This document shows, piece by piece, positions 1 to 28,369 of a stretch of 28,369 bases of DNA. The notes beneath the pieces are model-generated. The model was given only the letters and a program-made list of their open reading frames with translations, did no database searches and had not been told where the DNA came from. Made by a program: the position numbers and the translations under genes. Location of the stretch: NCBI GenBank assembly GCA_028712575.1, contig JAQTPU010000001.1, positions 1 through 28,369 of the forward strand, written 5' to 3'. Origin of the DNA: Candidatus Iainarchaeum sp. (lineage in GTDB: Archaea; Iainarchaeota; Iainarchaeia; Iainarchaeales; GCA-2688035). Within the stretch, counting starts at the first letter, position 1. The number at the start of each line of letters is the position of its first letter.

Positions 1-1
1 C

Positions 2-388
2 AAGTCGCCCTCCGAACTCCTGTTTGCAGACGATGTCGCAAAATGGGAAAAGCAGAAAAACTTCAATGTTTTTGTTTCAGTCGACATTCCCACCCGGAAC
101 TGGAAGGGCCATTCGGGCTTTGTGACAGACCTTATCGACAAGGCCGACCTGCCTGTTGAAAACACTTCCGTGCTGATGTGCGGCCCGCAGGCAATGATGA
201 ACATTGCAATTGCAAAATTCAAAAAACACGGCTTTAAGGCGGAGCAGATTTACGCCTCTCTCGAAAGGCTTATGCACTGCGGCGTGGGAAAATGCGGCCA
301 CTGCAACATAGGCAGGGAATATGCCTGCGTTAACGGCCCTGTTTTTTCAGGGCGGGAATTAGAGCAAATGCATCTGAAGGAGGATTAA
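2..388 (+). CDS. hydG: Group 3b [NiFe]-hydrogenase (sulfhydrogenase) gamma subunit, FAD/NAD(P)-binding with 2Fe-2S C-terminus; 5'-truncated by the window edge
   Basis: The frame is open from position 2 (KSPSELLFADDVAKWEK...GHSGFVTDL). It carries MCGPQAMM (NAD-binding CGP motif) and SLERLMHCGVGKCGHC...CVNGPVF (DHODB-type Fe-S motif), and lies upstream of the delta and alpha subunits. Confidence 0.9.
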   Translation, partial: KSPSELLFADDVAKWEKQKNFNVFVSVDIPTRNWKGHSGFVTDLIDKADLPVENTSVLMCGPQAMMNIAIAKFKKHGFKAEQIYASLERLMHCGVGKCGHCNIGREYACVNGPVFSGRELEQMHLKED

Positions 389-390
389 TA

Positions 391-687
391 ATGGCGGATG
401 AGAAAGAACTGCTGAAAAGGCAGGTCGGCTTTCTGCAGAAATCAAGGGCATCTGCGGAAAAAACAATAAAAATTTTTCAGGGCGAAATGAAAAAATTCGG
501 GCCGGGGGAACAATTTGAAAGCGCAAAAAAGGCTTTCTCCGCGGTAAAGGAAAGGCTCGATTCCATCGATGCAATGCTCCTGCGCGTGCAGAAAGAGCTT
601 GAATCAGCCCCCTCTTCAAAAAGCCTTTCTTCAAAAGGCAAAGCCCCGGTGAAACCAAAAAAAGGAAAAAAATCCAAAAAGAAATAA
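391..687 (+). CDS. Hypothetical coiled-coil protein with Lys-rich C-terminal tail, inserted in the hydrogenase operon
   Basis: 98-aa ATG ORF starting 2 nt after the gamma stop and ending 12 nt before delta. Helical heptad-like body and a KPKKGKKSKKK tail. Confidence 0.7.
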   Translation: MADEKELLKRQVGFLQKSRASAEKTIKIFQGEMKKFGPGEQFESAKKAFSAVKERLDSIDAMLLRVQKELESAPSSKSLSSKGKAPVKPKKGKKSKKK

Positions 688-699
688 CGGGAAATTCCT

Positions 700-1470
700 A
701 TGAAAAGCAAAAAAAAACATGAAAAAACAAGGCTGGGTTTTTTCTCGCTTACCTGCTGCGAAGGCTGCGAGCTTGCAGTCCTGGAATTAAACCGGGATTT
801 CGTAAAAGCCCTTGGTTTTGTTGAAATCCTGGAATCAAGGATGCTGCGCGAAAAAAACCCCCCGCAGGAACTCGACATTGCCTTTGTCGAGGGCAGCATT
901 GTGGGAAAAGACGACCTGGAAAAGGCGCAGAAAATAAGGGAAAGAAGCAGGTTCCTTGTTGCAATGGGCGCATGCGCGACAATTGCCGGAATTCCCGGCA
1001 TTAGGAATGCCCTGCCAGAAAAAATAAAATCCGCGCTTCCGCAGCGCGCAGTAAAAAAGCCGCTCGAAGCCGTGCATAAGCTGTCCGATTTTGTAAAAGT
1101 CGATTTTGAACTGCAGGGCTGTGCAATAAACGAAAAAGAGTTTTTGAAAGTGCTTGTCCAGTTCCACAACGGCTTTTTCCCGCGCCTTGAAAATGTCCCT
1201 GTCTGCAAGGAATGCAAGGAAAAGGAAAATCCCTGCCTCCTGCTTGAAGGAAAAGCCTGCCTCGGCCCTGCCAGTTATGCGGGTTGCAATGCCCTCTGCC
1301 CGTCCCAAAAGGCGCAGTGCATAGGCTGCAGGGGCTTTACAAAAGACGCGAATTTTTCAGCCCTGAAGCGTTTATTCAAGGAATTCGGCCTGACAGAAGG
1401 GGAAACAAAAAACATTTTCACATACTTTAACCCCGACCCGTTTGCGGAGGCTTCAAATGCACGGCAATGA
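700..1470 (+). CDS. hydD: Group 3b [NiFe]-hydrogenase small (delta) subunit
   Basis: SLTCCEGC, FVEGS, GACA, LQGC proximal-cluster motifs; C-terminal VCKEC...CLGP...GCNALCP...CIGCRG clusters. Confidence 0.92.
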   Translation: MKSKKKHEKTRLGFFSLTCCEGCELAVLELNRDFVKALGFVEILESRMLREKNPPQELDIAFVEGSIVGKDDLEKAQKIRERSRFLVAMGACATIAGIPGIRNALPEKIKSALPQRAVKKPLEAVHKLSDFVKVDFELQGCAINEKEFLKVLVQFHNGFFPRLENVPVCKECKEKENPCLLLEGKACLGPASYAGCNALCPSQKAQCIGCRGFTKDANFSALKRLFKEFGLTEGETKNIFTYFNPDPFAEASNARQ

Positions 1471-2755
1471 GCATTTTTCCCTGCATGACATTACAAAAAT
1501 AGAAGGCCATGCAAGCCTCGAAGTCCAGCTGAAAGACGGCTTTGTGGAAAAATGCGAATTCAGAATCAGCGAGAACCACAGGTTTTTTGAAGACATGGCA
1601 ATTGGCAGGAGCTTCGAGGAAATCCCGCTTATAATGTCAAGGATATGCGGCTTCTGCTGTTCCTCGCACCTGAATACTGCAGTAAAGGCATGCGAAAAAG
1701 CGCTCGGTGTTGAACCCTCGGAACAGGTTTTTTTGCTGCGCGAACTCTCCTCGAATATGGAATTCCTGAAAAGCCATGCCCTGCACCTTTACCTTCTGGT
1801 CCTGCCGGACTATCTTGGAAGGGAAAGCGCGCTCCATTTCAGCGGAAAAGAGCACCAGTATATCCACGACTGCCTTGACTTCAAAAAAACAGCGACAGAC
1901 ACCCTGAACGTGCTTGGCGCAAGGGCCTATCACACAGTGAACGTGAGAGTAGGCGGATTTTCAAAGTTCCCGAATGCGGAAGAGCTTGGGCACTGCATGC
2001 ACGACCTCGAGCACCTGCGCAAAAAAGCAATTGAAACAATAGAATTGTTTGCAGGCTTCCTGCCGGAAAAGGGATTCGACCGCAATGCAAATTACGCCGC
2101 ATTGTCGGGAAAAAACTATTCCCTGCTGGAAGGGAAAATCCTTTTCGGCAGCGGCACTGTTATTCCGGAAGAAAAATTCCTTGAGCATGTGGAAGAGTCG
2201 GTAATTCCCTATGCAACGGCAACACAGGCCAGGTTTGCGCAGAAAGAATATTTTGTAGGCGCGCTTGCAAGGATAAACCTCAACCAGGCCGAGCTGTACC
2301 ACGAGCCGAAAAAAATAATCAGGGATTTGAAATTGAAATTCCCGAACACTTCGCCATTTTACATTAATGCCGCACAGGCAGTTGAAATGCTCCAGGCCAT
2401 TGATTCAAGCATTGAAATCCTGCAGATACTCGACAGGATAAAAATAAGGCAGGAACCATTGAAAAAAACCATTCCAAAAGAAAGCACGGGCACAGGCGTT
2501 ACTGAAGCCCCGAGGGGCCTGCTTTTCCATTCCTATTCAATAGGCTCCGACGGCCTGATAAAAAAAGGCCATATTGTAGTCCCTACGCAGCAGAACTCAA
2601 AAAACATAGAGGCAGACCTCAAAGGCTTTATTCCGGGCCTGCTTTCAATGCAGAAGGAAAAGGCTGAACTTGAAATAGAAAAACTGATTCGGGCATATGA
2701 CCCATGCATTTCCTGTTCGACGCATTTTCTCAAAGTAGACTGGAAACGCCTTTAA
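1457..2755 (+). CDS. hydA: Group 3b [NiFe]-hydrogenase large (alpha) subunit
   Basis: KIEGH, L1 motif SRICGFCCSSH, EAPRG, VPTQQN and L2 motif RAYDPCISCSTH followed by a 9-aa C-terminal extension. Start taken at ATG 1457, overlapping the delta stop. Confidence 0.95.
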   Translation: MHGNEHFSLHDITKIEGHASLEVQLKDGFVEKCEFRISENHRFFEDMAIGRSFEEIPLIMSRICGFCCSSHLNTAVKACEKALGVEPSEQVFLLRELSSNMEFLKSHALHLYLLVLPDYLGRESALHFSGKEHQYIHDCLDFKKTATDTLNVLGARAYHTVNVRVGGFSKFPNAEELGHCMHDLEHLRKKAIETIELFAGFLPEKGFDRNANYAALSGKNYSLLEGKILFGSGTVIPEEKFLEHVEESVIPYATATQARFAQKEYFVGALARINLNQAELYHEPKKIIRDLKLKFPNTSPFYINAAQAVEMLQAIDSSIEILQILDRIKIRQEPLKKTIPKESTGTGVTEAPRGLLFHSYSIGSDGLIKKGHIVVPTQQNSKNIEADLKGFIPGLLSMQKEKAELEIEKLIRAYDPCISCSTHFLKVDWKRL

Positions 2756-3110
2756 CAGCCTCTTCAAGCGGCATTCCCTGCGGAACAGCAATAATGCGGA
2801 TTTTTTTTCCCCGCAATTTCCCTATTTTTTCAAAAAGCAGGAGCTCTGTTCCCAGGTCAAAATCATGCAGGGAAAAATTTTTTTTTTCCCGCAAAAACTT
2901 CAAATCGGCAAAAACACGGATTTTTTCAATCCCTTCCGCACAATCAAGAATCACAAGCTCATCGGGAATTTCTTCCAAATCGTTCAGGGATTCGATTTCT
3001 TCGAATTCAAATTTCCCGGATTGCCTTTTATTTTTCAATTCTTCCGCAGCCTTCAATGCGATTGAATCCCCTTCCAGCAGGCGGTTCCCGAAAACAAAAA
3101 CTTTTTTCAT
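2730..3110 (-). CDS. Hydrogenase maturation endopeptidase (HycI/HybD-like)
   Basis: VFGNRLLEGDSIA (GNxLxxDD-like), VILDCA and SLHDF motifs; adjacent to the large subunit. Confidence 0.85.
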   Translation of the reverse strand: MKKVFVFGNRLLEGDSIALKAAEELKNKRQSGKFEFEEIESLNDLEEIPDELVILDCAEGIEKIRVFADLKFLREKKNFSLHDFDLGTELLLFEKIGKLRGKKIRIIAVPQGMPLEEAVKGVSSLL

Positions 3111-3122
3111 GATAATAATTGT

Positions 3123-3143
3123 TTTTTAATTGTTTTTATAAAT
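3123..3143 (+). repeat. 21-bp direct repeat, copy 1 (TTTTTAATTGTTTTTATAAAT), containing a TATA-like box
   Basis: Identical to 3313-3333; the two copies flank the 132-bp palindromic element. Confidence 0.85.
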
Positions 3144-3145
3144 CG

Positions 3146-3277
3146 GCCTTTTCTTGAAAAGAACATTGCAAACTTTGGGTTTGCGACATTGAAAAGCATT
3201 GCTTTCGATGCAACGCAAACTTTGTTTGCATTGTGCCTCACAAAGCTTTGCTTTGTAAGGAAGCCTTGGGAAAAGAA
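3146..3277 (+). repeat. 132-bp modular palindromic intergenic element (REP/MITE-like), long copy 1
   Basis: Base-for-base identical to 17946-18077; contains four tandem short hairpins. Confidence 0.92.
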
Positions 3278-3312
3278 CAATTTGCTGATGCAAACTGGCT
3301 GAAGGAATGCGC

Positions 3313-3333
3313 TTTTTAATTGTTTTTATAAAT
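3313..3333 (+). repeat. 21-bp direct repeat, copy 2; likely TATA region of the EamA gene
   Basis: Identical to 3123-3143; lies 10 nt upstream of the EamA ATG at 3344. Confidence 0.8.
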
Positions 3334-3343
3334 TCATAATTCC

Positions 3344-4258
3344 ATGCTGTCGGAAAAAAAAGCCTGTTTTCTGGTCGTGCTTACCGCAATAATCAGCGGC
3401 TTCTCTGTTTTTCTCAATAAATTCGGTGTTGCGGAAACAGACGCAATCGCCTTCACTGCGCTCAAAAATACCCTTGTTGCAGTTTTCCTGATTTCAATAA
3501 TCCTGCTTGCAAAGGACTTTCCCTCCCTCAAAAGCCTTTCAAAAAAGCAATGGGCAAAGCTTGCGGCAATAGGCCTGATAGGCGGAAGCATCCCGTTTGC
3601 GCTTTTCTTCTCCGCCCTGAAACTCACTTCCGCGGTCAATGCGGGCTTTTTCCACAAGACGCTTTTTATTTTTGCAGCGGCATTCGCAATACTTTTCCTG
3701 AAGGAAAAAATAAGCAAAACCTTTCTCATTGCCGCAGGCCTTCTCCTGCTCGGCAACTTCCTGCTTTTCCCGTTTTCTGGATTCGGGCTTCCCGAACTTC
3801 TTGTTGTAACAGCGGTTATTTTCTGGGCAGCGGAAAACGTGCTCTCAAAGCACGTTCTTAAGGAACTGAACGGGAACACTGTGGCTTTCGGCAGGATGTT
3901 TTTCGGCTCCCTGATACTGCTTTTGTTCATTGCGGTTTCAGGCAGATTCGGGATTCTCACGGCAGTAAATCCAGTGCAATTCCAGTGGATTCTCCTCACT
4001 TCAATCCCATTGCTGTTATTTGTGCTTACATTTTACAACGGCCTGAAGCACATTCCCGTTTCAAAGGCAACCGCAATTTTAATGCTCGGCCAGCCGATTA
4101 CAATGCTCCTTTCTGCGGTTTTCATAGGCTCTGCTGTTTCATTCAGCCAGGCAACAGGAATTGCCCTCACTCTCATTGCAATTCTCCTGCTCTTCGCCTC
4201 TTCTTATTTCCTCGCTTTCCTGCGCTCAAAGGGTTTTTCTCTTGCCGCAACAAAATGA
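3344..4258 (+). CDS. DMT/EamA-family transporter (about 10 TM)
   Basis: 304-aa hydrophobic protein with two EamA-like halves; GGSIPFALFFSALKLTSAVNAGFF...FLKEKIS and YNGLKHIPVSKAT...QPITMLLS motifs. Confidence 0.88.
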   Translation: MLSEKKACFLVVLTAIISGFSVFLNKFGVAETDAIAFTALKNTLVAVFLISIILLAKDFPSLKSLSKKQWAKLAAIGLIGGSIPFALFFSALKLTSAVNAGFFHKTLFIFAAAFAILFLKEKISKTFLIAAGLLLLGNFLLFPFSGFGLPELLVVTAVIFWAAENVLSKHVLKELNGNTVAFGRMFFGSLILLLFIAVSGRFGILTAVNPVQFQWILLTSIPLLLFVLTFYNGLKHIPVSKATAILMLGQPITMLLSAVFIGSAVSFSQATGIALTLIAILLLFASSYFLAFLRSKGFSLAATK

Positions 4259-4967
4259 AACTTCGGCGCTGCAATTTGCATGCAGGTATTCCCTGGTTCC
4301 AAACGAACTCGGCTATTGCGGAAAAGAAAAAGCCTTCCTTGAATTCGGAAAATTCCTGAAAAATCCGGAAGAGAAAAAAATTCCTGAAATAAAAAACCTG
4401 CTCGGCTCCTTTTTCGGGCTGCATTCCTATCTTGATTTGATTGCACGCGCCAATAACAAAAATGTTTTTGACCCCGAAGTCCTGGAAGCATACTGGCTTG
4501 GAAACAGGCTTCTTGAAAATGTTCCCCGCGCAGGCATCAGCCGGGCAATTCTGCATCTTGAAAAATACGGCCTGCCGGAAAAAATTGCGGAACAAAAAGC
4601 CATTTCCCTTCCGGAAGGCGCGCTTCCGCACCATTCCCTTCACGTGCTTCACGTGAATTTTGTCACGCGCAAATTAAGGCCGCTTGTCCGGAACCTTTCA
4701 GACTGCCTTATCCAATGGGCGGAAGTCAGGGCAGTTTCAAACGGCAAGCTGCGCGTAAAGGGCATTGAATTAAAAGCCCTGAACAAAAAATTTGTTCTGC
4801 AGGAAAAAACAAAAACAATTGAAAACCAGTTCTCCCTGCTCCCTGAAAAAGGCGATTTTGTTTCAGTGCACTGGAAAAACGCAATCGAAATCCTTTCAAA
4901 AGAACAATTAAAAAACCTGCAGAAAACAACAATGAAAAACATTGGCCTTGCCAATCCGGAAAATTAG
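4255..4967 (+). CDS. DUF6390-like protein with HypC-like C-terminal domain; start ambiguous (ATG 4255 is out of frame, so a -1 shift or a CTG start at 4269 is needed)
   Basis: FACRYSLVPNELGYCG, EAYWLGN, PHHSLHVLHV and GDFVSVHWKNAIEIL match my recollection of the DUF6390 family. The coding frame begins at 4254 (AAT GAA ACT TCG...). Confidence 0.75.
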
Positions 4968-5125
4968 GTTTTTTCCACGACATTCCTGTGCTGCACAATC
5001 ACCCTGTCGCCTATTTTTGCCTTTATCAGGTTTGCGGCTTCCCTCTTTTCAGGGCCGTAATCAATAACTGCGATTTTCCCCTTCCGCTTCAATCCAACAA
5101 CTTTTCCTGGAACTGCAAGGCACAT
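4964..5125 (-). CDS. hypC: HypC/HybG/HupF-family hydrogenase maturation chaperone, short form (53 aa); not in the supplied ORF track
   Basis: Hand translation: MCLAVPGKVVGLKRKGKIAVIDYGPEKREAANLIKAKIGDRVIVQHRNVVEKT*. Canonical MCLAVP N-terminus; the ATG overlaps the upstream stop (TGATG). Confidence 0.9.
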   Translation of the reverse strand: MCLAVPGKVVGLKRKGKIAVIDYGPEKREAANLIKAKIGDRVIVQHRNVVEKT

Positions 5126-5397
5126 CAACGGCGCCTCCTGAAAGTCTGCCCCACTATCCTGAAAATTCCGCCAAGCCTTTCCAGCCTCCGCGCCCTTTTC
5201 AAATGCCAGCGGGCAATCGCATTTTCCTCCGCCTCTTTTCCGTCCAGCCTTTCGGCAGCGCCCATTGCTGTTGCACCCATGGCTTCAGCCGCCCCGTTAT
5301 GCGCACGGATTCCCGCTTTTCTTGCCGATTCCGCGCTTTTCACGTGGCTTGCTGCCCTCTTTTCAAAAAAACCCCCCTTTTTTTCCATAAAAAACAA
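5125..5397 (-). CDS. Hypothetical basic Ala/Arg-rich protein translationally coupled to hypC
   Basis: 90-aa ORF whose TGA overlaps the hypC ATG; AT-rich promoter-like region at 5400-5445 upstream. Confidence 0.6.
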   Translation of the reverse strand: MFFMEKKGGFFEKRAASHVKSAESARKAGIRAHNGAAEAMGATAMGAAERLDGKEAEENAIARWHLKRARRLERLGGIFRIVGQTFRRRR

Positions 5398-5478
5398 CTT
5401 TTAATAAGATTTAAAAGTATTTAACATAATACTTAATTATAATCCTGAATTAAAATTCTTGCTTTTTTAGTGATATTA

Positions 5479-5667
5479 ATGGGAGCAAAAAACAATCCTC
5501 AAAAATGCCTTTATTGCGGCGGCTGCGTCGGGGTCTGCCCTGTTTCAGCAATAAAACTCGACGAAACCCGCATTGCAATCGACAATGCAAAATGCATTGA
5601 CTGTTCGGCCTGCATTTTAATCTGCCCAGTAGGCGCGAACGAACTCGTAAAGGGGCTGAAAGAATGA
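5479..5667 (+). CDS. 2x[4Fe-4S] ferredoxin
   Basis: CLYCGGCVGVCP and CIDCSACILICP; ATG 5479 is preceded by an AGTGAT RBS-like sequence; overlaps the next gene (ATGA). Confidence 0.92.
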   Translation: MGAKNNPQKCLYCGGCVGVCPVSAIKLDETRIAIDNAKCIDCSACILICPVGANELVKGLKE

Positions 5668-6866
5668 CTCCGGAGCACTTTGATGTCATTGTTATAGGCC
5701 TTGGCCCTGCAGGCCTGGTTGCATGCAGGACTCTTGCGGAAAAAAAAATTTCAGTCCTCGGCCTTGACAGGAAGCAGGAAATAGGCCCGCCGAAAAGATG
5801 CGCCGAAGGCCTGGGCCTTGCATGGTTCAAGCGCGCAAAATTAAAAATAAGCCCGGAATGGTGCGTCCACAAGATTTACGGCGCAACTCTTTTCTCGCCC
5901 AGCGGGAGTTCAGTGACATTAAAATCAAAAAAACTGCAGGGCTATATCCTTGAAAGAAAAATCCTGGAAAAGCACCTTGCAATGGATGCTGTGAAAAAAG
6001 GCGCAAAAATAATTGCAAAATCAGACGTAATAGAAGCAAGGCGCGAACCAGGAAGGGTTTTTCTCCGCGTGAATAACGGGGGAGAAGAAAAGCAGTATTC
6101 CTGCGGCATGGTTATTGCCTGCGACGGCATTGATTCGCTTATTGCAAGGCAGCTCGGCCTGAACACTACAAACAAGCTTGTTGATGTCGATTCCGGTTGC
6201 CAATATGAAATGACAGGAATTTCAGGCTACGACCCAGCTGTTTTGAATATTTATTTCGGAACCGACGTTGCCCCAAGGGGATATGCCTGGATTTTCCCAA
6301 AAAGAAAAGACACTGCGAATGTGGGCATTGGAATCGGCGGAATGCAGAAAGAGACGGCAAAATATTACCTTGACAAATTCATTGCTTCAAGGCAAGGGCT
6401 TGCAAAAGGCTCGGTTATAGAGGCAAATGCGGGAATAATTCCCGTAGGCGGGTTTCTGGAAAACATGGCAAAGGACAGCCTGCTTGTTGCCGGAGATGCA
6501 GCCCATCATGTAGACCCTGTCCATGGCGGGGGAATAGGGATTGCAATGGAAGCAGGAATCCTTGCAGCAAATGTTGCGGCAGAGGCAGTGCATAAAAAAG
6601 ACTTTTCAGAAAAATTCCTATCCCGATACAACAAGCTCTGGTATGAAACAAGGGGCAATGAATTGAAGAAAAAACTGAGGGTAAGGCACCTGCTTGAACA
6701 GTTGAGCAATGACGATTTCAATTACCTTGCGGACTCGCTTACAATTGAAGAGGTAATGAAAATCGCTTCCGCAGACCTTGACAAGCCGACAAAGCTGATA
6801 ATACTTGGAAAAAAACTAGTGAAAAGGCCCGGGCTTGCAAAAATAATGCTGAAATACCTGAATTAA
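5664..6866 (+). CDS. Geranylgeranyl reductase family flavoprotein (digeranylgeranylglycerophospholipid reductase-like)
   Basis: VIGLGPAG Rossmann motif, KRCAEG, IACDG, PRGYAWIFPK, VAGDAA...VDPVHGGGI; coupled to the ferredoxin. Confidence 0.88.
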   Translation: MTPEHFDVIVIGLGPAGLVACRTLAEKKISVLGLDRKQEIGPPKRCAEGLGLAWFKRAKLKISPEWCVHKIYGATLFSPSGSSVTLKSKKLQGYILERKILEKHLAMDAVKKGAKIIAKSDVIEARREPGRVFLRVNNGGEEKQYSCGMVIACDGIDSLIARQLGLNTTNKLVDVDSGCQYEMTGISGYDPAVLNIYFGTDVAPRGYAWIFPKRKDTANVGIGIGGMQKETAKYYLDKFIASRQGLAKGSVIEANAGIIPVGGFLENMAKDSLLVAGDAAHHVDPVHGGGIGIAMEAGILAANVAAEAVHKKDFSEKFLSRYNKLWYETRGNELKKKLRVRHLLEQLSNDDFNYLADSLTIEEVMKIASADLDKPTKLIILGKKLVKRPGLAKIMLKYLN

Positions 6867-6927
6867 GAATCCCCGGGCTGCTGCTTAACGGATTAATTAT
6901 TTAAACTCAAACTTGCCTGTTTCTTTC

Positions 6928-8034
6928 ATGCAGATACCGAATTTGACTCTTGCATATGCTGTTGCCGAATCCAGGCAGATAATTGAAACAAGCATGGTAA
7001 GGAAGGTTCAGGAGCTTGAAAACAACTGGTTAAAGGCAAAGCTCCATTCGAAGCAGGGCCAGAAAGACCTGATTATTGCGCCGCAGGCGCTCTTCCTGTC
7101 GGATTATTCCATTCCTGCAAAACAGTCCTCTTCCGGCTTCGGCGGTTTTTTGCGCAAGCACCTTGAAGGAAAAAAAATTTTAAAAATTTCACAGCAGGGC
7201 TTTGACAGGGTTGTTTTTCTGGAATTCCAGGACTTTTTCCTCATCCTCGAGCTTTTTGCAAAAGGCAACGTGATACTCGCGGACAAAAAAATGAAAATCC
7301 TCGGAGTCCTTCACAGGGAAGAATGGAAAGACAGGACACTGCAGAAAGGCTCCGATTACAAGGCATCGGGCTCAAAAGGCACTGACCCGTTAGACGCATC
7401 CCACGAATCATTTTTAAAATTCAGTTCTTCTGAATTTGAAATAGTAAAGGAACTTGTAAAAAATTTCAACATTGCGCCGGTTGTTGCCGAAGAGGCCCTG
7501 CTGGAATGCGGAATCCCGAAAGATGCGCCTGCAAAAAGCCTTTCACAGAAGCAATTCCTCCAGATTGCGGAAAAAATCCGGGAATTTTACACAATTGATT
7601 TGAAAAAAATCAAGCCTGTCATTGCGGAAAAAAATTCAGAACAGCTCATTCTGCCGTTTGAATTTGCTTCTGCAAAAACAACTGCGGGCTTCGGCTCCCT
7701 GCAGAACGCATTTGAAGAATTTTTTTCAAAGGAATTTTTCGGAAAAGAAGCAAAAAAAACAGGTTCCTCGCTTGAAAAAAAGCTTTCAGAATTCCAGAAA
7801 AGCCTTTCAAACCAGCTGGAGGCAAAAACCCGCCTCGGGGAAAAGGCAGCCCTCGATTCAAAAAAAGGCGAGGCGCTTTTTACGCATTACATTGAAGTGA
7901 AAAAGGCACTTGAAATTGCACGCGAAGCAAGGGGAAAGATAAGCGAAAAAGACATTATGTATAAGATGAGGATGTTTTCTTTTGTGAAGAGTGTTGATTC
8001 CAAAAAAAGCAGGTTAGTTGTAGAACTGGATTAA
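6928..8034 (+). CDS. NFACT/Rqc2 (aRqcH, FbpA-like) family protein, N-terminal half only
   Basis: GFDRVVFLEF and LILELFAKGNVILAD NFACT-N motifs, HhH region (NIAPVVAEEAL), first coiled coil. Ends at RLVVELD with no NFACT-R domain. Confidence 0.8.
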   Translation: MQIPNLTLAYAVAESRQIIETSMVRKVQELENNWLKAKLHSKQGQKDLIIAPQALFLSDYSIPAKQSSSGFGGFLRKHLEGKKILKISQQGFDRVVFLEFQDFFLILELFAKGNVILADKKMKILGVLHREEWKDRTLQKGSDYKASGSKGTDPLDASHESFLKFSSSEFEIVKELVKNFNIAPVVAEEALLECGIPKDAPAKSLSQKQFLQIAEKIREFYTIDLKKIKPVIAEKNSEQLILPFEFASAKTTAGFGSLQNAFEEFFSKEFFGKEAKKTGSSLEKKLSEFQKSLSNQLEAKTRLGEKAALDSKKGEALFTHYIEVKKALEIAREARGKISEKDIMYKMRMFSFVKSVDSKKSRLVVELD

Positions 8035-8107
8035 TCTGATTAGCCAGAATTAGTTTTTATTTAAAAGAATTGTTGGGAGGCAGAGCAGATTTTTTCCCTG
8101 GGTTTTA

Positions 8108-8166
8108 TTTTTCGCGTTAGCGAAAAACTTTCTTTCCCAAGGCTTTCTTTTCGAAAGAAAGGCTTT
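8108..8166 (+). repeat. Short member of the palindromic intergenic repeat family, between convergent genes (possible terminator)
   Basis: TTTTTCGC-GTTA-GCGAAAAA hairpin, then TTTCTTTCCCAAGGCTTTCTTT (22 bp shared with 9309-9330), then a CTTTCTTT-TCG-AAAGAAAG hairpin. Confidence 0.7.
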
Positions 8167-8452
8167 AGTCCGCTTCTGCGTTTGCCAATTCTCTTTCATC
8201 TACAATAAAAACATCGCTTACTGCAGTCACTGCAGAATATGGAATGTTCAGTGTCCTGCTTTTGCTGCCGAGCTTTCTTATTACCTTGCTGTCCCTGTCA
8301 AGCTCCACTATCAGGTAGATTATTTCCCCTGTGCGCTCGTCAACCATAAAATCAGCCAGCTTGCCGACTTCATCGCCCCTGTTTGTAATGACTCTCTTTG
8401 TAGCCAACTGCCTTGCAACAGTGTATTTGTACACAATTTCACCCCTTTTCAT
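8165..8452 (-). CDS. Stand-alone PRC-barrel domain protein (CdpB-like candidate)
   Basis: KRVITNRGDEVGKLADFMVDERTGEIIYLIV...IPYSAVTAVSDVFIV, a typical archaeal PRC-barrel pattern. Confidence 0.85.
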   Translation of the reverse strand: MKRGEIVYKYTVARQLATKRVITNRGDEVGKLADFMVDERTGEIIYLIVELDRDSKVIRKLGSKSRTLNIPYSAVTAVSDVFIVDERELANAEAD

Positions 8453-8679
8453 AATTAATTAACTTTTTTATTTAATTAATAAAACGCACTACTTCTTTAT
8501 AAATGTTTGTGGAAACGCGTTCTACATAAAGCTGCCCTGTCTTTTTCAAGGGCTTTTTTAAAAGCTTGCATTGCAAAAACATTTCCACAAAAAATTATTA
8601 TGAACTGCCAGATATTATTGAAAAATTAATGCTTGGAAACATATTTATTTGCCTTAGTGAATACTACTATTGTGGTTTA

Positions 8680-9243
8680 TTGCAAAAAAAATTGTTATTC
8701 GCAGCAATTGGCATGATTGCCCTGTTAATCATCCTGTTTGTTGTCATGCCTGCATTACTTTGTATAGATTGTGGTGATTTTCCCCCTATGCAGCCAACGA
8801 TGGAGGCACAAACCGCAATAAAATCAATTGCATCCAAGCCTGCAACCCCATACACCAGTAGGAACACGGTTTTTGGCCCAAACATAGAATCCTCGATTAA
8901 TACCAGAAGCATAGCTGAAGGTAGTGGCGGGCTTGTGTCTCTTGACATGGTTTGTGTTTCTGCGGGAGATTTTGCAAATGATCCAGTGAACTGGCCAGAT
9001 ACGAGTGGTAACATGTCTGTTGTGAAATATTCCGGTTCAAGCGCAAAGACAGTTTCTTTTGAAGCAATTTGCGATAAGGGAGATTTTATTTTTAAGGGCG
9101 GGGCAAACGGCTCAGGGCCCGATGACTATTTTGCCACGTATGACCCAAGATTGCAGATTCCTGGCGTTGATTGGAAAAAATGCCCCTGCATTGCCAGCGG
9201 AAGCCTGGAAATCTGTTGTGTCATAGCGCTTAAAAAAGTTTAA
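8680..9243 (+). CDS. Hypothetical secreted or membrane-anchored protein with N-terminal hydrophobic helix, Cys-rich
   Basis: TTG at 8680 after GTGGT gives MQKKLLFAAIGMIALLIILFVVMP. Contains VCVSAGDF and C-terminal CPC...ICCV motifs. Start is uncertain. Confidence 0.65.
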   Translation: MQKKLLFAAIGMIALLIILFVVMPALLCIDCGDFPPMQPTMEAQTAIKSIASKPATPYTSRNTVFGPNIESSINTRSIAEGSGGLVSLDMVCVSAGDFANDPVNWPDTSGNMSVVKYSGSSAKTVSFEAICDKGDFIFKGGANGSGPDDYFATYDPRLQIPGVDWKKCPCIASGSLEICCVIALKKV

Positions 9244-9272
9244 TTAAAAAAATATTTTTTCTGAGCCAATGT

Positions 9273-9345
9273 GAGCGAAGCGAACTACAATTTGCTGAAA
9301 GCAAATTGTTTCTTTCCCAAGGCTTTCTTTCCAAGAAAGGCTTTT
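9273..9345 (+). repeat. Short member of the palindromic intergenic repeat family
   Basis: GAGCGAAGCGA, ACAATTTGC-TGAAA-GCAAATTGT hairpin, then the 22-bp core at 9309-9330 identical to 8129-8150. Confidence 0.7.
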
Positions 9346-9436
9346 TTAAGCCTGTTTTTTCACATTTTTGTCTTGTTTTTAAGCCAGCAAAATAATCCTA
9401 AATAATAATTTAAATCGTATTGCCCCTATTGTGTGC

Positions 9437-10579
9437 ATGTCGAGAGCAAAGTTTTATAGTGAGGAAGAGCAACGTAAATTTTTTGCCTCTGCTAAGAAAT
9501 CTCTTAAGATGGGCAGCAGAAAGTTGTCAGTTATGTTGGGTTTGAAATCTCGCGGTGGTCTTGAGGGATATTCCTCGGCACGCACAGCCCCGCCTGTGGA
9601 AATAGTTAAAAAATTGGAAAAGCTGACCGGAGTAAAAGCCAATTATCAATTAGCAGGGAATAAAGTCTGTAATAAAAAAAGAGCTTTTTTGCCAATGGAT
9701 CCAGAACAAGCCCGAACTAATTTGAAGAAAGTATTTGGGAAAGACTTTTACTATTTGGAGACTTTGATAAAATCAGATTCTAGTATTACTGAAATAATTT
9801 CAAAACTTCGTGATAAGGAATATCATTTTGATAATTCCAACATTAGCCGCTGTATTGGTGCGTATAGAACAAATTTGTTGTCAAAAATAGTTGAAGAAAT
9901 TTCTGCAGGAGATAATGAAATTATTATTTCGGGCAGAGTGAGACAAGACAAAGGAACTTTGGCACTTACTTTTAACCTTCTTCTTTTGTATAAAATTTTG
10001 GCTCGCAAAGAGATTAGGGTGGGATTAGAGCTTGCGGTTAAAAGAGATAAAGTCAGGGTTTTTCCTCTTGAATTTGGCAGAAAGTTAATGCGTTCAAGCG
10101 GCGCGATAAAAATCTTGCTGACGGAAAAATCCGAGTTTTTGCCTAAATCAAAAATAAAGATAATTCTTAACCCTAAAAATTTTGGTTTCACTGATGTGGA
10201 AGCGATTTATGATTCTGATGCAAGAATTATTGCTAAACCATTACTGGAACAAGGTTTTATTTTGGACAAGAACAGGGGAACTCCTTTTAGCTTGAAAGGC
10301 GACCTTTCTTTGTATTTTCTGAATAAACATATCATTTTAGAAATAACCCGGGCAACTACATATCAAGCGGGCTATTTTAAAGTTGGCCAATGTTTTGTGC
10401 AGAATACTTGCTCGCCAGATTCACTGCAATTTTTGGTATGCCAAAGTTCGTTTTTAACAAAGGAGTGCATTAATGCTTTAAATAAAATTGGCGTCATAAT
10501 AATTGACACTTCGTTTGGGACGGGATGGGAAAAAGAAGTTGTTGGCAAGATAAAAAAGGTTGTTAAAAATGAATCCTAA
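9437..10579 (+). CDS. AT-rich protein with N-terminal Cro/Xre-like HTH and putative C-terminal PD-(D/E)XK nuclease domain
   Basis: RKLSVMLGLKSRGGLEGYSSARTAPPVEIVKKL (HTH-like). C-terminal GDLSLY..IILEIT....YFKVGQ resembles D...ExK motifs with a following GQ helix. Overlaps the taw1 start by 11 nt. Confidence 0.6.
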   Translation: MSRAKFYSEEEQRKFFASAKKSLKMGSRKLSVMLGLKSRGGLEGYSSARTAPPVEIVKKLEKLTGVKANYQLAGNKVCNKKRAFLPMDPEQARTNLKKVFGKDFYYLETLIKSDSSITEIISKLRDKEYHFDNSNISRCIGAYRTNLLSKIVEEISAGDNEIIISGRVRQDKGTLALTFNLLLLYKILARKEIRVGLELAVKRDKVRVFPLEFGRKLMRSSGAIKILLTEKSEFLPKSKIKIILNPKNFGFTDVEAIYDSDARIIAKPLLEQGFILDKNRGTPFSLKGDLSLYFLNKHIILEITRATTYQAGYFKVGQCFVQNTCSPDSLQFLVCQSSFLTKECINALNKIGVIIIDTSFGTGWEKEVVGKIKKVVKNES

Positions 10580-11522
10580 AGTTATTGAAAAATTAGGCAA
10601 AGAAGGTTATAGGCTTGTTGGCAGCCATAGTGCCATAAAAGTCTGCTTGTGGACAAAAAAAGCTTTGCAGGGAAAAGGGGTTTGTTACAAGGAAAAATTT
10701 TATGGAATAAGCAGCCATCGCTGCGTCCAGATGAGCTGTTCTTTGTTTAATTGCCAGAATAAGTGTATTCATTGCTGGAGAGACTTGAATTACACTGTTT
10801 CAGAGAAAGTCAAGAAACCCGATAACCCCGAAAAAATTGTTGACGATTGCATTAATGAGCAAAAAAAAATTTTACAGGGTTTCAGAAGCAATGAAAATGT
10901 TGCCGAAAAAAAATTTGCCGAGGCGATGGCACCAAAGCAATTTGCCATAAGCCTTACTGGCGAAGCGACCCTGTATCCTTTATTAAGCGACTTAATACTG
11001 GAACTAAAGAAAAGAAAAATAACCTCTTTTTTGGTGACAAATGGTTTAAATCCAAAGGCATTGGAAAAACTTTTTGAAAAAAATGCGCTTCCAACCCAGC
11101 TGTATATTTCTCTTAACAGCCCAGGCAAAAAAGCATACTCAAAATGGCACAACAGCAAATCTAAAAATGCTTGGGCGAAGTTTAACAAATCTTTAAAGCT
11201 AATGAAAAAACTGGGCAAAAAAACCCGGACTGCTCTGAGGCTGACACTTGTAAAAGATTTGAATATGATTGAACCTGAAAACTATGTAAAATTAATAAAA
11301 AAAGCTTCCCCTAATTTTGTTGAAATAAAAGCGTTTATGTCAGTGGGTTATTCACGGAAGAGATTGGGCTATGACAGAATGCCTTTGCATTCTGAAGTGA
11401 AATCTTTTGCAGAAAAGATTAATAATTACTTAAACTATGATTTTGCAGGCGAAAGCACTGAAAGCAGAGTGGTGCTGCTTTCTTCTGGAAAAAAGAAACT
11501 GAAAATTAAAAAGGATGATTAG
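10569..11522 (+). CDS. taw1: 4-demethylwyosine (imG-14) synthase Taw1/TYW1, radical SAM
   Basis: HSAIKVCLWTKK..CYKEKFYGISSHRCVQM, CQNKCIHCWR (CxxxCxxC), AISLTGEATLY, FVEIKAFMSVGYSR. Confidence 0.93.
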   Translation: MNPKVIEKLGKEGYRLVGSHSAIKVCLWTKKALQGKGVCYKEKFYGISSHRCVQMSCSLFNCQNKCIHCWRDLNYTVSEKVKKPDNPEKIVDDCINEQKKILQGFRSNENVAEKKFAEAMAPKQFAISLTGEATLYPLLSDLILELKKRKITSFLVTNGLNPKALEKLFEKNALPTQLYISLNSPGKKAYSKWHNSKSKNAWAKFNKSLKLMKKLGKKTRTALRLTLVKDLNMIEPENYVKLIKKASPNFVEIKAFMSVGYSRKRLGYDRMPLHSEVKSFAEKINNYLNYDFAGESTESRVVLLSSGKKKLKIKKDD

Positions 11523-11523
11523 A

Positions 11524-11814
11524 ATGGGCAGAGATGAAGAGGACGAAGGCGACAGGCCGAGGCGCGGAAAAAAATCTTTCTGGAGCAGTTCAGCAGTGCT
11601 GCTTTTGTTCTGCATTATTCTCGGCTTGATTGTAGGTGTTATTGTAGAGCACATGTATATTGAGCCTGTGCTTGCGCCGCAGACCCTGCGGGAGCTTAAT
11701 GCCTGCAAATCGCAAATCAGCCTGTTGAATCAGGAAAACCGGGACTGCCTGAATGAACTGCACGGCGGAAAATCAGTTGCAAACCCAAATGACGGGAATA
11801 ATCCAAACAGCTAA
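11524..11814 (+). CDS. Small single-TM protein with coiled coil, hypothetical
   Basis: Charged N-terminus, one hydrophobic helix (AVLLLFCIILGLIVGVIV), heptad tail; follows the taw1 stop immediately (alternative ATG at 11515). Confidence 0.65.
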   Translation: MGRDEEDEGDRPRRGKKSFWSSSAVLLLFCIILGLIVGVIVEHMYIEPVLAPQTLRELNACKSQISLLNQENRDCLNELHGGKSVANPNDGNNPNS

Positions 11815-12416
11815 TTTTTTTCTTCCGCAATATTTCCATTCGGAGTTTTTTCGTGGAAAATCTGTGCCTGGAATTTGAATATTTTTGTTTCCCTGCTCTG
11901 CCATGCGCTTTCAGGCAGCGAGGCTTTTCTGCAGCAATATCTTACGAATTCTTCCGGATTCCATTTTTCATCCACAGCAACCTGCGGCAGAAGAAGCCCG
12001 CTTCTCCCGCTTTTCTGGACAATTAATCCGTCTCTTCCGATTTTGATTTTTTCCAGAATCTCTTTTTTTTCGCCTGTAATTTCTTCAGGCTTTGTTAAAA
12101 CAGAAATTTCAATGACAATTTTTTCAAGCTCTTCAGCCATCAAAGGCGGAAAGCGCGGATCATGAAAGCCTGCTTCAACAGCAACCTGAATAATGCTGTC
12201 CCAAAGTGGCTTGATTGCATAGGGAAAACCGATACAGCCCCGTAATTCCCTGCCGGGAAAGCCCTTGGCAGTGACAAAAACACCGCATTCCTTTGCAAAT
12301 TTGTCATTGACTGCATTTTCCCTCAAAAGAGAGCCGGTGGCGCTATAGTATTCAATGCTTTTCCTTGCAAGCCTTACAAGCTCTTTTCCTTCTTCAAGGG
12401 AAAACAATCCGGCCAT
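11811..12416 (-). CDS. AMMECR1/TIGR00296-family protein (AmmeMemoRadiSam protein A-like)
   Basis: GVFVT...ELRGCIG, DPRFPP, IEISVLT, GRDGLIV...GLLLPQVA, FQAQIF; start placed at ATG 12416. Confidence 0.92.
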   Translation of the reverse strand: MAGLFSLEEGKELVRLARKSIEYYSATGSLLRENAVNDKFAKECGVFVTAKGFPGRELRGCIGFPYAIKPLWDSIIQVAVEAGFHDPRFPPLMAEELEKIVIEISVLTKPEEITGEKKEILEKIKIGRDGLIVQKSGRSGLLLPQVAVDEKWNPEEFVRYCCRKASLPESAWQSRETKIFKFQAQIFHEKTPNGNIAEEKN

Positions 12417-12518
12417 TGGAAATAATCTGCGCCAAACTATTTTTAAGAACACCCACAAAAAATAATTAACTGATTTAAATTAATAAGTTATTCTTCTATT
12501 TTTTTTTTCTTCCCAGGC

Positions 12519-12731
12519 GTGCAAATTTTTTTTTCCGTGCATGCGCTTAAACGCATGAAAGAGAGGAACATTGGCAGGGCTTCAATAGCCAGGATTCTGG
12601 AGCAGCCAGACATTATTGAGTGTTCTTTTTCAAACAGGAAAATAGCCGTCAAAAAAACAGAAAAAACATGGAAAGTTGTTTTTGTGCAGGAGCAGGGCAG
12701 GATTGTTGTAATCAGTGTTTATTTTGTCTGA
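12519..12731 (+). CDS. DUF4258-family (BrnT/RelE-like) putative toxin
   Basis: FSVHALKRMKERNI...VVISVY pattern; GTG start. Confidence 0.8.
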   Translation: MQIFFSVHALKRMKERNIGRASIARILEQPDIIECSFSNRKIAVKKTEKTWKVVFVQEQGRIVVISVYFV

Positions 12732-12943
12732 GCAATTGCTTCCGCGGTTTTCAGGCTTTCCCTGCCGAGATTTTTTGAAGCATTCAATATTTCTATTCCG
12801 ATGATTTTGTTTTCCGCATTGAAATCGATAATAATGTCGCTTTTTATTTCCACCGTGCGCGCAATGCTGTCTCCGCCGGGTTCATGCAAATAAATATATG
12901 CAGCGTCGGAAATTTTATCGTAAGTGAATTTTGAGCCCTTCAT
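12719..12943 (-). CDS. DUF2283-family protein (putative antitoxin partner)
   Basis: TYDKISDAAYIYL...IIIDFNAENKIIGIEILNASK signature; ATG 12943. Confidence 0.85.
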   Translation of the reverse strand: MKGSKFTYDKISDAAYIYLHEPGGDSIARTVEIKSDIIIDFNAENKIIGIEILNASKNLGRESLKTAEAIAQTK

Positions 12944-13045
12944 AGAATAAAATTTTACGCAGGACTTTAAAAGAATATTGGGGGAAATCGCTTTTTGTCG
13001 AATTCGGTGCATGTTTTTTAAACCGATTCAGCCCGCTCTTTTTTC

Positions 13046-16000
13046 ATGCAAAAAGAATTTTTCAGGCGGTTTTCGGTTTTTTTGCTCTGCATTTCGATTG
13101 TTTTTTTATCCGGCTGCATTTCTGAAGAGGCCTCCGAAACAGAAAGGTTTTTGTGCCTTGACCTTACAAACAGGCCGTTCGCCCTTGTCCCCAAATGCGC
13201 CTCGCAGGAAAAATGCTTTGAAGAGGCGGATTCGAGGCTGTTTGATTTCGACTCCGGCGTTCTGCCCTATGATTCGAGGTCAGAACTTGTTTCCCTGAAG
13301 AACAGCCTTGCCTCAAGCTGGCTTTTTTTCAACAAGGCCGGGGAAAACATCAGGGCAATAAATTCGGCCTGTTCTTCAGGCGGGGATTTTTCCGGCCTCG
13401 CAGGGCAGGTAAACGAGCTCAATTACAGCCTTGCAAAGGCATTTGAATTCTCTGACAAGGCGAATTATTCCGCGTTTTCAATTGTCTCTGCGGAAGAAAA
13501 AAACCTTGAAGAAGAAAAAATTTTCCTTGCAAAGGAAGAGCCATTGTACAATGATTTTGCCCTCATTAACCGCAACCTCAACGACCTGCAGTCGCAGAAC
13601 CTGGAATCCGGGACATTTGCAGGGGCATACCTCAAGGAAATGCACTCCCTGAATGCGCTTATGAAGCGCACAGGCTTTGAAAGGGATTTTATAGAGGAAA
13701 CTACTGCAATAGATTTTTTTGAAAAATATGCCCCTGACATCACAAAGGGGAAGGAGGCGGAGCGGGTTTTTAAGATTCCTTTTTTTGGGGATGCAATAGG
13801 TTCTTTTGTCTCTTTTTTGAACGATTTTTTAAAAATAAATTCCGCTTCCGAAGCCCTTTCAAAAATGCCTGCCTTTGAATACCTGCAGGCATACGGTTCC
13901 CTTGCAGGCTCGGAAAATTCTGCAATCAGCAATTTTTCCCTGCTTTTAAGGAACGACTGCCTGCACAGGCAGGCCCTCATTGAAAGAAACGCAGGGCTTG
14001 AACTGCAGATAACCGGAAAAATAAATTCGGCTTCGGAAAAAATCGCCCTGCTTTCCTCGAGCAGGCTTGCCTCTTTCGACGCAAACTTTCTGGCGGAGCT
14101 TTACTCGCTTCTTGGCCAGGATTCCGAAATAGCCACCCAGAAATTTTCAATCCAGGACTTTTCAAATTTCAGGGAAAAGGCCGTTGCAGAGCTTCTTCCC
14201 CTGTCCGCAAGGTTCAGCGAAACCAGGCAGAAGGATTTTTTGGGAACACTGCCCCTCGGCGAAGAAACCCTTTCCCTCAAGGAAATTGATTCAAGGCTCT
14301 CAAGCCTGCTCGAAAACCTCTCTTTCCTGGAAAACGAGTCGCTTTCAGGCCTTGAAGTCCTGTGCAGGGAAAGGACAAAAAAAATTTCCGCTTCAATTGA
14401 GGAGCAAAAAATTCCGGATTCCCTTGTTGTAAAGGCATCTGATTTGAAGGCGCGCATCAAGTTCAGGATTTCAGAATTCAATGGTTCAAAGGAAACCTAT
14501 GAAAGGCTTTTTTTGTGCAAGCGCACAATCGAGGAATTCAATGATTTCAGGCTTGCAGTTGAAGGCTTCGAGGAATACTCCCTGAAAGAAGAAATTATTG
14601 CGGAAGAATGCTTTTCCTTTCTTGAAAAAATCTTCTCTTCAGGGCAGTCAGCATTCGACCTGTCAGACTTTAAAACAAGGTTCCAGAAAATAAAAAACCT
14701 TGAAACCCGGCTTTCGGGGATTGAAAACAAGGGCAGCCTCTGCGCCTCCCTTGAAAGCGACACACTCGCTTTCCTGAAAGGAAATTACCGTTCTGTCCTG
14801 CTCAAAAAAGGCTTTTCAAACGCAAGGGAAAAGCTCGAAACGCTTGAAATAATAGACGGTTATTCGGAGCAGTCAGTGCCGGAAACCGCATTAAGCAATT
14901 TCCGCGAAAAAATTGCTGGCCTGAAAAAATATTTTTCAGGGGAAAACATAATTTTTGAAAAAGCGCTGCCTGTTTTTCAGGAGCTTGAAGAAAGCGTTTT
15001 TTCGCTTGAAGAATCCCTTGAAAGCGGGCTTGACAGTGTAATAGCGGTTTTTTCCTCAAAAACGAGCGCAATAGAGTTTTTTTCAGAGCCCTGCGAAAGC
15101 CAGGACCTGAATCTAAAGGTAAGGATAACTGCAAACAACCCTTTCAGGGCAACAGGCAGGATAGCCCTCAAAATCCCATTTGCTTATTCCTTCAAGAAGC
15201 TTGCCCTTCCGGAAAATTTTTTCCTTTCGGGGGAAACGCTTGCAATAGGCCTGGATTCCCTGCCGCTTGGAATTTCGTTTTTTGATTTTTTCGGAACACG
15301 GGAAAGCGAAAAAAAACAGGAAACCCAGCAGGCAGACGCCAACCAGGCCGCGAAAACAGCCTATCAGGAACCCGCTGCAAAAAAACCAGAAACAAACGCA
15401 GTGCAGGGGCCGGCAGTGCAGAAACAGGCCTCTTCGGATTATGCAAAGAAAATTTCCGGGCAAAAAGCCGGGCTCCTTGAAAAAACAGCTTCTTTCTGGA
15501 ACCAGCTTGTTTCGCTCAATGAAACTGAAAGCTTTGCAGAAAACCACGATTCCCTGCTTGCCCTTGATTCGGAAATTGACAGGAGCCTCGCCCTCGGCGA
15601 TTTCAACAAAGCAAACTCCGTTCTCTCTTCGCTTGAACAGGAAACAGGCTCTTTCACTGAAAAATCAAAGGCCTTCCTGAAAGAAAAAACAGATGCGCTT
15701 TCAAAAAGAATCGCCTCCTTTGAGGAGTCTGTTTCAAAAAAAATTCCGGAAAAGGTTTCTTCGCTTCTTTCAATTATTGAAAGCGTTCCGGAAGAAACAC
15801 TTTTCAAGCTCGGCTATGTTGCCCCTGTTTCAAAAGAAAGGCTGCAAAAAATGCAGCTGCAGCTCGGCTCGCTGAATTCGGAAAAGCTTGCGGAGCAATT
15901 CTCCAAGTTCAGGGGCCTTGTTTCAAAAGAAAAATTTTCAGATGCAATACTGGGCTTTTCGGAATTTGAAAAAGACCTTGCAAAAAAAGAAACAGAACTG

Positions 16001-16357
16001 AATTCAATGGGCTCGGAAGCGGATTCCGCGCTTTACACGCTCAAAGAGGACTCTTTTTCCGCAATGAACAGCGCCTCTGCAGCGCTTGACTCCGGGCAGT
16101 TCAATGCAGAGGCCCTTGACCTTGTCGGAAAGGCAAAAACCTATTTTGACAAGGGCCAGTTCCTGAAAACAATTGCGGTTTCAAATGCGGCGCTTGCAGT
16201 TCTCGCTGACCCAAAGCCTTTTTTTGACATTCCGGTTTTTTTATATCCTGTGCTTGCAGGAATCGCGCTGGTATTTGTTGCAAGGCACAAAAAAAAGCAA
16301 ATCCGCACTGAAAAAGAGCAGTTCAGGAAAATACTGCGAAACAGGCAGGCAGAGTGA
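13046..16357 (+). CDS. Large (1103 aa) helical cell-surface protein with lipobox-like signal and C-terminal TM anchor
   Basis: N-terminal RRFSVFLLCISIVFLSGC; long amphipathic helices; C-terminal FLYPVLAGIALVFVA followed by RHKKKQ. Confidence 0.85.
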   Translation: MQKEFFRRFSVFLLCISIVFLSGCISEEASETERFLCLDLTNRPFALVPKCASQEKCFEEADSRLFDFDSGVLPYDSRSELVSLKNSLASSWLFFNKAGENIRAINSACSSGGDFSGLAGQVNELNYSLAKAFEFSDKANYSAFSIVSAEEKNLEEEKIFLAKEEPLYNDFALINRNLNDLQSQNLESGTFAGAYLKEMHSLNALMKRTGFERDFIEETTAIDFFEKYAPDITKGKEAERVFKIPFFGDAIGSFVSFLNDFLKINSASEALSKMPAFEYLQAYGSLAGSENSAISNFSLLLRNDCLHRQALIERNAGLELQITGKINSASEKIALLSSSRLASFDANFLAELYSLLGQDSEIATQKFSIQDFSNFREKAVAELLPLSARFSETRQKDFLGTLPLGEETLSLKEIDSRLSSLLENLSFLENESLSGLEVLCRERTKKISASIEEQKIPDSLVVKASDLKARIKFRISEFNGSKETYERLFLCKRTIEEFNDFRLAVEGFEEYSLKEEIIAEECFSFLEKIFSSGQSAFDLSDFKTRFQKIKNLETRLSGIENKGSLCASLESDTLAFLKGNYRSVLLKKGFSNAREKLETLEIIDGYSEQSVPETALSNFREKIAGLKKYFSGENIIFEKALPVFQELEESVFSLEESLESGLDSVIAVFSSKTSAIEFFSEPCESQDLNLKVRITANNPFRATGRIALKIPFAYSFKKLALPENFFLSGETLAIGLDSLPLGISFFDFFGTRESEKKQETQQADANQAAKTAYQEPAAKKPETNAVQGPAVQKQASSDYAKKISGQKAGLLEKTASFWNQLVSLNETESFAENHDSLLALDSEIDRSLALGDFNKANSVLSSLEQETGSFTEKSKAFLKEKTDALSKRIASFEESVSKKIPEKVSSLLSIIESVPEETLFKLGYVAPVSKERLQKMQLQLGSLNSEKLAEQFSKFRGLVSKEKFSDAILGFSEFEKDLAKKETELNSMGSEADSALYTLKEDSFSAMNSASAALDSGQFNAEALDLVGKAKTYFDKGQFLKTIAVSNAALAVLADPKPFFDIPVFLYPVLAGIALVFVARHKKKQIRTEKEQFRKILRNRQAE

Positions 16358-16651
16358 TTATTTTGCCTTTCTCCTGTCCTTGAAAACTGTCACGGGTATG
16401 AACCGTTCTGCAGGGCCTTTTTTCGGCACTCTTTCAAAACTTTCGCGGGAATTTGCGGGTTTTGGCGCATCAAGGCTTCTGAAGTCATTGGTATGCATTG
16501 TTATGTTTCCTTCAGAATCACGGATGCCAAGCTGCCGCCTTCTCTTGTCAAGTAGGCCTTCTCCGAATCTGGCAGCCCCAGTTCCCGGCCTGCATGCTTT
16601 TGCCTTTATCCTTCTTGCCCTTCTCATTGAAAAAAGGCTTTTTCTAGGCAT
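16358..16651 (-). CDS. Hypothetical highly basic protein
   Basis: 97-aa ATG ORF starting 4 nt after the upstream gene's stop and abutting the 1103-aa gene's stop. Confidence 0.5.
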   Translation of the reverse strand: MPRKSLFSMRRARRIKAKACRPGTGAARFGEGLLDKRRRQLGIRDSEGNITMHTNDFRSLDAPKPANSRESFERVPKKGPAERFIPVTVFKDRRKAK

Positions 16652-16655
16652 GAAG

Positions 16656-17900
16656 TCACTTGCTCTTCATTATGTATACATATACTGCTATGCCGATTAT
16701 TACCAGGATTATTGCGGCTATTATTTCAATGCCTATGCCGGGCTGTTCAAAAACCAGCTTTGAATTTTCGCATTTTACTTCTGTAAAATTCAAATCAGAA
16801 TAAACAAGCCTGCAGCCAATATCAAATGTCCCGCCCTGGCTTGCTGTTGCTTCAAAATTCAGCTTTACTGTTTCTCCGGGCGCAATTGATTCAATTGTCC
16901 TTGTTTTCTGGCCCAGAATATTTATTTCCGGAGGAGTTTCAATTGAAACCTCGAGATTGTATAATTTGTCTTTTCCCCTGCTCGTAACATTGAGTGTAAG
17001 GGGGACTGCCTGGCCAAGCTGGTTTATTTCTTTTTCTTTTCCAATAAAGGCATCCACCTTTTTTTCAGGTTCCCTCACTTTTATTGTAGCCTGGCTTGAA
17101 AAAATAACTTCCTGTTCGCCGAACTCGTTGCTGTAATAAACGGCTGCCGGCGGCAATGTAATCGGGCCGAGAACCCTCGGCTTTATTATGTATTCGATTT
17201 TTATGTCTCCATTGGGTTCTATTGTGCCCTGGGCATAGGCCTTTCCTTCAATGAAAACAAATGCCTTTTTTTCCTCTGCAATAGGCCTTGCATACTTAAG
17301 CTCGATGTCTGCGGGGCCCGAACCCGCGTTATGTAATGTCACTGTTATTTTGTCAGTGTCGCCGATTACTACTTCTTCTTTTTCCGCTGTTGTTGTGAAA
17401 TAGTCCGCTGTTTTAAAGGGATAATTTTTTCCGAACTGCGCTGTTTTGTAAAGCCCTATTTTTGATGCATTTGAAAGGCTTATTTTTGTTGTAGTGCTTG
17501 AACTATGCAGGCAGATATTAAGCCTGTTTGACCCTGCCCCAAGGTATTGCTTTCCAAGCCATATCCTGCTCCAGCAGTTCTGGCTCTCGCACTTAAAGCC
17601 AGTTGCCCCTGTTTCTGAAATCGGGATTCCGTTCAGGTTGACATCTATTTTTGCGGCTTCTGAAGCAACAGGGCTGAAGCCAGCATCCAATGATAAAATC
17701 GGGTAATTTTCCTTTGCAAAAACGTTCTGGTCCTGCGGAAAGGAAAAATCGACAAAAGTGCATGCAGTGCTGTTCGGGCTGTCAACTGAAAAATTTTCTG
17801 CGCCGAATTCACCGAATGTTTTTTCAAAAACAGTTTCTGCACACGCAGTGCCCGCAATTGCAATAATTAGAAAACTCGCCAAGAGCATTTTTTTATACAT
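16656..17900 (-). CDS. Secreted, C-terminally anchored Ig-like (BatD/DUF11/COG1361 S-layer-like) protein
   Basis: Signal peptide MYKKMLLASFLIIAIAGTACA; repeated ITVTLHNAG..A.DI / LTLNVTSRG...LYNL..IESIAPGETV motifs; C-terminal TM plus K. Confidence 0.8.
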   Translation of the reverse strand: MYKKMLLASFLIIAIAGTACAETVFEKTFGEFGAENFSVDSPNSTACTFVDFSFPQDQNVFAKENYPILSLDAGFSPVASEAAKIDVNLNGIPISETGATGFKCESQNCWSRIWLGKQYLGAGSNRLNICLHSSSTTTKISLSNASKIGLYKTAQFGKNYPFKTADYFTTTAEKEEVVIGDTDKITVTLHNAGSGPADIELKYARPIAEEKKAFVFIEGKAYAQGTIEPNGDIKIEYIIKPRVLGPITLPPAAVYYSNEFGEQEVIFSSQATIKVREPEKKVDAFIGKEKEINQLGQAVPLTLNVTSRGKDKLYNLEVSIETPPEINILGQKTRTIESIAPGETVKLNFEATASQGGTFDIGCRLVYSDLNFTEVKCENSKLVFEQPGIGIEIIAAIILVIIGIAVYVYIMKSK

Positions 17901-17945
17901 TTACACCCCTCTTATTCACTTTATTAATAAGGCAAATTATTTTAA

Positions 17946-18077
17946 GCCTTTTCTTGAAAAGAACATTGCAAACTTTGGGTTTGCGACATTGAAAAGCATT
18001 GCTTTCGATGCAACGCAAACTTTGTTTGCATTGTGCCTCACAAAGCTTTGCTTTGTAAGGAAGCCTTGGGAAAAGAA
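17946..18077 (+). repeat. 132-bp modular palindromic intergenic element, long copy 2 (further hairpins extend to about 18155)
   Basis: Identical to 3146-3277 at an offset of exactly 14,800; followed by GCTTTTTGC-TAAA-GCAAAAAGC and GCTAACGCGAA..GCTTCGCT. Confidence 0.92.
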
Positions 18078-18153
18078 GCTTTTTGCTAAAGCAAAAAGCA
18101 TAGTCCTAAAAAGAAAAGTCTTTGGAAAAAAATTTGCTAACGCGAATGCTTCG

Positions 18154-18657
18154 CTAAGCCCTTTCCTGGGCTTTTTTCTTTTCATTTATAATTTTCAGTA
18201 TTTTTCCAAGCGCCTTCCCTGCTGCCTTTTCGTTTTTAACCTCGAAAATTTTTTTTCCCTGATGCTTCTTGAGCAGGTGTTTTTTGCAGTAATCAATTCC
18301 CTCGCACAAAACATTGTCCTGAATCTTGAATTCGGGGTACCTGCGCGAACGCAGCCTTTCCTCAAGCAAATCAGGAGAAGTCCGCAGCAAAATCACAATA
18401 TCAGAATTCAGCCTTGCTTCGCATAACAGATGCCCTTCAAGAATAATGTTTTTCTCCCTTGCAAGAAGCTTGTTCATTTCCTTCTGCATCCTGCCCAAAG
18501 GCACAATTAATTCCTGCAATCTCCTGTCAAACCTTCCTATTTTCCGCTTCCTGCAGAAATCCCTTTCATTGACAACTTTGCAGCCGAGCTTTTTTCCAAG
18601 CAGCAGAGCAAGAGTGCTCTTTCCTGTTCCAGGAGTGCCTGTAATAATTATCCTCAT
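18154..18657 (-). CDS. Adenylate kinase isoenzyme 6 / CINAP-Fap7-like archaeal kinase
   Basis: IIITGTPGTGKST P-loop, ILEGH motif, LEERLRSRRYPEFKIQDNV lid. Confidence 0.88.
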   Translation of the reverse strand: MRIIITGTPGTGKSTLALLLGKKLGCKVVNERDFCRKRKIGRFDRRLQELIVPLGRMQKEMNKLLAREKNIILEGHLLCEARLNSDIVILLRTSPDLLEERLRSRRYPEFKIQDNVLCEGIDYCKKHLLKKHQGKKIFEVKNEKAAGKALGKILKIINEKKKAQERA

Positions 18658-19439
18658 TTTTGTTCCTCTCGTTTAATGACTACAATTATATCGTCAGGCT
18701 CAAGATCAAGGGCGCCGTATGGAAATGCCTCTGTTGCTAGAAACACTCTTGTTGAACAGCCGTTCAGGCGGATTTTTTTTAAATTGCTTTCAAGCTTATT
18801 CGGATCTTTGATTAATTCCTGTGCGTTATAGCTTTTTTGATTTATGTGCAGTACTGCAAGCCCGCCAGGGTTTAATGCACTGCCTATTTTTCTCAGCATA
18901 AATCCTGTCTGTCCTATATATCCAAGGCTCCAGACTGAAAAAATTATGTCTGATTTTGGAAAAGGCCTTGACAAAGCGTTTCCAATTCTTATTGCTTTTT
19001 TTGCCAAAGCATCTTCTTGCGGATGCAGAATGTCGATTCCCTGCGCGGAAACTTTTCCGCCGAGCTTTCGCCAGTTTCTTCGCAAAAGCAATGGCAGCAA
19101 AGCGTTTCCTAAACCTGAGCCGATTTCAAAAAAACTGCACTTTCCTCTTGCACGTATTTTCTCGCGTATTAAATCATTTAATGTTTTTCCCTGTATCAAG
19201 AAAAATAATTTATTGGCATAGCCAATATTCCTCTTCCTTGCCATCGCCATTGCCTTGTCTTCGACAATTTGCTTTGCAAGCGCTTTCCTTCTCCGCACTC
19301 TGTATTTTTGGCTTTCGCCTTTCGGCTTGCGCAGGCTTCTTGGAGTTCTTTTTCGCAGTGCGTTCATATTCAAATAGTATTCGCAAAACTTGTTTAATAT
19401 TCTGTCGAATAGGGTTGGGTAAAAGGGGTGAAGGGGCAT
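18654..19439 (-). CDS. Class I SAM-dependent methyltransferase with Arg/Lys-rich N-terminus
   Basis: FFEIGSGLG motif I, QGIDIL motif II, DIIFSVWSLGY, LNPGGLAVL; ATGA overlap with the kinase gene. Confidence 0.75.
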   Translation of the reverse strand: MPLHPFYPTLFDRILNKFCEYYLNMNALRKRTPRSLRKPKGESQKYRVRRRKALAKQIVEDKAMAMARKRNIGYANKLFFLIQGKTLNDLIREKIRARGKCSFFEIGSGLGNALLPLLLRRNWRKLGGKVSAQGIDILHPQEDALAKKAIRIGNALSRPFPKSDIIFSVWSLGYIGQTGFMLRKIGSALNPGGLAVLHINQKSYNAQELIKDPNKLESNLKKIRLNGCSTRVFLATEAFPYGALDLEPDDIIVVIKREEQK

Positions 19440-19570
19440 TACTTGCCGAACTTCTTGCTAAAAGCAGGTGCGTTGTCGGAAAGTACTGTGCCCCCTTTGC
19501 TCAAAGTCTTGCCTAGCTCAGATGCCTTCTCCAAAGAAAATTTGGAGCAGTTATCAAAAACCGTAGGCAT
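19439..19570 (-). CDS. 43-aa small ORF coupled to the methyltransferase; not in the ORF track
   Basis: Hand translation MPTVFDNCSKFSLEKASELGKTLSKGGTVLSDNAPAFSKKFGK*; its TAA overlaps the next ATG (TAATG); TTTAAA TATA-like box about 35 nt upstream. Confidence 0.55.
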   Translation of the reverse strand: MPTVFDNCSKFSLEKASELGKTLSKGGTVLSDNAPAFSKKFGK

Positions 19571-19828
19571 ATCTGATCTCAGGCAATACTAGGATTTAAC
19601 TCCTTTAAATACTTTTCGGTGAAAATAAGCCAAATTCTAACTCCGTTTAGTTATAAGGGAAAAAAGAAACCTTTTTTTCAAAAACAAGCCTTAAATTAGC
19701 CTTTTTTCTTATGTATATTTGGGTTTTTTTTTGAGAAAAAATTTTTGAAAAAAAATCAAAAAAAACGCGTTATGTAGTGGATTGTTTTTGGAAAAGAATT
19801 TATTAGAAAAAGAAAAAGATTTTGGTTT

Positions 19829-21724
19829 TTATTTTAATCGTACTGCGTCAAGGTTGCGTAGTGCGCTTGCATTGATTCTGAATTTGTTTACTATGTATTT
19901 TGAGAATTCGCTTGCAGTGTTTTTTTCTCCGTGGTTTACAAGTATCCTTTTCGGTTTCGGCTTTAAGCTCCTTATGTATCCTACTAACTGGTTCCTGTCT
20001 GAATGCCCTGAAAACCCTTCTATTGTTTCGATTTTCATGTTTATGTTAAGGGCCCTTGTTTTTCCATTGTCTGTAATGGGAATTGCTTTTACCCCGCCCT
20101 GGATTTTTCTTCCAAGGCTGCCTTCTCCCTGGTATCCTACAAAGATTAATGTGTTGTTCGGGTTTTCAGCCATTCTGTAAAAATAATCAAGGCTTGGGCC
20201 GCCAGTTAACATTCCGCTTGAGGCAATTATTATTGCGCCTTTTTCAGCCAATATTTCTGCGCGGTTCCTGCCTTCGACTGCCCCGAATATTTCCGAAGTG
20301 AAAGGGCTGTCGTTCTGCAATACTCTTCTCTGCACTGCTTCCCTCAAATATTCGGGATAGGCAGTGTGGATTGCGCTTGCCTCTTTTGTCATGCCATCAA
20401 CATAACATTTTGTATCAAGCAGTCCTTTCCTGTAAAAATTTTCAAGCACCAACATAATTTCCTGTGCCCTTCCGACTGAAAAAACAGGTATCAAAACATT
20501 TCCGTCTTTCTGCACTGTTTCCTTTATTGCCTTCAGTAGAGCATCTTCGGAATCCTGCCTTTCCGGCTGAATGTCTTCCCTTCCGCCGTAAGTGCTTTCA
20601 AGTATCAGTGTTTCAAGCCTCGGGTATTTAATGTCAACGTTATTGAAGAGCCTTGTAAAACCGTTTTTTATGTCCCCGCTGTAAACAAGATTGTGCCCGC
20701 CTTCCCCGATATGCATGTGCACAGAGGCGCTTCCAAGGATATGCGCTGCGTTATGTAAAGTAAGCCTCATGTCTGGCGCAATGTCTGTCACTTCCCTGTA
20801 TTCGCGGGTTATGCAGTATTTTACCATTTCTTTTACGTCTTTTTCGGAATATGGCGGTTCTTTCCTTTCTTTTGCAAGAACGTCAATGTAATCAAACTGC
20901 AGCAATACCATCAGGTCTCTTGTCGGCGGAGTGCAGTATACCGGCCCCCTATATCCCAATCTGAACAGGTAGGGGATAAATCCCGAGTGGTCCATGTGCG
21001 CATGGCTTAATACAACCGCATCCAGCTGGTCCATTGGAAAGTGCAGTATGCTCAAATAAGGGTATGCTTCTTCCGGTGAATCGTTTGCAACATTTATTCC
21101 GCAGTCAAGCATTACTTTTGTGTGCGGGGTCTCCAACAGCATGCAGCTTCTTCCGACCTGCCTGAATCCGCCCAATGCAATTAATCTTACCCAGTCGCTC
21201 GGGCTTGAATTTATTTTCTGGTAAATTTTTTCCGCTGTTTCCTTCAGGATTTTTTTCCTGTCATCAGAGTATTTGTGCAAATGGTGCCTTATTCCCCTGA
21301 GTGTTTCCGATTCCTGTGTGGGCGCCCTTATTATGTTCGGAACCCAGCCTGTTTCGGTTATTATTTTTTTGCTTGTTTCCCCGCCTTTTCCTATGACAAG
21401 GCCGGGTTTTATCGATTCAATGACAACTTCTGAAAAAGCGCTGTTGAAAGAGATGTCCTTTATCTGCGCATCTTCAGGGACAATCGCCATTATTTTGTTT
21501 TTTGCCTCTTCGGGCGCCATTAACTGGCTTTTGTCATTCCGGATGTTTACCCTTTTCTTGAGTTCAAAAGCGATTTTGGGGACAAGGTTTTCGTCCTGCA
21601 AAAAAGCGGAATAATTTTTTGTATAAATCGCTATTTCGGGGCCTTCCATTTCTATTTTTGAAATCTGGCATTTTTCAGGCAGGGTATTATGGACTATTTC
21701 TTTTATCTGTTCAAGTATTTCCAT
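19829..21724 (-). CDS. aCPSF1: KH-domain metallo-beta-lactamase/beta-CASP ribonuclease (archaeal transcription termination factor, FttA)
   Basis: Two N-terminal KH domains (EGPEIAIY, KPGLVIGKGG), LGGFRQVGRSC, SHAHMDHSG, AAHILGS, ESTYG, FSGHSD, HGE. Confidence 0.96.
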   Translation of the reverse strand: MEILEQIKEIVHNTLPEKCQISKIEMEGPEIAIYTKNYSAFLQDENLVPKIAFELKKRVNIRNDKSQLMAPEEAKNKIMAIVPEDAQIKDISFNSAFSEVVIESIKPGLVIGKGGETSKKIITETGWVPNIIRAPTQESETLRGIRHHLHKYSDDRKKILKETAEKIYQKINSSPSDWVRLIALGGFRQVGRSCMLLETPHTKVMLDCGINVANDSPEEAYPYLSILHFPMDQLDAVVLSHAHMDHSGFIPYLFRLGYRGPVYCTPPTRDLMVLLQFDYIDVLAKERKEPPYSEKDVKEMVKYCITREYREVTDIAPDMRLTLHNAAHILGSASVHMHIGEGGHNLVYSGDIKNGFTRLFNNVDIKYPRLETLILESTYGGREDIQPERQDSEDALLKAIKETVQKDGNVLIPVFSVGRAQEIMLVLENFYRKGLLDTKCYVDGMTKEASAIHTAYPEYLREAVQRRVLQNDSPFTSEIFGAVEGRNRAEILAEKGAIIIASSGMLTGGPSLDYFYRMAENPNNTLIFVGYQGEGSLGRKIQGGVKAIPITDNGKTRALNINMKIETIEGFSGHSDRNQLVGYIRSLKPKPKRILVNHGEKNTASEFSKYIVNKFRINASALRNLDAVRLK

Positions 21725-21837
21725 TCGAATCTGTCCCTTGTTTTTAATTGTCAGGTTGGCAATCAAGCCCTCAATTGCCTTTTTTTATAAAGGCTTAAAA
21801 TTATGCAAAATTTGTAGTTGACCGATAAACCAGTATT

Positions 21838-22467
21838 TTATTTTTCAATTATTTTTTTTACTTCTTTTTCCGTTAATTCCCTGATTCCTTTCCTTGTTGC
21901 GACCATTACTGTGATGCTTTTTCCGCCGCTGTAAATGTCCCTTTTCTTTGCGGCAGTAACCGCCCTTACGGCAAGCTCGACAAGCTCCTGCTCTTCCATT
22001 GTTTCCCTGTAATTCTGGTCAAGAACTGTCATTGCAAATTCAGTCCCCGAACCGCTCACTGCGAACTTGTCCCTTTTCAGTATTCCCCCGTCGGGAGTCA
22101 GCTCGTACAATTCCGACTGCTTGTTTATTCCGCCTATAAGAAACTGCACTCCAAAGGGATAATACCTGTTCGCATTCAGGATGTTTGAAAGAAAATTCAC
22201 AAGCGCATTTGGAGTCATTTTTGTTTCCCGTTCTATTTCATAAAGCCTTGCCTGGCTTTTCGCAAACCTCACAAGGGTAAGCAAATCCCCGACTATTCCT
22301 GCCGTTGTCAGGATTATATTGTCGGTAATCTTGTAGACTTTCGGGCTTTCCTCGTCATATGCAATATGGCCGAAGCTTGCCCTCATGTCCGCTGCCATTA
22401 CTACAACGTCTTTTCCCACTAAACCAACAGTAGTGGTTCCTGTTTTCAGCTTATTTTGGGTTTCCAT
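21838..22467 (-). CDS. psmB: Proteasome beta subunit
   Basis: Short propeptide ending KTG/TTTVG, AGIVGD, SGSG, RDIYSGG; conserved synteny with aCPSF1. Confidence 0.96.
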   Translation of the reverse strand: METQNKLKTGTTTVGLVGKDVVVMAADMRASFGHIAYDEESPKVYKITDNIILTTAGIVGDLLTLVRFAKSQARLYEIERETKMTPNALVNFLSNILNANRYYPFGVQFLIGGINKQSELYELTPDGGILKRDKFAVSGSGTEFAMTVLDQNYRETMEEQELVELAVRAVTAAKKRDIYSGGKSITVMVATRKGIRELTEKEVKKIIEK

Positions 22468-22581
22468 TATTTCACCAGTTGAAAACTAAAATTAGTTTCT
22501 GAGCCTATAATCATATTGCCCAAGCAAATATTTAAAAAGCTAAGGCATGCGCTAAAATCATTCCTTTCTCTTGTTTTTCAA

Positions 22582-22851
22582 TTATTTTTTGTAAATATTG
22601 TCGTGATTGTCGTAGTCCCAGAGCTCAACTGTTCTTTCGTTTTCATGGATTTCATAAACAAGAACAAAAGACTTGTAAATGTGCACGCGCCTTTTGTTTT
22701 TCAGAGTGGCGCCCAAAGGCTTGAATCCATACGGGTCTTCAAGAATCTGTTTTATTCTCTTTTCTATTGCATCAAGCTGTTCTGGGCCTTTTTTGCCTAT
22801 TTTTCCAAATATTTTTTCTAGTGACGGCTTGACTTTCAATCCATAAACCAC
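22582..22851 (-). CDS. relE: RelE/StbE/YafQ-like type II toxin
   Basis: ILEDPYGFKPLGATLKNKRRVHIYKSFVLVYEI...DYDNHDNIY; lies downstream of a small antitoxin. Confidence 0.85.
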   Translation of the reverse strand: MVYGLKVKPSLEKIFGKIGKKGPEQLDAIEKRIKQILEDPYGFKPLGATLKNKRRVHIYKSFVLVYEIHENERTVELWDYDNHDNIYKK

Positions 22852-22856
22852 TAGAA

Positions 22857-23099
22857 TCAGCCCTTTTTGAGCTTTGCAAAGTAAGCATCAATATTTTTTA
22901 TCGGGATTGATTTTTCTTTTTCAAGCCTTTTCAGCTTTTCAATGTATTCAGGCCTCAGCGCGGGTTCCAGAATTTCAGCGCCGTATTCCTTTGCCATCTG
23001 GTTTATTGCAGAACTTTTATCCTTCAGCTGGTACTTCGCTTTTACAATATTAATCACGTGGTCTGCTTGCTCATCAAGCTTTACAATCGCAGTAGGCAT
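22857..23099 (-). CDS. DUF2683-family antitoxin
   Basis: AIVKLDEQADHVINIVKAKYQLKDKSSAIN...EPALRPEYIEKL signature; 5 nt upstream of relE. Confidence 0.8.
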   Translation of the reverse strand: MPTAIVKLDEQADHVINIVKAKYQLKDKSSAINQMAKEYGAEILEPALRPEYIEKLKRLEKEKSIPIKNIDAYFAKLKKG

Positions 23100-23243
23100 A
23101 TTATTACCATATTAATATTGTATTAATACTGAATTAAAAAGCTTTCATTAAGCCGTAATGGTGGTTTTTTACAAACAAGTTCTCTCTTTTCCACATTGGC
23201 AAGAAGGCGTAATCCTGCGTATTTTTTCTTAAAGTATTTTTTT

Positions 23244-23600
23244 TCAGATGCCGTAAAGTTCTTTTATTTTTTGTTTTACTTCTTTTAGTTTTTGGCCTGA
23301 AATTTTTCCAATGTTGTGTTCTATTAGCTGTTTGTATGTTGTTACAGGATTGTCGACCATTATCTGGCTTTCTGTTTTGAGTTCCCCCCTTTCAAGGTCT
23401 TTTTGTGCTAATGCTACATCGAATTGTGTTTTTTTTGCCTGTGAGGTTATTTTGAGGAGAATTAAGTCGTCTGATTTTTTGTTGAATTCTGAGTTGCTGA
23501 TTACAAGCGCTGGCCTTCTTTTTGCTCCAATCTGTTCTGCAAATAGCAGTGTAGCTATTACAAGGCCCCCTTGTTCAAAACTTAAAGAGCTTTTCTGCAT
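23244..23600 (-). CDS. mazF: MazF/PemK-family endoribonuclease toxin
   Basis: FEQGGLV...AKRRPALVISNSEFN, LKITSQ; start placed at ATG 23600, overlapping the antitoxin 3' end. Confidence 0.88.
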   Translation of the reverse strand: MQKSSLSFEQGGLVIATLLFAEQIGAKRRPALVISNSEFNKKSDDLILLKITSQAKKTQFDVALAQKDLERGELKTESQIMVDNPVTTYKQLIEHNIGKISGQKLKEVKQKIKELYGI

Positions 23601-23778
23601 CTTCTCCCTCTTCTGCCCATCTCTTGTAAGCATATAATCTCCAAGGGTCTTTTTCTGATTCAAGAATCTGCACTTTTTTTTCTATTGCCTGCCTTGCAAC
23701 TTCAGTCCACTTTACTTCGGGGTGTTGCTTCATTTTTGAATGCAGTTCATCAGGAATCGCCATAGTCATATTAACCAC
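23575..23778 (-). CDS. Ribbon-helix-helix (CopG-like) antitoxin
   Basis: MVNMTMAIPDELHSKMKQHPEVKWTEVARQAIEKK RHH pattern; upstream of mazF. Confidence 0.8.
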   Translation of the reverse strand: MVNMTMAIPDELHSKMKQHPEVKWTEVARQAIEKKVQILESEKDPWRLYAYKRWAEEGEDAEKLFKF

Positions 23779-23885
23779 TCAATCACCTTAAATAAGTAAG
23801 ATAAGTAAACTTTATTTAAGGCTTTCTTTTGTTTTTAAAATCGGCAATTTTGCTTTAAAATTTAATTAGGGCGGATTTCCGCTAA

Positions 23886-24203
23886 TCAGCCTTTATTTTT
23901 TCTTTTAATAATCCGTCTCGCTTTTTCCACGTTTTTTATCATTGCCCTGTCGTGCCTAACTTGTGCAGAGTTTGCAGTTTGCCAAGATCTTTGTGCTTGG
24001 TCGCGAAATTCTTTTTCAAAAGAATTTGTGTCCCTATGGGCATTGGGAACAATTAGGTTGAACGTGCCGGAGCGCCCCATTGCAAAAGCAGGCAGATATG
24101 CAGAATCTCTTTCGTTGTTTCGCAGTTTTTGAAAACTTCGTGCCTTTTCAATTGATTTGGCTGCGCTTGTCGGAATAACACGAATTTTTTTTGATGGTTT
24201 CAT
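23886..24203 (-). CDS. Hypothetical basic protein
   Basis: 105-aa ATG ORF co-oriented between the FKBP gene and the TA cluster. Confidence 0.55.
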   Translation of the reverse strand: MKPSKKIRVIPTSAAKSIEKARSFQKLRNNERDSAYLPAFAMGRSGTFNLIVPNAHRDTNSFEKEFRDQAQRSWQTANSAQVRHDRAMIKNVEKARRIIKRKNKG

Positions 24204-24241
24204 GAAACTATATTGACGCGTCTTTCTTAAATGATTTTCTG

Positions 24242-25000
24242 TTATTTTTTCCCTTTCCCTTTTGCGGGTTTTTTCTCCGCTGGCTTTTTGATTTCTGTTT
24301 CCTTGTTTTCAGTTTCCTCTGCTTTTGTGAATTCTTCCGAGAATTTTACGCTTTCAATTCCCTTTACGTGCTTTGTTATTATGCCTGAAAACATTTTTTT
24401 CAATTGGCCTGTTGCGGAGGCGTATTTTGCGTCAATCGAAATTTCTATTTTGTTTTCCTTTATTGAAAGCTTTTTTTCATTGTCTGGAATGATGCCGAAG
24501 TATTTTTCAAAAAGCGATTCAATCTGCTCTTTCTGGCTTTTAAGCTCCTTTTCAATTTTCAGGTCATATTCTATTTCCTTGCCCGCAAGGGGATGGTTGA
24601 AATCAACCCGTACCCTTCCGCCCGAAACTGATTGTATCCTTGCAATCCTGTCGTTAAGGTCCAGCACCATTCCGGGAACTGGATTTATTTTCCTGTTCTG
24701 GAATTCTTTCAAAGGCACAACCCCGATAAGTTTCTGGCTTCTTTCCCCGAACGCGTCTTTCGGCTGAAGGACAAGCTTTTTCTCTTCCCCTTCCTTCATT
24801 GCAAGAAGTGCGGAATCGATTGCCTTGAGCATTTCGCCTTCGCCGAGAATAATCGGCACTGCGCCGTATTTCTTTTTTTCCTGGAAAAGCCCAGCTTCAA
24901 TCGCTTTTTTTTCGTCTGTTGTTTCAAACACGCTGCCGCTTGAAACCGCTTTTCCGGTGTAATTTACCAGAACTATTTTTCCCTGTTCCACAAATACCAC
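24242..25000 (-). CDS. Long-type archaeal FKBP peptidyl-prolyl isomerase (SlyD-like, with IF domain)
   Basis: VLVNYTGK..VFETT, GEEKKLVLQPKDAFGER, GGRVRVDFNHPLAGKEIEY. Confidence 0.93.
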   Translation of the reverse strand: MVFVEQGKIVLVNYTGKAVSSGSVFETTDEKKAIEAGLFQEKKKYGAVPIILGEGEMLKAIDSALLAMKEGEEKKLVLQPKDAFGERSQKLIGVVPLKEFQNRKINPVPGMVLDLNDRIARIQSVSGGRVRVDFNHPLAGKEIEYDLKIEKELKSQKEQIESLFEKYFGIIPDNEKKLSIKENKIEISIDAKYASATGQLKKMFSGIITKHVKGIESVKFSEEFTKAEETENKETEIKKPAEKKPAKGKGKK

Positions 25001-25148
25001 ATTCCTTTGAAATTAATATTTTCAAATGATAAAATGAATTAAAGACAAAAACCAGATAATGAGTTTTTAACCTTTGCTTTCTAAATATTTTAAATAGTGA
25101 ACTTTTAAAAGGTTTTTTATCAGCCAAAATATTTGGTTTTGTGGTTTT

Positions 25149-26480
25149 ATGAACAAAAATCAGGTTATTGCGCTTGCAATCGGGATTCTGATGCTTTCCT
25201 CGACAATCGGCTTTGCTTTTATGAGCCTTTCGGGCCAGGCTCCCGCAGCCGCCAATACCGGAGACACGCCTGTTCCGCCCGCAAGCGAAATAAAATACAG
25301 TGCGAAATTCCAGCCCGCAAAAGTTGTTGAAATAATGCCCCTCATAAAAATTTTTGGTTACACTTCAGAATATGATATCCAGAAGATTGATTCCGCAATT
25401 GCGGGAATAAGCGGGGTTACAAAGGTTACGTCTGTTTTTGGGAATACTGCCCCTCCAAATCTCACATATATCGCGGAGATTTCTTTCAGCAGGGACTTCG
25501 GCCCTGAAACTGTTGTTGGGGAAATAAAAAGCAGGGGAATCCTCCAGGGAGTTGACGGTTATGCGCTCGGCGTTGTTGATTTGCAGAAGAAAATTGTTTT
25601 CAAGAGCGAGAATGCCGACCTTAATCTTACAAAGGAATATGAATTTGCAGACACGCAGAGTCCGGCCCTCGTCGGCTTTGCAGACCTTAAGGGGGATGAT
25701 GTCCTTGTGACTGTTTCCGCTGTCTTTGCAGGCTCAAAGCTTGTTGATTTGATGAGCATTGAGGAACAGAACATTACTGCGGCTCCCTCTTCAGGCACCC
25801 AGAACCTCGAACTTTCGATTGTTTCCCTTGAACCAAGCCTTGTTTTTTCAGGAAAAGCGTTTTTTTCGGCAAAGCCGGATTCCGATGCTTTGAAAGCAAA
25901 AATAGGCAGTATTGCGGATGTAAACTGGGTTGAGCTTGGCGCTTTGAGCATTGCCCCGAAACTCACACTCTCCGGGCCGTTGCAGATTTCGGAGGAACAG
26001 GTTCACGACCTTAATGTTTTTATCCTGTCCCTTAATCCCCAGGATGTTTCTTTTGTGAACCAGGGCCTTTTGGAGGTTTCAATCCCTTTCAATGATGATG
26101 CAAACCTTGCGGATGCAAAGGCAAGGCTTGCCCTGCAGTTGAAAGCAATGGATTTGAATTCCGTTTCTATTGGGGAAAATTCAGGTGAACTTTTCGGAAG
26201 TGTTTCGTTAATGCGGGCCGATTCAAATGCCCTCTCGGGGCAGTTAAGGCAGCTGCTGGAATCTTTTTCCTTGCAGGACATTGCAATAATGCAGCCCGCA
26301 AGGCTTTTCATGAGCGAGGTTGCAGATTCGAATGCAAATGCGGTTTATCCTGTGGATTCGAATTCCGTCAATGCCCAGGTAAAGGCGGGCCATGCAATAG
26401 GCGACAAGGTAAAAGCGAATATCCTTTATTACATAGTGAGAAAGAAAATCGCTTTCATTGCGGCAGAAGAAGAAAAATAA
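25149..26480 (+). CDS. Membrane-anchored or secreted hypothetical protein (443 aa)
   Basis: N-terminal MNKNQVIALAIGILMLSSTIGFAF hydrophobic helix, Pro/Ala linker, alternating beta/alpha segments. Confidence 0.8.
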   Translation: MNKNQVIALAIGILMLSSTIGFAFMSLSGQAPAAANTGDTPVPPASEIKYSAKFQPAKVVEIMPLIKIFGYTSEYDIQKIDSAIAGISGVTKVTSVFGNTAPPNLTYIAEISFSRDFGPETVVGEIKSRGILQGVDGYALGVVDLQKKIVFKSENADLNLTKEYEFADTQSPALVGFADLKGDDVLVTVSAVFAGSKLVDLMSIEEQNITAAPSSGTQNLELSIVSLEPSLVFSGKAFFSAKPDSDALKAKIGSIADVNWVELGALSIAPKLTLSGPLQISEEQVHDLNVFILSLNPQDVSFVNQGLLEVSIPFNDDANLADAKARLALQLKAMDLNSVSIGENSGELFGSVSLMRADSNALSGQLRQLLESFSLQDIAIMQPARLFMSEVADSNANAVYPVDSNSVNAQVKAGHAIGDKVKANILYYIVRKKIAFIAAEEEK

Positions 26481-26483
26481 TCC

Positions 26484-26813
26484 TTATTTTTTTTTCAATT
26501 CAGTGATTGCCTCTGCAATATCCCCCGAATGCTTTTTCAATGCGTCTTCGGCCTGTTTTTTGTTTGCGCCGGCCTGTTCCATTACAAGCTTTACATCGCC
26601 CTCGCTTGCCGCGTTTTCCTCTTCAGGAGTGCCCATTATTGTGAAGATTTTCTGGCCCTGGACAAGCATTACTGTGACTTTCGGCTCCCTAATGGTTATT
26701 TTTTTGCCGCTGCATTCAATAATTACCCTGTCTGCGTCAAGTTCTTCTGTTTTTATGCCGAACTGTTTTAGCATTCCGGCCATCTGCTTTGGATTTCCCA
26801 TTCCCGGAAACAT
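26484..26813 (-). CDS. nac: Archaeal nascent polypeptide-associated complex protein (aeNAC)
   Basis: NPKQMAGMLKQFGIK..EL.A.RVII, C-terminal UBA (DVKLVMEQAG...AEDALK...GDIAEAI); GAGGTG RBS before ATG 26813. Confidence 0.93.
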   Translation of the reverse strand: MFPGMGNPKQMAGMLKQFGIKTEELDADRVIIECSGKKITIREPKVTVMLVQGQKIFTIMGTPEEENAASEGDVKLVMEQAGANKKQAEDALKKHSGDIAEAITELKKK

Positions 26814-27041
26814 TTTCACACCTCAATAGCATAATCAGCTGTAACTAGAATCTGGTTAAATTAGTTTAAAAATCGGACTATTGGCTTTGCCCTGCCCGAA
26901 TCAAAACAAGGCAAAGGGAATTAAAATTTTTCCGCCCTGAAAGAGGCGTGTTTATTGGCGGCCCTTCCGGCTTTTTAAGCGGTTCATTTCCTTGTTTTGA
27001 AACAGAACTGTTTTTTAACCTTGCAGGCTCATGTTATGTTT

Positions 27042-27692
27042 ATGGCCGAGGGCATTATTTCCTCTTTTGACAAGTTTGCGGCAAAACTGCCGAAGGATTT
27101 TGATTTGGAGAAGCATGCTTCCAGGGCTTCGGCTTTGAAGCACTATTTTTCAAAAGGCGGCGTTGTTTCAATCGCCCTTTCAGAAAAAGACTGGCCCAGG
27201 CTTTTGTATCCGACAAAAGACAGCCTTAGGCAGAAAATTTCCGAATGCGCGGAAAAGCGCAAAAAATACGAGTCTAGCCTCGGCGACTGGAAAAAGCACT
27301 TTGTGCAGGCACAGCTTTACCATGTGGTGAACAATGTGAAAAAGCTCAAGGAGCCCCTGTATTGGAAGCATGTTGCAAAGGTCGTTACAGATTCAGATTA
27401 CAGGAAGGATGCGGAATCAGTCAGGCTTCCCGCCCACCTTGTTTCTGACAAGCGCTGGAAGCCCATGGTGCAGATGTTTGTGAACGACCTTGATTACAGG
27501 AAACAGCTTACTGAAACAGTCGAGACAAGCATTGTTTACAGGGACAAGACAGTTGCAAAATATGCGGATGACACGCGCGAATTCCGGATGTCGCAGAGCG
27601 GGAAGCAGATAGATGACCTGGAGAAAAAAATTGCCGCCATCGATGCGGACATTTCCGCACTGCAGGAACTTATAAAATGGGCAAGCTTCTGA
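27042..27692 (+). CDS. Hypothetical helical protein with an internal W..V.D.DYRK repeat and C-terminal coiled coil
   Basis: 216-aa ORF from ATG 27042 (27036 is an alternative); co-oriented with the HemK gene 7 nt downstream. Confidence 0.75.
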   Translation: MAEGIISSFDKFAAKLPKDFDLEKHASRASALKHYFSKGGVVSIALSEKDWPRLLYPTKDSLRQKISECAEKRKKYESSLGDWKKHFVQAQLYHVVNNVKKLKEPLYWKHVAKVVTDSDYRKDAESVRLPAHLVSDKRWKPMVQMFVNDLDYRKQLTETVETSIVYRDKTVAKYADDTREFRMSQSGKQIDDLEKKIAAIDADISALQELIKWASF

Positions 27693-27699
27693 TTTTGTT

Positions 27700-28311
27700 A
27701 TGCCAAAAAAGTTTTTTCTGCGCGATTTTGAATTCCTTGTTTTTGATTCTGTTTACTGCCCCGCAGAGGACTCGGAGCTTCTTGCAGATGCGGTGAAAGT
27801 TTTTCCGGGCTCCTCTGTCCTTGACATGGGCTGCGGGACAGGCATCCAGGGCCTGAATGCTGTGCTTCAAGGCGCTTCCTTTGCCTGCTTTGCAGACAAA
27901 AACCCCGCTGCCGTGCAGAATGCAGAAAAAAACTTCGGGCTGCTGAAAAAGCAGGGTGCCTGTGGAGAAGCCGGGGCGGAGTTTTTTGAAACAGACCTGT
28001 TTTCAGGAATAAGCAGGAAATTTGATTTAATTCTTTTCAACCCGCCTTATGTGCCTTCGGGGAAAAAAAAATTTTTAGACCTTGACGGGGGCGAGTTTGG
28101 AAGGGAAGTGCTTGACGGGTTCCTGGAAAAAGCGCCTGGTTTCCTCAATCCAAATGGCAGGATTTTTTTTCTCCAGACAAGCATTAACATTGTTTCCCGC
28201 ACAAAAAGAATCCTGAAGGAAAAAGGCTTTCGGAGCAGGATTGCTGCAAGGCAAAAATTGTTTTTTGAGGAACTTTTTGTTTTCAAGGCCTGGAAAAAAA
28301 AGTTTTGCTAA
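27700..28311 (+). CDS. prmC: HemK2/PrmC-like release factor glutamine methyltransferase
   Basis: VYCPAEDSELL, VLDMGCGTG, FNPPY, LDGG...GREVL signatures. Confidence 0.9.
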   Translation: MPKKFFLRDFEFLVFDSVYCPAEDSELLADAVKVFPGSSVLDMGCGTGIQGLNAVLQGASFACFADKNPAAVQNAEKNFGLLKKQGACGEAGAEFFETDLFSGISRKFDLILFNPPYVPSGKKKFLDLDGGEFGREVLDGFLEKAPGFLNPNGRIFFLQTSINIVSRTKRILKEKGFRSRIAARQKLFFEELFVFKAWKKKFC

Positions 28312-28369
28312 TTTGCAGCCCTGTTTTTTCTGGTTTTTGCGAATATTACCACTGCCAGCCCGATGAGTT

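Follow-up and report, generated by a model that had tools for sequence, protein, structure and literature searches.

How a [NiFe]-hydrogenase can acquire its active site in an organism in which most of the usual assembly genes are not found is the question raised by a 28,369-nucleotide stretch of Candidatus Iainarchaeum sp. DNA (the window). To our knowledge, every characterised [NiFe]-hydrogenase relies on HypC, HypD, HypE and HypF for its Fe(CN)2CO unit. The group 3b enzyme of the Thermococcales, which is the type most similar to the one encoded here, is matured by HypABCDEF. In a 2025 review all of HypABCDEF are considered necessary for the [NiFe] cofactor (PMC12134894). In the window, the hydrogenase genes are followed by a region (Table 1) which probably represents a conserved set of accessory genes (the module) serving this enzyme. 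Its products are an endopeptidase of the HycI type, a permease of the DMT/EamA family, a DUF6390 protein and a mini-HypC without the conserved histidine.

Table 1. Features at the start of the window
Feature	Position	Strand	Remark
Hydrogenase gamma subunit fragment	2-388	+	C-terminal 128 aa, HydG/ShyC-like
98-aa ORF	391-687	+	between gamma and delta subunit genes
[NiFe]-hydrogenase small (delta) subunit	700-1470	+	sulfhydrogenase HydD/ShyD-like
[NiFe]-hydrogenase large (alpha) subunit	1442-2755	+	group-3b-like
Hydrogenase maturation endopeptidase (HycI/HybD-like), 126 aa	2730-3110	-	adjoins large subunit
132-nt element	3146-3277	n/a	protease-EamA intergenic space
DMT/EamA permease, 304 aa	3344-4258	+	PF00892, 128 bits
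DUF6390 (PF19927) protein, 241 aa	4242-4967	+	in-frame TTG start
Mini-HypC, 53/54 aa (53 aa from ATG 5125)	4964-5128	-	PF01455

The hydrogenase and the genes that adjoin it

The large subunit retains, by direct reading, both the RxCGxCxxxH (RICGFCCSSH) and the DPCxxCxxH (DPCISCSTH) motif and has a 9-residue C-terminal extension beyond the histidine of the latter. It scores 115 bits against PF00374, and its top NCBIfam families are ShyA (262 bits) and HydA (247 bits), both below their equivalog cut-offs, so that by these profiles it is best described as 3b-like and not as an equivalog. The small subunit scores 79.8 bits against PF01058 and 162 bits, under the cut-off, against NF040836. When compared with the sulfhydrogenase-type group 3b enzymes of Pyrococcus and Thermococcus, the alpha, delta and gamma subunits have the corresponding best families (ShyA/HydA, HydD/ShyD and HydG) and the active-site motifs are intact, but no subunit score comes near its equivalog cut-off. 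The contig start cuts the operon, leaving a partial gamma subunit with a NAD-binding and a 2Fe-2S domain and placing the beta subunit outside the window; the description in an earlier note of an apparently intact group 3b hydrogenase therefore holds for the alpha and delta subunits, but not for the operon. The 98-aa ORF has no family match, its counterpart is missing from related loci, and its membership of the operon is uncertain.

The four accessory genes named in the earlier note (maturation protease, EamA transporter, DUF6390-like protein and short HypC) are all real. The protease is below both curated cut-offs, with 17.5 bits against PF01750 (cut-off 23) and 22.8 bits against TIGR00072 (cut-off 47.45); Asp15, Asp56 and His82 are invariant across 40 orthologues, and the profile of these orthologues has 5ija and 5ttx as its top two PDB matches (E 0.03). 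These residues are presumably the nickel-binding acidic/Asp/His triad of the HybD/HycI type. The invariant Asp/Asp/His triad and the position of the gene beside a large subunit with a cleavable C-terminal extension are shared with HycI/HybD (PF01750; 5ija, 5ttx), from which the module protease differs in being very divergent, with HMM scores under the cut-offs, and short. The permease has two EamA repeats (two stretches of PF00892), and its stop overlaps the start of the DUF6390 gene by 17 nt; no cysteine or histidine is conserved in its clade. The 132-nt element upstream of it is identical to positions 17946-18077 and has no known part in the function of the module.

The source assembly comprises 900 kb in 130 contigs and is 78% complete. 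In HMM searches, HypA, HypB, HypD, HypE and HypF were found neither in the window nor in this whole 78%-complete assembly, which agrees with the earlier statement that these genes are absent from the rest of the window and answers its proposed genome-wide check, as there is no hypABDEF set elsewhere in the assembly. The only hyp-type matches are an AIR-synthase-like match of 20 bits and pieces of Sua5, Kae1 and acylphosphatase. One hydrogenase, one HypC and one DUF6390 are encoded in the source genome.

Predicted structure of DUF6390 and its pairing with mini-HypC

DUF6390 scores 116 bits against its profile (cut-off 25), covering profile positions 8-238 of 244, and its length agrees with the gene call of the genome collection itself. 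In the predicted model (pLDDT 96.7) a helical N-domain (residues 6-155) is followed by a HypC-like barrel and helix (residues 158-237). Residues 153-237 superimpose on residues 2-72 of the HypC structure 2z1c with a Z score of 5.4 and an rmsd of 2.1 Å (71/71 aligned); 2z1c_A is the top match of the C-domain among 48,161 chains, and the best-scoring unrelated OB folds have Z ≤ 3.8. The Foldseek comparison of the C-domain with HypC gives TM-by-target values of 0.6-0.82, and in a sequence profile His210 is aligned onto the conserved histidine of HypC (E 0.009). The model thus describes DUF6390 as a HypC-derived two-domain protein, in which a new helical cap is placed on an internal HypC barrel. 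The barrel-plus-helix fold is that of the HypC/HybG/HupF chaperones (PF01455; 2z1c, 3vyr-3vyu, 2ot2), with Cys155 and His210 at the positions of HypC Cys2 and the conserved histidine. Unlike in these chaperones, Cys155 is internal, so that there is no free N-terminal cysteine, the C-domain stays short of the PF01455 cut-off (12.5 bits, E 0.14) and there is an extra helical domain of 150 residues, for which the structure comparison found no known fold hinting at chemistry. Cys26, His131, Cys155 and His210 are invariant and, as placed in the model, are likely to form a metal site. A GntR-DUF6390 fusion also exists, which hints at ligand sensing over assembly.

The mini-HypC is convergent with DUF6390 (4-nt overlap) and passes the PF01455 cut-off of 28.5 with 33-35 bits, covering only profile positions 1-45 of 65. 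The 90-aa ORF 5125-5397, which the earlier note had taken as the short HypC, is rejected, having no homologue in any locus compared. The mini-HypC retains the Met-Cys start of the HypC chaperones, including Cys2 (N-terminus MCLAVPGKV), but has Gln45 at the position of the canonical histidine (E. coli His51) and stops at residue 53, ahead of the C-terminal helix. This replacement is systematic: in the relatives with HypD, the HypCs adjoining HypD have a histidine at this position, whereas those adjoining DUF6390 have a glutamine in 37 cases and otherwise S, K, R, N, D, E, A, L, V or Y, the histidine being kept in only three.

Complex prediction of DUF6390 with HypC gives a median score of 0.34, and the best control reaches 0.00. 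Of 80 solved complexes, 58 attain the score mark, as do 2 of 110 mismatched pairs; because scores of 0.60 or less among those passing belong to only 7 of the 80 solved complexes and to both passing mismatches, the prediction lends weak support to the complex. In the predicted interface, HypC residues 1-6 are placed against DUF6390 residues 23-27, 131 and 155.

Distribution of the module

The comparison set within the order consists of 121 genomes, many of which are MAGs of 60-95% completeness. The [NiFe] large subunit is present in 52, DUF6390 in 44 and both in 43. An orthologue of the permease occurs in 49 of the 121, being all 44 genomes with DUF6390 and five with a shorter "capped HypC" variant, and this permease clade is invariably paired with one of the two. 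HypD, true HypE and HypF are found in three genomes only, the same three (G072, G080 and G097), which have neither DUF6390 nor the permease orthologue. HypD is thus present in 0/43 genomes with module and hydrogenase, versus 3/9 of the other hydrogenase holders, and neither HypE nor HypF is found in those 43 relatives either. Two genomes of 99% completeness, G016 (a single contig) and G001, have the module and no HypD/E/F, and 24 DUF6390 carriers of at least 90% completeness are without HypD/E/F. The phylogenetic profiling suggested in the earlier note therefore shows strong co-occurrence of DUF6390 and the EamA clade with the hydrogenase and, within the order, exclusivity with HypD/E/F. HypA occurs in 18/121 relatives, 13 of which carry DUF6390, and its loss with the module is not general; HypB is found in only two, and in G060 the module occurs alongside both HypA and HypB.

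In the congeneric species G072 and G119 the hypA and hydrogenase flanks are collinear, with about 68% amino acid identity for HypA and 73-80% for HydD-HydA-protease (76.5% nucleotide identity over 1.9 kb). Between these shared flanks G072 has hypC-hypD-hypE-hypF, whereas G119 has hypC, the capped HypC and EamA. In this genus a variant of the module holds the exact slot of hypD-E-F.

Beyond the order, DUF6390 is encoded in at least 591 species representatives across phyla. In 58 of the best 80 loci EamA is directly next to DUF6390, and 50 of the 80 have a large subunit no more than 10 kb away; the module also adjoins group-4-type and 586-aa group-1/2-type hydrogenases. Fifty diverse carriers include 47 with a large subunit and 10, mostly Acidimicrobiia, with both HypD and HypF, neither of which occurs in the others. 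DUF6390 is not a substitute in every organism, since it coexists with HypD/F in these 10 and is found 1.5 kb away from hypD-hypE in one Chloroflexia locus (L080). Chloroflexota with 3-7 Mb genomes and without HypD/F have the module, or DUF6390 alone, beside their hydrogenases, and the module is therefore not confined to reduced symbionts. CbiM follows DUF6390 in one locus (L123), and FeoAB precedes the DUF6390/permease pair in another (L036).

A possible route of maturation and its alternatives

As HypD/E/F are not found in the module-carrying organisms, their job is most likely taken over by the module, and on balance it probably substitutes for HypDEF. The proposal of the earlier note that DUF6390 and EamA replace part of the Hyp machinery is in agreement with the link to the hydrogenase, the exclusivity with HypD/E/F and the exchange in the same slot, but not with the coexistence in Acidimicrobiia. 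Cys2 of the mini-HypC is predicted to rest on the four-residue site of DUF6390, and the pair would then be an iron scaffold similar to HypC-HypD, on which the iron centre would be prepared before being passed to the large subunit; the protease would afterwards cleave the C-terminus in the usual nickel-dependent manner. As in the HypC-HypD scaffold, the predicted docking brings Cys2 of HypC to a cluster of Cys and His residues on the larger partner, and the phyletic and positional behaviour fits a functional stand-in. DUF6390 is nevertheless unrelated to HypD in both sequence and fold, lacking its Rossmann domains and 4Fe-4S cysteine motif, and the module has no HypE or HypF partner and includes a membrane permease. 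The permease, which is translationally coupled to DUF6390 and missing from the HypDEF-type relatives, most likely transports some small polar solute that the route either requires or makes; DUF6390 may serve as the scaffold and EamA in import.

The module has no radical-SAM enzyme, no HypX and no HypE/F, and hence no apparent source of the two cyanides and CO. Tentatively, and with somewhat less confidence than the substitution itself, a widespread HypD/E/F-independent [NiFe] maturation may be envisaged (in DPANN, CPR, Thermoplasmata and Chloroflexota), in which a HypC-derived scaffold (DUF6390 or capped HypC), together with a HypC lacking the histidine and a DMT permease dedicated to the route, produces or acquires the iron-ligand unit, with either a different source of cyanide and CO or a different set of active-site ligands. 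No paper describing the module was found in the literature. If such a route exists, a conserved four-gene module that replaces hypD-E-F in situ would expose a second solution to the supply of the cyanide and CO ligands, an old open problem, and would explain working enzymes in the many CPR/DPANN organisms credited with hydrogen metabolism. It would also change the calling of hydrogenases from metagenomes, where a check for the presence of hyp genes would wrongly reject module carriers, and offer a far more compact set of helpers for producing hydrogenases in other hosts.

That the hyp genes exist and have merely escaped assembly or binning is suggested by the incompleteness of the source genome, with its 130 contigs and an operon cut at a contig start, but such an artefact is extremely improbable, given the 0/43 count, which includes a single-contig, 99%-complete genome, the 24 DUF6390 carriers of at least 90% completeness and the ease with which HypDEF are detected in three relatives. 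Hardly more probable is that the permease takes up a pre-formed iron-ligand unit, or a ligand precursor, supplied by a host or neighbour, for transfer to DUF6390 and HypC. The alternative cassette does have a transporter in place of biosynthetic enzymes, and many carriers are DPANN or CPR with genomes of about 1 Mb; the large-genome Chloroflexota without HypD/F, however, have DUF6390-linked hydrogenases with no adjacent permease, and the scavenging from a host considered in the earlier note is left unsupported by them. No transport system for an organometallic unit of this kind is known to us.

The permease and DUF6390 could also be a supply or sensing unit for nickel (or another metal), replacing HypB or a nickel transporter and chaperone and not the iron-ligand machinery. 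The scarcity of HypB (2/121), a Cys2His2 site that would suit nickel, the neighbouring CbiM and FeoAB genes and the ligand sensing suggested by the GntR fusion are consistent with this, but it is rather improbable, as the cassette swap exchanges HypD/E/F and keeps HypA on both sides, G060 holds HypA and HypB as well as the module, the permease clade has no conserved Cys/His, and the predicted fold and partner match those of HypC, an iron chaperone. It is unlikely, though less so, that DUF6390 acts only as an additional chaperone specific to the enzyme, comparable to HypC/HupF/HoxL, which would hold or guard the precursor of the large subunit or a metal intermediate without replacing any of HypD/E/F; the HypDEF-less hydrogenases would then be matured by something else or have a different or incomplete active site. 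Its HypC-like fold, its occurrence alongside HypD/F in 10/50 carriers and beside hypD-hypE in the Chloroflexia locus, and the lack, in the module, of any chemistry by which CN or CO could be made agree with such a role. Substitution for HypDEF is favoured over it by the strict exclusivity in the order, by the replacement of hypD-E-F by the module at the same site in G072 and G119, and by the systematic loss of the histidine in the accompanying HypC, a loss more suggestive of a re-partitioned metal site than of a mere add-on.

Hydrogenase locus and maturation genes

The window, 28,369 bases, is the whole of contig C54 of an assembly of 900,757 bases in 130 contigs (78% complete, 0.7% contaminated), for which the homologue names indicate the DPANN lineage "Candidatus Diapherotrites/Iainarchaeum", and typical archaeal genes (FttA/aCPSF1, proteasome subunit, Taw1, NFACT and geranylgeranyl reductase) are found elsewhere on the contig. 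A group-3b-like [NiFe]-hydrogenase operon is already under way at the contig start. The ORF wedged between its gamma and delta genes has no family match and no counterpart in related operons, where these two genes abut. The start of the DUF6390 gene overlaps the permease stop by 17 nt, and the assumption of a frameshift or of a non-AUG problem at this start is needless, as the in-frame TTG yields a 241-aa product, which is also the product of the public gene call.

Features of the hydrogenase locus in the window, and capped HypC genes in fetched loci (L-numbers) of relatives
Feature	Coordinates	Strand	Remarks
Gamma subunit, last 128 residues	2-388		Start cut by contig edge
Unconserved 98-aa ORF	391-687	+	Wedged between gamma and delta genes
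Small (delta) subunit	700-1470
Large subunit	1442-2755		RxCGxCxxxH and DPCxxCxxH motifs intact; 9-residue tail beyond final His
Divergent HycI-type endopeptidase	2730-3110	-
EamA/DMT permease	3344-4258
DUF6390 (PF19927)	start 4242		In-frame TTG; 116 bits, bona fide member
HypC, 53 aa	4964-5128		Convergent with DUF6390, 4-nt overlap at DUF6390 end; PF01455, 33-35 bits
Capped HypC	L124:7289-7813	-
Capped HypC	L125:2046-2588	-
Capped HypC	L126:4598-5074	+
Capped HypC	L127:259-963	-

The end coordinate that the earlier note gave for the module, 5397, has to be corrected, since it is that of a 90-aa ORF that has no homologue. This Ala/Arg-rich ORF, 5125-5397 (-), shares the strand of hypC, which it directly precedes with a 4-nt overlap; having no family match and no homologue in any fetched locus, it is ruled out as HypC and is unlikely to be a gene. 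A direct repeat of 132 nt has identical copies at 3146-3277, in the protease-EamA intergenic space, and at 17946-18077, with no transposase near them. Three long ORFs of the window, 13046-16357 (+), 25149-26480 (+) and 9431-10579 (+), encoding 1103, 443 and 382 aa, match no Pfam family at E 1e-4.

HypDEF and the permease module in the same order

The claim that hypA, hypB, hypD, hypE and hypF are missing from the window holds for the whole assembly, in which the search finds no HypD, no HypB, no credible HypA and no HypE or HypF beyond look-alikes: the best HypE-like match, of 20 bits, is AIR-synthase-like, and the HypF-like matches are universal Sua5, Kae1 and acylphosphatase pieces only. Because this assembly is incomplete, the absence must be tested in relatives, for which one fixed set of 121 genomes of the same order is used. 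The large subunit is present in 52 of these genomes and DUF6390 in 44, with both in 43. HypD is found in three only (G072, G080 and G097), which are exactly those that have true HypE and HypF, and neither DUF6390 nor a permease orthologue (threshold E below 1e-15) is found in them. The permease orthologue occurs in 49 of the 121 genomes, being every one of the 44 DUF6390 carriers together with G023, G041, G086, G096 and G119. When only the 52 hydrogenase holders are considered, 47 have the permease with DUF6390 or with its capped-HypC variant and 3 have HypDEF; in the fragmentary genomes G021 and G070, also hydrogenase holders, neither the permease module nor HypDEF is found. The module carriers free of HypD, HypE and HypF include G016 (one contig, 99% complete), G001 (99%) and G033 (96%, 10 contigs).

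HypE-like matches of 73-105 bits are present in many of the genomes, but they do not track hydrogenases and are therefore read as other AIR-synthase-family proteins, not as true HypE. HypA is present in 18 of the 121 genomes and HypB in 2 only, and the presence of the module does not entail the loss of HypA. The family of the window also has a second, divergent large-subunit-like gene (for example G095:C8:28190-31761 and G057:C9:24104-27405), of which only the N-terminal 69 residues match PF00374 well; in this family, 6 of 10 genomes have hypA next to it, and the gene was not found in the assembly of the window.

Capped HypC and the cassette swap

In the five genomes with the permease orthologue and no DUF6390 (5 of the 121 relatives), the permease, of the same clade, has a capped HypC of 160-235 aa as its neighbour instead of DUF6390, together with a small HypC with Cys or Gln at the His place. 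The N-terminal part of the capped HypC is helical and holds a conserved Cys; an internal His-Cys follows, and after it a HypC barrel that keeps its His. In G096 the capped HypC and the small HypC form one fusion protein.

One of these genomes, G119, belongs to the same genus as the HypDEF genome G072, and their loci are collinear on both flanks, with an amino-acid identity of about 68% for HypA and of 73-80% for the small subunit-large subunit-protease genes (76.5% at the nucleotide level across 1.9 kb). Within these common flanks, hypC-hypD-hypE-hypF is found in G072 versus hypC, capped HypC and permease in G119. No other single argument is as strong as this swap for the view that, for one and the same enzyme, the module fulfils the task of HypDEF. 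A swap at the same place was also considered for two further genera (G080 versus G045 and G089; G097 versus G060) and rejected, as no common flanks were found; the cassettes are at different loci there.

Structure of DUF6390 and its partner HypC

Ten residues of DUF6390 (Cys26, Gly27, Phe57, Ala83, Trp85, Gly87, Leu91, His131, Cys155 and His210) are invariant in 53 homologues, down to 29% identity. The AlphaFold model, which is very confident (pLDDT 96.7), has ten helices (residues 6-155), followed by a barrel of five strands (158-218) and one more helix (220-237). As modelled, the barrel and this last helix are a HypC: among 48,161 chains, the top match of the barrel region is 2z1c (Z 5.4, rmsd 2.1 Å, all 71 residues), in an alignment that pairs residue 153 of the model with residue 2 of HypC; Foldseek concurs, and a sequence profile puts His210 on the conserved His of HypC (E 0.009). 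The helical domain, folded alone, reaches a pLDDT of 92. Comparison of the N-domain, as part of the whole model and alone, with the PDB and the AFDB clusters gives nothing above helical-bundle noise; the best PDB matches are a 52-residue hairpin at Z 5.7 and acyl-carrier-like four-helix structures at Z 4-5.5, and the AFDB matches are DUF6390 relatives only. One of these relatives, AFDB cluster A0A7V5EYB9 (343 aa), joins a complete DUF6390 domain to a DNA-binding domain of the GntR type, a fusion suggesting that what the DUF6390 domain binds, be it a ligand or a metal, can serve as a signal.

The HypCs beside HypD in the order have the motif VLVHVGF. In the HypCs beside DUF6390, the His is replaced by Gln in 37, and in others by Ser, Lys, Arg, Asn, Asp, Glu, Ala, Leu, Val or Tyr, and only three retain it; Cys2 is invariant. 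The HypC of the window is of a short form that stops before the C-terminal helix, as in several Woesearchaeota loci. The predicted complex of DUF6390 and this HypC has a median score of 0.34 versus 0.00 for the best control. Of 80 solved complexes, 58 reach the mark, as do 2 of 110 mismatched pairs; 7 of the 80 solved complexes and both passing mismatches lie at 0.60 or under. The prediction is thus a weak hint and no evidence of binding. Its three runs agree in placing HypC residues 1-6 against DUF6390 residues 23-27, 131 and 155.

The coupling of the permease to DUF6390 is common to archaea and bacteria. Conserved in the permease are E121, E164, R184 and K41 together with glycines and aromatics, and no conserved Cys or His is found; this residue pattern is uninformative as to the substrate.

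Proposed mechanism and relation to known maturation systems

The mechanism proposed is as follows. A Cys/His metal site common to DUF6390 and its His-less HypC would serve the iron unit as a scaffold, as HypC-HypD does in the canonical route. HypC or the DUF6390 barrel would then pass the iron unit to the large subunit, followed by nickel insertion and by cleavage by the conserved protease, of which the Asp15/Asp56/His82 triad is invariant, and the permease may move a small polar solute. The gap in this mechanism is the origin of CN and CO.

HypABCDEF are listed as necessary in a 2025 review (PMC12134894). The literature search found "DUF6390" in no paper, and nothing on Hyp-less genomes in work on hydrogenase maturation and hypD in DPANN, Patescibacteria and Woesearchaeota. 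New here are the order-wide table of DUF6390 versus HypDEF exclusivity, the in-situ cassette swap, the capped-HypC variant, with which the pairing of the permease becomes complete, the systematic loss of the His from partner HypCs and the predicted interface, with HypC Cys2 on the DUF6390 cluster.

Distribution beyond the order

DUF6390 is present in at least 591 species representatives, ranging over Iainarchaeota, Micrarchaeota, Woese-/Nanoarchaeota, Altiarchaeota, Thermoplasmata, Patescibacteria, Chloroflexota and Acidimicrobiia; no cultured carrier is seen in the top 120 of the more than 2,600 DUF6390 clusters. The permease abuts DUF6390 in 58 of the 80 best loci, and in 50 of the 80 the fetched 10 kb include a large subunit; precomputed annotations give the same gene order on four further contigs. 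The link between DUF6390 and hydrogenases extends past group 3b: in one Chloroflexota locus DUF6390 comes directly ahead of a small subunit and of a large subunit of 586 aa, and an Anaerolineae locus has it flanked by HycI and HypC, following a complex-I-like (group 4 type) hydrogenase.

The large subunit is found in 47 of 50 diverse DUF6390 carriers. HypD and HypF share one set of 10 carriers, for the most part Acidimicrobiia that have several hydrogenases. The remaining 37, without HypD and HypF, include genomes of 3-7 Mb, and true HypE is likewise absent from the five of these in which it was looked for. The unpublished genome G139 enters these 50-carrier tallies only, which without it become 46 of 49 and 36. 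In one Chloroflexia locus, hypD-hypE is 1.5 kb from DUF6390; from this locus and the coexistence in Acidimicrobiia it follows that DUF6390 is not always a substitute.

In a Thermoplasmata module carrier (G156, the genome of locus L107), HypD at G156:C1:341447-342483 is in several frames with 3 in-frame TGA, beside an intact HypF, which reflects either decay or a long-read assembly error. In a bacterial locus, a gene for CbiM (Ni/Co uptake) directly follows DUF6390 (L123:10776-11435), and in an Altiarchaeales locus FeoAB and an iron-dependent repressor directly precede the EamA-DUF6390 pair (L036:6592-8918).

Follow-up and report, generated by a model that had tools for sequence, protein, structure and literature searches.

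A mosaic family of inserted repeats with a triplex-signature core in Iainarchaeia, found also in tRNA introns

The window analysed here, a stretch of 28,369 nt, comprises positions 1 to 28,369 of contig JAQTPU010000001.1 from a Candidatus Iainarchaeum sp. assembly (GCA_028712575.1), a MAG of 0.9 Mb in 130 contigs that is 78% complete and is called G000 below. Positions 3146-3277 and 17946-18077 hold the same 132-bp block (132 of 132 positions identical, 14,800 bp apart), and an exact match of this length cannot be due to chance. Both copies are intergenic according to the annotation of the flanking genes. Locus 1 lies in a divergent promoter region between a 126-aa ORF (minus strand) and an EamA transporter gene (plus strand), and locus 2 between two minus-strand genes, one for a DUF11-like and one for an AAA_18 kinase-like protein, the copy being antisense to either. 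Neither a tRNA gene nor an Rfam family at gathering score was found in searches of the whole window. The block folds stably as RNA (-48.1 kcal/mol, z -4.8 against shuffles), and the locus 1 insert (~170 nt) folded as DNA gives z -2.7. An ORF resembling HTH/nuclease proteins (9431-10579), situated beside a short member of the family, was considered as a transposase and rejected, being single copy in the genome with no Pfam family and no sign of a transposase. Gene calls in G000 are ORF-based and crude, and contexts scored as 'inside CDS' are mostly spurious ORFs running across repeats.

An assembly or binning artefact would be one way to obtain such a duplicate in a MAG this fragmented, and assembly-graph contigs do break inside the repeat. 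We judge this very improbable. Logan contigs from two landfill-metagenome runs, which may include the source sample of the MAG, pass at 3146, 3277 and 17946 from unique sequence into the element, spanning three of the four flank/element junctions, and their breaks fall only inside the repeat. The flanks and terminal hairpins of the two loci differ, and family members occur in ~30 independent assemblies. All runs listed for this stretch derive from landfill-metagenome DNA, none from RNA. Among the joints listed for metagenome contigs on the window, which drop rare variants, no population empty-site allele was seen.

The pair is not alone in the genome. A third copy with 99% identity is present at G000:C34:567-696, together with many partial or modular relatives, and the block, far from being a stand-alone element, is one composite member of a family of mosaic repeats (Table 1). 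The original prediction, made from the letters of the window, had correctly described the identical pair, its intergenic placement and the chain of four hairpins. It had also pointed out conserved ends; these are real, but they are in fact the two parts of a core with a triplex signature, overlooked at the time, which is split by the hairpin cassette. The alternative then offered, a structured ncRNA gene, is unlikely given the varying orientation to neighbouring genes and the lack of an Rfam match.

Table 1. Features of the family members in the window.
Feature	Position	Strand	Evidence or remark
Left 21-bp target-site duplication copy, with a TATA-like box inside	3123..3143	.	Identical to 3313-3333; one copy only at the corresponding site of G002 and G003
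Locus 1 insertion, 169 bp (2 nt, 132-nt block, terminal hairpin, 15-nt tail)	3144..3312	+	Not present in G002:C12 or G003:C32; both junctions crossed by metagenome contigs
Pyrimidine tract Y of the core, 5' arm of the L hairpin	3146..3155	+	Alignment A3 (43 cores): Watson-Crick covariation with R1, triad covariation with R2
R1a, first half of purine tract R1, separated from the second half by the cassette	3159..3163	+	Seen against short cores that lack the interruption
Cassette of four REP-like imperfect hairpins, M1-M4	3164..3260	+	Hairpin family comparison
M1 and M2, inverted orientation	3164-3187, 3187-3210	+	Cassette sub-parts
M3 and M4, direct orientation	3211-3233, 3236-3260	+	Cassette sub-parts
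Second half of R1 (AAGCC), 2-nt linker, GGG, mirror purine tract R2	3261..3277	+	Mirror relation, triad covariation
Terminal hairpin, locus 1	3278..3297	+	Differs from its counterparts in the two remaining 132-nt copies
Variable 3' tail of the locus 1 insertion	3298..3312	+	Similar, by eye only, to the tRNA-Arg(TCT) intron 3' end
Right 21-bp target-site duplication copy	3313..3333	.	Identical to 3123-3143
Locus 2 copy of the 132-nt block, sub-parts as in locus 1 at +14,800	17946..18077	+	Orthologous spacers G001:C18 and G003:C4 without the block
Locus 2 terminal hairpin (18078-18099), then a degenerate element tail as far as the AAA_18 stop codon	18078..18160	+	~210 bp in G000 replace ~19 bp in G001
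Short cassette-free member, TTTC class, beginning at the stop codon of a PRC-barrel gene	8111..8164	-	nhmmer E 6e-6
Short member, TTTC class, antisense between two plus-strand genes	9289..9342	-	nhmmer E 4e-8; row of alignment A3

The cassette hairpins are imperfect palindromes. Their C.A (or T.G) mismatch is invariant and their outer pairs show compensatory changes, as seen in 28 distinct copies from several genomes, and adjacent inverted pairs recur at the loci L004, L010, L059 and L213. The modular make-up is evident from two-hairpin versions of the block that lack exactly 47 nt, corresponding to M2 and M3. The near-complete identity of the three 132-nt blocks ends precisely at the core ends, and the adjoining terminal hairpins all differ, a pattern that points to conversion from copy to copy and not to fresh transposition of the whole unit.

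The core that encloses the cassette measures 38 nt in its uninterrupted form. Its order is a pyrimidine tract, a loop and a complementary purine tract, joined by a short linker to a further purine tract that mirrors the first. In both window copies the 97-nt hairpin cassette splits the first purine tract. Mirror mismatches number 0-1 in most of the 59 distinct cores parsed. Across the three tracts, 171 of the 172 variable cells are T-A-A or C-G-G, a score that none of 10,000 shuffles reached, and one class of cores (CTC / GAG / mirror GAG) is not accounted for by any alternative Watson-Crick helix. As the covarying copies are related by descent, the triad evidence amounts to some three or four independent changes. 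Compensatory changes are also found across the family in the L helix and the terminal hairpin, the latter with four pair types at three positions, and the 2-nt linker pairs in most copies with the 2 nt preceding Y, with the combinations AA/TT, AG/CT, CA/TG and GA/TC; locus 1 is an exception (CG against TT). The arrangement is the signature of a fold-back purine-motif triple helix, which may form in ssDNA, or of H-DNA in duplex. At the sequence level the core shows the three-tract feature of intrastrand purine-motif triplex repeats of the PIT, BoxC or TMECO type. The loops are ~3-9 nt and ~5 nt in the short cores, compared with 1-6 nt in the ITxF definition. Triplexes of the purine motif are weak when A-rich.

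Members of the family are numerous. The core was matched 56 times by nhmmer in the 0.9 Mb of G000 (E<=1e-3), and 15-48 family matches were found in each of the sister genomes. An exact 30-base core pattern recovered 97 stretches in ~30 Iainarchaeia/DPANN MAGs, where ~1e-5 would be expected by chance. Among the better matches, core identity between species is 88-98%, compared with 66-76% for the flanking genes.

Insertion of the elements into DNA is accompanied by long target duplications that vary in length; the one at locus 1 measures 21 bp, and those found elsewhere range from 12 to 39 bp. The locus 1 insertion is absent from two sister species, where the flanking genes align on both sides (G002:C12 and G003:C32) and the 21-bp target sequence is present once at the orthologous site (alignment A1). 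The orthologous spacers of locus 2 likewise lack the block. No target duplication was detected at locus 2 or around the C34 copy. Other copies in G000 are flanked by duplications of 15, 23 and 39 bp, and of ~35 bp in two cases; exact duplications of 28 and 12 bp occur in G003 and G005, which extend to ~40 and 18-25 bp when mismatches are allowed, and those in other MAGs measure 17, 18, 23, 24 and 26 bp. The insertions have a fixed 5' end, at the pyrimidine tract, and a variable 3' tail. At the start of the L24e ribosomal protein gene in G000 and G003, the duplicated target is identical within each genome and different between the species, and at L152 one site was hit twice. These targets hint at site specificity, which a passive model of insertion does not predict.

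More than half of the cores in G000 are associated with tRNA genes: 29 of 56 lie within or at most 300 nt from one, in a genome of which tRNA genes cover 1.7%. The same core adjoins tRNA ends, both 3' and 5', and giant canonical tRNA introns begin with it. Eight tRNA genes of G000 carry such introns, 84-205 nt long and at the canonical position. In each of the eight, the element begins exactly at the 5' splice site, an agreement for which selection alone is not an easy explanation. No target duplication surrounds the intron copies. For tRNA-Arg (TCT), tRNA-Pro (GGG) and tRNA-Leu (CAA), constrained folds and pairing by hand predict a 4-bp helix with bulges between bases of the anticodon loop and the intron 3' end. 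The window copies themselves are not archaeal bulge-helix-bulge (BHB) tRNA introns, as neither lies inside a tRNA gene; the eight other members in G000 do. The contribution of the family to tRNA introns had escaped the original prediction. RtcB is present, and EndA was found in 19 of 22 relatives and not in G000, a MAG of 78% completeness.

The tRNA-Arg(TCT) gene is intronless in 10 relatives. Its intron in G018, which has four intronless congeners, looks at first like a clean gain, but the intron of genus g1 has the same short 3' motif; the two introns could be homologous, in which case a common origin followed by losses is possible. Side by side in the single genome G000 are free insertions with duplications and with sites that are empty in sister species, insertions that duplicate the ends of tRNA genes, and the eight canonical tRNA introns.

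Several known systems share part of these properties. In E. coli and other bacteria, BoxC and PIT elements are triplex repeats of the intrastrand purine-motif type (Hoyne et al. 2000, as cited in Holder et al. 2015, PMC4666352), and with TMECO they represent non-coding bacterial repeats tied to genome instability (PMC4666352). They resemble the Iainarchaeia family in having a pyrimidine tract, loop, purine tract, loop and mirror purine tract on one strand, and in being dispersed, intergenic and non-coding, with local genome rearrangement and no known mobilising enzyme. The bacterial repeats are rich in G/C, the archaeal family in A/T (T-A-A triads plus one or two C-G-G). The latter also differs in its concentration within introns and at the ends of tRNAs, in its covarying terminal hairpin, in its long target duplications and in tracts that can harbour hairpin cassettes. 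For TMECO the triplex has been demonstrated (PMC4666352); the Iainarchaeia core is known here from sequence covariation.

The hairpins resemble REP/BIME/REPIN sequences, with which they share short imperfect palindromes, a conserved mismatch, inverted doublets and a mosaic intergenic assembly. They differ in their archaeal host, in being nested inside another repeat, in the long target duplications and in that no single-copy RAYT flanked by hairpins was found. The REP/REPIN-like reading of the block therefore stands as far as the palindromes, the invariant mismatch and the doublets are concerned, but lacks its hairpin-flanked Y1 gene. That the block belongs to a mobile, non-autonomous element is supported, the family being dispersed, non-coding and inserted, with empty sites in sister species at both window loci and the 21-bp duplication at locus 1. 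The MITE-like version of this idea fits poorly. MITEs, archaeal ones included, are also small, non-autonomous, multi-copy and insertion-polymorphic among relatives, with target duplications, but theirs are fixed and short, in contrast to the 12-39 bp seen here, and the Iainarchaeia elements have no terminal inverted repeats and no parent IS, one end being fixed and the other variable. SINE-type target-primed retroposons are similarly non-coding, with one defined end and long variable target duplications; in the Iainarchaeia family, however, no reverse transcriptase was found in 23 genomes, the 3' end is not A-rich and the structural signature is DNA-specific.

Transposed or duplicated BHB tRNA introns are known from Thermoproteales (reviewed in PMC4090602), and a mobile-element model of tRNA gene disruption has been put forward (Sugahara et al. 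2012, PMC3293823). In common with these, the Iainarchaeia family has related sequences in the introns of many tRNA genes and duplicated tRNA gene fragments beside insertions. What sets it apart is that the shared sequence is not confined to tRNA genes but is found elsewhere as true insertions with target duplications, and that the element measures 40-170 bp without a recombinase, compared with the 1.8-kb Caldiarchaeum element, which encodes one.

Neither RVT_1 reverse transcriptase nor Cas1/casposase was found in the 23 family genomes. A search for TnpB also found none. All of these were searches of incomplete MAGs. The mechanism preferred in the original prediction, in which REPIN-like elements are mobilised as ssDNA by a HUH/Y1 (IS200/RAYT-type) transposase acting on imperfect hairpins, draws on the REP-like mismatch and inverted doublets of the M hairpins and on the presence of Y1_Tnp genes in 12 of 23 family genomes, with one full-length copy in each of the three congeners. 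The sole Y1 remnant of G000 even adjoins an inverted hairpin doublet and a core, but it is only a 67-aa stub that is cut off by an element rather than flanked by elements. In the relatives, no M hairpins lie within 1.5 kb of 11 Y1 loci; the Y1 genes of G001 and G002 are alike only over the ~650-bp gene and are not syntenic, and five element-bearing genomes, all 72-81% complete, have no detected Y1. Y1 transposition (IS200/IS605, RAYT) is not known to make a target duplication, in contrast to the 12-39 bp duplications observed. With no linked Y1 gene, we regard this mechanism as improbable. An RNA-mediated, SINE-like spread, in which excised tRNA-intron RNAs are copied back into DNA at nicks and the reverse route seeds introns, appears equally improbable. 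It would agree with the fixed 5' end at the splice site of the eight introns, the variable 3' tails, among them the intron-like tail of locus 1, the presence of RtcB and EndA, and long target duplications of variable length, which are typical of target-primed insertion. It is at odds with the negative search for RVT_1 in the 23 genomes, with copies in both orientations relative to transcription and with intron copies that have no target duplication; in addition, the triad covariation suggests a triplex of the purine motif, a type that RNA reportedly does not form (PMC4666352).

Slightly less probable again is that the repeats are cis-acting functional modules under selection that spread by duplication only, serving as bidirectional terminators, stabilisers of transcript ends or modules for processing or folding of pre-tRNA. 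T-tracts occur on both strands of the core, which often begins directly at a stop codon or a tRNA 3' end or shortly downstream of one, and the 88-98% conservation between species whose genes are ~73% identical would suit such a role, as would compensatory changes that keep the helices, also between the orthologous introns of G000/G002 and G001. Elements in tandem, convergent and divergent spacers show no skew to convergent or tandem ones, and on these grounds a terminator role was rejected; a terminator within tRNA introns would do harm. The promoter and antisense settings of the two window copies, their absence from sister species without any replacement and the target duplications, which indicate insertion, also stand against this explanation.

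The explanation we favour, with a probability of roughly 60%, is that the 132-bp pair belongs to a family of dispersed, non-coding, mosaic DNA repeats of Iainarchaeia (DPANN archaea), built from the 38-nt core with its triplex signature and REP-like imperfect hairpins, which are inserted, moved by the host and also form tRNA introns. The element would encode nothing and be moved in trans by host functions, most likely as ssDNA taken up where replication or transcription complexes stall, for instance on promoters and tRNA genes. In that case the duplicated segment would correspond to a displaced flap or to a stagger the size of a protein footprint. The near-identical blocks are best accounted for by recent conversion or cassette transfer between resident copies, with the core ends as homology. 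Copies landing after tRNA position 37 would persist since they could be removed by the splicing endonuclease. We offer only tentatively the stronger proposal that the family is the vehicle of tRNA intron gain in these archaea, a DNA element without protein that is recognised through its fold-back triple helix and hairpins, is inserted by host replication or repair at stalled promoter or tRNA-gene complexes with footprint-sized duplications, and yields a spliceable bulge-helix-bulge intron after position 37. If true, this would make the family a new class of mobile DNA that is driven by structure, and would explain the arrival of archaeal tRNA introns in concrete terms.

On the practical side, the repeats break DPANN assemblies, cause standard callers to miss tRNA genes and give rise to spurious ORFs. 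The three-way covariation would be evolutionary evidence, rare for any organism, of an intramolecular triple helix under selection, and by this evidence the bacterial BoxC/PIT phenomenon may be extended to archaea. The Iainarchaeia family bears on the origin of archaeal tRNA introns, a question that it makes directly testable within one lineage.

The two 132-nt blocks of the window are identical at 132/132 nt, 14,800 bp apart, and the four hairpins described for them in the original prediction are present. Both copies lie between ordinary protein genes, in keeping with the intergenic position noted there. The duplication is not an assembly artefact: Logan contigs from two landfill-metagenome runs connect unique flank to the repeat at 3146, 3277 and 17946, with breaks solely inside the repeat, so the junctions are real. 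The organism itself was detected in landfill metagenomes. The block folds better than shuffled sequence (z -4.8 as RNA; z -2.7 for the whole 170-nt insert as DNA); no tRNA genes were found in the window, and no Rfam family matched across it.

A mobile element had been suspected, and both loci are indeed empty in sister species. The genes flanking locus 1 align on both sides with orthologous sites in G002 (C12) and G003 (C32) at ~67-74% identity; the 21 bp bracketing the insertion in the window occur there once and the intervening 169 bp are absent. Locus 1 is thus an insertion with an empty site in relatives and a target duplication. The duplicated 21 bp contain a TATA-like box, so each of the divergent genes keeps one. 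The locus 2 block is absent from G003 (C4) and from a third sister species, G001 (C18), with ~210 bp in the window's own MAG (G000) versus ~19 bp in G001, and no target duplication is visible at this locus.

The window feature is a composite member of an archaeal repeat family, joining a BoxC-like, putatively triplex-forming core and REP-like hairpins. Beyond the two window copies, the host assembly (a 0.9 Mb MAG of 130 contigs, 78% complete) holds a third 132-nt copy, 99% identical, on contig C34, and many shorter relatives that share with the block its ends alone or just some hairpins. Most frequent is a short core of ~38 nt with a terminal hairpin after it; a profile made from 11 such cores matched 56 core copies in G000 at E<=1e-3, including two in the window. 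Long forms consist of the short core plus a cassette of two or four hairpins (M1-M4 in the window block), nested at one fixed point in the first purine tract of the core, and the four-hairpin version is longer than the two-hairpin version by 47 nt, corresponding to M2 and M3. For several short cores (window 8165-8167; C108, C37, C28, C93), the start coincides or overlaps with the TAA stop codon of the gene upstream, and the element's first A's can be read as part of that codon. A second conserved motif in G000, approximately GTAAGTT, one variable base, CC and an A-rich purine run, adjoins T/A-tract hairpins; it also lies within the tRNA-Ser(GGA) intron, and motif and hairpins occur immediately 5' or 3' of several tRNA genes. 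This motif may be another module of the family.

In an alignment of 43 distinct cores from six genomes, two leading nucleotides pair with two linker nucleotides (AA/TT, AG/CT, CA/TG and GA/TC are all observed). Then come GCC; a pyrimidine tract, loop, complementary purine tract and second GCC, which together form a helix carrying a conserved C.C mismatch; the linker, then GGG; and another purine tract, the reverse of the first and not its complement. The cores fall into four classes (pyrimidine tract/first purine/second purine): TTTTCTT/AAGAAAA/AAAAGAA, TTTCTTT/AAAGAAA/AAAGAAA, TTTTCTC/GAGAAAA/AAAAGAG and all-T/all-A/all-A. At variable columns the three tracts read T-A-A or C-G-G in 171/172 cells (reached by 0/10,000 shuffles), a count that, given the shared descent of the covarying cores, rests on only ~three or four independent changes. 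Copying yields direct or inverted repeats, never mirror repeats, and the mirror relation must therefore be selected. Watson-Crick pairing of the pyrimidine tract with the last tract, as an alternative, would account for two of the classes, but fails for the CTC/GAG class and for the count of trailing A's. The core geometry is, as judged from sequence, that of a putative fold-back purine-motif triple helix. Bacterial BoxC/PIT/TMECO repeats have the same layout, with triplex formation and genome instability demonstrated (PMC4666352). Purine-motif triplexes are reported not to form in RNA (PMC4666352), in which case DNA would be where the selected structure forms.

Several genomes contain the M4-type hairpin, of which 28 distinct versions were found; a C.A mismatch three pairs above the base is invariant, and three other pairs show compensatory changes. 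Window M1 and M2 are the same type inverted, with the mismatch seen as T.G, while M3 and M4 are direct; inverted doublets of neighbouring M-type hairpins are common. The predicted likeness to REP/REPIN sequences thus holds for the hairpins, in their imperfect palindromes as in their inverted doublets. G001 holds the same four-hairpin cassette (87-90% identical) between quite different ends, showing that cassette and core are separable modules; one G001 copy has extra hairpins nested within the M4 loop. The identity of the three 132-nt blocks runs precisely from one core end to the other. Beyond it, each of the three copies has a different terminal hairpin, and otherwise identical two-hairpin copies on C110 and C37 also have unlike terminal hairpins. 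Since a whole transposing unit would bring its terminal hairpin along, we infer that resident copies recently underwent conversion or passed cassettes to one another, the core ends (18 and 17 nt) serving as homology.

Direct repeats flank further elements (see the table), and many of them duplicate a TATA-like piece of a promoter, a gene start or a tRNA end. The element's pyrimidine-tract end lies 0-8 nt from the left repeat in every case, and 0-4 nt in all but one; the opposite end is a variable tail. The start of an L24e-like gene is filled in both G000 and G003, with target copies identical within each genome and different between genomes. There, the upstream target copy opens a 35-codon frame across the element that ends at the start codon of the real gene. 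At L152, a locus in another MAG, two different tandem elements are accompanied by three copies of one 23-24-bp target, reflecting either two hits on the same site or unequal exchange. Together, the L24e and L152 sites suggest site preference or concerted evolution. On C55 of G000, three consecutive copies of the tRNA-Ser promoter and 5' end are each followed by an element, and only the last runs into a complete tRNA-Ser(GGA) gene, whose 205-nt intron holds two cores; the array looks like repeated insertion with ~35-bp duplications. On C66, the last ~16 nt of tRNA-Arg(GCG) recur ~80 nt downstream, past an insert ending in a T/A-tract hairpin, and are a duplicated tRNA 3' end.

Positions of repeat-family features and associated genes (G000 unless another genome is named)
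Feature	Position	Strand	Description
132-nt block, locus 1	window 3146-3277		between 126-aa ORF and EamA transporter, divergent
Insertion, locus 1	window 3144-3312		169 bp
Target duplication, locus 1	window 3123-3143, 3313-3333		21 bp
132-nt block, locus 2	window 17946-18077		between DUF11-like and AAA_18 proteins, antisense to both
Short core	window 8111-8164	minus	profile match
Short core	window 9289-9342	minus	profile match
GTAAGTT-type motif	C81:1938-2010, C81:4698-4770, C14:2300-2345, C66:5383-5460		
Y1 stub	C52:3290-3620 (L059:1380-1704)		67 aa, N-terminal
Flanking repeat	C27		15 bp; intergenic, TATA-like
Flanking repeat	C104		23 bp; gene start
Flanking repeat	C42:2960-3110 (L030)		39 bp; ribosome-binding site and first nine codons, ribosomal protein L24e-like gene
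Flanking repeat (twice)	C55		~35 bp; promoter and 5' end of tRNA-Ser
tRNA-Ser array	C55:2590-3150		
tRNA-Arg(GCG) 3'-end repeat	C66:2046-2150		
Flanking repeat	G003:C75 (L124:1450-1620)		28 bp exact, ~40 with mismatches; same L24e-like gene start
Flanking repeat	G005		12 bp exact, 18-25 with mismatches; intergenic
Flanking repeats	other Iainarchaeia MAGs		17, 18, 23, 24, 26 bp; several TATA-like or tRNA ends
Tandem elements	L152 (JAGVNX010000025.1), ~7770-7940	minus	
Intronless tRNA-Arg(TCT)	G003:C6:4597-4671 (L104)		
Intron-containing relative	G003:C67:20789-20969 (L074)		close relative of the above

The element is mobile at the DNA level. The original reading as a mobile REP/REPIN-like element stands as regards insertion and hairpins, and falters on the tentatively proposed HUH Y1 transposase. 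Y1 (IS200-type) genes occur in 12/23 family genomes; in G000 the only one is a stub whose frame stops where an inverted element begins and which shares 73% identity with ordinary IS200-type genes in two relatives. M hairpins were found near none of the relatives' Y1 genes (0/11 loci), and those of G001 and G002 lack synteny. Y1 enzymes are not known to make target duplications. Nothing links the Y1 genes to the element, and we rejected them as its mobiliser. The element at the stub consists of a core and two inverted M hairpins; the remainder of the gene is missing, and a prolyl-tRNA synthetase gene comes next.

The fixed-length staggered cuts of a DDE enzyme or casposase are at odds with duplications of 12-39 bp. 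Searches found no Cas1 in the 23 family genomes and no TnpB in G000. An RNA route, in which an excised intron is copied back into DNA, would explain why one end is fixed, at the splice site, and why the tails vary, but it lacks a reverse transcriptase (none in 23 family genomes) and fits poorly with a purine-motif triplex. With these enzymes unfound, unlinked or unfit, a host-mediated route is left over, and the mechanism is probably host-driven. One end of the insertions is fixed and the other varies, the duplications are long and differ in length, promoters, gene starts and tRNA genes are preferred, and the structural signature is DNA-specific. Our best guess, which this pattern fits, is that the host captures a structured single strand where replication or transcription complexes have stalled. 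In that case the duplication would represent either a displaced flap or the DNA occupied by the stalled complex.

Across ~30 MAGs, 97 stretches carry the exact 30-base core pattern (chance expectation ~1e-5); nearly all are labelled Iainarchaeum, Micrarchaeota or unclassified archaeon, and the complete genome GW2011_AR10 is among them. A BLAST search of the 40 nearest relatives with the 132-nt block gave matches in 12/22 genomes of the same family and 1/18 from other families of the order. A literature search found no published description, and the family is an undescribed one; its nearest published kinds are BoxC/PIT/TMECO (PMC4666352), REP/BIME, the transposed tRNA introns of Thermoproteales (reviewed in PMC4090602) and the mobile-element model of tRNA gene disruption (PMC3293823).

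tRNA genes make up 1.7% of the G000 genome, and 29/56 cores lie in or <=300 nt from them, directly 3' of seven tRNAs and inverted 5' of four. ARAGORN identified eight tRNA genes with 84-205-nt introns in the anticodon loop (Ser-GCT, Leu-TAA, Arg-TCT, Ser-GGA, Arg-GCG, Leu-CAA, Pro-GGG and one on C125, a doubtful call). By hand and constrained folds, the intron follows position 37 in most. The core starts right at the 5' splice site in 7/8 introns and lies inside the C125 intron; M1- and M4-type hairpins are present as well in the Pro-GGG intron. In the folds, the intron 3' end pairs with anticodon-loop bases (4 bp between bulges) and the first core bases pair just upstream of that helix, a predicted bulge-helix-bulge-like arrangement. 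RtcB is present in G000; the EndA catalytic domain was not found in this 78%-complete MAG, and an EndA-type protein of ~170-190 aa occurs in 19/22 relatives, including all three congeners. Only ~21-25 tRNA genes were detected in the assembly; many contig ends fall at repeats, which probably means that assembly of the tRNA regions is incomplete.

The tRNA-Arg(TCT) intron pattern shows turnover. In G000, G001 and G002 the intron is 95-97 nt long and contains the core; ten relatives, including four congeners of G018, are intronless; G018 has a 47-nt intron consisting of the bare core and 9 nt; and G030, from another family, has an intron with a core-like start. G003 has an intronless Arg-TCT gene and a very similar tRNA gene with an intron (Arg-CCT by its anticodon loop, miscalled Phe by ARAGORN); the pair may reflect paralogy, strain heterogeneity or a mixed bin. 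Between G001 and G000/G002, the orthologous introns show coordinated changes in the helix and all three tracts. The introns of G018 and of genus g1 share a short 3' motif, so the turnover may reflect either repeated gain or one gain with many losses. The repeat family is closely tied to tRNA introns, and it is conceivable, if rather unlikely, that it serves as a vehicle of tRNA intron gain.

Follow-up and report, generated by a model that had tools for sequence, protein, structure and literature searches.

The last ~88 residues of proteins of the DUF6390 family are a true homologue of the iron chaperone HypC, with an OB barrel and a C-terminal helix, and the gene encoding them is hydrogenase-linked. 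DUF6390 and the HypD/HypE/HypF set furthermore replace each other, except in some Actinomycetota and in one genome of Thermoplasmata. According to a 2025 review, six Hyp proteins (A–F) are necessary for the NiFe(CN)2CO cofactor (PMC12134894). In hundreds of species, among them free-living Chloroflexota with genomes of 5–7 Mb, [NiFe]-hydrogenases of several groups occur, apparently intact, with no HypD, HypE or HypF, and DUF6390 with its fused HypC domain is present instead; the family may thus mark an undescribed route to the metal centre. The member described here is encoded in a 28,369-nucleotide stretch of DNA (hereafter the window) from a 0.9-Mb DPANN-type archaeal MAG (Candidatus Iainarchaeum sp., 78% complete); HypA, HypB, HypD, HypE and HypF were not found in this genome.

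The DUF6390 protein and its two domains

The gene (positions 4242–4967, plus strand) encodes 241 amino acids and ends with the TAG at 4965–4967. The start was assigned to the in-frame TTG at 4242 and not to 4161; the N-termini of homologues align there, and the database gene call likewise gives a 241-aa protein with 100% identity. In Pfam, the ORF matches PF19927 (DUF6390) with 115.8 bits (cut-off 25; E 2.9e-33), over profile positions 8–238 of 244. Members of the family are encoded by at least 594 species genomes, distributed among archaea (Iainarchaeota, Woesearchaeota/Nanoarchaeota, Micrarchaeota and Thermoplasmata) and bacteria (several CPR lineages, Chloroflexota, Acidimicrobiia and Actinomycetota). 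No mention of DUF6390 or PF19927 was found in the literature searched. A JGI record labels one homologue ‘hydrogenase maturation factor’, which suggests that automatic pipelines have glimpsed the HypC likeness.

The AF2 model of the whole protein, built from 22 homologues (pLDDT 95.8, pTM 0.92), consists of ten helices (residues 1–155), a five-stranded barrel (158–218) and a further helix (220–237). The latter two make up the HypC-like domain, residues 154–241 (about 4701–4964, plus strand). A reading of the window made from the sequence alone had supposed a second HypC fold at this C-terminus and had suggested a Foldseek comparison, in which the best PDB match of the model was indeed HypC, that of Thermococcus ranking at the top and other HypC chains following. 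The VIA scan, exhaustive over 48,161 PDB representatives, also returned HypC (2z1c_A) as the best match, with Z 9.2, an rmsd of 2.1 Å and 71 of 71 residues placed on model residues 153–237; E. coli HypC (2ot2) was second with Z 7.7, and generic OB folds reached Z ≤ 6.8. The OB barrel followed by a C-terminal helix, as in HypC, HybG and HupF, is thus present in residues 154–241 according to both AF2 and VIA. Among AFDB clusters, HypC-family proteins rank after DUF6390 itself, and several of these HypC matches pair DUF6390 residue 155 with HypC residue 2.

Sequence profiles led to the same family. A profile from 141 C-terminal domains had HypC chains as its top PDB matches (E 6.4e-5 and 1e-4), setting GDiVsvHWglavekL against GDWVIVHTGFAIEKL and CliswGkV against CLAVPGKV, and hhalign of the DUF6390 C-domains with 48 neighbouring HypCs gave a probability of 97.2% and E 2.9e-11. 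Taken singly, 80 of the 141 domains matched PF01455 at E ≤ 1 (best 3.7e-8); the C-domain from the window scored 12.6 bits (E 0.15), below the curated cut-off of 28.5. HypC was not found by a single-sequence phmmer search of residues 150–241 against PDB sequences, where the family profile alone succeeded. With HypC as the best match in the Foldseek, VIA and profile searches of the PDB, and with the PF01455 and hhalign results, the likeness far exceeds chance. The stretch on which the sequence-only reading had based its claim, KGDFVSVHWKNAIEILSKEQLKNL, is present at residues 203–226 (4848–4919). The likeness begins earlier, at Cys155 (4704–4706), so that this reading had taken in no more than the final two thirds of the domain.

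A conservation census over 155 representatives, one per 50%-identity cluster, identified Cys26, His130, His131, His134, Cys155 and His210 as the sole conserved Cys/His columns. Four of these six lie within GYCG (residues 24–27; 4311–4322) and PHHSLHVLHV (129–138; 4626–4655), both motifs being present as quoted in the sequence-only reading: in the former, Cys26 (4317–4319) is 97% and Gly27 93% conserved, and in the PHHSLH cluster (4626–4643) the values are 83% for His130, 100% for His131 (4632–4634) and 77% for His134. Cys155 (99%) is the counterpart of HypC Cys2, hhalign setting xC against MC. The pair His210–Trp211 (4869–4874; His 100%, Trp 98%) is the counterpart of HypC His51 (E. coli numbering), His210 being found in 155 of 155 representatives and aligned to the His of the HypC motif GDxVLVH. 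HypC requires Cys as its first residue. Cys155 is chain-internal and preceded by a helix (149–155), because the HypC-like domain is fused behind a helical one. On HypCD, the residues that hold the Fe of Fe(CN)2CO are HypC C2, HypD C41 and possibly HypC H51 (PMC12134894); judged by the alignments, DUF6390 keeps both HypC positions for iron-group ligands, as Cys155 and His210. Beyond these, the protein has an extra Cys and a His cluster, which are located in its N-terminal domain.

That N-terminal domain (residues 1–153; 4242–4700, plus strand) is all-helical and family-specific. Modelled alone from 116 sequences, it again showed ten helices and no strands (pLDDT 97). No convincing relatives were recovered from the PDB, the best VIA matches being short helical hairpins (Z 5.6) and Foldseek giving E ≥ 1.5; a profile of 116 N-domains had no match among PDB sequences, and searches of AFDB clusters and the ESM Atlas returned DUF6390 proteins alone. 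The motifs of HypD comprise a four-Cys [4Fe-4S] site plus those of the Cys41 type. DUF6390 has two conserved Cys columns family-wide (C26 and C155), no match to PF01924 (HypD) at E ≤ 0.01, and an N-domain modelled with ten helices and no strands, the HypD fold being of the alpha/beta Rossmann-like kind; HypD is also absent from the fold-search matches, which is not in itself an exclusion. Likeness of the DUF6390 core to HypD, in fold or in sequence, was rejected on the all-helical model and the missing Pfam match.

The hydrogenase neighbourhood and the partner HypC

Upstream of the gene, the window carries a hydrogenase cluster with a partial NAD/FAD (gamma) subunit (1–388), a small subunit (700–1470, plus strand; PF01058, E 1.9e-22) and a [NiFe]-hydrogenase large subunit (1442–2755, plus strand; PF00374, E 4e-33) with the motifs RICGFCCSSH and DPCISCSTH and the C-terminal tail FLKVDWKRL. 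A divergent HycI-like hydrogenase maturation protease is encoded on the minus strand (2730–3110; PF01750, E 0.0039, below the cut-off). It is followed by an EamA/DMT transporter gene (3344–4258, plus strand; PF00892, E 3e-37) that is translationally coupled to DUF6390, whose start overlaps its stop by 17 nt. The hydrogenase is of the group-3b type, and its gene order is repeated in one other locus (L007).

The surroundings of DUF6390 were compared in 83 loci. Of these, 52 have an EamA gene ≤50 bp upstream and 34 a protease of the window’s family at up to 5 kb; HypC is no more than 1 kb away in 49, and a large subunit no more than 8 kb away in 50. Either HypC or a large subunit is near DUF6390 in 65 loci, and 16 have no linked gene. 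The linkage spans archaea, bacteria and several hydrogenase types. In DPANN, CPR and Thermoplasmata the module is accompanied by EamA. Chloroflexota loci have no EamA, a directly adjoining HypC and large subunits with RICGICGDNH/DPCLPCGVH, which we take to be group 1h signatures, and other loci lie next to enzymes of the Mbh-type group 4 or of a minimal form with two subunits. Of 51 adjoining large subunits, 40 retain the two Ni-Fe Cys motifs together with a cleavable tail. Twelve loci of Woesearchaeota have HypA after the module, a canonical HycI-type protease occurs in those of Chloroflexota and Thermoplasmata, a NicO-type transporter stands beside DUF6390 in one locus (L010) and a family-5 solute-binding protein in eight. 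In Acidimicrobiia and Actinomycetota the gene is found among unrelated genes, in the former e.g. FtsH, YkuD and MurJ. When all ORFs within 7 kb of DUF6390 in the 83 loci were clustered in search of a conserved CN/CO-forming enzyme, the clusters consisted of hydrogenase subunits, proteases, HypA, the family-5 solute-binding protein, an oxidoreductase resembling thioredoxin reductase, and antisense shadow ORFs; no candidate for such an enzyme was seen among them.

Downstream, DUF6390 meets a small hypC gene on the minus strand (4964–5125, the ORF extending to 5128), and the tail-to-tail overlap of 4 nt (4964–4967) noticed previously was borne out, the TAA stop of hypC lying at 4964–4966. Its product (mini-HypC) has 53 aa counted from MCLAVPGKV, in an ORF of 54 aa, and matches PF01455 at 35.2 bits (cut-off 28.5; E 1.4e-8) over profile positions 1–45 of 65. 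Cys2 is kept, the His51 position is occupied by Gln (VIVQHR) and most of the C-terminal helix is missing; orthologues have 53–54 aa and 83–85% identity. For a 90-aa ORF upstream of hypC (5125–5397), neither a match in Pfam nor a homologue among the 83 loci was found.

The missing His is a general property of the partners. Among 48 HypCs adjoining DUF6390, a set that leaves out three Thermoplasmata HypCs which do have His, the His51 position is Gln in 34 and His in none, the rest having Ser, Asp, Val, Leu or another residue, while Cys2 is invariant in those aligned. In four genomes of the same phylum that do have HypD, the HypCs read GDYVLVHVGFAI and keep the canonical His. The sequence-only reading had ascribed to the DUF6390 C-terminus a His that mini-HypC lacks; this proved to be the invariant His210, at the HypC His51 position, and the His/Gln complementarity of the two proteins, as judged by their aligned residues, is real and family-wide. 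Most partners (40 of 48) are 66–82 aa long and keep the helix, lengths of 53–57 aa being confined to the window’s clade. Complex prediction for DUF6390 with mini-HypC, both supplied as alignments, gave a median score of 0.22 against a mark of 0.32, which is evidence neither way on binding.

Distribution of DUF6390, hydrogenases and Hyp proteins

Three sets of genomes were surveyed, mostly MAGs, in which related genomes are not independent samples. In 201 genomes of the window’s phylum (within DPANN), DUF6390 was found in 56 and a large subunit in 68, with 55 having both, and only one of the 133 hydrogenase-less genomes had DUF6390. HypD occurred in five genomes, all of them DUF6390-negative (0 of 56 overlapping). 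The 13 genomes of one family (f7) all encode a hydrogenase; DUF6390 is present in 11 of them and HypD in the remaining two. Five DUF6390-positive DPANN genomes with a completeness of 92–99%, one of them a single contig, had no HypD, HypE, HypF or HypB.

An independent set of 201 Chloroflexota genomes gave 21 with DUF6390, 93 with HypD and none with both (hypergeometric P 8e-7, a value overstated since related genomes are non-independent). Large subunits were present in 19 of these 21, often 3–6 kb from DUF6390. The third set, 50 DUF6390 genomes drawn from many phyla, includes 49 with a large subunit and five with HypD (four Acidimicrobiia and one Thermoplasmata). HypF was found in the same five genomes and HypE above the cut-off in four, the remaining one having a split HypE (G035). 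The exclusion between DUF6390 and HypD is equally one with the whole Hyp set. HypB was detected in five of the 50 and missing from 45 with TIGR00073, a model that would miss the Mrp/MinD-type archaeal HypB (PMC12134894); two HypD-less genomes (G020 and G050) have HypB together with DUF6390. The five Acidimicrobiia genomes examined, in which DUF6390 is not beside hydrogenase genes, also encode hydrogenases.

These distributions bear on the earlier suggestion that the core of DUF6390 is a HypD-like scaffold. The mutual exclusion with HypD favours it; the structure does not, being all-helical, with no HypD match and two conserved Cys, too few for a [4Fe-4S] site. Any HypD-like role would therefore be one of analogy and not of homology.

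A proposed role in maturation, its rivals and known systems

We regard DUF6390 as a two-domain accessory protein of [NiFe]-hydrogenases that probably serves as an iron-cofactor scaffold or chaperone in a maturation independent of HypD, HypE and HypF. Its Cys/His set would hold iron destined for Fe(CN)2CO, and the protein would take over the scaffold job done elsewhere by the HypC–HypD pair, its HypC module being held in lasting fusion with another module that bears Cys and His. The free, His-less HypC might then act as partner or as the carrier by which the iron group reaches the large subunit; nickel insertion would follow, via HypA where present, after which the protease would cut the C-terminal tail. 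HypA genes next to the module (12 loci) and the coexistence with HypB in two HypD-less genomes point to the iron branch rather than to the nickel branch. Against the scaffold role stand the lack of a CN/CO source among the conserved neighbours, the dissimilarity of the N-domain to HypD and the internal position of Cys155, and against a replacement of HypD/E/F stand the four Acidimicrobiia genomes and the one of Thermoplasmata that carry both.

The sequence-only reading had instead proposed one HypC divided over two chains, mini-HypC giving Cys2 and the DUF6390 C-terminus giving the His and the helix of a composite iron site. The Gln and the lost helix of mini-HypC, the invariant His210 and conserved helix of DUF6390, the family-wide His/Gln complementarity and the adjacency of both genes in 49 of 83 loci all agree with it. 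The HypC-like domain of DUF6390 is, however, complete and has its own Cys155 (99%) aligned to Cys2, and helix loss is limited to the truncated HypCs (53–57 aa) of the window’s clade, so that the helix is not generally provided in trans. The idea of split ligands is thus only partly right, and as a whole we consider it unlikely. An equally doubtful explanation is that DUF6390 does no more than chaperone its particular large subunit, as do the additional HypC paralogues HybG, HupF and HoxL, and that the iron-cyanide-carbonyl group arrives by another route, e.g. by precursor uptake through EamA. HypC-family domains are known to bind large-subunit precursors (PMC9002611), 52 of 83 loci show translational coupling between EamA and DUF6390, and no ligand-making enzyme was found among the neighbours; yet a free HypC is already there for the large-subunit job, two further conserved residues, Cys26 and His131, speak for a metal site that goes beyond a plain chaperone, and the Chloroflexota modules have no EamA gene.

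Nickel binding or delivery, with the His cluster and Cys standing in for HypB/HypA, would account for the PHHSxH motif, for the missing HypB in 45 of 50 DUF6390 genomes and in that of the window, and for the NicO-type transporter or family-5 solute-binding protein that adjoins some DUF6390 genes. It is very improbable, since the homologous domain belongs to the iron branch (HypC), HypA adjoins the module in 12 loci, HypB coexists with it in two genomes and, within the His cluster, His131 alone is invariant. A general thiol/metal or regulatory role with an incidental link to hydrogenases, suggested by the Acidimicrobiia/Actinomycetota genes without hydrogenase neighbours and by the 16 loci lacking any linked gene, is hardly credible against the co-occurrence with large subunits in one phylum (55 of 56 genomes, as opposed to DUF6390 in one of 133 hydrogenase-less ones) and in the other sets (49 of 50 and 19 of 21), and against the hydrogenases of the five Acidimicrobiia genomes. 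Also in line with such a role, an AFDB ‘GntR-family regulator’ (343 aa) matches the model at its residues 94–330, which suggests a possible fusion to an additional N-terminal region.

The scaffold reading can be extended: DUF6390 and the His-less HypC, together with EamA in anaerobic small-genome lineages, might constitute a complete and evolutionarily independent alternative to HypC–HypD–HypE–HypF, building or acquiring Fe(CN)2CO for several hydrogenase groups in DPANN, CPR, Thermoplasmata and Chloroflexota. For this wider proposal the balance lies slightly on the side of doubt. Should DUF6390 be the replacement scaffold, the origin of the CN/CO ligands would become a directly testable question, a much smaller gene set could suffice for heterologous hydrogenase production, DUF6390 could be annotated as a hydrogenase maturation factor, and metabolic reconstructions that dismissed DPANN/CPR hydrogenases for missing hyp genes would need revisiting. 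In the literature searched, we found no paper on DPANN hydrogenases and HypD, and only Jaffe et al. 2020 on hyp-less hydrogenases.

Among known systems, HypC, HybG and HupF (PF01455, TIGR00074; 2z1c, 2ot2, 3vyr) are the closest to residues 154–241, which share their barrel and C-terminal helix, the C-x-x-x-[WP]-G-x-V start, the GDxV-x-H motif with Cys and His at the Cys2 and His51 positions, and the genomic association with hydrogenase genes. Unlike HypC, the domain is fused after a helical domain of 150 residues, usually has Trp in place of Pro6 and accompanies a separate HypC without being its substitute. The HypC–HypD complex would be comparable in pairing a module of the HypC type with another that bears Cys/His, and HypD and DUF6390 replace each other (no co-occurrence in 56 and 21 DUF6390-positive genomes). 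DUF6390 differs from HypD in lacking any likeness of sequence or fold, the [4Fe-4S] Cys set and the ATPase-type alpha/beta domains; its two modules form one polypeptide, and HypE and HypF, which supply HypCD with cyanide, are absent together with HypD. A protein family with partial HypC homology has been reported beside CPR hydrogenases by Jaffe et al. 2020 (PMC7304191), whose group-3b-related ‘hyd1/hyd2’ loci are the same kind of small-genome hydrogenase loci as those seen here. DUF6390 and its domain structure are not described in that study, nor are HypCs without the His or hydrogenase genomes lacking HypD/E/F, and the DUF6390 module is also found in archaea and Chloroflexota and beside other hydrogenase groups.

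Possible metal-uptake genes and a nickel chaperone gene near DUF6390

Among the 83 loci of the DUF6390 neighbourhood set, a family-5 solute-binding protein adjoins DUF6390 at L051 (8157-9746) and at seven other loci of Chloroflexota or Saccharimonadales, and a NicO-type transporter adjoins it at L010 (6013-6675). Family-5 solute-binding proteins include both nickel binders and peptide binders, and these neighbours hint at a tie between DUF6390 and metal uptake. At L039 (10904-11248) and 11 other Woesearchaeota loci, the HypC gene facing DUF6390 is immediately followed by a gene for HypA, whose product has an MHE start and two CxxC pairs and matches PF01155 (E 7e-8); the nickel chaperone is therefore retained in some genomes lacking HypD, HypE and HypF.

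DUF6390 away from hydrogenase genes or alongside HypD, HypE and HypF

DUF6390 was found among FtsH, L,D-transpeptidase and MurJ at L074 (9938-10717) and 15 other loci, mostly from Acidimicrobiia and Actinomycetota, and no hydrogenase genes were seen near it at any of these. Since HypD, HypE and HypF are present in four of the five DUF6390-bearing Acidimicrobiia genomes searched, the protein may have a different role in this clade. Coexistence with a hypF-hypD-hypE cluster was also observed in a Thermoplasmata genome (G035, the source of L067; contig C1, 338882-343565), where three TGA codons fall in frame within hypD and hypE is broken across two frames; either a decaying canonical pathway or errors of long-read sequencing could account for this.

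Gene start and other features of the window

In the region 4242-4258 of the window, an in-frame TTG at 4242 serves as the start of the DUF6390 gene, in agreement with the database gene call and with the N-termini of homologues; given this codon, a frameshift (a slip or a deleted A) is unnecessary. An Ala/Arg-rich ORF of 90 aa (5125-5397, minus strand) overlaps the start of hypC and is probably a non-gene or lineage-specific, as it belongs to no Pfam family and has no homologues in the 83 related loci. A perfect 132-nt direct repeat has one copy at 3146-3277, just beyond the start-codon end of the HycI-like protease gene, and the other 14.8 kb away at 17946-18077; no transposase was seen.

Further AFDB matches to the DUF6390 model

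Three AFDB entries (A0A7V5EYB9, A0A7J4PWT5 and A0A7J3E2Y6) stand out among the matches to the DUF6390 model. In one, a 343-aa protein that bears the name of a GntR-family regulator, residues 94-330 match the model, and two annotated as HypC (142 and 184 aa) align loosely across most of DUF6390 and may represent intermediate forms.
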